Below are positions 1 through 38,395 of a stretch of DNA of 38,395 bases, piece by piece; the first letter of the stretch is position 1, and each line of letters opens with the position of its first letter. Source of the DNA: an uncultured Thermoplasmata archaeon. GTDB lineage: Archaea; Thermoplasmatota; Thermoplasmata; Halarchaeoplasmatales; Halarchaeoplasmataceae. Made by a program: the position numbers and the translations under genes. The stretch is taken from contig CAYNQI010000010.1 of the NCBI GenBank assembly GCA_964399335.1, forward strand, positions 1 to 38,395, given 5' to 3'. The notes under the pieces were generated by a model. That model worked only from the letters and a program-made list of their open reading frames with translations. It searched no databases and was not told the origin of the DNA.

Positions 1-394
1 ATATTATACTATCAGCTGTTTCGGGACCTATCCCATTTATATTTAAAAGATACTCTCTTAGATCATCCTTTTGTAGTAACTTCTCTAAACCATCGTTTTC
101 GACCACTGCATCTGCTAAACGTTTTAATCTTTTAGATTTTTGTTTATAAAATCCAGTTGGCTTAATTAATTTTTGAATCTCACCTAGTGAAGAAGATTGT
201 ATTGAAAAGGGATCAAGTATATCATTCTCTTTCAGATTATCGATAGCTATCTCCACATTATTCCAACTCACATTTTGTGTCAATATTGCACCAACCATCA
301 TCTCGAATTTTGTTTCTGCCGGCCACCAATTTTGTTTTCCAAATTCTTTTTTTAATAATTCATAGATCTTCATCAGCTTTTTTCTCTTATCCAT
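1..394 (-). CDS. Endonuclease III-related HhH-GPD DNA glycosylase (N-terminal part; runs off the window start)
   Basis: Manual translation from ATG at 394: MDKRKKLMKIYELLKKEFGKQNWWPAETKFEMMVGAILTQNVSWNNVE...IKPTGFYKQKSKRL...LLNINGIGPETADSI. Has the WWP, AILTQN and GIGPETAD (HhH) motifs. Not in the ORF track because it is truncated. Confidence 0.9.
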   Translation of the reverse strand, partial: MDKRKKLMKIYELLKKEFGKQNWWPAETKFEMMVGAILTQNVSWNNVEIAIDNLKENDILDPFSIQSSSLGEIQKLIKPTGFYKQKSKRLKRLADAVVENDGLEKLLQKDDLREYLLNINGIGPETADSII

Positions 395-495
395 TTTCTT
401 TCTAATCCCCTCGGCGGTTATAAATCATTTTCTACTTTCACTGATTACCCACCCCTCTCCAAAAACATTAAGTTCTAATTTCATGATTTATATCT

Positions 496-1596
496 ATGCG
501 GAGTAGAGGTACTGTTGACCTTCCATTACACACAGGCCGAGCACCTAGGTGGTTATTCGAAAAGATGGTGCAACTCAGCAGGTGTGTTACTGAAGTTATC
601 TTAGAGGAATATGGAGAGAAAGAATTCCTAGAAAGGGTAACAGATCCATACTGGTTTCAAGCTTTGTCATGTGCGATTGGTTTTGATTGGCATTCGAGTG
701 GAACTACTACCACAACCTGTGGGGCACTAAAAGTAGCTCTAGACCCTGAAAAACACGGTATAGCATTTCTAGGAGGTAAAGGTAAGGCGAGTATGAATAC
801 GCCAAATGAGATAAAGTCATTAGAAGATCATTTTAGTTTATCTCCTAAAAAATTTGATGATATACCATACTATTCTAAGATCATTGCTAAGGTTGATAAT
901 TCCTGTATCCAAGATAAATATAGATTGTATCATCATAGTTTCATATTGACAGGATCTGGGGAATGGGGAGTAATTCAGCAGGGAATGAATGATGATGTAG
1001 GTTATGCTAGGAGATATCATTGGCTTTCTAAAGATATTGAAGACTTTATCGAAGAACCCCATAAAGGTGTTTGTTGCGATCGTAAGGAAGAAAACGTTCT
1101 GAATATGACTGATAGGAGAAGTAAAGAAACTAAAAAGATATCTATTGATTTAATAAATGATGATCCAGAGCATCTAAAAAAATATTTTAGGGTAAAAGGT
1201 CAGACAACCATAACTAATTTTCAGAAAGATATAGAGATGCCAACTCGTCATCAGGTTTTAGATATGGATATATCTAAAAGGGGTTGGAAAACTTTGAAAA
1301 GAGCTTATGAACTACAACCTAAGGATTATGAAGAGTTGATTTCACTAGAAGGTATGGGTCCAAAAAAGATCAGAGCACTTGCTTTACTTTCGGATTTGAT
1401 TTATGGTTCAGAACCAAGTTGGAAGGATCCTGTAAAATATAGTTTTGCTCATGGAGGTAAAGATGGTACCCCTTATCCGGTAGATGAAGAAGTATACAAC
1501 TCGACTATAGATAATTTAAAAGTGGTTTTGGAGAAGGCAGAAGTAGAAGATAAGAGTAAAAGACAAGCAATTAAACGGCTCCACAAACATGTGTAA
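496..1596 (+). CDS. DUF763 family protein (function unknown; HhH motif and PIP-box-like motif)
   Basis: Typical DUF763 motifs: DLPLHTGRAPRWLF, GFDWHSSGTTT, WGVIQQGMN, ARRYHW, SFAHGGKDGTPYPV. Confidence 0.9.
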   Translation: MRSRGTVDLPLHTGRAPRWLFEKMVQLSRCVTEVILEEYGEKEFLERVTDPYWFQALSCAIGFDWHSSGTTTTTCGALKVALDPEKHGIAFLGGKGKASMNTPNEIKSLEDHFSLSPKKFDDIPYYSKIIAKVDNSCIQDKYRLYHHSFILTGSGEWGVIQQGMNDDVGYARRYHWLSKDIEDFIEEPHKGVCCDRKEENVLNMTDRRSKETKKISIDLINDDPEHLKKYFRVKGQTTITNFQKDIEMPTRHQVLDMDISKRGWKTLKRAYELQPKDYEELISLEGMGPKKIRALALLSDLIYGSEPSWKDPVKYSFAHGGKDGTPYPVDEEVYNSTIDNLKVVLEKAEVEDKSKRQAIKRLHKHV

Positions 1597-1634
1597 GGGC
1601 TTTCAATTTACTCGTCTGGAATCTGACCACAACC

Positions 1635-1642
1635 TTTATAAT
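1635..1642 (+). promoter_or_regulatory. Putative TATA box of pan
   Basis: TTTATAAT about 40 nt upstream of the TTG start, with an SD-like GGTGGT at 1674-1679. Confidence 0.5.
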
Positions 1643-1682
1643 AAACTAATTTCATGAAAAAATATAGGAAATTGGTGGTCAT

Positions 1683-2891
1683 TTGGAAGAAGAAGATATA
1701 AAGGACAGTTCGAAGAAGCTGACACAAAAAATCGATGAGATTCAGAAGAAACATGAACAGCTTCTTGAAGAAACTAATACTCAAGGTTTCAATGATGATT
1801 ATGTACGGACTGAATTAGAACGTTTGAAAAGTGAAACTAGGGAGATAAAAAAAGAGATAGCCCGTTTAAAGAAACCGCCATTAATTGTAGGTACTATAAA
1901 GGAATCTTTACCGAATGGCCAAGCAGTTATTGAAAGTTCGACAGGACCTGATTTTATTGTGAATGTTGCAGATTATTTACCCAAGGAACTTATAAGGTCT
2001 GGCACTAGAGTTGCTCTTAACAAACAGACTTTATCAATAGTTAAAACACTTCCACCATCTGCGGATCCCAATGTTATGGGAGCCGAGATTATATCAAAAC
2101 CATCTGTATCTTATATGGATATCGGTGGATTAGATGATCAGATCAGAGAAGTAAAAGAAACAATAGAAGAACCATTACTTTATCCCCAGAAGTTCAAGAA
2201 TGTTGGTATAGATCCACCTAAAGGAGTTCTTCTTGTTGGGCCACCTGGTACCGGTAAAACTATGATAGCAAAGGCCGCTGCTAGACGGACGAATGCAACA
2301 TTCATAAAATTCGTTGGTTCAGAGCTTGTACAGAAATATATCGGTGAAGGGGCTAGGATGGTGAGAGAATTATTTGATATGGCCCGGGAAAAAGCACCTA
2401 CTATAATCTTCATTGATGAATTAGACTCAGTCGCTACAAAGAGGTTAGAAGGTGCCACCTCAGGAGATAGGGAAGTACAGAGAACTATGATGCAGTTACT
2501 TTCCGAATTAGATGGATTCGAACCGGTTGGTGAAGTTAAGATAATGGGTGCAACAAATAGACCAGAACTTCTAGACAGAGCTCTTCTTAGACCAGGCAGG
2601 TTTGATAGGATAATTAAAATTCCATTACCAAATAAAGAATCTAGGAAGAGAATTTTTGAGATCCATATGGAAAAAATGTCTTTAGAAGAGGGCATTGATC
2701 TCGATTATATCTCCAAAAAAACGGACAATGCTAGTGGTGCGGATATAAAAGCAATATGTACCGAAGCAGGTATGTTCTCTATAAGGGATGATAGAGATAA
2801 AACCACGAACGACGATTTCTTAAAAGCGATAGACAAGGTTTTGAATGAGTCACCAGAAAGGGAGATAAAAAAGCAGGTAATGTTCGCATAA
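1683..2891 (+). CDS. pan: Proteasome-activating nucleotidase (AAA+)
   Basis: N-terminal coiled coil and OB domain, Walker A GPPGTGKT, Walker B IFIDELD, SRH TNRPELLDRALLRPGRFDR, C-terminal HbYX-like MFA. TTG start. Confidence 0.96.
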   Translation: MEEEDIKDSSKKLTQKIDEIQKKHEQLLEETNTQGFNDDYVRTELERLKSETREIKKEIARLKKPPLIVGTIKESLPNGQAVIESSTGPDFIVNVADYLPKELIRSGTRVALNKQTLSIVKTLPPSADPNVMGAEIISKPSVSYMDIGGLDDQIREVKETIEEPLLYPQKFKNVGIDPPKGVLLVGPPGTGKTMIAKAAARRTNATFIKFVGSELVQKYIGEGARMVRELFDMAREKAPTIIFIDELDSVATKRLEGATSGDREVQRTMMQLLSELDGFEPVGEVKIMGATNRPELLDRALLRPGRFDRIIKIPLPNKESRKRIFEIHMEKMSLEEGIDLDYISKKTDNASGADIKAICTEAGMFSIRDDRDKTTNDDFLKAIDKVLNESPEREIKKQVMFA

Positions 2892-2906
2892 AATCATATT
2901 GATGAA

Positions 2907-3062
2907 CTATCTTTCAGAATTATTTTCTAGGTCTTCTTCTAGAATTAGAACCCCTACGTAATCACATTTTCGACAGTGATACTTGTACCCGGTCATCATA
3001 CCTGCTACAGATACGATGTCAGTACTTCCACATTTAGGACATCTTTTTATTTTTTTATCGAT
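2907..3062 (-). CDS. Small CPxCG zinc-ribbon protein (51 aa), apparent ATC start
   Basis: Manual translation (I/M)DKKIKRCPKCGSTDIVSVAGMMTGYKYHCRKCDYVGVLILEEDLENNSER*. Two CxxC pairs. GAGAGG lies 6 nt upstream of ATC. No in-frame ATG/GTG/TTG between the upstream stop and the first CxxC. Confidence 0.75.
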   Translation of the reverse strand: MDKKIKRCPKCGSTDIVSVAGMMTGYKYHCRKCDYVGVLILEEDLENNSER

Positions 3063-3082
3063 AGTTATCCTCTCTATTTTGA

Positions 3083-3298
3083 AGTTGTCCCCTGGCTGTA
3101 ACAGTAAGGTTCATCGTAGGGGACCCCCATCTCCCCTTCCTGACTCTAGCCAGGGGTTTGTCCGGTCCTGGGGTTGATCCTTGTTCATAGGAGGACGTCA
3201 CGTCCTAACCTCACGAGGGGACCCATCAGGACCATGTCCTGCATTTGCATCTCGGTTCATAGTCCTGGGAAACTCGCCGGGACCTTCTATGCAGGACA
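3083..3298 (-). ncRNA. Three-hairpin box H/ACA pseudouridylation guide RNA
   Basis: GC-rich island in an AT-rich intergenic region. On the minus strand there are three consecutive hairpins (CCUGCAU/AUGCAGG, UGGUCCUG/CAGGACCG, CCCCUGGCU/AGCCAGGGG), each followed by ACA (3235-3237, 3159-3161, 3086-3088). Each has an internal pocket and a GA...(U/G)AUGA K-turn-type motif. Confidence 0.85.
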
Positions 3299-3344
3299 TA
3301 TAAAATAAGGCCTTGCTGATATATCAATCCATCGGAATTGAAAC

Positions 3345-3360
3345 AAAAAGTATATATAAA
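3345..3360 (+). promoter_or_regulatory. Putative BRE/TATA of the Usp-like gene
   Basis: AAAAAGTATATATAAA about 55 nt upstream of ATG 3414. SD-like GGAGG just before the start. Confidence 0.5.
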
Positions 3361-3413
3361 ATCTTAGTTTGATGTTGTTTTAGATATGACTGCTCTGGCG
3401 ATGGAGGAACCTA

Positions 3414-3893
3414 ATGCCTAAAGGTCAATATAGTGATGAAAAGATTCTATTGATCGCAAGCTATAGGGAAGAGTACGACAAAAATGCCCTAAGGAAAATA
3501 AAGGAATATATTTTTAAGATTAAACCTGACCGTATAGTAATTTCTAAAATAATCGAAGAAGATTCCACACCTGAATTAGTTGACGCAGCAGTCGGAATGG
3601 AGAAAAAAAAAGATTTTCTAGAAACTGTTAGAGAAGAAAAAAAGAATCAGGCCGATGAGTATGCAGAAAGATTGATCAAGATGGTGGAATCTACGGGGAT
3701 TCCAACCGAAGTCCGATTAAGGAACACTGAAGAGATCTCTGATGAAATCATAGGAGATTATAAGAAAATAGGTGTGGATTACGTGATCATCCACAGTACT
3801 AATAAAGGCCCTATATCAAAAGCCTTACAGGGTTCAACTGCTAAAAAAGTAAAGGAAGAACTACCGGATAAGTCTGTTTTACCTGTAGATTAA
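3414..3893 (+). CDS. Universal stress protein (UspA-like)
   Basis: Usp-like C-terminus DYVIIHSTNKGPISKALQGSTAKKV...SVLPV; 159 aa. Confidence 0.7.
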   Translation: MPKGQYSDEKILLIASYREEYDKNALRKIKEYIFKIKPDRIVISKIIEEDSTPELVDAAVGMEKKKDFLETVREEKKNQADEYAERLIKMVESTGIPTEVRLRNTEEISDEIIGDYKKIGVDYVIIHSTNKGPISKALQGSTAKKVKEELPDKSVLPVD

Positions 3894-3953
3894 TAGTTGT
3901 AAATATTAAAAGATACCAGAAATCTTTTATGAGATATAGTTAGATGTCACTTC

Positions 3954-5768
3954 ATGTCTATCGTAAGATTGGGTAAAATTCATCTTCATTGGTGTGAAAA
4001 TTGCAATCTACCTTTAGTTGAAAAAGGGACTTGTGGGATCTGTTCTTCCGAAGGTGTAAAAGTTAAAATCACACCACCTGGTGATGTAAGGCCAGCCTTC
4101 GACTTAGATAAAGAACTTATCAAGAAAACTATCAACCGTCAATGGGGTCAAATATATTTCCAGAGGGTATTTGGTGAAAAAGAAATAATCCTCCTTAATA
4201 ATTCCCCGCATATAGATAGAATGGACGAAGTGATAATTGATGGAAACGTGATAGGGAATCTAAGGTATAATATCTATAAAAGAGCCGAAGGAAAAGAACC
4301 TTATGAATTTATAATAAGACCATGGAAGGAATTACCAAAACCGAAAAAAGGTTTCGTGGTTGTTGATGATGGGGCTGTTAAACCTATCTTAAATGGTGCT
4401 AGTATTTTAGCTCCTGGAATAATTGATGTAGATGAGAATATCCATAGAGATGACGAGGTATTGATAATTGATAAAAAAGGAAATGTTATCGCTGCAGGAT
4501 CAGCTCAGATGGATGCAAAAGAGATGATAAAATCAACTTATGGAAAGGCAGTTAAAAATCGATGGAGGGTTTCAGATTTCAATGTTAAAAGTACATGCAA
4601 TGAATGGGCTCAAGCCCTTGAAGCAAATGAACATTTGATCGGAAAAAGGGTTGATACAGCCATCGATTTTATAAGAAAAAAAGTTGAAGAGAAAGAGTTA
4701 CCGATTGCAGTTGCTTACAGTGGCGGAAAGGATTCTTTAGCTACATTACACCTTGTTATGGATGCAGATATAAAACCAGATATGTTGTTTATCGATACAG
4801 GTATCGAATTACCTGAAACCATAGAGAATGTAAAAAAGATAGCTGAAAAATACGATCTTAATCTTGTATCGAAAAAGGCTAGAAGTGGTTATTGGGATAA
4901 CGTTGATTATTTCGGTCCTTCTTCTAAGGATTATCGCTGGTGCTGTAAGACTTGTAAACTTGGCCCAACAGCACTTTTGATTGATCAGAAATATTCAGAT
5001 GGTGTACTTTCATTCATTGGCCAACGAAGATATGAGTCTGAGCAGAGGAAAGATAAAGGAAGTACATGGAATAATCCATGGGTTCCAGGTCAAAAATCTG
5101 CTTCCCCTATCCAGGATTGGACGGCCTTACACATATGGTTGTACTTATTTATGAGGGATGCAGATTACAATCCACTGTATGAAAAGGGATTCGAAAGGAT
5201 CGGCTGCTGGGTTTGTCCTGCCTCTGATATTGAGGAACTTGAAAGATTAAAGAAAAGATTTGAAGGTTATGAAAACTTTGAGGATATATTAGAAAACTAT
5301 AGAATAAAAGCCAATCTACCTAAAATATGGACAAGTTTAGCTCTTTGGCGTTGGAATGAGATACCTAAAGAAATGAAAACATTCTTAGATCAAGATGAGG
5401 ACTTAACTAGAATCGATATAGAGAAGTCCAAACCATCGTTATCGGACATGATTAGCGATGATAGAACTAGGAACCTTCTCAATATATTGATACCAGATGA
5501 CAAGATCTTATCCGATAGCAATATAAGTACTGAAAAAATCCAGGGATTTTTAAAGAGATATGATTTGGACTATCATGACATATACGAGGTATATCTAAAA
5601 GCAATGTTTTGCTCCGAATGTGGAATATGTGTAGCTAGATGCCCCAACGATGCTATAAAATTTAATGATGGCATTATCATAAATAGTGAAGAATGTGATA
5701 GCTGTAAAATCTGTCTAGGTAAATGTCCAGTAGTAGAATTTGATGATAGAGTTATCCTCTCAGATTAG
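3954..5768 (+). CDS. PAPS-reductase-family protein with N-terminal Zn finger, PUA domain and C-terminal 2[4Fe-4S] ferredoxin
   Basis: WCENC...CGIC; PUA VVVDDGAVKPILNGASILAPGI; PP-loop SGGKDS; WCCKTCK and RIGCWVCP; CSECGICVARCP and CDSCKICLGKCP. Confidence 0.9.
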   Translation: MSIVRLGKIHLHWCENCNLPLVEKGTCGICSSEGVKVKITPPGDVRPAFDLDKELIKKTINRQWGQIYFQRVFGEKEIILLNNSPHIDRMDEVIIDGNVIGNLRYNIYKRAEGKEPYEFIIRPWKELPKPKKGFVVVDDGAVKPILNGASILAPGIIDVDENIHRDDEVLIIDKKGNVIAAGSAQMDAKEMIKSTYGKAVKNRWRVSDFNVKSTCNEWAQALEANEHLIGKRVDTAIDFIRKKVEEKELPIAVAYSGGKDSLATLHLVMDADIKPDMLFIDTGIELPETIENVKKIAEKYDLNLVSKKARSGYWDNVDYFGPSSKDYRWCCKTCKLGPTALLIDQKYSDGVLSFIGQRRYESEQRKDKGSTWNNPWVPGQKSASPIQDWTALHIWLYLFMRDADYNPLYEKGFERIGCWVCPASDIEELERLKKRFEGYENFEDILENYRIKANLPKIWTSLALWRWNEIPKEMKTFLDQDEDLTRIDIEKSKPSLSDMISDDRTRNLLNILIPDDKILSDSNISTEKIQGFLKRYDLDYHDIYEVYLKAMFCSECGICVARCPNDAIKFNDGIIINSEECDSCKICLGKCPVVEFDDRVILSD

Positions 5769-5772
5769 AAAA

Positions 5773-6861
5773 TTATCTGAATAGTTTTTTGATGTCGTTA
5801 CATGTTGCATTTGTCTTCAAACCAGTAGGTTTGAAATGGGTCCGTGAAATATCGAAGCCCGCTTCTTTTATTTTTGATTCAAAATCCTTCATAGATGGCG
5901 GAGCGATCTTAAAATAGCTTCCAAGGGTATTCGTATCATAGAAAAAAGGAGGCATTTCACATTCATCTTTCCAGAGTGAGATCAATTCCTCATCTAGTTT
6001 ACCAACTGGTTCCAATTTTTTAAGAACCTTTTTGGAAAAAAGTTTACCTGACCAAAGCGGTCCAGATCTCTTTAGGTCATCCCTTTTTTTGTCGTCTTCT
6101 TGGTACCAACCCAAATCATCAAAATAAAAGTTATCTAATTTCTCCAGAGCTTTGTTACCTCTTTTTGCCCCTTCTCTGATCTGTAAATAGGTTCTAAAAT
6201 GATGACCATTATAATATGAAAGTAAAGGTTTAGCGCCTTTATCATATCTAGCGGCTTCTCTAACGCAAAAACCAACTAAAATTCTAAGTCCGATTTCGTG
6301 ACAGCACCAATTATTGATTGGACTAGCTGAGTATCTTCTTTGACAAACTTTTTTATAAGTTCCACAAAGTGGAGCTGTGTCCGTAGAAGTAACTGCGATA
6401 ACACCTCTATTGGATATTGATTTTACAACAGATGAATAGTATGGAACTGGTGTTCCAAAGGGGTCTATATCTATGTAGTCGTATTTGTAGCGGTTATTCA
6501 ATACATGGATCTCGATAGCTTCTTCGTTGGGAAATACATTTTCAAGTTCATTCAACTCGATATTATTTTTGATAAGGTCAAACGCATCTTTATCAACATC
6601 ATTAATAACGACTTCGCCACAATCAACTTCATTACCAATTCTAACGCCCCTAACTCCAGACGCAGCCATACCATCTAAAATTATTTCATTTCCACTACAC
6701 CATGAATTTAAAAAAGAGATGCAAATATCTCTATTAAGCTCCATTGCAGGATTATAAAATACCTTAGTGCGAGAACTTTTTGGACCTATATTTCTTTCAT
6801 GTTCAGGAACCAAAAGATATGTGTTTCCTTCTTGAATTTTTATTAAATCCACATCTAACAT
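5773..6861 (-). CDS. trm1: tRNA (guanine-26) N2,N2-dimethyltransferase
   Basis: VFYNPAMELNRD, DGMAASGVRGVR, IDIDPFGTP, VTSTDTAPLCG motifs. Confidence 0.95.
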   Translation of the reverse strand: MLDVDLIKIQEGNTYLLVPEHERNIGPKSSRTKVFYNPAMELNRDICISFLNSWCSGNEIILDGMAASGVRGVRIGNEVDCGEVVINDVDKDAFDLIKNNIELNELENVFPNEEAIEIHVLNNRYKYDYIDIDPFGTPVPYYSSVVKSISNRGVIAVTSTDTAPLCGTYKKVCQRRYSASPINNWCCHEIGLRILVGFCVREAARYDKGAKPLLSYYNGHHFRTYLQIREGAKRGNKALEKLDNFYFDDLGWYQEDDKKRDDLKRSGPLWSGKLFSKKVLKKLEPVGKLDEELISLWKDECEMPPFFYDTNTLGSYFKIAPPSMKDFESKIKEAGFDISRTHFKPTGLKTNATCNDIKKLFR

Positions 6862-6883
6862 CTCATGGTTTCATCAATTTACA

Positions 6884-7426
6884 TCATATCTCTTCTTTAA
6901 AAAGGTCGATTACCTTATATGGAAGTAGATCCCTATTTACGTCAGTAAGTTCCAGCATTCTTACATCATCTCTTCGTCTTACGTCTTGTAACAGGGGATT
7001 CCTTGATTTCTTGTTAAATGTAAGTATCATGGGTTTATTAACATCTAGGGCAATTTTTACAATCCGGTTAAACTTTTCACTTTCGACTTCCATCTTTCCA
7101 ATTTCGTCCACCAAAATCAGATCTTCATTACGGATTGCATCTTCAACTGCTCTCACACCAACTTGATTTAAAGCGTCCAAGTCAACTCCATATCCTTTTA
7201 TACGGATCTGAGAGTCTAAGTTGAGATGGGCGAAAACAGCTTTTTCCTTAGTTTTCCAATTCATTACCTGAAATCCCATTTGTCTATTATCCTCAAGGAT
7301 CGGTTCAGTAATCATACCCCCCACGCTGACCCCTTCTTCAGAAAGCATACTAATGATCCTTTTCAGTGTGTCAGTTTTACCGAGACCGATAACACCACTG
7401 ATACCAATCTTTAAACTTTTAACCAT
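6884..7426 (-). CDS. THEP1-family nucleoside triphosphatase
   Basis: P-loop GVIGLGKTD, GGMIT, RQMGF, LILVDEIGKME. Confidence 0.9.
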   Translation of the reverse strand: MVKSLKIGISGVIGLGKTDTLKRIISMLSEEGVSVGGMITEPILEDNRQMGFQVMNWKTKEKAVFAHLNLDSQIRIKGYGVDLDALNQVGVRAVEDAIRNEDLILVDEIGKMEVESEKFNRIVKIALDVNKPMILTFNKKSRNPLLQDVRRRDDVRMLELTDVNRDLLPYKVIDLFKEEI

Positions 7427-7531
7427 CTTTATCTACCATTCCTAAACGCTCTTCTAATACTAGTATTTTGTTTAAACTCATTTTTCACTACTTTATTATT
7501 ACTGTACTTAATGTGTATCTAGATATATAAA

Positions 7532-7918
7532 TTAATCGAGACTACTGATATACATAAGAGGATAATTGAGTTCTTCGATATATTTGAGTACACCTTCAGC
7601 TTTGATCCCTTCAAAATCAACTTTTATTTTTGCTTCTATCATATCCTCTGTGAGTGTAGTATACTCAAAGATACCCTCTTCTTTTCTTTTCTTTTGTCTA
7701 TCTAAGTTTATACAAACTTCAGCTGATTGAACATATGCCTGTCTCTCAGAACTTTTTTCCATGGCTTTCGCCAGATCCTTCGCGTTTTCTTCACTAATTG
7801 GTGCACCTATGAATTGGTGAAATAATGCTCCGAGTTTAATTCCTAATTCAAAAGCAGCTCTTTCTCTTTTGTTACATTTAAAGTAACTGTTAGCTATTTC
7901 TTCTTTTTTCGTGGTCAT
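7532..7918 (-). CDS. mptD: Archaeal dihydroneopterin aldolase (MptD / MJ0408 family)
   Basis: RERAAFELGIKLGALFHQFIG and LNYPLMYI motifs. Probable start MTTKKEE at 7918. Confidence 0.85.
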   Translation of the reverse strand: MTTKKEEIANSYFKCNKRERAAFELGIKLGALFHQFIGAPISEENAKDLAKAMEKSSERQAYVQSAEVCINLDRQKKRKEEGIFEYTTLTEDMIEAKIKVDFEGIKAEGVLKYIEELNYPLMYISSLD

Positions 7919-8645
7919 ATTTATCAACCAGAACTGGTCCAAATATTATATACAATACACAAACAAATAAAGTTATCCATATAAATAAATTGCCGATTTG
8001 TTTACCCCATCTAATAAAAATAAATCCTAACAATGATATTGTCAAAAATATCAAACCTATAGCTTTCCTTTTACCACCCCTTAGTTTTGGATATGGCATA
8101 TTACTGTAAAGGAGAAGAGATATTAACATTATAACAAATAAGGGTATATAAGTTGAAACATCGTAGATCTGACCCCAACCTAAAATGTATGAAATACATA
8201 GTACTAAAAGAGTAAATAGTGGTGTTGGTAGCCCTGTGTAGATCTGATCTTCACTTTGTAGATCTACAAATCTAGATAATCGTAATACACCAAAAAAAAC
8301 CACCATCATCGGGACAAATGTCGCCAATGCATTAATTGGAGACTCCCATGCCCTTCCCAAAGAAATGTCATAATATGAAGAATATACTAGCATGGCAGGG
8401 GCAAAGCTAAATGAGAGGGTATCAGAAACCATGTCTAGATATGAACCTAATTTATGTACCATATCAAATTTTCTTGCTATGTAACCATCTAAACCATCTA
8501 TTCCGATACAAATTATCAGTATTGTGGAAGCTAAATGAAATTTCATATCAATAATATATGTAATTGCTAAAAAACCTAATAGTCCATTAGATAGGGTGAT
8601 GTAATCCGGTATATTCATTGACGTTAGCGTTTCTTTAATCTTCAT
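7890..8645 (-). CDS. pssA: CDP-alcohol phosphatidyltransferase (archaetidylserine/phosphatidylserine synthase)
   Basis: DGLDGYIARK...GSYLDMVSD motif, RLSRF, YTGLPTP. Follows psd. Confidence 0.9.
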   Translation of the reverse strand: MKIKETLTSMNIPDYITLSNGLLGFLAITYIIDMKFHLASTILIICIGIDGLDGYIARKFDMVHKLGSYLDMVSDTLSFSFAPAMLVYSSYYDISLGRAWESPINALATFVPMMVVFFGVLRLSRFVDLQSEDQIYTGLPTPLFTLLVLCISYILGWGQIYDVSTYIPLFVIMLISLLLYSNMPYPKLRGGKRKAIGLIFLTISLLGFIFIRWGKQIGNLFIWITLFVCVLYIIFGPVLVDKYDHEKRRNS

Positions 8646-9243
8646 TCCAAACACCTATTGTAGTTTCACTAGCTTTAACTTTATTACCTTTTTTAACAAT
8701 TATATTAACTCTATTTGGAAGGTCCAATCTAACCCTTGAACCGAAACGGATCAATCCTATACGCTCTCCTTTTTTTAACTCATCACCTTTTTTAATATAT
8801 GGGACAATTCTTCTAGCTAAAAATCCCGTTATTTGATGTATCTTGATAGTTCCGTAATCGGTCACTAAGGTTATTACGTGTTTAAAATTCTTCTCAGATT
8901 TTTCTGAAAAAGCTGGTTTAAATTCCCCATCGATTCTTTTTGTATCATTTACCTTTCCTGAATAGGGAGATCTGTTAACATGAACATCTGTGACATTCAT
9001 GAAAATATCTATCCTATTATTTTCCTTATCCACTAACATAACTTTTCCATCAGCAGGAGAAACTATACCTTTTGCAGTAGTTCGATTTGGATCTCTAAAA
9101 AAGAGTATAACAATTAAAGATAAAATTAAGAAAAAGATAGTAAAATAAATGAAATGATGCCTTAAATGATATCCTAGAATCGCTGTAATGATAACTGGAA
9201 TAAATGAAAGAGATATTGGTTTTAAAGATCCTTTTGCTAACAT
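8635..9243 (-). CDS. psd: Phosphatidylserine/archaetidylserine decarboxylase proenzyme
   Basis: FFRDPNR, SPADGKV, IFMNVTDVHVNRSP, and the self-cleavage motif RFGSRV. Confidence 0.93.
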   Translation of the reverse strand: MLAKGSLKPISLSFIPVIITAILGYHLRHHFIYFTIFFLILSLIVILFFRDPNRTTAKGIVSPADGKVMLVDKENNRIDIFMNVTDVHVNRSPYSGKVNDTKRIDGEFKPAFSEKSEKNFKHVITLVTDYGTIKIHQITGFLARRIVPYIKKGDELKKGERIGLIRFGSRVRLDLPNRVNIIVKKGNKVKASETTIGVWNED

Positions 9244-9296
9244 AGGTGATTAAAATAAATAGAATGAAGGGGTAAATGTTTTTTGCTATATATCTA

Positions 9297-10433
9297 CTAA
9301 TTAACCATGTCTATGCCATCTCCAGAACCGAGCATAGATTTATGGGCTAATTGATCGGATTCTGAATGAACATTGGTGATTACTAGTAATATTTTCATTG
9401 TATTCTTTAGATCTTCCTCAACGTTACATCCCCAGATAATCCTAGCGTCGCCCGAAATCTTTTCGTTTACAAGATCGGCAGCTCTCTCTGCTTCGGTTAC
9501 TGTCATGTCTGGTCCACCTGTGACTCTTATTAAAGCACCATTTGCATCGCTCAAATCAATCTCACCTAACAGTGGTGAACCAATAGCTTGATTAACCGCG
9601 TCGTCGACTCTATTGTTTGGATCGTCAGAGTCTCCAATTCCAATCATGGCCACACCACCGTCATCCATTATTGTTCTGACATCGTTATAATCCAAATTCA
9701 CTAGGCCTGGTTTTGTAATTATCTCGGTCATCCCTTTAATAGATTCCATCAATATTTCGTCTGCTACTTTGAATGCGGCGTTAAGAGAGAGATTAGGTAC
9801 TAATTCCAATAATTTGTCATTGGGTATAATAACTGTAGTATCACAATATCTTTCTAATTTAGAAAGTCCTTTTTTAGCGTTCTTCATCCTTTCTTTACCT
9901 TCACCTTCGAAAGGCAACGTGACTATTCCCATCACTAGTGCTTCTTCCTCTTTAGCTAGTTCTGCTACAACAGGAGCGACACCAGTACCGGTGCCTCCAC
10001 CCATTCCAGCTGTGATAAATACGATATCTGCTCCTTCCATATGTTTTTTTAAATCTTCTTTTGACTCTCTAGCAGATTCTTCACCTATTTCAGGTCTAGC
10101 ACCTGCACCCAGACCCCTAGTAGTGTTTTTACCTATCAAAACCTTTTTCTGAGCATGAGTGTGAAGTAGATGTTTTGCATCGGTATTGCATGCGATCAAT
10201 TCGGCTCCGCTGATTCCTTCTTGTGTCAGACGATCTAAAGTATTGCATCCTCCTCCTCCACAACCGAATATTCTGATTTTGACTTCAAGAGTTTCTAATA
10301 AGTTCCGAAGTTCTTCATCTTCTGGAGCTTCTTCGATCTTTTCTTTATCAACATCATCTAATGTTTTACCTCGAGGTTTTTCTCTTTCATCCTTCTCGTG
10401 CTTATTTAAAGCCTGATTTATTATTGACTCCAT
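9297..10433 (-). CDS. ftsZ: Cell division protein FtsZ (FtsZ1-like PGLVNLD signature)
   Basis: GCGGGGCN, tubulin signature GMGGGTGTG, T7 loop PGLVNLDYNDV. Probable start MESII at 10433. Confidence 0.97.
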   Translation of the reverse strand: MESIINQALNKHEKDEREKPRGKTLDDVDKEKIEEAPEDEELRNLLETLEVKIRIFGCGGGGCNTLDRLTQEGISGAELIACNTDAKHLLHTHAQKKVLIGKNTTRGLGAGARPEIGEESARESKEDLKKHMEGADIVFITAGMGGGTGTGVAPVVAELAKEEEALVMGIVTLPFEGEGKERMKNAKKGLSKLERYCDTTVIIPNDKLLELVPNLSLNAAFKVADEILMESIKGMTEIITKPGLVNLDYNDVRTIMDDGGVAMIGIGDSDDPNNRVDDAVNQAIGSPLLGEIDLSDANGALIRVTGGPDMTVTEAERAADLVNEKISGDARIIWGCNVEEDLKNTMKILLVITNVHSESDQLAHKSMLGSGDGIDMVN

Positions 10434-10672
10434 ATAGGATCCCGTCCATTTCGTTGGTAGATGGAACTTATTATAACTATTTAAATCATTTGGAAAACTC
10501 GCCAAAAATCCATAAAATATCATTTCTTCTGTCAGAAATATTTTTTAAAAATTAAATTTAATTAATCATAGTCATACGATTATTTGATAATTGTCTGACA
10601 AATTATGTCTTTCGAATACCATGAAACCACATAAGACTTTTATTTAATGATAGTCTACATCTCATAGATATT

Positions 10673-11593
10673 ATGGTAAAAAAGAAAGTAGTTGACTTCA
10701 ATTTAAATGCGGATACAACGGTTTCTGACCTAGTAGATCAATATCATAGTTCAGGGGGCTTTGTAGCTAAAAAAGTCGGTATTGCCGTAGATGTATTAGA
10801 TAAGATGTTCAATGAAGACTGTATAAAATTTCTTTCTTTTCCTGCATGTATCATTTCTACAGGAACTAGGGGGGTAATTAAAGATTCTATCAAAAACGAC
10901 TTATTTGACGTAATAATTACAACCTGTGGAACTCTAGATCATGACCTTGCTAGGGTTTGGGAGGATTATTATCATGGTAGCTTTTCAGTGGATGACAGAG
11001 AACTGCATAAAGAAGGTGTAAACAGGCTGGGTAATATCTTCATCCCTAACTCATCCTATGGAGAAGTTCTTGAACGGAAGATGCAGCCTTTACTCAAAGA
11101 AATAGTTGACGAATGTGGGCCAAAACTTAGCAGTAGAGAGATAATTTATCAGTTTGGTAAGAGAATAGATGACGAAAATTCTATATTACACTGGGCGGCA
11201 AAAAAAGATATTCCAATATATGTTCCTGGGATTACTGATGGTGCTTTTGGGTCTCAACTATGGATGTACTGGCAAAACGACAAGGAATTTAGCATCGATA
11301 TGATGAAAGACCAGCAGGAATTATCAGATATAGTGTTTCCAGCTGAGAAAACCGGAGCTTTGATGGTAGGTGGAGGTATTTCAAAACATCACACTATATG
11401 GTGGAATCAGTTCAGAGGGGGGTTAGAGTATGCTGTTTACGTTACTACGGCTGTAGAATATGACGGCTCTCTCTCCGGTGCAAGGATAAGGGAAGCAGTC
11501 TCTTGGGGTAAAGTTAGAGAGGATGCAGACTACATAACAGTTGAAGGAGATGCTACGGCTTTATTACCTTTGATTATGGGAAAATTTTTCTAA
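10673..11593 (+). CDS. dys: Deoxyhypusine synthase
   Basis: GGGISKHH, YDGSLSGARIREAVSWGKV, EGDATALLP. Confidence 0.95.
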   Translation: MVKKKVVDFNLNADTTVSDLVDQYHSSGGFVAKKVGIAVDVLDKMFNEDCIKFLSFPACIISTGTRGVIKDSIKNDLFDVIITTCGTLDHDLARVWEDYYHGSFSVDDRELHKEGVNRLGNIFIPNSSYGEVLERKMQPLLKEIVDECGPKLSSREIIYQFGKRIDDENSILHWAAKKDIPIYVPGITDGAFGSQLWMYWQNDKEFSIDMMKDQQELSDIVFPAEKTGALMVGGGISKHHTIWWNQFRGGLEYAVYVTTAVEYDGSLSGARIREAVSWGKVREDADYITVEGDATALLPLIMGKFF

Positions 11594-11597
11594 AGAC

Positions 11598-12164
11598 TCA
11601 TTTATTTTCTAATATTTTTTTGATCTCCTGAGCGGTTTCATCTATCGGTCTATTTGTATCAACTATATGCCATTCTCCATCTATTAAAGAAAATATTTTT
11701 CTTCTTATCTTACAGATGTCTTGGAAATTTTCGAATACCTCTCTATTTTCTCTATGATTTAATCTCTCCATAGCATTTGTTGGATTAACGTCTAAAAAAA
11801 ACATGTAATCCGAAGTAGGCAATACCTTTTTGAAAACTCTATAACTTATCTTAGAGAATGGAGTAGGGAGATAAGCGGTTCCCATCAAATACCTAACTAT
11901 GATCAGTACATCGATTTCTTTATGATCGTAATATTTATTCAAGGATCTGAATACATCAAAAGCATAAAATACTGAGGCTTTTAACTTATTGACGATCCCA
12001 TCTTGTAAAAGAGCCTCCTTGGCCAACTTACCGAATAAATTATCATCTTCAGGATGGGAACGTATCTCTACCTTTTTATTTTTTCCATCTAATATCTCTT
12101 TTAACTTTAATGCATGTGTATCTTTACCTGAAGCATCACATCCATCTATTATTATGAGTTTCAT
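11598..12164 (-). CDS. tmk: Thymidylate kinase-like nucleotide kinase
   Basis: P-loop DGCDASGKDT, SHP, RYLMGTAY, FFLDV, RENREVFEN. Confidence 0.8.
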   Translation of the reverse strand: MKLIIIDGCDASGKDTHALKLKEILDGKNKKVEIRSHPEDDNLFGKLAKEALLQDGIVNKLKASVFYAFDVFRSLNKYYDHKEIDVLIIVRYLMGTAYLPTPFSKISYRVFKKVLPTSDYMFFLDVNPTNAMERLNHRENREVFENFQDICKIRRKIFSLIDGEWHIVDTNRPIDETAQEIKKILENK

Positions 12165-12258
12165 GATGTCACCCTTAAGTTATTGATAGTGGGTTTTCAT
12201 ACAATTTCTCAATATATTAAATATTAGAGGTCTATTTGTATTTATCTAAAATTAAAAG

Positions 12259-13122
12259 TTATGTTAAAGACCCTATTAAAAAAGCGATGAGTCCTAACAT
12301 CATCGCTATAAGTGTTAGTTTCCTGAAAAGTTTTACTCGCGGATCAGTTTTTAGTATCATTGATGTTGTCATCGAGATAAATAATATGTTTGCAATTGAT
12401 ACTGAAGCTAGATAAAAATAATTTTCAAAGAATGATGGATCAATATTTATAAAAAAAGGAACTAGACTCATAGAAACAGCACCGATAAAAAAAACTCCTG
12501 AAACCAAGAAGGAATTTTGTTCTCCAATATACATGGGTAGTGATTTTACTTTTTCTTTTTTATCACCCTCTTGATCCATAATATCTTTTAATACCTCACG
12601 TCCAACACCAGAAAGGAAAGCCATTGATGCAAGTATCCATATTATAGTTGGTATATTTGGTGAGAATGCAACACCTCCAAATAGAAATGGTATTGCCATA
12701 GTATATGCGATATAATAGTTACTTACAAGTTTGATTTTTTTAAGTTTTATATCGTATAATAAAGCAAATATACCGGTAATTAAGGCGATAATAAAGCACG
12801 CATAATTGACAAAATATGCAGTTATAATTCCCAAGGGAAAGAAAATGAAGGTTACTAAAAGTGCGGTCGTAGGTGCTATATCACCTCTCACTAAAGGCCG
12901 ATCTGTTCTTTTATTCTTTTTATCTATCGAATAATCAAAGTAATCATTTAATGCAAAAGTGCTGATCTCCAAAAAAACGGCTGTCAATATAGCTAATGTT
13001 AGTTTCAAAAAGTCATGAGGGATACTTTTCTCAGCAATCACAGCTCCTATAAAAACAGCTGCAACTAACATCATACCGTGGTCTAGTCTAATAAGATCCC
13101 ATATGCCCTTTATTTTACGCAT
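12259..13122 (-). CDS. UbiA-family prenyltransferase, probable digeranylgeranylglyceryl phosphate synthase
   Basis: NDYFDYSIDKKNKRTDRPL, GREVLKDIMDQEGD, multiple TM helices. Start is ATG 13122 or GTG 13131. Confidence 0.85.
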   Translation of the reverse strand: MRKIKGIWDLIRLDHGMMLVAAVFIGAVIAEKSIPHDFLKLTLAILTAVFLEISTFALNDYFDYSIDKKNKRTDRPLVRGDIAPTTALLVTFIFFPLGIITAYFVNYACFIIALITGIFALLYDIKLKKIKLVSNYYIAYTMAIPFLFGGVAFSPNIPTIIWILASMAFLSGVGREVLKDIMDQEGDKKEKVKSLPMYIGEQNSFLVSGVFFIGAVSMSLVPFFINIDPSFFENYFYLASVSIANILFISMTTSMILKTDPRVKLFRKLTLIAMMLGLIAFLIGSLT

Positions 13123-13195
13123 AAGTTTCACATCTGCAGTATGGTCGTACTGGTCGTACTGTAAGTGGATTTCGTGTCAAACATAAAACCTTGAG

Positions 13196-13669
13196 TCATA
13201 TGACATTTTCTGATATCTCTTCGTCTTTCATCTCTCTTTCACAGTATATACATTTCAATGTAACAGGTTCTTCTCCGATTACATCAAACTCTGGTTCAAT
13301 TGGTTCGTTTTGATTTGTGATACAAGTATTATTTATGCAATTGACGATCCCTTTCACTTTGTCAGGTAATTTTACCTGATGCTTTTTTACAACTTCAAAA
13401 TCTCGGATAATATTAACAGTAGCCCTGGGAGAGATCAATGATATTTTATCTAATTCTTCACTCTCAAGTTCCATATTCTCAACTTTGACTATGTCTTTTT
13501 GTCCATAACTGCTGTTTACATTCATAGCGATACTAACGATACTGTCCATCTTTTTATCCATGACACCAATTATCCTGAGGACTTTCATTGCATGACCTTG
13601 TTTTATATGATCTATAACAGTCCCCATCTCTATTGGGGTTATCTTGATCTTCTTTTTTTTCTTATTCAT
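13196..13669 (-). CDS. pyrI: Aspartate carbamoyltransferase regulatory subunit
   Basis: GTVIDHI, KDIVKVE, CINNTCITN...CIYCE Zn site. Confidence 0.96.
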   Translation of the reverse strand: MNKKKKKIKITPIEMGTVIDHIKQGHAMKVLRIIGVMDKKMDSIVSIAMNVNSSYGQKDIVKVENMELESEELDKISLISPRATVNIIRDFEVVKKHQVKLPDKVKGIVNCINNTCITNQNEPIEPEFDVIGEEPVTLKCIYCEREMKDEEISENVI

Positions 13670-14600
13670 CGTATCCCTCCGCAAGTAATTTTAGTAAAGC
13701 CATTCGTATAGGGACCCCGTTTGCAGCCTGCTCAAAATACTTTGCATACTTTGTTTCATCGACATCTGCGGATATCTCATCAACTCTTGGTAAAGGATGC
13801 ATAATGACTAGTTTTTCATCTACATCTCCTAGCATATCTTTTTTAATCTTATAAGAGTCCGCGACCTCTAGATATTCTTCCTCACTAGGAAATCTTTCTC
13901 TTTGTATCCTTGTCATATAAAGTACATCAAGGTCTGGAAGTACTTTTTTGATATCTTCTTCCTTTTGGTAATCTATCCCCATCTTATCTATTTCTTTTAT
14001 TATTTCCTCGGGAATTTGCAAAGATGAGGGGGCGATAAAAGTGAGGTCACATCCATACATAGATAATGCATGTGTGAGAGAGTGAACCGTTCTACCGTAT
14101 TTTAGATCACCAGCGATACCTATTTTTTTGTTCTTTATATCTCCCTTTTCTTCCCTTATAGTAAATAGGTCTAGCAAAGTTTGAGTGGGATGTTGACCAG
14201 CTCCATCACCGGCATTTAATATAGGTTTCTTTGAGAATTTAGCAGCTAGTCTAGCAGCACCTTCTTGAGGATGTCTTAAAACGATTATATCTACATAACT
14301 AGATATTACCTTGATGGTATCTGCTAAAGTCTCCCCTTTTTTAACCGATGATGTCCCAGCTCTAGCGAACCCAATACATGAACCTCCTAATCTCTTCATG
14401 GCGCTTTCAAAGGAAAGTCGAGTTCTAGTACTAGGTTCGAAGAATAAAGTGCCGAGTATTTTACCGTTCAGGGACTTGTCAATATCGTTACCTATTGTGA
14501 TATCTTTCATGTCTTCAGCTATATCAAGTATACTGTTGATTTCATCTATTGTGAAATCCTTGATGGAAACTACGTGTTTTTTTTCGAATTTGGAAACCAT
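13662..14600 (-). CDS. pyrB: Aspartate carbamoyltransferase catalytic subunit
   Basis: FFEPSTRTRLSFE, NAGDGAGQHPTQ, HPLPR. Probable start MVSKF at 14600. Confidence 0.97.
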   Translation of the reverse strand: MVSKFEKKHVVSIKDFTIDEINSILDIAEDMKDITIGNDIDKSLNGKILGTLFFEPSTRTRLSFESAMKRLGGSCIGFARAGTSSVKKGETLADTIKVISSYVDIIVLRHPQEGAARLAAKFSKKPILNAGDGAGQHPTQTLLDLFTIREEKGDIKNKKIGIAGDLKYGRTVHSLTHALSMYGCDLTFIAPSSLQIPEEIIKEIDKMGIDYQKEEDIKKVLPDLDVLYMTRIQRERFPSEEEYLEVADSYKIKKDMLGDVDEKLVIMHPLPRVDEISADVDETKYAKYFEQAANGVPIRMALLKLLAEGYDE

Positions 14601-14708
14601 ATTTCTCAATACGTTATAATAACAGACCAATATATGATTTTGGATAAGTCAATAATTATCACATTTGATTTATAAAGATTAAAAACAATTTTTAGCTGAT
14701 AGTTTTAT

Positions 14709-15578
14709 CTATAAAAGACCTGCTTTTTGAAGTGTCATGATATCTTCGGTACCGAGTTTTTGACCTTTTTTGAATTGCTCGTAAAGTTTCTCGGCTTCTT
14801 CTTTTGTGTCTTTTTCTTCTTTTCTTTTCTTTTGCATCCTTTCTTTTTTCTGAAGTCCAGAAATGATTTTATTATAATCTTGAACTTCATTCACAGCATC
14901 TATATGTTTTTGATGATATTCATCCGCTTTTACCTTAGCTTTTACAAATTCAGCTTGAGCTTCATCAGCTTTTTCTCTGATTTCATCGGCTTCATTGAAT
15001 ATTTCGATCATTTTGTCATGCTTTTTCTGAGCTTTGTCTGCTTTATTCGACAACTCATCATGGTATTTCTCAGCTTCCTCTTTAGCTTTGTCAAGTTTTT
15101 CTGATAATTCCTTTAGTTCTTCGTTTTCGTTGAGTAATCGTTCTCTTTCCTTAACTTTTCCTTTCAAAGAAGAAATTTGATCTACAAGTTCCTTTTCTTT
15201 ATCTGTGGAAAGAACATTTGTCATCTGTTTGTATTCAAGCTTCTCAATCTTTTTATTCAACTCTTCGATTGAATTTCCATCTTTTGGTAATATCTCCTTT
15301 TTCTTTCTTTTTAGTTTATTGGATAGCTTTCTAACTTTTTTGTTGAGTTCGTTTCTCTTACTTTTAGCTTCTTTTACATCTTCGTTGAGTGTATTTCTTT
15401 TTTCCTTCAGTTCGTTTCCTTCTTCTATAAGCTCCTTAACCTTAGAATTGAGTTCATCTCTTTTTTGGACCCATTTTTTTGCCTCTTGATTCTTGTCATT
15501 CCTAAGGCGCTTATATTTCTCAGCCTGGGAATTGGCCCTTTTCCTTTTTTCTTCCAATTCCTTTAGAAGTTCAGTCAT
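14709..15578 (-). CDS. Archaeal long coiled-coil protein (COG1340-like)
   Basis: Continuous heptad-rich K/E sequence, ADEYH, and C-terminal FKKGQKLGTEDIMTLQK typical of this family. Confidence 0.8.
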   Translation of the reverse strand: MTELLKELEEKRKRANSQAEKYKRLRNDKNQEAKKWVQKRDELNSKVKELIEEGNELKEKRNTLNEDVKEAKSKRNELNKKVRKLSNKLKRKKKEILPKDGNSIEELNKKIEKLEYKQMTNVLSTDKEKELVDQISSLKGKVKERERLLNENEELKELSEKLDKAKEEAEKYHDELSNKADKAQKKHDKMIEIFNEADEIREKADEAQAEFVKAKVKADEYHQKHIDAVNEVQDYNKIISGLQKKERMQKKRKEEKDTKEEAEKLYEQFKKGQKLGTEDIMTLQKAGLL

Positions 15579-15751
15579 GTTTTCAGCACTATCCAGTGTT
15601 TTATAATTTAATCAAGCATTCTATTCAATATGCGACCCCTTTATAACACTTTCGGAACTATCCTCATAAAATCATAATATTTTTGAAAGCCATAATCTTC
15701 GTTTGAATTTTTAAGACTGTATGGAGACGCAAACGTAATATAATACTTCTA

Positions 15752-17197
15752 ATGTTTATGCCCTTGGTTGGTAAAATGGAAGAAGAAAAATCTACTCTGG
15801 AAGATGAACTCACATTCTCTATACCTAATGCCTGGGAACAGTCTGATAAAGAAACCGAATCGAAGATAACGGAATTCGCTGAGAAATATAAAGTTTTTAT
15901 ATCAGAATCAAAAACTGAAAGGGAAGCCGTAGACAATACAATCGATTTACTGAGAGAAAATGGATTTGTATCGATAGACGATTGTGAAAAATTAGAGCAA
16001 GGAGATAAGGCCTACATCGTTAATAAAAACAAAGCTATAGCTATTGTGATTATCGGTAAAAATAATATCACAGATGGTTGTCAAATACTCACAAGCCATA
16101 TAGATGCTCCGAGGTTAGATCTTAAAGCAAGACCTATTTACGAGGACAAAGATGCTTCTTTGGCACTTTTCAATACACACTATTATGGAGGTATTAAGAA
16201 ATATCAATGGGTAAGTACACCCTTGGCTATCCATGGTAAGGTAGTCAAAGAAGATGGAGACATGATAGATGTAACCATAGGTGAAGACCCAAACGATCCC
16301 GTTTTTGCAGTTAGTGATTTACTACCCCATCTTTCAAAGAAAAAGCAATCTGAAAGGAAGATGAAAGATGTCATCAAAGGAGAAGAATTGAATGTAATCA
16401 TTGGAGGTAAACCTATAGATGATGATGATATAGACGAGAAGGTCAAGATCAATGTGTTGAAGATATTAAATGATAAATATGATATCAAAGAAGAAGATTT
16501 TACTAGTGCTGAGATAGAGATAGTTCCAGCTGGCCCAGCAAGAGATCTTGGCTTTGATAAAAGTATGGTTGGGGGATATGGTCATGACGACAGAGTATGT
16601 GCCTTTACCAGCTTGATGGCCGGACTCAACATAGAAACTCCCTCAAAAACTAGTTTGATTTTGATATACGACAAAGAGGAGATAGGCAGTGAAGGTAATA
16701 CTGGTGCCAATTCTAGATTTACACAATCAGCATTCCAGCAGATCCTCGCAAAAACTTTAGGGGATTATTCTATGGAGGATTTCAGAAATATCATGGAAAA
16801 CAGTAAAGGAATTTCTGGAGACGTTAATCCTGGTGTTAATCCATCCTTTAAGAGTGTTCATGACCTCCAAAACGCGGGTAAAATGGGTCAAGGAATTGTT
16901 ATAACCAAGTACACTGGTGCTGGTGGTAAATACAGTGCAAATGATGCCCATGCAGAATTTGTCTCTTACATAAGACGTGTTTTTAATGGGAACGATGTAT
17001 GCTGGCAGACGGCTGAGCTGGGAAAAGTCGATGAAGGAGGAGGTGGCACAGTAGCCAAATTCCTGGCAAACTTAAACTTAGATATAATCGATGCCGGTCC
17101 ACCACTTTTAGGAATGCATTCCCCATTCGAGATAATATCAAAAGTGGATGTATATCACACCTACAAAGCCTATAAGGCATTTTTAGAAGCAGAATAG
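15752..17197 (+). CDS. M18 family aminopeptidase (ApeA-like)
   Basis: SHIDAPRLDLK, YYGGIKKYQW, GHDDRVC, DKEEIGS, GMHSPFE. Start may be ATG 15776. Confidence 0.93.
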   Translation: MFMPLVGKMEEEKSTLEDELTFSIPNAWEQSDKETESKITEFAEKYKVFISESKTEREAVDNTIDLLRENGFVSIDDCEKLEQGDKAYIVNKNKAIAIVIIGKNNITDGCQILTSHIDAPRLDLKARPIYEDKDASLALFNTHYYGGIKKYQWVSTPLAIHGKVVKEDGDMIDVTIGEDPNDPVFAVSDLLPHLSKKKQSERKMKDVIKGEELNVIIGGKPIDDDDIDEKVKINVLKILNDKYDIKEEDFTSAEIEIVPAGPARDLGFDKSMVGGYGHDDRVCAFTSLMAGLNIETPSKTSLILIYDKEEIGSEGNTGANSRFTQSAFQQILAKTLGDYSMEDFRNIMENSKGISGDVNPGVNPSFKSVHDLQNAGKMGQGIVITKYTGAGGKYSANDAHAEFVSYIRRVFNGNDVCWQTAELGKVDEGGGGTVAKFLANLNLDIIDAGPPLLGMHSPFEIISKVDVYHTYKAYKAFLEAE

Positions 17198-17229
17198 TTT
17201 CTAATATCAAAACCCTTCCCTTTTAATCA

Positions 17230-19149
17230 TTATTTATCAACAATTTTTACTCCACCAGGGGGTAATATATTTTGTATTTCCTGTACCGGTACTTCAAAGT
17301 GTTTTGACATTTCTTTTGCGAATTCGTTTTGGTCTTTTCTACCAGGTATGAACCTCACTTTTTTACCGGTCAAGTTCTCATCTTTATTTTTTAGCAATAA
17401 ACTTGGCGCACACATGATTTTTCTATGATTTTTATACTCTATTTCGATTAAAAAGGCTTCTAATGGGAGATTATCAATATAGTTTCTTTTTCCTCTTATA
17501 ACAAAAGCACCGGTTGGTAAAGATTCCCCGGCTTCCGCAGTTTTACTCACCTGACTAGGTTTTACCCAATAAGCTTGACCTGATGCTATCCCTCTTTTCC
17601 ATTCCTTAGAATGGATTAGTGCATACTGGCATGCTTCTAATAGTGAAGGTTCATCTATTCCGTTATCGTTCTTGACCACCACACTCGGAGCTCCACCAGC
17701 TTCTGCATGGGCATATCTAGAATCTCTTTCCATATACTTTTTAACAACTTCTTCATTGGTTTTGGTATCCTTACCGGCGATCACAATATTATTCTCGCTA
17801 GAAATGAACCATTTGTACTTATCGAACCAAAATTTTTCAGTAGGTTCAATTGTTTTTCGTTCTATCTTTTTAGCTTTACCTTCTTCTATCTGCTTCTTTG
17901 TTTCTTTTACAGCTTTTTTCGCACCTTCTAATTTTTTCTTTGACTTTTTACTTTTATTATAGTATTTTTGAGCATTTTCATTGACATCCTTTCTAAAATC
18001 TAATTTGACATTTTCATCTATTTTTTCGTCGTCAACTACTCCTTCTAAACTTATTATTATATATTCATCCTTATCGTTTATCTGGATAACATCATCTTTT
18101 TCCCTAAGCTTTTCATAAATCTCATCTCTATTTCCGCTATCTCGAGCTTTGTGTATAGTATTCAAAGCTTCTTCACATTCTTTGTAATTTTGATAAATTA
18201 TTTCAGCGATATTTTTGTTGTCAACTATACTTTCCTTTAAGTTCCCAACCGCTCTTTTTTGCTGTTCTAACTTTCTGTCCAATCTCGAATCTTCTTTCTG
18301 TTCTTTTTCAATTTTTTCTTCAGGTTTGGGAATAGCTATATCCAGCGCTTTATTATATGAGTCTGCTTCTTCAACTTCATATTCCGTGTATATAGATAAA
18401 GGAAAAGGAACCGCATCGACGATTCCATCCTTATCTCTAACTATAAGCGGACTTAATCCATCTTCATCAACTACTTTTTTCTTTAAATCATTTATGATCT
18501 CTATTATATCTTCAGCGTACTCCATGAATTCTTCTGAATTTTTATCAATGTTTAACCGAGAACATATTTCTTCTGAATATTTTCCACCTATATTTAAATC
18601 AACAGCAAGGGTCCGAACAAGGTCTTTATCAGACTCATCTAATACTTGTATAAGCTCTTCCCTTGTAATATTTAAAGGGTTAAGTCTTTGAGGTGGAAAT
18701 TTGTAGGTCTCGCCTTTTTTTAACTCTCGATGACTCCATGATTCTGATCGATAGGGTAGTAAAATTTTATCCTCACCATCCAGTATAAGATTCCCTTTTC
18801 CAAATACCTCAAAAATCAATCTAAATTTTTTTCTTTTTCTAAGTTCTATAACTACAACTCTATCAAATTCATGTTGGTATATATCAGTGATACTAGCATT
18901 ACCGATGTATTTTCGGATAAGCATGATGAAATCACCTGGACGCATCGGATTATCCCTATCTTCCTCAGTCAAATACAACGCTTTTCCGATCCTAAATATC
19001 AACATTTTTTTTCCTACACCAGGAACATGTATTCTGAAAAGTAATTCTTTTTTATTTGGTCGATATATTTTCTGCATATACCCCCCCATCAAACTTTTCA
19101 GTTCATTGACTACTGCTGAAATTTCAAGAGACTCCATCTCTTCTTTCAT
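17230..19149 (-). CDS. rqcH: Ribosome rescue / quality-control protein Rqc2 (NEMF/RqcH family)
   Basis: NFACT N-terminus (QKIY, RKYIGNA, QHEFDRVV), coiled coil, NFACT-R WFDKYKWFISS...AGKD, GAFVIRGKRNY. Confidence 0.92.
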   Translation of the reverse strand: MKEEMESLEISAVVNELKSLMGGYMQKIYRPNKKELLFRIHVPGVGKKMLIFRIGKALYLTEEDRDNPMRPGDFIMLIRKYIGNASITDIYQHEFDRVVVIELRKRKKFRLIFEVFGKGNLILDGEDKILLPYRSESWSHRELKKGETYKFPPQRLNPLNITREELIQVLDESDKDLVRTLAVDLNIGGKYSEEICSRLNIDKNSEEFMEYAEDIIEIINDLKKKVVDEDGLSPLIVRDKDGIVDAVPFPLSIYTEYEVEEADSYNKALDIAIPKPEEKIEKEQKEDSRLDRKLEQQKRAVGNLKESIVDNKNIAEIIYQNYKECEEALNTIHKARDSGNRDEIYEKLREKDDVIQINDKDEYIIISLEGVVDDEKIDENVKLDFRKDVNENAQKYYNKSKKSKKKLEGAKKAVKETKKQIEEGKAKKIERKTIEPTEKFWFDKYKWFISSENNIVIAGKDTKTNEEVVKKYMERDSRYAHAEAGGAPSVVVKNDNGIDEPSLLEACQYALIHSKEWKRGIASGQAYWVKPSQVSKTAEAGESLPTGAFVIRGKRNYIDNLPLEAFLIEIEYKNHRKIMCAPSLLLKNKDENLTGKKVRFIPGRKDQNEFAKEMSKHFEVPVQEIQNILPPGGVKIVDK

Positions 19150-19275
19150 GTTAAATCATACAAAACATTAGGTTTTAAGTTTTTTTACATGTGATTAAAA
19201 TTTTAATTGATTATTTAATGATAGGAAACACAAATATTAAATTCATCTTTTGTATTTTAAGATTGGAGGATCAAT

Positions 19276-19914
19276 ATGAGGATAAGATGGCATGGACATT
19301 CATGTTTTGAAATAGAGAACACAGTGGTGGTCGTAACTGACCCCCATGACGGAAGGAATATAGGTATCAGAGAACCTAATGTAAAAGGAGACATTATCTT
19401 AGTTAGTCATGATCATTTTGACCATAATGCTGTAAGATTAGTGGAAAAGACTGATACTGAAGTTCTAGATGGATCCGGGGAATATGAAAAAGCCAATGTA
19501 AAAATAGAGGGTTTGAAAACCTATCATGATGAAGATGAGGGGAAAAAAAGAGGAGAGAACATCATATTCAAATTTGAAACTGAGGGAATAAAATTTTGTC
19601 ACCTCGGAGATTTAGGTCACGCTTTGGACGATGAAACGATAGAACAAATTAAACCCATCGATTTTCTATTTATCCCAGTTGGTGGAACTTTCACAATTGG
19701 TCCCAAGGAAGCTGCAGAATTAGTAGAAAAAATAGAACCTAGTATTGCGATACCAATGCATTTTAAAGTCGGCGGTCTTTCTTTAGATATAAAAGGTGTT
19801 CAACCATTCTTAGATCAATATCCCGAAGAAAAAATACACAAAGTGGGTGTAGAATTAGACTTTTTAAAAACAGATTTACCTGAAGAAACTGAAGTCTGGG
19901 TATTTTCACTTTGA
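19276..19914 (+). CDS. MBL-fold metallo-hydrolase
   Basis: WHGHSCF, SHDHFDHN, HLGDLGH, IPMHF. Confidence 0.9.
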   Translation: MRIRWHGHSCFEIENTVVVVTDPHDGRNIGIREPNVKGDIILVSHDHFDHNAVRLVEKTDTEVLDGSGEYEKANVKIEGLKTYHDEDEGKKRGENIIFKFETEGIKFCHLGDLGHALDDETIEQIKPIDFLFIPVGGTFTIGPKEAAELVEKIEPSIAIPMHFKVGGLSLDIKGVQPFLDQYPEEKIHKVGVELDFLKTDLPEETEVWVFSL

Positions 19915-19916
19915 AA

Positions 19917-20567
19917 TTAATCTAAGTAACCAAGACCTTCTTCAATTCTCCCCATCTCTATAGGTGTCGTTCTGTTCCCAATAACTGCGCCCTTAGTATT
20001 GGCTACTAAGCAAGTACCGATCCAAGCAGAACCGTGGTTTGCCGTTGTTTTCATCACGGGAACATCGAATAATTCTTCCATCATCTTTTGTTCGTCTTCT
20101 TTAACATGGGGGTGGCAAAGGATACCTTTATTTGTAGCAACTGCCACTGAACCTACCATCTCAATACCGGCTATATTTCCTCTTTTAACCGGAACTTCTA
20201 AAAAAGATTTTAATGTTTCCTCAGTTTTTTTATGAAGTTCTGGATGTATCAATGCACCATAATCATTCATTAAAATATTATTACCTAGAGCATTAAAGTT
20301 GTCTGGTACTAATGTTACATCTGTGTAATCTAATAATGGTTCTATTTCCCTCTTCTCGGCTATATCTGATACCACAATTCCATTAGAGTTTGCGGCCATC
20401 AAAGAACCGATTACTCTAGTACCACCTACAGTAGTGCTAACTACTGGAGTTTCCATCGCTTCTTCAAACACCTCTTTTTCAACTAGTGGAATAATAGAAA
20501 GTTCTTCAGTAGCAACAGAAAAAACGCCGATATACGGTTTCTGGTCTATTGCATGTTTTTTTAGCAT
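19917..20567 (-). CDS. eif6: Translation initiation factor 6 (aIF6)
   Basis: ALGNNILMNDYGALIHP, VGSVAVATNKG, CLVANTKGAVIG...TTPIEMGRIEE. Confidence 0.95.
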   Translation of the reverse strand: MLKKHAIDQKPYIGVFSVATEELSIIPLVEKEVFEEAMETPVVSTTVGGTRVIGSLMAANSNGIVVSDIAEKREIEPLLDYTDVTLVPDNFNALGNNILMNDYGALIHPELHKKTEETLKSFLEVPVKRGNIAGIEMVGSVAVATNKGILCHPHVKEDEQKMMEELFDVPVMKTTANHGSAWIGTCLVANTKGAVIGNRTTPIEMGRIEEGLGYLD

Positions 20568-20570
20568 GGA

Positions 20571-20837
20571 TTACTCTCTCGGTATTGAAACTTCAACTAT
20601 ACCATCTTCGAACTTGATAGCTCTTACCTTTATTTTTGATGGGGGTTTTTTAACTCCTCTTTTCCATATCTCCTCATTTGTAGTTGAGTCTATCCACACA
20701 TCTTCTGATGGAACATCCATATGCTTCGATACAAATTCTCTTACTGATTTCATCGCTAAAGAAGCCCTTTTACTAGCAGGAGAATTTTTAACCTTATTTA
20801 AAGGGATATTCATGATTCTCTCTTCTTGGTCTACCAT
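20571..20837 (-). CDS. rpl31e: 50S ribosomal protein L31e
   Basis: ERIMNIPL, KRASLAM, IWKRGVKKPPSKIKV. Confidence 0.95.
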   Translation of the reverse strand: MVDQEERIMNIPLNKVKNSPASKRASLAMKSVREFVSKHMDVPSEDVWIDSTTNEEIWKRGVKKPPSKIKVRAIKFEDGIVEVSIPRE

Positions 20838-20861
20838 ATCCTCACCTTCTTAAAAATTTAA

Positions 20862-21017
20862 TTACTCGTCTAAATCATCCCTGCGCCAGTTTCTTCTTTT
20901 AGGATGTCGAGTAAACCTTCTATTGGTTCTCTGCATTACCCATGCAGGCACACGTTTATTTTCTTTGCCTTTCTTCAGCAATCTTCTTTTCTTTGGTCCT
21001 GGTTTATTGCTTGACAT
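20862..21017 (-). CDS. rpl39e: 50S ribosomal protein L39e (51 aa; not in ORF track)
   Basis: Manual translation [51 protein letters not shown]. Canonical position between PDCD5 and L31e. Confidence 0.96.
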
Positions 21018-21020
21018 GAT

Positions 21021-21350
21021 TTATCTCCTTTTAATATTGATATCTTTTTTCTTGCCTGTTATCTTTTTTAACAGTTCTTTTAAAGTTTTATCTGTGATTT
21101 TACCTTGAATTGCCCCGCGTTGGGCCAGCATTATTATCTGAGATTCTATATTCTCTGCTATCTCAGGCCTTGCAACCCTTACTCTCCCTAACCTTTCTCT
21201 AGCTTCAGGGGTCATCAACTGTCTGAGTATAGCTTTTTTCTGTGCCTCAAATTGTTCTTCTGATCTTTCTTGTTCCTCTGAGGCTTCACTTTGCTCTTTA
21301 AGTTGTTGAAGTTTTTGTTTTTTAATCTTCTCTAACTCTTCTTCATCCAT
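21021..21350 (-). CDS. PDCD5-family DNA-binding protein
   Basis: LRQLMTPEARERL..., IDDxxL-like ITDKTLKELL, DINIKRR; conserved operon position. Confidence 0.93.
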   Translation of the reverse strand: MDEEELEKIKKQKLQQLKEQSEASEEQERSEEQFEAQKKAILRQLMTPEARERLGRVRVARPEIAENIESQIIMLAQRGAIQGKITDKTLKELLKKITGKKKDINIKRR

Positions 21351-21362
21351 AATACCTTACCT

Positions 21363-21815
21363 TTAGAGATATTTAGTCAATTCAGGATCATCTTCAGCCA
21401 TCTTTTTTAATATCTCATAAGCGGTATTATCTAATAAAGCCTGTCCTTCAGATGTGATAATTCTACCTTTCTTTTCTTTTTTAACAAGGTTCTCATTTTC
21501 CAGCTGTTTAAGAGCTGTTCTCACAACTGAACCAGATCCCTTTGCTACTTTACTCGGCTTCGAGCCTCTTTCTTGCTTCCCTCCATATTTTCCTCTAAGC
21601 TTTGATATACCTACAGGTCCTTTGGTATAAACACTTCTTAGTATGGCGGATACTCTAACATACCACCAATCTTCCTCTAAGGGTGCTTTTTCTTTATGGA
21701 TCCCTGTTTTAACATATGGGGCCCAACCAGGACTCTCTATGTTATCCATATCTTTCAGCTTTTTGCTTACATCTTCTACCAATTTATTTGGAGGGACGTC
21801 GTATACTGTGACCAT
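21363..21815 (-). CDS. rps19e: 30S ribosomal protein S19e
   Basis: TVYDVPP, WAPYVKTG, DWWYVRVSAILR, GSGSVVRTALKQLE. Confidence 0.97.
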   Translation of the reverse strand: MVTVYDVPPNKLVEDVSKKLKDMDNIESPGWAPYVKTGIHKEKAPLEEDWWYVRVSAILRSVYTKGPVGISKLRGKYGGKQERGSKPSKVAKGSGSVVRTALKQLENENLVKKEKKGRIITSEGQALLDNTAYEILKKMAEDDPELTKYL

Positions 21816-21906
21816 AATGTATTACACTCCAGCGAACTCAATATATGAACTTATTTAAAGGTTGTTATTAAATGTTTTCCTAAAACATGTAAAATAAAGT
21901 AAAAAG

Positions 21907-22809
21907 TTACTTGTATAAATCACCTTTCATTCTTGGTAATAATGCCTCAACCAGTGCAGATTTTATATATCCTTTTTTTCCGATCCCGCCATTGGGTACC
22001 ATGTCTATTGTGTTAATATCCCCCTCTGAATCGTCTTTGAACAATTTTATCGAATTAAATAGCTCAATTTTATTTTTAGATCGATCCCAATCATCTGGAA
22101 CTCGTAATCCAGGGCTGTTACCACTAGATGAAAAGCCTAGTTTATCTTTGATTACTGCTTTTTCCATGATAAATTGGCCTTTCCCGATATCTACATTTTT
22201 TAGAGTCAAATCTATTTTATAATCAAAACCTTTGGATATATTATTAAGTTTTTTATTCAGGCTTTTATTTCTCTTACTTATATCACAATCAAAAAAACCG
22301 CGCATGAGCTCTTTCACAGCCTCATATTCTTCCGGCTCTTTATACTCTAATATTATTTTCACTGGTTGTAACCTATCCCCATATTCGTTTATCTCACCAT
22401 TTCTGATCCTTGTTGAACTAATAGGTAAAAAGTCTTCTGCAACAACTGGTTTTACCTCGATGATTTTCAAAGGTTCTTTCCCTATCTCTTCTCTTCTCTT
22501 ATTGATCTCTTCTCCACGTTCTTTTGTTTCCGAAGAAACAACCAATGTATCAAAATCCCCTTCTACTGCTTTTTTGTAAGGATCTGAGATTCTTACAATT
22601 TCCCAATTTCCTTTATCAAGAAGAAAATTTTCCAGATTCTTTTTTCTCTCTTCATATGTTTTTTTAACTTCTGGTTTCCACTCTTCCAACATCTCATCGG
22701 AAACTAATCCTATAGTAACGTTTCCTTCTTCTAATGCTTTCTCGATGAGTTTTACATGACCCATATGGATTTGGTCGAAAGTACCTCCCAATACTACTTT
22801 TTTAGGCAT
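21907..22809 (-). CDS. coaD: Phosphopantetheine adenylyltransferase fused to a degenerate YjjX/DUF84-like C-terminal domain
   Basis: GGTFDQIHMGH, LVVSSET, ISSTRIRNGEI; about 150 extra aa with SSGNSPGLRVP and SALVEALLP. Confidence 0.85.
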   Translation of the reverse strand: MPKKVVLGGTFDQIHMGHVKLIEKALEEGNVTIGLVSDEMLEEWKPEVKKTYEERKKNLENFLLDKGNWEIVRISDPYKKAVEGDFDTLVVSSETKERGEEINKRREEIGKEPLKIIEVKPVVAEDFLPISSTRIRNGEINEYGDRLQPVKIILEYKEPEEYEAVKELMRGFFDCDISKRNKSLNKKLNNISKGFDYKIDLTLKNVDIGKGQFIMEKAVIKDKLGFSSSGNSPGLRVPDDWDRSKNKIELFNSIKLFKDDSEGDINTIDMVPNGGIGKKGYIKSALVEALLPRMKGDLYK

Positions 22810-22810
22810 T

Positions 22811-22999
22811 TTACCAGATTCCGGATAACTGTAAAAATATCAAAACTAAAAGAACCGCAAGAAGTCCGTAAAATATGTAAGTTTTTTTCTTACGCTTTTC
22901 GATATAATCATTATACTCCTCCCTGCATTTTTCTGAGCAAAATTTTTCATCTAAAGGTACAGGTTTGCTACATATATGACAGTGGGTATGTGGTTCCAT
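22811..22999 (-). CDS. DUF2116-family Zn-ribbon membrane protein
   Basis: MEPHTHCHICSKPVPLDEKFCSEKC plus a C-terminal TM helix. Confidence 0.85.
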   Translation of the reverse strand: MEPHTHCHICSKPVPLDEKFCSEKCREEYNDYIEKRKKKTYIFYGLLAVLLVLIFLQLSGIW

Positions 23000-23042
23000 A
23001 TATATGTCAAGCAAGTTATGGTTTTAATTATTTTCCCAAACT

Positions 23043-24704
23043 TCATCTATGCCCGTATGAAACATTCCATGGAGATTTCTCAAGGATTTTCACGAATCCA
23101 TATCTCTCGAATTGTACTAAATCGTTCAATTCTACTTCTTCTATGTTTGTTTCAACGATACCTGTGTCGAAGCTTCCATCAGGTTTCTCAACTTCACATT
23201 TTTCTCCATCGGGAAGCCACTGGATCTTTAAAATATCTTTGTTTGCAACATCTGTAACATATCCTTTGTGTCCTTCGAGTTTTATATTACACAGGTTTTT
23301 CAATCGGACTTCTTTCCCTTCATTCTCGTTCCAATCTTTTTTAGATATGAACAATCTTTTCTCTACCTTAATTCTCCTATTCCCACGTTCCGAAAAATCA
23401 GGATGTCTAGGTATCTCAGCTTCATCGATATCTAAGTCTCCTATCAACTCGATCTCAACTGGATCTTTTACGAAAAAGTATCTATTAGCATCTTCGTCGA
23501 TAATTTCTCTATTTTTAGCATACAATTTAGAAGCAGGTACTTCGATATCTGTTTTTGACATTCCAAAATCCAAAATAAAGTCTCTAATAGCCTCTGGATG
23601 TATGCCTCTTCTTTCGAGAGACTGCAGAGACCATGTCCTAGGATCGTCCCAACCCCTTAGTTCTCCTTCTTTAATTTGTTGCTGGAACTCGCTTTTGCTT
23701 AACCTAACATCTCTTAATCTTAGCATTCCATAATGTAAAAATTCACACTTTTCCCAGCCAAAAAGATCCCATATATATTCTTCCATCTTATCTTCCATCA
23801 CAAGATCTTTGCCTCTCAAAATGTGAGTCATACCCAGTAAATGGTCATCGATGGCCCATGAAAACTCTAGTAAAGGCCAGACATGATACTTATCACCGAT
23901 TCTTGGATGTTTCTGATTAGATACTCTGAATAATACACGATCTCTAAAAGCCGGGTCTGGATACTGCATGTCAGTTTTCAATCTAACCGTGACTTCTCCT
24001 TCCTCGAACTCACCATCAAGCATCTTTTTCCATTCTTCAAGATTCTTATCAACACTTCTAGATCTATGCTCACATTCTATGCCTTTCTCACGGTTCTTTC
24101 TTAATTCGTCAGCACTGCATTCACAAACGTATGCTTCTCCCATCTCGATGATCTTTTGGCCATACTCGTAATAAATTTCCATCCTGTCAGATTTGTAATG
24201 AGTTTCATGCCATTCTACACCCAACCATTCTAGTCCCTCTTTGATCAAATCGAAAGCTTCGGTGAGTGGTTTCTTCTTTTCTGATCCGATGGTATCATCA
24301 TAAAATAAAACTAATTTACCATGGTTTCTTTTAACGTATTCATCGTTCAAAATCGCCATACGAGAATTACCGATGTGCAGCGGACCACTTGGATATGGGG
24401 CCATCCTCATCACTATATTGTCCCCCTCGATTTCAGGTAATCTGTCGATGTCTTCTTCTTCCTTTTCTTCAAAATATTCCGGCATCTTATTTTTTAGTTC
24501 ACTGGTTTGTTCTTCGAGAGATAATTTGTTAACCTCTTTTACAATCTTTTCGACAAGTTCTTTGGTGCCTGATGGATCTTTTCTACATTCCTCAGATTCA
24601 CCCATCACTTTACCCATAACGGGTCCAATTGTAGCATCCCCTTCGAATTTAACTGCGTTCTTCAAAGCGTATTTCCGGATCAATTCTGATCTTTCCACTG
24701 ACAT
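23043..24704 (-). CDS. gltX: Glutamate--tRNA ligase (archaeal type)
   Basis: RMAPYPSGPLHIGN, YDDT, THILRGKD, LSKS, WDDPR, QFERYGF. Confidence 0.96.
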   Translation of the reverse strand: MSVERSELIRKYALKNAVKFEGDATIGPVMGKVMGESEECRKDPSGTKELVEKIVKEVNKLSLEEQTSELKNKMPEYFEEKEEEDIDRLPEIEGDNIVMRMAPYPSGPLHIGNSRMAILNDEYVKRNHGKLVLFYDDTIGSEKKKPLTEAFDLIKEGLEWLGVEWHETHYKSDRMEIYYEYGQKIIEMGEAYVCECSADELRKNREKGIECEHRSRSVDKNLEEWKKMLDGEFEEGEVTVRLKTDMQYPDPAFRDRVLFRVSNQKHPRIGDKYHVWPLLEFSWAIDDHLLGMTHILRGKDLVMEDKMEEYIWDLFGWEKCEFLHYGMLRLRDVRLSKSEFQQQIKEGELRGWDDPRTWSLQSLERRGIHPEAIRDFILDFGMSKTDIEVPASKLYAKNREIIDEDANRYFFVKDPVEIELIGDLDIDEAEIPRHPDFSERGNRRIKVEKRLFISKKDWNENEGKEVRLKNLCNIKLEGHKGYVTDVANKDILKIQWLPDGEKCEVEKPDGSFDTGIVETNIEEVELNDLVQFERYGFVKILEKSPWNVSYGHR

Positions 24705-24777
24705 AATCTCCGGATTGTCATTGTTGATATATGTGTGTTTTCCCTCACTAAATATACGATATATTTATCTTAATAAG

Positions 24778-25212
24778 TTATTCATCAATAGGACAACAAT
24801 CCTTTCCACACTCTGGTATTTCATTCCCGTGTGGACATCTATTTGGCCTCCCTAACTCTTCACAGATTATGTCGATCATATCTTCGGTAAATATGTGCTC
24901 CATTTGACAAGCCTTTTCGTGTAATACCTCATCATCTAAAGAGAAATATTTTTTTAGAAAAACTTCAAGCACTCTATGACTTCTAACAATTCTTTTTCCC
25001 TCATTGTACCCTTTTTCAGTCAATTTTACACCGTAATAGGGGATATATTCTAGATAACCATCTTCTTCTAAAAGTGGAAGTACTTCAGTTACGGTAGGAG
25101 GTGAAACATCAAGGTGTTCAGCGATTTCTCCAGTCTTTATCTTATCTTTTTTCCCTTCTTCATACAGTTTATATAAAGTTTCTAAATATTCCTCTTTATT
25201 TTCTTTTCTCAT
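24778..25212 (-). CDS. DtxR/MntR-family metal-dependent transcriptional regulator
   Basis: EEYLETLY, HLDVSPPTVTE, LTEKG, HRVLEVFL, ACQMEH, CPHGNEIP. Confidence 0.92.
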   Translation of the reverse strand: MRKENKEEYLETLYKLYEEGKKDKIKTGEIAEHLDVSPPTVTEVLPLLEEDGYLEYIPYYGVKLTEKGYNEGKRIVRSHRVLEVFLKKYFSLDDEVLHEKACQMEHIFTEDMIDIICEELGRPNRCPHGNEIPECGKDCCPIDE

Positions 25213-25279
25213 CGATTAATTCAGTAATAATAAATATTTATAACTTTTGAATTAGAGCTAAATCTGTTTAAAAAATAGA

Positions 25280-25379
25280 TAGCGGGGAGTGGATTTGAAC
25301 CACTGGTCTCCGGGTTCCTCAGGTGCTTTATCATGCACCATATGAGCCCGACGGGTTTTCCTAGCTACCCTACCCCGCT
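25280..25379 (-). tRNA. Initiator tRNA-Met(CAT) with a 25-nt intron at 37/38 (25316-25340)
   Basis: AGCGGGG/CCCCGCT acceptor stem with A1-U72, GGG/CCC anticodon stem, CTCATA loop, T arm GGTTCAAATCC. Canonical bulge-helix-bulge (UAU bulge, CUCA/UGAG helix, GAA bulge). CCA is not encoded. Confidence 0.95.
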
Positions 25380-25477
25380 CTGTTGGTAAAATCAGGAACT
25401 ACTAACTTCTGGGATTCCTATATTAGGATGCATTTTATAAATCTTTCTATTACCTTAGCTTAATGAAATGATGCTCT

Positions 25478-27187
25478 TTAAGTTCTTTTAAACATCTTGT
25501 CTAGTTCTTTAGTTGTATAATTTATTATCGTTGGTCTTCCATGAGGGCAGGTATAAGGGTTCTCAGTTTTACTCAATTCTTGGATTATTTCTTTAGATCT
25601 AGTAAGTGATAAATTATCTCCTGCCATAACCGAAGACCTGCAAGCCATATATTTGATCAATTCCTCTTTCCTATCCTCTAAACTACTATTTTTTAAATCA
25701 GCTAATTCATCTAAAATAGAGTAAATTATCTCTTCTTCCTGTATCTCACCTAATACGACAGGTATAGTTCTTATTCTAAAAGTCGATTTACCAAAAGATT
25801 CAATTTTAAAACCGAGCTTTTCTAGTAGGTCTTTATTTGCCTTGATAAGAGCTGATTCCCTTGGTTTGACCTCGATTGTCTTGGGGGACAATAAATTTTG
25901 ACTTCCTATATCCTTTTCATATTTATTCATCAATCTTTCATAGTTTATTCTCTCGTGGGCTGCATGTTGATCTATCATAGATAGACCATCAGGAGTTTCT
26001 GCTAAGATATAAGAATCTTTGAATATCCCTATAATCTTCATCTCAGGTAATTTAGATGCCTCAACATCAACTTCTTCCTTTAAGTCAAGAGTACTTTGTG
26101 ATTGACTAAAACTATCTGAATGCACAACATCATCGGAATGTTTTTGTTCTTGTTCCTTCAGAACTTTTTCCACTTCTTTTTCGGGAGTCGGTACAAGATC
26201 GTGTTCTAAAAGTGAAGTTCTTACAGCATCCGCAACTTCTTTCTTAACTTTCTCTTCGTTTTGAAATCTTATTTTGGTTTTGGTAGGATGTACATTCACA
26301 TCGATATCATTTCCTGGAATTTTAAGATCGATCACCGTGATTGGATAACGTTTAGTTGGAAGAAGTGTCTTATATCCTTCCATCACACTGTCCTTTAAAA
26401 GAGCATTTTCTACGAATCTTCCATTTACGTAAGTATAGATATGTTTCCTATTTGATCTTGTAACTTCAGGTTTACTGAGAAAACCATCTATTGTAATATA
26501 GTCACTTTTATGGTTAATATGTACCATCTTTTTGGCGATATCGACACCATAAATCGATTTTATATTTTGTAATTTAGACTTAGCTTTTGGTACGAAAAAG
26601 ATCTCATTCCCATTATGATTTAATGTAAACTGTACATCTGGTTTGGATAGTGCATTTCTTGTGACAATGTTGGTTATATGGGCTAATTCTGTGTTTGTCT
26701 TGTTCAGATACTTTCTTCTAGCGGGTGTATTATAAAATAGGTCTTTTACTTCTATACTCGTCCCTACTGGGCACCCAACGGTATCTACACTTTGAATTTC
26801 ATCTCCATGGATTATGATCTTAACTCCTTCTAGATCCTTTTTTTGTTTGGTTTTAGCTTCGACTTTTGATATTGCAGCTATGCTAGGTAGAGCTTCACCT
26901 CTAAAACCTAAACTGCTTAGATCATCGAGATCATCGATATCATTTATCTTACTAGTAGCATGTTTTTTGAAGGCTAGTTCAACCTCTTCTTTTGACATAC
27001 CCGACCCATTATCCCTTACTAGAATACGATCCTTTCCACCATTCTCAACTTCAATATAAATCTCATCTGCACCAGCATCTAAAGAATTCTCTATAAGTTC
27101 TTTAACTACAGAAGCTGGTCGTTCGATCACTTCCCCTGCTGCAATTTGATTTACAGTCTGAGATGATAATTTTTTGATTCTAGACAT
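25478..27187 (-). CDS. mutL: DNA mismatch repair endonuclease MutL
   Basis: AAGEVIERPASVVKELIENSLDAGA, GFRGEALPSI, DVNVHPTK, DQHAAHERINYE, ACR, CPHGRP. Confidence 0.97.
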   Translation of the reverse strand: MSRIKKLSSQTVNQIAAGEVIERPASVVKELIENSLDAGADEIYIEVENGGKDRILVRDNGSGMSKEEVELAFKKHATSKINDIDDLDDLSSLGFRGEALPSIAAISKVEAKTKQKKDLEGVKIIIHGDEIQSVDTVGCPVGTSIEVKDLFYNTPARRKYLNKTNTELAHITNIVTRNALSKPDVQFTLNHNGNEIFFVPKAKSKLQNIKSIYGVDIAKKMVHINHKSDYITIDGFLSKPEVTRSNRKHIYTYVNGRFVENALLKDSVMEGYKTLLPTKRYPITVIDLKIPGNDIDVNVHPTKTKIRFQNEEKVKKEVADAVRTSLLEHDLVPTPEKEVEKVLKEQEQKHSDDVVHSDSFSQSQSTLDLKEEVDVEASKLPEMKIIGIFKDSYILAETPDGLSMIDQHAAHERINYERLMNKYEKDIGSQNLLSPKTIEVKPRESALIKANKDLLEKLGFKIESFGKSTFRIRTIPVVLGEIQEEEIIYSILDELADLKNSSLEDRKEELIKYMACRSSVMAGDNLSLTRSKEIIQELSKTENPYTCPHGRPTIINYTTKELDKMFKRT

Positions 27188-29782
27188 TTAATCCTCAACC
27201 TCTTTTCTAAGTTTCCAAAGCTCATTCATAGCTTCCATTGGAGTCATGTTCTCGATATCCAACTTTTTCAATTCCTCTATAACAGGATGACTATCTGATG
27301 AGGTTTCACCAGTACTAGGGTCGAAGACAACCTGTTTGAATTTAGGACTATCTTTTGTTTCCATCTTTATAGTGTGGTCTTCTTCTATTTGTTTCAACAC
27401 TTCCATAGACCTTTCAACAACTGGATCCGGAACACCAGCTAAGGATGCTACATGGATTCCATAACTTTCGTCCGTATGACCTTCTCTAACTTTCCTTAGG
27501 AATGTAACTTCTCCTTCACTCTCTTTAACAGCAACGTGTAGATTTTTTACTCCTTTTAGAGACTTTTCGAGTTCGGTTATTTCATGATAGTGGGTGGCAA
27601 AAAGCGTTTTTGCCTTGATATTTTTATTAATATATTCTGTAACAGCCCACGCAATGCTCAAACCATCGAATGTACTTGTCCCACTCCCTATTTCATCCAG
27701 TAAAATCAAGCTATCCTGAGATGCATTATGTAATATATTGGCAAGTTCAACCATTTCGACCATGAATGTAGATTTTCCTTTCGTCAAAGCATCTAAAGAT
27801 CCAACACGAGTAAATATTCTATCCACGATTCCTATATGAGCTTTTTCAGCTGGTACGAAACTTCCGATTTGAGCCAGTAACGTGATTAAAGCGTTCTGTC
27901 TCATATATGTAGATTTACCTGACATATTTGGTCCTGTTATTATGATATACCTGTTGTTCCCCATATCTAGAAGAGCATCGTTCGGAATAAAACTATCCAC
28001 TGTTTTTTCAACCACGGGATGTCGTCCTTCTCTAATATCCAATCTACCGTTTTCTCCGATCTCTGGGCGATTATAATCATTTCTAACAGCAAGATGGGCG
28101 AAGGTTGTAATCACATCTATCTTTGATAGCACTTCAGCAGTTTTTTGAAATCTTTTAGAATGATCGCCAACTTCATCTCGAATCTCTTTGAATATTTCGT
28201 ATTCCAGAGCTTCCATCTTTTCTTCCGAACTGATTATTTCCTCTTCTTTATCTTTTAATTCCTCAGTATAATATCTTTCACTGTTCTTCAAAGTTTGTTT
28301 TCTGGAATAATGATCAGGAACTTTATCATCCTGAGTTTTAGATACCTCTATGTAGTATCCATGAACTTTATTATACCCGACTTTTAAAGTTTCGATACCG
28401 GTTCTATCCTTTTCTTTTCTTTCTAACGTATTAATCCATTTCTTTCCTTCTTTTGTTTTTCTTTTAAGTTCATCTAGATCATCATCGAATCCTTCTTTTA
28501 TGATACCCCCCTCTTTAACAGTAGTAGGTGGATCATCAATTATCGCATCATCGATGAGTTCCCAGATATCTGTCATTGTGTCTAAGGATTCTTTTAGGTT
28601 TAGTAAATAATCACTTTGAGCATCACTTAAAATTGTATCAAGGGGTTCCAATTTGCCTAGCACGTTTTTGATTGAAATAAGATCCCTAGCACTAGCGTTT
28701 CCGTAAACAACTCTGCTGATCAATCTCTCTATATCTGACATCCCATCCATCTGATCCCTGATATCATCTCTAAGAAATATCTCATCTTTTAGTTCTTGAA
28801 CCGCTCCTAATCTTTCTTCTATCAAATCAATGTCTAGTAAAGGCTGCTGTAGCCACTTCCTCAACCTTCTGTAGCCCATGGAAGTAACAGTATCATCCAT
28901 CACTTTCAATAGAGTTCCATCTTTACCACTCTCTCGCAAATTTTGAAAGATCTCTAAATTTTTTAAGGTGGTAGCATCTAAAGTCATGTAATCCTTATGG
29001 GAATAAAATTGTAATCTCTGGATATAGTCCATGGTCCTTTTTTGTGTATCTTCGAGATAATCTAGAACTGCCCCGGCAGATATTACAGCTAATTTTTTCC
29101 CTTGGATACCAAGAGGTTCTAAAGAATCGGTATTGAACTGATCCAATAGTTTTGACTCAGCAGGATGGTATCTGAATGCTTCATCTTTGTATTTATTTAT
29201 CATCATAGGAACTTCCTGTTTTAAATTTTCTACAAGCTGTTCATCATTAATCAAGGTCGATGATAAAATGCATTCCGAGGGCTCATATCTTACTATTTCT
29301 GAAATAAGCTCCTTTTGCTGATCTAATTGAGTTACTAAAAAATCCCCTGTAGATATATCAACTGCTGCCAAGCCATATGGCCCATCACCTGCAATCCCGA
29401 TGAGAAAATTATTACTGGAATCATCAAGTAATCCCTCGTCGATGACGGTCCCGGGTGTCACCACTCTTACTACTTCTCTATCAACCAATCCTTTAGCTTG
29501 TTTTGGATCTTCAACTTGCTCAGCAATAGCGACGGTATAACCATTTTTTATAAGTCTTTGAAGGTAAGAATCTACGGAGTGGTATGGAACTCCTGCCATG
29601 GGTATCGGATCGTTTTTTCCCTTATCCCTGGTAGTTAAGGCTATGTCAAGTTCTTTAGCTGCCAATTTTGCGTCTTCATCGAACATCTCGTAAAAATCCC
29701 CCATCCGAAAGAAAAGCATCGAGTCAGGGTATTGATTTTTTAGTTTGTAGTACTGCTTCATCATCGGTGTTCTATCTGCCAT
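27188..29782 (-). CDS. mutS: DNA mismatch repair protein MutS (MutS1)
   Basis: TPMMKQY, FFRMGDFYEMF, Walker A GPNMSGKST, STFMVEM, DEIGSGTSTFDG, SYGIHVA. Confidence 0.97.
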   Translation of the reverse strand: MADRTPMMKQYYKLKNQYPDSMLFFRMGDFYEMFDEDAKLAAKELDIALTTRDKGKNDPIPMAGVPYHSVDSYLQRLIKNGYTVAIAEQVEDPKQAKGLVDREVVRVVTPGTVIDEGLLDDSSNNFLIGIAGDGPYGLAAVDISTGDFLVTQLDQQKELISEIVRYEPSECILSSTLINDEQLVENLKQEVPMMINKYKDEAFRYHPAESKLLDQFNTDSLEPLGIQGKKLAVISAGAVLDYLEDTQKRTMDYIQRLQFYSHKDYMTLDATTLKNLEIFQNLRESGKDGTLLKVMDDTVTSMGYRRLRKWLQQPLLDIDLIEERLGAVQELKDEIFLRDDIRDQMDGMSDIERLISRVVYGNASARDLISIKNVLGKLEPLDTILSDAQSDYLLNLKESLDTMTDIWELIDDAIIDDPPTTVKEGGIIKEGFDDDLDELKRKTKEGKKWINTLERKEKDRTGIETLKVGYNKVHGYYIEVSKTQDDKVPDHYSRKQTLKNSERYYTEELKDKEEEIISSEEKMEALEYEIFKEIRDEVGDHSKRFQKTAEVLSKIDVITTFAHLAVRNDYNRPEIGENGRLDIREGRHPVVEKTVDSFIPNDALLDMGNNRYIIITGPNMSGKSTYMRQNALITLLAQIGSFVPAEKAHIGIVDRIFTRVGSLDALTKGKSTFMVEMVELANILHNASQDSLILLDEIGSGTSTFDGLSIAWAVTEYINKNIKAKTLFATHYHEITELEKSLKGVKNLHVAVKESEGEVTFLRKVREGHTDESYGIHVASLAGVPDPVVERSMEVLKQIEEDHTIKMETKDSPKFKQVVFDPSTGETSSDSHPVIEELKKLDIENMTPMEAMNELWKLRKEVED

Positions 29783-29869
29783 TTAAGTGCCTCCGTTGCA
29801 TTTTTCATTGATATGATATCTCCTTGAGATATGAAAAATGAAATGTATCTTATAAACCTTTTTTCAAGA

Positions 29870-29894
29870 GATGACAGAAAAAAGTTTTGTCATC
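29870..29894 (-). terminator. Hairpin just downstream of the tfb stop, possible terminator
   Basis: Inverted repeat GATGACA(29870-29876)/TGTCATC(29888-29894) with an A/T-rich loop, between tfb and the mutS promoter. Confidence 0.35.
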
Positions 29895-29900
29895 GAAAGA

Positions 29901-30854
29901 TTAGAGTAGAGTTTTTAGATTCAGTTCTTTGACGAGTTCTTTGTACCTGTTTCGAATAGTAACTTCTGTCACAAACGCGACCTTTGCGATATCATGTTGT
30001 GTTATTTTTTTCTTTCTGTTTTTTGCAGAGATATATATAGCTGCTGCTGCTAGACCTGAGGGGCATTTACCGGATAACATTTCGATTCTCTCAGCCTCAT
30101 CGATTATCTTCTTCGCTTCTTTTTGAATGTTATTGTCTAAACCTAATTCATTACAAAATCTTTCAATATAATCCTGAGCTTTGACCGGTTCCATTTTTAA
30201 TTGAAGTTCTTTACAGATGAATCTATATGTTCTTCCAATTTCTCTTTTATCAAGCATAGTTACTTCTGATATCTCATCTAAAGTTCTAGGGATACCTGCC
30301 TTTCTACAAGTTGTATATACACAAGACGAGGCTATACAATTTATGCTTCGCCCTCGTATCAGATTTTTTTTGACTGCCTCTCTGTAGAGTACACAAGCCT
30401 CTTCTCTTACTGTATTGGGTAAACTAATGATGGAACCTATCCTTTCGATTTCTCTAAATGCTTTTCTTAGGTTTTTTTCCATCGCGTTTGAAGCCATCAT
30501 CCTTTTTTGCCATTTTCTCAATCTGTACAATTGAGATCGGTTTTTATTCGATATAGGCTTACCATATGAGTCTTTATTTCTATGGTCGATTTCGGTACTC
30601 AATCCTTTATCGAAAACTCTTACTTTATCAGGTGGACCAGTTCGAACTTTTTGATCCTCTACGTCAGAATCATTTGAAAGCCACTCATCCCCTTGATAGA
30701 TGTATAATTCGTCCAATATCAGACCACAACTATTACACAATAAATCTCCATGTTGATAATCTAAAATAATATTTTGACTGCCACATTCAGGGCATACATT
30801 AACTATATTGACAGAATCTACTTTCTTGCCCACCTTAAATTCATATTCATACAC
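29901..30854 (-). CDS. tfb: Transcription initiation factor IIB (TFB)
   Basis: Zn ribbon CPECGS...CNSCG, LYRLRKWQKR, RGRSI, PRTLDEI, GKCPSGLAAAAIY, TEVTIRNRYKEL. GTG start with SD GGGGGTGA. Confidence 0.96.
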   Translation of the reverse strand: MYEYEFKVGKKVDSVNIVNVCPECGSQNIILDYQHGDLLCNSCGLILDELYIYQGDEWLSNDSDVEDQKVRTGPPDKVRVFDKGLSTEIDHRNKDSYGKPISNKNRSQLYRLRKWQKRMMASNAMEKNLRKAFREIERIGSIISLPNTVREEACVLYREAVKKNLIRGRSINCIASSCVYTTCRKAGIPRTLDEISEVTMLDKREIGRTYRFICKELQLKMEPVKAQDYIERFCNELGLDNNIQKEAKKIIDEAERIEMLSGKCPSGLAAAAIYISAKNRKKKITQHDIAKVAFVTEVTIRNRYKELVKELNLKTLL

Positions 30855-31154
30855 TCCTATCTCACCCCCGTTCTATTATATACCCTTTAAACTTGAACGG
30901 CAATATTAAGAATCTCCTTTGATATTAATAAAAGTATCGTTTACTATTTATGTTAAAAATGCATAAATTTTATATACGGTATTGTTTAAGGAGTTAAACT
31001 TTTATATTTTTTTTAAAATAACATTGGTTTAAAAGTAAATTTTTTTGAAAAAAATGGTTTTCAAGAATACTGATGCCTCCTCTTACCCACTAAAATCTGA
31101 CGATTTATAGTGGGCTCGTCAGAATCATAGATTCTAACTGCCAATTTTTTTTAA

Positions 31155-31273
31155 AAATGGGCTCTGCCGGAGAGTTTATTTCCATCGGAAATCAACGAGA
31201 GAGAGGAATTCATTCCTCTTGGTTTTCGAATCCGGATAAGCACATGAGTAGATACGAAATGGGCTCAGCCGGA
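31155..31273. repeat. 17-bp direct repeat of the tRNA-Val 3' end (att-like)
   Basis: AAATGGGCTCTGCCGGA (31155-31171) vs AAATGGGCTCAGCCGGA (31257-31273), 16/17 identical. Confidence 0.6.
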
Positions 31274-31333
31274 TTCGAACCGGCGACCTCCGCCATGTCA
31301 AGGCGACGTCATAACCAACTAGACTATGAGCCC
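31260..31333 (-). tRNA. tRNA-Val(GAC)
   Basis: GGGCTCATAGTCTAGTTGGTTATGACGTCGCCTTGACATGGCGGAGGTCGCCGGTTCGAATCCGGCTGAGCCCA: full cloverleaf, anticodon GAC, no encoded CCA. Confidence 0.97.
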
Positions 31334-31474
31334 TTTATGGATGGAAGAACAGGTCATCAATTGACTGTTCCACCACTTAACCCCACATTAATTAAATTGA
31401 TTATATATCATTTTCCCTCTAACATATGAATCAACGGAAAGATTGTTATATAGAAAGGATAAATCGAATATCAG

Positions 31475-33010
31475 ATGCAGCATTTAAAGAAGATCTTAGA
31501 GGACATATACTATGGTGAGATTAGTACACACAATGAATTACAGAAAGCCAAGATGAAGTATTGTAAAGAATTTGGCATCTCCGAACTTCCTAGGAATTCT
31601 GAATTGTTAAAATATGTTGAAGAAGTTGAAGGTGTAAAAAGGCAGGATGTGATTTCTGTACTCCAAAGGAAACCAGCTAGAAAAAAATCCGGGGTAACAG
31701 TGATCGCGTGTATGACATCCCCAGCAGAATGTCCTCACGGAAAATGTATCATGTGTCCCGGGGGTCCGAATAAAGAATCACCCTCCCCTCAATCCTATAC
31801 AGGTAATGAACCTGCTGCTCTTAGAGCCGAGAGGAACGATTTTGATCCAAAAAAGCAGGTAGAAGATAGATTACGACAGTACGAAGCCATAGGCCATAAA
31901 ATCGATAAGGTTGATCTTATCGTTATGGGAGGAACATTCCCAGCTAGGGAATGGGAGTATCAAAAGAGTTTTGTTAAAGGATGTTTGGATGGATTGAATG
32001 GCTCAGTATCTAAATCTTTAGACGAAGCCAAAAAAATCAATGAAACTGCTGATATCCGTTGCATCGGTTTAACAATAGAAACTAGACCTGACTATTGTAA
32101 AGAACAACAAATCGATCAGATGTTGGAATTGGGTGCAACTAGAGTTGAACTAGGTGTACAAAGTTTGAGAGATGAATTGTTAGATAACATAAACCGTGGT
32201 CATACAGTCAAAGATACTATCGAATCGACTAAATTAGCCAAGGAAAGAGGATTCAAAGTATGTTACCATATGATGCCTGGACTTCCCGGAAGTAATATTC
32301 AAGATGATCTAAGAGAGTTTAAAATATTATTTGATGATGAACGTTTTAAGCCAGACATGTTAAAGATTTATCCAACTTTAGTTGTCGAGGGAACTGAATT
32401 ATATGAAATGTGGAAAGAAGGGAAATTTGTTCCGTTAAATACTGAAAAAGCCTCTAAATTAGTTGCAAAGATGAAATCAATAGTTCCCCCTTATGTAAGA
32501 ATTCAAAGAGTTCAGAGAGACATCCCTTCACCTTTGGTGGATGCTGGAGTGAAAAAAAGTAATCTTCGCCAGTATGCCAGGAAGGAATTAAAAAATATGG
32601 GTCTTGAGTGTGATTGTATTAGGTGCAGAGAGGCTGGTCATTCAAATAAAGAAATTAATATTTCAGATATCGATATGAAGATAATCGATTATAGAGCCTC
32701 TGATGGTCGAGAATACTTTTTAGAAATAGGTGTTGATTCTATAATCATCGGTTATTCAAGGCTAAGAATTTGTGACTCTAACCCCCCTATTATACGGGAG
32801 TTAAAAGTCATAGGCTCGATGACCCCTGTGCAAAAACAAGGAGATAAGTACCAACACAAAGGTATCGGGAAAAAACTAGTCCAGGAATGTGAAAAAATTG
32901 CGTCATCAGAAGCAGAACGCTTAAGGGTGATAAGTGGAGTCGGTGCAAGAGAATATTATAAGAATTTAGGGTATGAGCTGGATGGATATTATATGGTAAA
33001 AAAGTTCTAG
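31475..33010 (+). CDS. elp3: tRNA uridine(34) acetyltransferase Elp3 (radical SAM + KAT)
   Basis: CPHGKCIMCPGG, QSYTGNEPA, MGGTF, ETRPD, ELGVQS, HMMPGLP, KIYPTLV, QHKGIG, ISGVGAREYY. Confidence 0.96.
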   Translation: MQHLKKILEDIYYGEISTHNELQKAKMKYCKEFGISELPRNSELLKYVEEVEGVKRQDVISVLQRKPARKKSGVTVIACMTSPAECPHGKCIMCPGGPNKESPSPQSYTGNEPAALRAERNDFDPKKQVEDRLRQYEAIGHKIDKVDLIVMGGTFPAREWEYQKSFVKGCLDGLNGSVSKSLDEAKKINETADIRCIGLTIETRPDYCKEQQIDQMLELGATRVELGVQSLRDELLDNINRGHTVKDTIESTKLAKERGFKVCYHMMPGLPGSNIQDDLREFKILFDDERFKPDMLKIYPTLVVEGTELYEMWKEGKFVPLNTEKASKLVAKMKSIVPPYVRIQRVQRDIPSPLVDAGVKKSNLRQYARKELKNMGLECDCIRCREAGHSNKEINISDIDMKIIDYRASDGREYFLEIGVDSIIIGYSRLRICDSNPPIIRELKVIGSMTPVQKQGDKYQHKGIGKKLVQECEKIASSEAERLRVISGVGAREYYKNLGYELDGYYMVKKF

Positions 33011-33468
33011 ATTGATTTGAATACTTCATGTTCTGGTTCGTAAATATCATCTATTTTTCTGATATTTTTGATAATAGTATCTACATCTCCCAGGTTACTT
33101 TTTTCAGCGACTTTCTCAAGGTCTTCTTTATTGAATTTTCCTAGTTCATCGGTTAATATTCTAGCCAAGATCAAAAGTTTTTCTCTTTGATTGTCCCCTT
33201 TAGACGATTCCTTAACTGCTTTATAGTATGGGTCTGAAAACTCTTTTTTTTCTTTTATCGGTTCTTCTTTACCTTTTAATTTTTCATTCAATCGCCCAAC
33301 AGCCCATGCCGCCTCTTTTTGGGAATTTGTTTGGTAATAAATATTCATCCTTTTGATCTTCATTTTATTACCGCAATAGTTACATTTCGTGGTTTTGTTC
33401 GTAAGATCAACAGAACGAGCATTTTGACAATCAGGACAAACAATTATCCCATATCTTTCTCTACTCAT
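33007..33468 (-). CDS. Zn-ribbon hypothetical protein (DUF1922/DUF5817-like)
   Basis: YGIIVCPDC...TTKCNYCG, then a helical C-terminus ending IYEPEHEVFKSI. Probable start MSRERY. Confidence 0.7.
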   Translation of the reverse strand: MSRERYGIIVCPDCQNARSVDLTNKTTKCNYCGNKMKIKRMNIYYQTNSQKEAAWAVGRLNEKLKGKEEPIKEKKEFSDPYYKAVKESSKGDNQREKLLILARILTDELGKFNKEDLEKVAEKSNLGDVDTIIKNIRKIDDIYEPEHEVFKSI

Positions 33469-33935
33469 GGTAGATACACCAGAATCGCTACAGCGCAACC
33501 AAACTTTGAATCTTCTATTTTCGTTTTAATGCTTTCAACTTGTACTTTCTCCAACGTGATATCTCTTATTCCCCCCATCTCTTTTACTTTCTTTTCTATT
33601 TGGTTATCAAACTCTTCCATATCGATGTCTTCCATGCACAATGAATGTTCAACAACGTATCCACCCCCGTCTTTATCAAATCCGTAACCGATCCCTGCGG
33701 CTACTTCATTTTTTACTCCAACAGCTTCAGCTAAAACGCATGGAAGAAATGATCCAAATTCTTTATCAACTCGACTTACTTTTTTGATCCCTTTTGGTAA
33801 AATAGAAGAAACTCGAATAAGGTTGAGATCGCCGACTCCAGCATCTAAGTATGCATTATCTATAGCATTTAGTGTAGACACATCATCTTTACCTATACCT
33901 TTTTTTACAGCGAAATGTTCGAATTCTTGAAACAT
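33465..33935 (-). CDS. pdaD: Pyruvoyl-dependent arginine decarboxylase
   Basis: NAIDNAYLDAGVGDLNLIRVSSILP (SS cleavage site), GGYVVE, CAVAILVY. Confidence 0.88.
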   Translation of the reverse strand: MFQEFEHFAVKKGIGKDDVSTLNAIDNAYLDAGVGDLNLIRVSSILPKGIKKVSRVDKEFGSFLPCVLAEAVGVKNEVAAGIGYGFDKDGGGYVVEHSLCMEDIDMEEFDNQIEKKVKEMGGIRDITLEKVQVESIKTKIEDSKFGCAVAILVYLP

Positions 33936-34004
33936 CTATTTTTCCTAAATAGCGGTCTGATTTAAATCTTTCAGGTATAAGAACAATAAAAGTAGTTATA
34001 AAAA

Positions 34005-34012
34005 TTTATATA
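34005..34012 (+). promoter_or_regulatory. TATA box of the small membrane-protein gene
   Basis: TTTATATA about 23 nt upstream of ATG 34035, consistent with a leaderless transcript. Confidence 0.5.
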
Positions 34013-34034
34013 ATTCAGTTGAATTACAAGAAAC

Positions 34035-34208
34035 ATGCCAGTAATAATACCCATATTAATAATGCTTGGGATCTTTGTTTTAATCTTTATCGTATGGTTT
34101 ATCTGGCATCTTATCAAATGCGTTATCGTGTTGATACTGATCGCTGTTGTGGTGGCAGCACTATGGTTTTTTGGTGAACTTTCACAGTTTATACCACTGA
34201 TGTTTTGA
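34035..34208 (+). CDS. Small (57 aa) two-TM membrane protein, not in ORF track
   Basis: MPVIIPILIMLGIFVLIFIVWFIWHLIKCVIVLILIAVVVAALWFFGELSQFIPLMF*; upstream TATA box. Confidence 0.7.
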   Translation: MPVIIPILIMLGIFVLIFIVWFIWHLIKCVIVLILIAVVVAALWFFGELSQFIPLMF

Positions 34209-34271
34209 TTTCCATATGCCATAAATTTTTTGTTTAATAAATTTAAAATAGACTGTCCGTAATGTTTTAAC

Positions 34272-34970
34272 ATGAAAATCTTAGAACAGTTCCAAGATAT
34301 TCAAAACAAGTTATATTGTTTTTCTGAATTGATTCCTATTAAATCTTTCCTGATCTTCGGCGAACTATCTTTAATTTTCATATTATTGTTTTCGTTATTA
34401 TTTCACGAATACTTAAACAATCTTGTAGTTTGGCTCGTAGTCATCTTCCTTGGTTTTTTAATAATACTCTCTTTCCTCTTACTATTTTCAAAACATAACT
34501 TCACACTCATCGCATTCTTAGCGGGAATGTTTTTAATAGCTGGTTTATCAATAATTTCATTCTTTATAGAATTAACATTGGTTAATCTACATATCCATAT
34601 GCTTGAAATTTTGTTTATAGTAAATGCCATCTTCATTTTTTTTATAGGTTTTAAGTTGTTAACATACCAAAAGTCTAAAATTGAAAAGAAAGGTTTTTTA
34701 TTAATGTCATGGATATATTCTATTTTATTCATAGCTTATATTCCGGTTTCAGAAATAGATATGTCATTAAAAAGCGTAGGATATGGTTTAGTCACTTCTC
34801 TATTATTTGGAGGATTTTTATCTGCAGCCTCCTCTTTACTTTATTTAAAAAATCTAAAAGCTGATGAGATGAGGAAAGAAAAGATATTACAAAAAAATAG
34901 GAGGAGAAATAGTTTTTTAGAAGATCATACTGATGACTATGAAAAGATAAATAAGCTACAAAGGGATTGA
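34272..34970 (+). CDS. Hypothetical multi-pass membrane protein
   Basis: About 6 hydrophobic segments and a basic C-terminal tail. No family recognised. Confidence 0.65.
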   Translation: MKILEQFQDIQNKLYCFSELIPIKSFLIFGELSLIFILLFSLLFHEYLNNLVVWLVVIFLGFLIILSFLLLFSKHNFTLIAFLAGMFLIAGLSIISFFIELTLVNLHIHMLEILFIVNAIFIFFIGFKLLTYQKSKIEKKGFLLMSWIYSILFIAYIPVSEIDMSLKSVGYGLVTSLLFGGFLSAASSLLYLKNLKADEMRKEKILQKNRRRNSFLEDHTDDYEKINKLQRD

Positions 34971-34997
34971 GTTCCATTATAAATTGGAGATGAGAGT

Positions 34998-35519
34998 TTG
35001 AATAGAAGTATAATCCAGGTTTATACTGGTGATGGTAAAGGAAAAACTACTGCCGCAATTGGATTGGCTGCTAGAGCTGCTGGTAATGATATGAATGTTC
35101 TAATAATTCAATTCATGAAAGCTGATCCAACTGGCGAAAGGATATCTTTAAAAAATATTGACGATGTCAAGATCGAAAATTACGGTTTTTCAGACTTCTT
35201 AAAAAAGGGAAAAATAAAAGAAAAAGATATATTAGAAGTTAAAGAAGGATTCAAACGGGCAATACGTGCAATGGAACAGGAAAACTGGGATATCCTAATT
35301 CTTGATGAAATTAATGTCGTTTTAGATCTGGAATTACTTGAATTAGATAATTTTATAGATTTCTTAAGAAGATATGGTGAAAAGAAAGTTGAAATAATTT
35401 TAACCGGTCGTAATGCCCCTCAAGAGATCATAGAATTAGCTTCGCTCGTGACCGAAATGAAATGTATCAAACATCCTTACGAAGAGGGTTTACAAGCGAG
35501 AAAAGGTATCGAATATTAA
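34998..35519 (+). CDS. cobO: Cob(I)yrinic acid a,c-diamide adenosyltransferase (CobO/BtuR type)
   Basis: VYTGDGKGKTTAAIGLAARAAG, IQFMK, ILDEIN, LTGRNAP, KHPYEEG...RKGIEY. TTG start. Confidence 0.95.
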   Translation: MNRSIIQVYTGDGKGKTTAAIGLAARAAGNDMNVLIIQFMKADPTGERISLKNIDDVKIENYGFSDFLKKGKIKEKDILEVKEGFKRAIRAMEQENWDILILDEINVVLDLELLELDNFIDFLRRYGEKKVEIILTGRNAPQEIIELASLVTEMKCIKHPYEEGLQARKGIEY

Positions 35520-35520
35520 A

Positions 35521-36027
35521 TTAACTTTTATAGGATTCATAAACACCTTCTTTATGCTCGTCTCGAAGATGGTGATAATGGACTGCATTGGTCTTAGTTT
35601 TCTCCCTCAGTTTATCATCCCCTTCTTTTATGATCTTAGCTGGAACACCTACTGCGATGCTATAATCCGGGATCTCCATATCTTCTCTTACTAATGCATT
35701 TGCACCTATAATACAACCGTTTCCCACATCAGCACCAGATAAAACGGTAGAATTCATACCGATGATCGTCTCATCCCCGATTTCACATCCGTGAACTACT
35801 GCTCCATGTCCTACTGTTACATTTTTACCAATAGTCGTATGATGTTCCTCATCTACATGAACTACAGCACAATCCTGGATATTCGTCCCGTCATGGATCT
35901 CGATAAAATTCTGATCACCTCTTAAAACTGCATTAGGCCATATACTGCATCCCTTGCCTAACTCGACATCCCCAATAATAGTACTACTTTTAGATATAAA
36001 GCAGGACTCTGGTATAGACAGTGACAA
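35521..36027 (-). CDS. Gamma-carbonic anhydrase family hexapeptide-repeat protein
   Basis: [37 protein letters not shown]. Confidence 0.92.
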
Positions 36028-36044
36028 TCAAATCCCTCTCTAAT

Positions 36045-36296
36045 TTATTCTTTTGAGATCGATACTCTTTTTGGGAAGTATCTTAATAGTATTATATCTC
36101 CTACAGCGCTTACCCAACGGTAAGGTACTTTTACACTTTTCGAATCTTCAACCAACAAGGGATTAGTATCACCCACAAACAGACCATCGATGTCTGCTTC
36201 ATCCATATCGATAACGACATTATTTACTGTGCCAAGGAACATACCATTCTTGGTATAGACTTGGATCCCAATCATTTCTGATACTTCTTCGAGCAT
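36045..36296 (-). CDS. PRC-barrel protein, CdpB1-like archaeal cell division factor
   Basis: QVYTKNGMFLGTVNNVVID...VPYRWVSAVGDIILLR. Confidence 0.8.
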   Translation of the reverse strand: MLEEVSEMIGIQVYTKNGMFLGTVNNVVIDMDEADIDGLFVGDTNPLLVEDSKSVKVPYRWVSAVGDIILLRYFPKRVSISKE

Positions 36297-36520
36297 ATTT
36301 ATCACATGAGGTATAGTTTAATCTGTTTTAAATTTTTTTATGGTTTTTAGTGAACTTTGACCTTTTTTTTGTATATTTCTTATCTCGATTTAACAAATCT
36401 ATTTAAAATGGAAAATCTTCGTTATAATGGCTCTGTTTGTTTTTCTAAGCTATCTCACCGATAATTTTATAGAGTTTGTTTTTAATGACTGGTCGAAGGT
36501 ATTTGTCAGACAGGTGTAAG

Positions 36521-37093
36521 ATGAAGAATGATGGGATCTCGAAAGAGGATGCACTCAATCGACATTATGCCCTTTTAGATATACTCTTAATTCTGTTCTG
36601 GCTTCTTTTAACTGGGGAAATATTCAACATATTCAGAGGTAGTGAAATATCCCTTTATACCTTAGCATCAGGTTTAGTCGGGGCCAGTTTAGTCACTTTC
36701 ACAGTTCATAGATTTGTCATACATGGTGAGGAAAGAAAAAAGAGCCGTTTATCCGAATATTTGAACGCTTTAAAAAACATCCTTGCCCTTTTCTTAGACG
36801 TGTGTATAAAGTTGATAATTGCTAATGGAATCTTGATTTACCAATCTATAACTATGAAAATTGAACCTAAGGTTGTAAGGACTAAAGTAAGTCTTACATC
36901 CGAGAGTGAAGTTACTTTGATATCTCTTTTGATAACCCTTACTCCCGGAACTCTAGTAATAGACGTTGATAAGGAAGATGAAAACTATTACCTTTACGTC
37001 CACTACTCTTATTTAAAGGCAGAAAATCTAAGCGAGAGTATTAAAGAATCCATATTGAACTGGGATAGCATGATCAAGGGGGTTTTCACTTGA
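36521..37093 (+). CDS. mnhE: Na+/H+ antiporter subunit E (MnhE)
   Basis: FWLLLTG, LIIANG, LISLLITLTPGTLVIDV, LYVH. Probable start ATG 36521 after GGTG. Confidence 0.9.
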   Translation: MKNDGISKEDALNRHYALLDILLILFWLLLTGEIFNIFRGSEISLYTLASGLVGASLVTFTVHRFVIHGEERKKSRLSEYLNALKNILALFLDVCIKLIIANGILIYQSITMKIEPKVVRTKVSLTSESEVTLISLLITLTPGTLVIDVDKEDENYYLYVHYSYLKAENLSESIKESILNWDSMIKGVFT

Positions 37094-37350
37094 GCTTGTA
37101 CTCTGCAATATCAGTTATATTGATATTCATCGCTATCCTTGCATCATACCGGTTATTCCTTGGTCCGACTATATATGACCGGTTAGTTTCTTTGAACGTA
37201 GTTGGTGTGATCATCACTATAATTCTAATATTGATCAGTCTAGAGACGGATTTGGGATTATATCTAGATATAGCACTATCTTTCATAATGCTTGATTTCG
37301 TGGGTACTATTGCTTTGGTAAAATATTTAGAGGGTGGTGAATTTATATGA
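37090..37350 (+). CDS. mnhF: Na+/H+ antiporter subunit F (MnhF)
   Basis: RLFLGPTIYDRLVSLN, DFVGTIALVKYL. TTG start overlapping the mnhE stop. Confidence 0.92.
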   Translation: MSLYSAISVILIFIAILASYRLFLGPTIYDRLVSLNVVGVIITIILILISLETDLGLYLDIALSFIMLDFVGTIALVKYLEGGEFI

Positions 37351-37697
37351 TCATCGAGATTGTATCATTATTTTTTATCTCACTTGGTTGTATCATGATG
37401 TTTACAGCAGCTTTGGGAATTCTTAGATTTTCGGATATCTATATGAGATTGCATGCCAGTGGAAAAGCCGGAACAGGTGGTACTATAGCTTTACTTGCTG
37501 GTGTTCTTATACGAAGCGGATTAACCGAAATATCTGGTAAGATAATCCTTATCATGGTTTTCATTTTGTTTACTGGTCCTATAACAGCACATGCAATCGC
37601 GAGGGCAGCGCATGTTCATTCTGGTGCTACTGACGAGATACCTTTCCACGAAGTTAAAGCGGAAGAAAAGAAGGAGGATGAAGAGGATGATAATTGA
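37347..37697 (+). CDS. mnhG: Na+/H+ antiporter subunit G (MnhG)
   Basis: GILRFSDIYMRLHASGK, FTGPITAHAIARAA. Confidence 0.93.
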   Translation: MIIEIVSLFFISLGCIMMFTAALGILRFSDIYMRLHASGKAGTGGTIALLAGVLIRSGLTEISGKIILIMVFILFTGPITAHAIARAAHVHSGATDEIPFHEVKAEEKKEDEEDDN

Positions 37698-37935
37698 ATT
37701 ATTTCTTGTGCTCTTTCTAGTTTCGAATATACTCGTAATTATGGAAGACGATCTTATCAGAGCACTCGTTTTTTTAGCATTAGCATCAGTATTCCTTATT
37801 TTATTACTTTATCTGTACAGAGCAACTGATGTAGCTCTAGCGTTCTCCATAGTCAGTACGGGGGCTACTACAGTTCTATTTCTAGCGATCATCAAAAAAT
37901 TAGAGAGGTTCGGATATGAAAGAAAATGTCTTTAA
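37687..37935 (+). CDS. DUF4040 / MnhB-associated antiporter subunit
   Basis: DLIRALVFL...YRATDVALAFSIVSTGATTVLFL. Probable start ATG 37687. Confidence 0.8.
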   Translation: MIIELFLVLFLVSNILVIMEDDLIRALVFLALASVFLILLLYLYRATDVALAFSIVSTGATTVLFLAIIKKLERFGYERKCL

Positions 37936-38221
37936 AAGAGTATTTACCGCACTCTTAGTAGTGTTCATATGCATTATGTTCCTGACTGGTATGAATCTAG
38001 GTCATGAAGATAAATCCGACTCTCCTCTTACAGAATTTTACCTTGAAAATTATGAAGAGACTGGAGCGATAAATCTCGTAGAAGCTATACTTTTTGATTT
38101 TAGAGGTTACGATACTTTCGGTGAATTGTTAGTCCTTTACATCGCTATCGCAGGTATAATCATCCTTGGTAAAGAGATAATAAAACCAAAAGATGAAATG
38201 GAAGGAGGTGAGGACTCATAA
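37916..38221 (+). CDS. MnhB-related subunit (split MnhA/B segment)
   Basis: NLVEAILFDFRGYDTFGELLVL motif. Confidence 0.88.
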   Translation: MKENVFKRVFTALLVVFICIMFLTGMNLGHEDKSDSPLTEFYLENYEETGAINLVEAILFDFRGYDTFGELLVLYIAIAGIIILGKEIIKPKDEMEGGEDS

Positions 38222-38395
38222 AATCCATTATAGTTAGAACATTCGGGAGAGCCTTGACACCTTTCATATTGATGTACGGTATATACCTGATACTTTTTGG
38301 TCCGGTTTCTCCGGGCGGTGGTTTCCAGGGAGGTGTTGTCCTCGCTTCAGGTGTTATACTAGTTCTTGTAACTCATGGAAGAACAAAAGTCAAAA
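38218..38395 (+). CDS. mnhB: MnhB-domain subunit, 5' part (apparent ATA start; runs off the window end)
   Basis: Manual translation (I/M)KSIIVRTFGRALTPFILMYGIYLILFGPVSPGGGFQGGVVLAS. SD GGAGGTGA lies 6 nt upstream. Confidence 0.88.
   Translation, partial: MKSIIVRTFGRALTPFILMYGIYLILFGPVSPGGGFQGGVVLASGVILVLVTHGRTKVK

What the first reader, a model, noticed from the sequence alone, without database searches (positions are those of the whole stretch)
3083..3298. Hidden triple-hairpin box H/ACA guide RNA between pan and usp
A GC-rich ~215-nt island resolves on the minus strand into three tandem units. Unit 1: lower stem CCUGCAU/AUGCAGG+ACA, upper stem UCCCGG/CCGAGA, K-turn C-GA / UAU-GA-A with GUUU/GGAC C-stem. 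Unit 2: UGGUCCUG/CAGGACCG+G+ACA, upper CCUCG/CAAGG, K-turn U-GA / UAU-GA-A with an extended AGGACG/CGUCCU apex. Unit 3: CCCCUGGCU/AGCCAGGGG+ACA, upper AAGG/CCUU, G-GA / GAU-GA-A. All three ACA boxes occur only on the minus strand, and a TATA-like TTGATATAT lies about 20-30 nt upstream. Pocket + L7Ae K-turn + ACA is the archaeal Cbf5 guide architecture. Multi-hairpin guides are known in Archaeoglobus and Thermococcales but are usually missed by annotation. I am not aware of one described for this kind of lineage.
Basis: partly seen in the sequence, partly recalled or inferred. Interest (0 to 1): 0.8.

Follow-up and report, generated by a model that had tools for sequence, protein, structure and literature searches.

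The report
Three-hairpin H/ACA pseudouridylation guide RNA
The GC-rich gap between the proteasome-ATPase gene and a stress-protein-like gene encodes a real but ordinary archaeal guide RNA, a Thermoplasmata copy of the known HgcG/Pab40 RNA. It most likely shows the enzyme Cbf5 which uridines of the large ribosomal RNA to convert to pseudouridine.

Summary
On the minus strand, window 3295-3086 tiles without gaps into three units of lower stem, pocket, upper stem, K-turn and ACA. A TATA/BRE-like promoter lies about 30 nt upstream.

It is not a new kind of RNA. A permissive Rfam scan aligns it end to end to RF00064 (HgcG/Pab40/Pf7) at 59.8 bits, E 1e-15. That is below the family's cut-off of 77 bits, so the standard scan misses it.

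- **Lineage:** a Thermoplasmata MAG whose nearest named relatives are Ca. Saliniplasma and Ca. Natronoplasma.
- **Structure:** 39 of 44 base pairs covary across 42 distinct relatives, while the pocket bases are invariant.
- **Distribution:** a lineage-tuned model finds one copy in 127 of 151 Thermoplasmata genomes.
- **Partners:** the genome encodes Cbf5, Nop10, Gar1 and L7Ae.

Predicted 23S targets, in E. coli numbering:
- **Hairpin 3:** U1915 in helix 69, supported by guide-target covariation.
- **Hairpin 1:** the position-2496 equivalent.
- **Hairpin 2:** the A loop (U2554/2555), with U2586 as a weaker alternative.

Hairpins 1 and 3 match the sites shown experimentally for Pab40.

One oddity: hairpin 1 has no conserved ANA box in this class.

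This scan has already found the same RNA family in other archaeal genomes (Asgard lineages, Marine Group II).

Verdict: correct call, new member of a known kind, modest interest.

The parts
3328..3335 (-). BRE-like purine-rich element (CCGAUGGA) directly upstream of the TATA box
   Evidence: Located. A similar purine-rich stretch sits at the same position in most relatives of the family.
3320..3327 (-). TATA-like box (TTGATATA). It predicts a transcript start at about 3295-3299, at the foot of hairpin 1.
   Evidence: In one search a TTGATATA/TTAAAATA/TTAATATA-type box lies at a fixed distance, about 30 nt before the first stem base, in nearly all relatives. RNA-seq of P. abyssi places the Pab40 5' end at the first base of the H/ACA motif (PMC4652768).
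3235..3295 (-). Hairpin 1. Lower stem 3289-3295/3238-3244; pocket AGAAG (3284-3288) and GCAA (3245-3248); upper stem 3277-3283/3249-3255; K-turn C-GA (3274-3276) and UAU-GA-A (3256-3261); apical stem-loop 3262-3273; ACA 3235-3237.
   Evidence: Lower and upper stems covary: all 13 pairs changed on both sides. The pocket fits 23S CUUGC[UA]CUUCG, the E. coli 2496 equivalent.
3159..3234 (-). Hairpin 2. Lower stem 3227-3234/3163-3170; pocket AUGGGUCC (3219-3226) and AUCAACCC (3171-3178); upper stem 3214-3218/3179-3183; K-turn U-GA (3211-3213) and UAU-GA-A (3184-3189); extended apical stem 3190-3210; G+ACA 3159-3162.
   Evidence: Covariation. The pocket core GGU and CAACCC is invariant in 18 relatives, and the flanking G, CC and final C are at least 90% conserved. 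It pairs with the A loop of 23S, 6+7 bp.
3086..3156 (-). Hairpin 3. Lower stem 3148-3156/3089-3097; pocket AGAGUCA (3141-3147) and UGUUAC (3098-3103); upper stem GGAAGG/CCUUAC (3135-3140/3104-3109, with one G.A); K-turn G-GA (3132-3134) and GAU-GA-A (3110-3115); apical stem-loop 3116-3131; terminal ACA 3086-3088.
   Evidence: The lower stem covaries (7 of 9 pairs). The pocket pairs 5+7 bp around helix 69 U1915. Guide and target covary between clades.
2907..3062 (-). Small CxxC...CxxC zinc-ribbon ORF directly downstream. It is a neighbour that may be co-transcribed; it is not part of the RNA.
   Evidence: tblastn finds it directly downstream of the RNA in the relatives of the family. There is no oligo-T tract between the last ACA and the ORF.

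Best explanation
Window 3295-3086 (minus strand) is the gene of a box H/ACA guide sRNA of about 210 nt. It is the Thermoplasmata ortholog of HgcG/Pab40/Pf7/Afu-4 (Rfam RF00064).

**Inferred mechanism.** The RNA is transcribed from its own TATA/BRE promoter. Each of its three hairpins is expected to bind L7Ae at the K-turn and a Cbf5-Nop10-Gar1 module at the pocket and lower stem. The two single-stranded sides of each pocket pair with 23S rRNA on either side of one uridine, which Cbf5 isomerises to pseudouridine.

**Predicted targets (E. coli numbering).**
- Hairpin 3: U1915 in the helix 69 loop.
- Hairpin 1: the U at the position-2496 equivalent, at the 3' end of helix 89 near the peptidyl-transferase centre.
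- Hairpin 2: the A loop of helix 92 (U2555 or U2554), with U2586 as a weaker second or alternative site.

**Shown here:** the anatomy, homology, covariation, invariant pockets, guide-target complementarity and the presence of the protein partners.

**Inferred, not shown:** transcription, RNP assembly and the actual modifications.
For: **Homology.** RF00064 aligns over positions 1-276 of 276 at 59.8 bits, E 1e-15. The next best hit is another H/ACA family, Pab19.

**Structure.** The elements tile without gaps. Covariation is 35 of 41 pairs and 39 of 44 pairs, beyond all 500 shuffles and all slid controls. The 3'-strand UGA of each K-turn, the ACA boxes of hairpins 2 and 3, and the pocket cores are invariant or at least 90% conserved.

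**Promoter.** It sits at a fixed distance in the relatives.

**Distribution.** There is one copy per genome in 127 of 151 Thermoplasmata genomes, and in 17 of 17 members of the window's own family. Position between pan and the zinc-ribbon gene is conserved in 25 of 26 family loci.

**Partners in the same genome.** Cbf5 348 bits, Nop10 80 bits, Gar1 35.5 bits and L7Ae 93.7 bits, all above their curated cut-offs.

**Targets.**
- Numbering was fixed by alignment to E. coli K-12 rrlH.
- Hairpin 3 / helix 69 is the top-scoring site. It covaries: the own family has guide GAGUCA with target UGACUC, and other families have GGGUCA with UGACCC.
- The hairpin 1 and hairpin 3 sites equal the sites assigned to Pab40 motifs 1 and 3, positions 2588 and 2016 in P. 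abyssi. Both were modified in vitro; 2588 was also detected in cellular rRNA, while 2016 was hidden by an RT pause (PMC2377435).
- Hairpin 2: in 40 of 44 genomes the pocket pairs better with the A loop than with the 2586 site (mean 11.3 against 8.0 bp). Seven genomes have C at 2586 yet keep the pocket.
Against: - **No expression or modification data.** The organism is an uncultured MAG, and its own 23S rRNA is not in the assembly. Targets were therefore read on a same-genus 23S.
- **Weak single-genome statistics.** With shuffled pockets, hairpin 2 is reached in 30 of 300 trials and hairpin 3 in 12 of 300. The hairpin 1 site is only second best and is not significant alone. The target assignments therefore lean on orthology and conservation.
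- **Hairpin 1 geometry.** Its ACA lies 11 nt from the pocket rather than the usual 14-16 nt, and most relatives have no ANA box there at all.
- **Hairpin 2 pairing.** In this genus the A-loop pairing leaves three target bases unpaired instead of two. In one family (G037, G220) a guide variant fits U2586 much better, 13 bp.
- **Rfam score.** It is below the curated family cut-off.
Confidence: 0.92

Rival explanations
1. It is a structured 5' leader or cis-regulatory element of the downstream zinc-ribbon mRNA rather than a trans-acting guide RNA.
For: The zinc-ribbon ORF starts about 25 nt after the last ACA. No oligo-T terminator lies between them. The pair is syntenic across the family.
Against: Relatives at class level keep the RNA but have no zinc-ribbon gene nearby: no tblastn hits in L002-L006, L008, L015, L016, L020, L023 or L025. 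A leader would not need three K-turns, ACA boxes and invariant pockets complementary to 23S rRNA, nor would it match RF00064 end to end. Co-transcription followed by processing is compatible with the guide reading.
Confidence: 0.03
2. It is a decaying relic of an H/ACA RNA that is no longer functional, wholly or at least in hairpin 1.
For: In this genome the upper stems of hairpins 1 and 2 each carry a C.A mismatch. The hairpin 1 ACA is at a non-canonical distance and is not conserved. Some genera of the family have reduced hairpin 1 to a short stem.
Against: Stems covary and pockets are invariant within the family, which indicates purifying selection on all three hairpins. The promoter is conserved. 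All four RNP proteins are intact. The model score of this copy is the highest of all (223 bits).
Confidence: 0.04
3. It is a GC-rich structured element of another class (SRP RNA, RNase P RNA, a C/D sRNA or a mobile-element end), or a short coding region.
For: The GC-rich island in an AT-rich genome folds well on both strands. Small open frames of up to 52 codons overlap it.
Against: No other Rfam family reaches E < 0.1. The genome holds a single copy. The substitution pattern is base-pair covariation, not codon-like. ACA boxes, K-turns and rRNA-complementary pockets are specific to H/ACA guides.
Confidence: 0.01

Closest known systems
HgcG / Pab40 / Pf7 / Pho40 / Afu-4: the three-motif box H/ACA sRNA of Methanocaldococcus, Thermococcales and Archaeoglobus (Rfam RF00064; PMC2377435, PMC4652768)
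   Same: - Three tandem hairpin-pocket-K-turn units in the same order, aligning over the full model.
- Motif 1 and motif 3 pockets are related in sequence (GAAGG/UGCAA against GAGG/UGCGA; UGUUAC is identical).
- They point to the same 23S sites as the sites assigned to Pab40: P. abyssi 2588, the E. coli 2496 equivalent by a fixed offset inferred from the paper's other sites, and 2016 in helix 69.
- The motif 2 A-loop site corresponds, by that offset, to the site first proposed for Afu-4 (P. abyssi 2647). The 2586 alternative is the site Muller et al. predicted for Pf7/Afu-4 (P. abyssi 2678).
- It has its own promoter, with the transcript starting at the first stem.
   Different: - It scores below the family's gathering cut-off (59.8 against 77 bits).
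- The spacer and ACA between hairpins 1 and 2 are deleted in the Rfam alignment.
- Most Thermoplasmata copies have no ANA box after hairpin 1.
- In this family, hairpin 1 has a full K-turn with an extra apical stem instead of a K-loop.
- The host is a mesophilic-looking, low-GC Thermoplasmata lineage from saline or soda environments.
Eukaryotic box H/ACA snoRNAs (yeast snR34 and snR10 are named from my own knowledge)
   Same: The same pocket-guide principle with Cbf5/dyskerin, Nop10 and Gar1. Muller et al. state that P. abyssi 2016 and 2588 are highly conserved pseudouridylation sites in eukaryal large rRNAs. From memory, not tested here, the yeast equivalents are psi2865 and, for the A loop, psi2923.
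   Different: Eukaryotic guides have two hairpins with H and ACA boxes, no K-turn, and Nhp2 in place of L7Ae. No sequence homology was tested.
H/ACA-like guides of Pyrobaculum that lack the lower stem and ACA box (discussed in PMC4652768)
   Same: Hairpin 1 of most Thermoplasmata copies also lacks a recognisable ANA box, yet keeps the pocket, upper stem and K-turn under selection.
   Different: Here the lower stem is retained and covaries. The hairpin is embedded in a canonical multi-hairpin H/ACA RNA instead of standing alone.

Membership tests
Archaeal box H/ACA guide sRNA (class) | Hairpin with a lower stem, a two-sided internal loop (the pseudouridylation pocket) and an upper stem | tested here: met
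   Three such units tile 3295-3086. Lower and upper stems are supported by covariation in 39 of 44 pairs.
Archaeal box H/ACA guide sRNA (class) | K-turn or K-loop (the L7Ae site) about 5-7 bp above the pocket | tested here: met
   There is a GA on the 5' strand and N-A/G-U-GA on the 3' strand, 5-7 bp above each pocket. The 3'-strand UGA is invariant in all three hairpins in 18 relatives; the 5'-strand GA is invariant in hairpin 2 and nearly so in hairpin 3. The motif was recognised from sequence only; L7Ae binding was not tested.
Archaeal box H/ACA guide sRNA (class) | ACA/ANA box directly 3' of the lower stem, about 14-16 nt from the top of the pocket | tested here: inconclusive
   Hairpins 2 and 3 meet it, with ACA 15-16 nt and 14 nt from the first paired guide base; these boxes are invariant or nearly invariant in relatives. 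Hairpin 1 has an ACA in this genome, but only 11 nt from the pocket, and most relatives have no ANA there.
Archaeal box H/ACA guide sRNA (class) | Pocket strands complementary to rRNA on both sides of an unpaired U-N | tested here: met
   - Hairpin 3: GUAAC[UA]UGACUCU, 5+7 bp.
- Hairpin 2: GGGGUUG[UUC]GCCCAU, 7+6 bp, or GGGUU[UA]GACC, 5+4 bp.
- Hairpin 1: UUGC[UA]CUUC, 4+4 bp.

These were read on a same-genus 23S. On its own this is only weakly significant. It is strengthened by guide-target covariation.
Archaeal box H/ACA guide sRNA (class) | Cbf5, Nop10, Gar1 and L7Ae encoded by the organism | tested here: met
   All four were found above their curated cut-offs in the same assembly.
Archaeal box H/ACA guide sRNA (class) | Expressed as a stable small RNA that directs pseudouridine formation | not testable with these tools
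   No transcriptome or modification data exist for this uncultured organism.
Rfam RF00064 (HgcG/Pab40) | Score at or above the curated gathering cut-off of 77 bits | tested here: not met
   The score is 59.8 bits. Only 1 of 40 relatives and 1 of 151 genomes of the phylum reach the cut-off.
Rfam RF00064 (HgcG/Pab40) | Homology: a significant full-length alignment with the three motifs in the same order | tested here: met
   E 1e-15 over model positions 1-276. At E <= 0.001 and <= 1e-5 the same search matches none of the 14 control genomes, even though Methanocaldococcus jannaschii is one of them, so this control shows no false hits but also did not recover a known carrier. At E <= 1 it gives sub-cut-off matches in 4 controls.
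Rfam RF00064 (HgcG/Pab40) | Same rRNA targets as the characterised members | tested here: met
   The hairpin 1 and hairpin 3 sites correspond to Pab40 motif 1 (2588) and motif 3 (2016). The two hairpin 2 candidates are the two sites proposed for Afu-4/Pf7 motif 2. The correspondence of P. abyssi to E. coli numbering is inferred from a constant offset of about 92, cross-checked on several sites; it is not an alignment to P. abyssi rRNA.

The most novel reading that the evidence does not exclude
The Thermoplasmata version may work in a partly non-canonical way.

- **Hairpin 1** may guide pseudouridylation at the 2496-equivalent without an ANA box of its own, for instance by stacking on hairpin 2 or by borrowing its Cbf5 anchoring.
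- **Hairpin 2** may be a dual-site pocket that serves the A loop (U2554/2555) in most lineages. It would be shared with, or retargeted to, U2586 in others, such as family f15, where the A loop itself has changed.
Probability: 0.3. Interest if true: 0.45.

Novelty: new member of a known kind. Interest (0 to 1): 0.3.

Why it matters
- **Annotation.** It adds a real, unannotated RNA gene to this genome. The HgcG/Pab40 guide is near-universal and single-copy in Thermoplasmata, yet standard Rfam annotation almost never calls it: 1 of 151 genomes reaches the cut-off. A lineage-tuned model would fix this.
- **Testable predictions.** It predicts three pseudouridines at functionally central 23S sites (helix 69, the 3' end of helix 89, and the A loop or U2586) in an uncultured group.
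- **Questions for specialists.** Can an internal hairpin work without an ANA box? How does one pocket shift between the A loop and U2586 as the rRNA changes?
- **What it does not change.** None of this alters the known picture of archaeal RNA-guided pseudouridylation.

Tried and rejected
- **Rfam at gathering thresholds** finds only a tRNA in the window. The permissive scan was needed.
- **Plus-strand reading.** It folds as well but has no ACA or K-turn logic, and it would turn the many G-U pairs into A.C.
- **Protein-coding reading.** Only short frames are present.
- **First target scans.** Contiguous pairing with free boundaries missed the hairpin 1 site. It was found by comparing the Pab40 consensus pocket and reading the 23S directly.
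- **Shuffled-pocket test**. Base-pair counts alone are only weakly significant, so I do not present the targets as statistically proven.
- **E. coli numbering.** The first attempt used a strain whose rrl copy is shifted by 4-6 nt. It was redone on K-12 rrlH.
- **A loop versus 2586.** The first automated comparison was mis-anchored, because the guide strings included upper-stem bases. It was discarded and redone from alignment columns.
- **Own 23S rRNA.** It is not in the assembly, so a same-genus 23S was used.
- **Literature.** Searches for H/ACA RNAs in Thermoplasma or Thermoplasmata in the held library found nothing relevant. This is not proof that none exists.
- **Other H/ACA guides.** I did not search this genome for them.

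Full report
**1. What is in the sequence**

Window 3101-3300 has 55.5% G+C in a region that otherwise sits at about 35%. It lies between a proteasome-activating AAA ATPase gene (1683-2891, +; AAA, OB and lid domains) and an ORF with only a weak Usp match (3414-3893, +; 19.8 bits, below the cut-off).

There are three units, each made of lower stem, 5' pocket strand, upper stem, GA, apical stem-loop, NAUGA-A, upper stem, 3' pocket strand, lower stem and ACA.

In this genome the upper stems of hairpins 1 and 2 each have one C.A mismatch. Same-genus relatives have perfect stems.

Both strands fold better than shuffles (z -3.1 and -4.0), so folding energy does not choose the strand. The ACA boxes, the GA/UGA K-turn signatures and the many G-U pairs do.

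**2. Identity**

The standard Rfam scan reports nothing here. The permissive scan aligns 3081-3350 (-) to RF00064, HgcG RNA (Pab40), over all 276 model positions at 59.8 bits, E 1e-15. The gathering score is 77 (same result on the whole genome, one copy).

The first 56 model positions fall on the promoter region, not on the RNA. This agrees with the P. abyssi RNA-seq result that Pab40 starts at the first base of the H/ACA motif (PMC4652768).

Pab40/Pf7/Pho40/Afu-4 are the known three-motif archaeal H/ACA sRNAs (PMC2377435).

**3. Lineage and distribution**

The neighbouring PAN protein finds its closest relatives (69-89% identity) in MAGs titled Thermoplasmata or Thermoplasmatota, Candidatus Saliniplasma and Candidatus Natronoplasma; one record in this set is titled Candidatus Aenigmatarchaeota. 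Many come from soda-lake or saline sediments. The window's assembly is a 1.57-Mb MAG, 80% complete.

- RF00064 gives sub-threshold hits in 26 of 40 relatives (1 above cut-off) and in 43 of 151 genomes of the phylum (1 above cut-off).
- A covariance model built from 18 of these sequences (R1) finds exactly one copy in 127 of 151 genomes of the class.
- That includes 17 of 17 in the window's family and 0 of 12 in one family of complete genomes (f17).
- This tally includes one genome flagged as unpublished (G244). No claim here rests on it, and I fetched no sequence from it.

In 25 of 26 family-level PAN loci the RNA sits in the same place, just downstream of pan and convergent with it, followed by a small zinc-ribbon ORF.

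**4. Evidence for the structure**

For the stems alone:

| Measure | 18 sequences | 42 distinct sequences |
|---|---|---|
| Cells paired | 92.5% | 93.8% |
| Pairs changed on both sides | 35 of 41 | 39 of 44 |
| Shuffles reaching the observed values | 0 of 500 | 0 of 500 |
| Pairing when partners are slid | 34-49% | 34-51% |

The 42-sequence alignment was fitted to the model, so it leans towards the structure. The MAFFT result is independent of that.

The invariant or at least 90% conserved columns are exactly the pocket cores, the 3'-strand UGA of each K-turn, and the ACA boxes of hairpins 2 and 3. Stems that vary by compensation around pockets that never vary are the expected signature of a guide RNA.

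The hairpin 3 upper stem is the weakest helix (75% paired) and probably contains non-canonical pairs.

**5. Promoter**

TTGATATA (3327-3320), preceded by CCGAUGGA, lies about 30 nt before the first stem base. An A/T box of the same type lies at the same distance in nearly all relatives examined. By the usual archaeal spacing (established knowledge: TATA centred near -26), this predicts a start at about 3295-3299.

There is no oligo-T tract after the last ACA. Read-through into the zinc-ribbon ORF, followed by trimming, is therefore possible.

**6. Protein partners**

The same assembly encodes all four partners above their curated cut-offs:
- Cbf5: TIGR00425, 348 bits against a cut-off of 238
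- Nop10: 80 bits
- Gar1: 35.5 bits against 29.3
- L7Ae: 93.7 bits

**7. Targets**

The MAG has a 16S gene but no 23S, so I used the 23S of a same-genus genome. Positions were converted by alignment to E. coli K-12 rrlH.

*Hairpin 3.* It pairs with GUAAC[UA]UGACUCU, which places the target at U1915 in the helix 69 loop. This is the best site in both scans. The ACA lies 14 nt from the first paired guide base.

The assignment is supported by guide-target covariation. All nine family members for which the helix 69 stretch was recovered have UGACUC in helix 69, and all family guides read GAGUCA. The other families checked have UGACCC and GGGUCA. This is probably one evolutionary event, so it is supportive rather than statistical.

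*Hairpin 1.* Its small pocket (AGAAG / GCAA; GCAAG in most relatives) fits CUUGC[UA]CUUCG. The target U aligns with E. coli C2496. In this genome that is only 4+4 bp and the second-best site, not significant alone.

It is, however, the site assigned to Pab40 motif 1 and detected in P. abyssi rRNA (P. abyssi 2588), just as helix 69 is the site of motif 3 (2016, modified in vitro). The conversion from P. abyssi to E. coli numbers is my inference. It uses a constant offset of about 92 that also maps 2549, 2672 and 2678 onto known sites.

*Hairpin 2.* It has two candidate sites.
- **A loop of helix 92.** The pairing is GGGGUUG[UUC]GCCCAU, 7+6 bp, and it is the top score. In this genus three target bases stay unpaired. 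In the many relatives whose 3' strand reads ACAACCCC, the pairing is canonical around U2555 with 13-16 bp.
- **U2586.** The pairing is GGGUU[UA]GACC, 5+4 bp with canonical geometry. This is the site another first-stage note proposed and the one Muller et al. predicted for Pf7/Afu-4.

I compared guide and rRNA in 44 genomes of the class.
- The A loop pairs better in 40 of them (mean 11.3 against 8.0 bp).
- Seven genomes have C at 2586 yet keep a homologous pocket, and one of these (G202) keeps it unchanged.
- Five more have CAAC instead of GACC after 2586 and also keep the pocket cores unchanged.
- Conversely, the two genomes of family f15 have a changed A loop and a guide variant (GGGU to GGUU) that gives 13 bp at U2586.

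The A loop is therefore the better-supported conserved target. U2586 remains possible as a second site here and seems to be the main site in at least one lineage. A tolerated extra unpaired base next to U-N has a precedent in Pab19.

**8. An irregularity**

The hairpin 1 ACA (3237-3235) is followed at once by the hairpin 2 stem and is only 11 nt from the pocket. In the Rfam alignment the usual spacer with its ACA is deleted.

Across the class, the junction between hairpins 1 and 2 is mostly 1-3 nt with no ANA box, whereas hairpins 2 and 3 nearly always keep theirs. Hairpin 1 is nevertheless under selection, since its stems covary and its pocket is conserved. Several genera of the family have reduced it to a short stem. 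Whether hairpin 1 works without its own box is open.

**9. Comparison and verdict**

This is a member of the archaeal box H/ACA guide class and a diverged ortholog of RF00064. It fails only that family's score cut-off.

No description of it for Thermoplasmata turned up in the held literature. Earlier reports of this scan reached the same identification in Asgard lineages and in Marine Group II, which belongs to the same phylum.

The finding is a correct call of an ordinary, though unannotated, RNA gene.

Noticed in passing
window 2907-3062 (-): A zinc-ribbon ORF of about 51 aa (CPKC...CRKC) lies directly downstream of the RNA and keeps that position across the family. At the codon where relatives have TTG or ATG, preceded by a GAGG-like motif, this genome has AGG. 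The start is therefore non-canonical, mutated, or a sequencing error. Pfam gives only weak Zn_ribbon_8 and DUF7838 matches, below cut-off.
   Followed up: partly
loci L024, L037-L039, L042, L048-L051 (relatives, including Ca. Natronoplasma): Two-hairpin variants of the same RNA. Hairpin 1 is reduced to a short stem-loop (for example ACCCGG-ACUU-CCGGGU), and the model match to hairpin 1 is lost. In the one genome of that genus whose 23S could be checked (G023, which keeps its own hairpin 1), the U at the 2496-equivalent is still there.
   Followed up: partly
class-level genomes of family f17: No homolog of the RNA was found in 12 of 12 genomes of one family, most of them complete or nearly so. 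Their 23S domain V segment is also the most divergent, 77-79% identical.
   Followed up: no
L060:3946-3985 (23S rRNA of same-genus genome G001): The motif CCAGGGAUAAC occurs twice, 24 nt apart, just before the peptidyl-transferase centre sequence. This may be a small duplication or insertion in the 23S, or an assembly artefact.
   Followed up: no
window 3954-5768 (+): A 604-aa protein combines a PUA domain, a PAPS-reductase domain and a C-terminal 4Fe-4S ferredoxin motif. Its PUA domain produces the secondary weak hit to the Cbf5 model.
   Followed up: no
The name is tentative.
   Followed up: no
window 31260-31333 (-): A tRNA gene (68.8 bits) is the only Rfam match in the window at gathering thresholds.
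   Followed up: no
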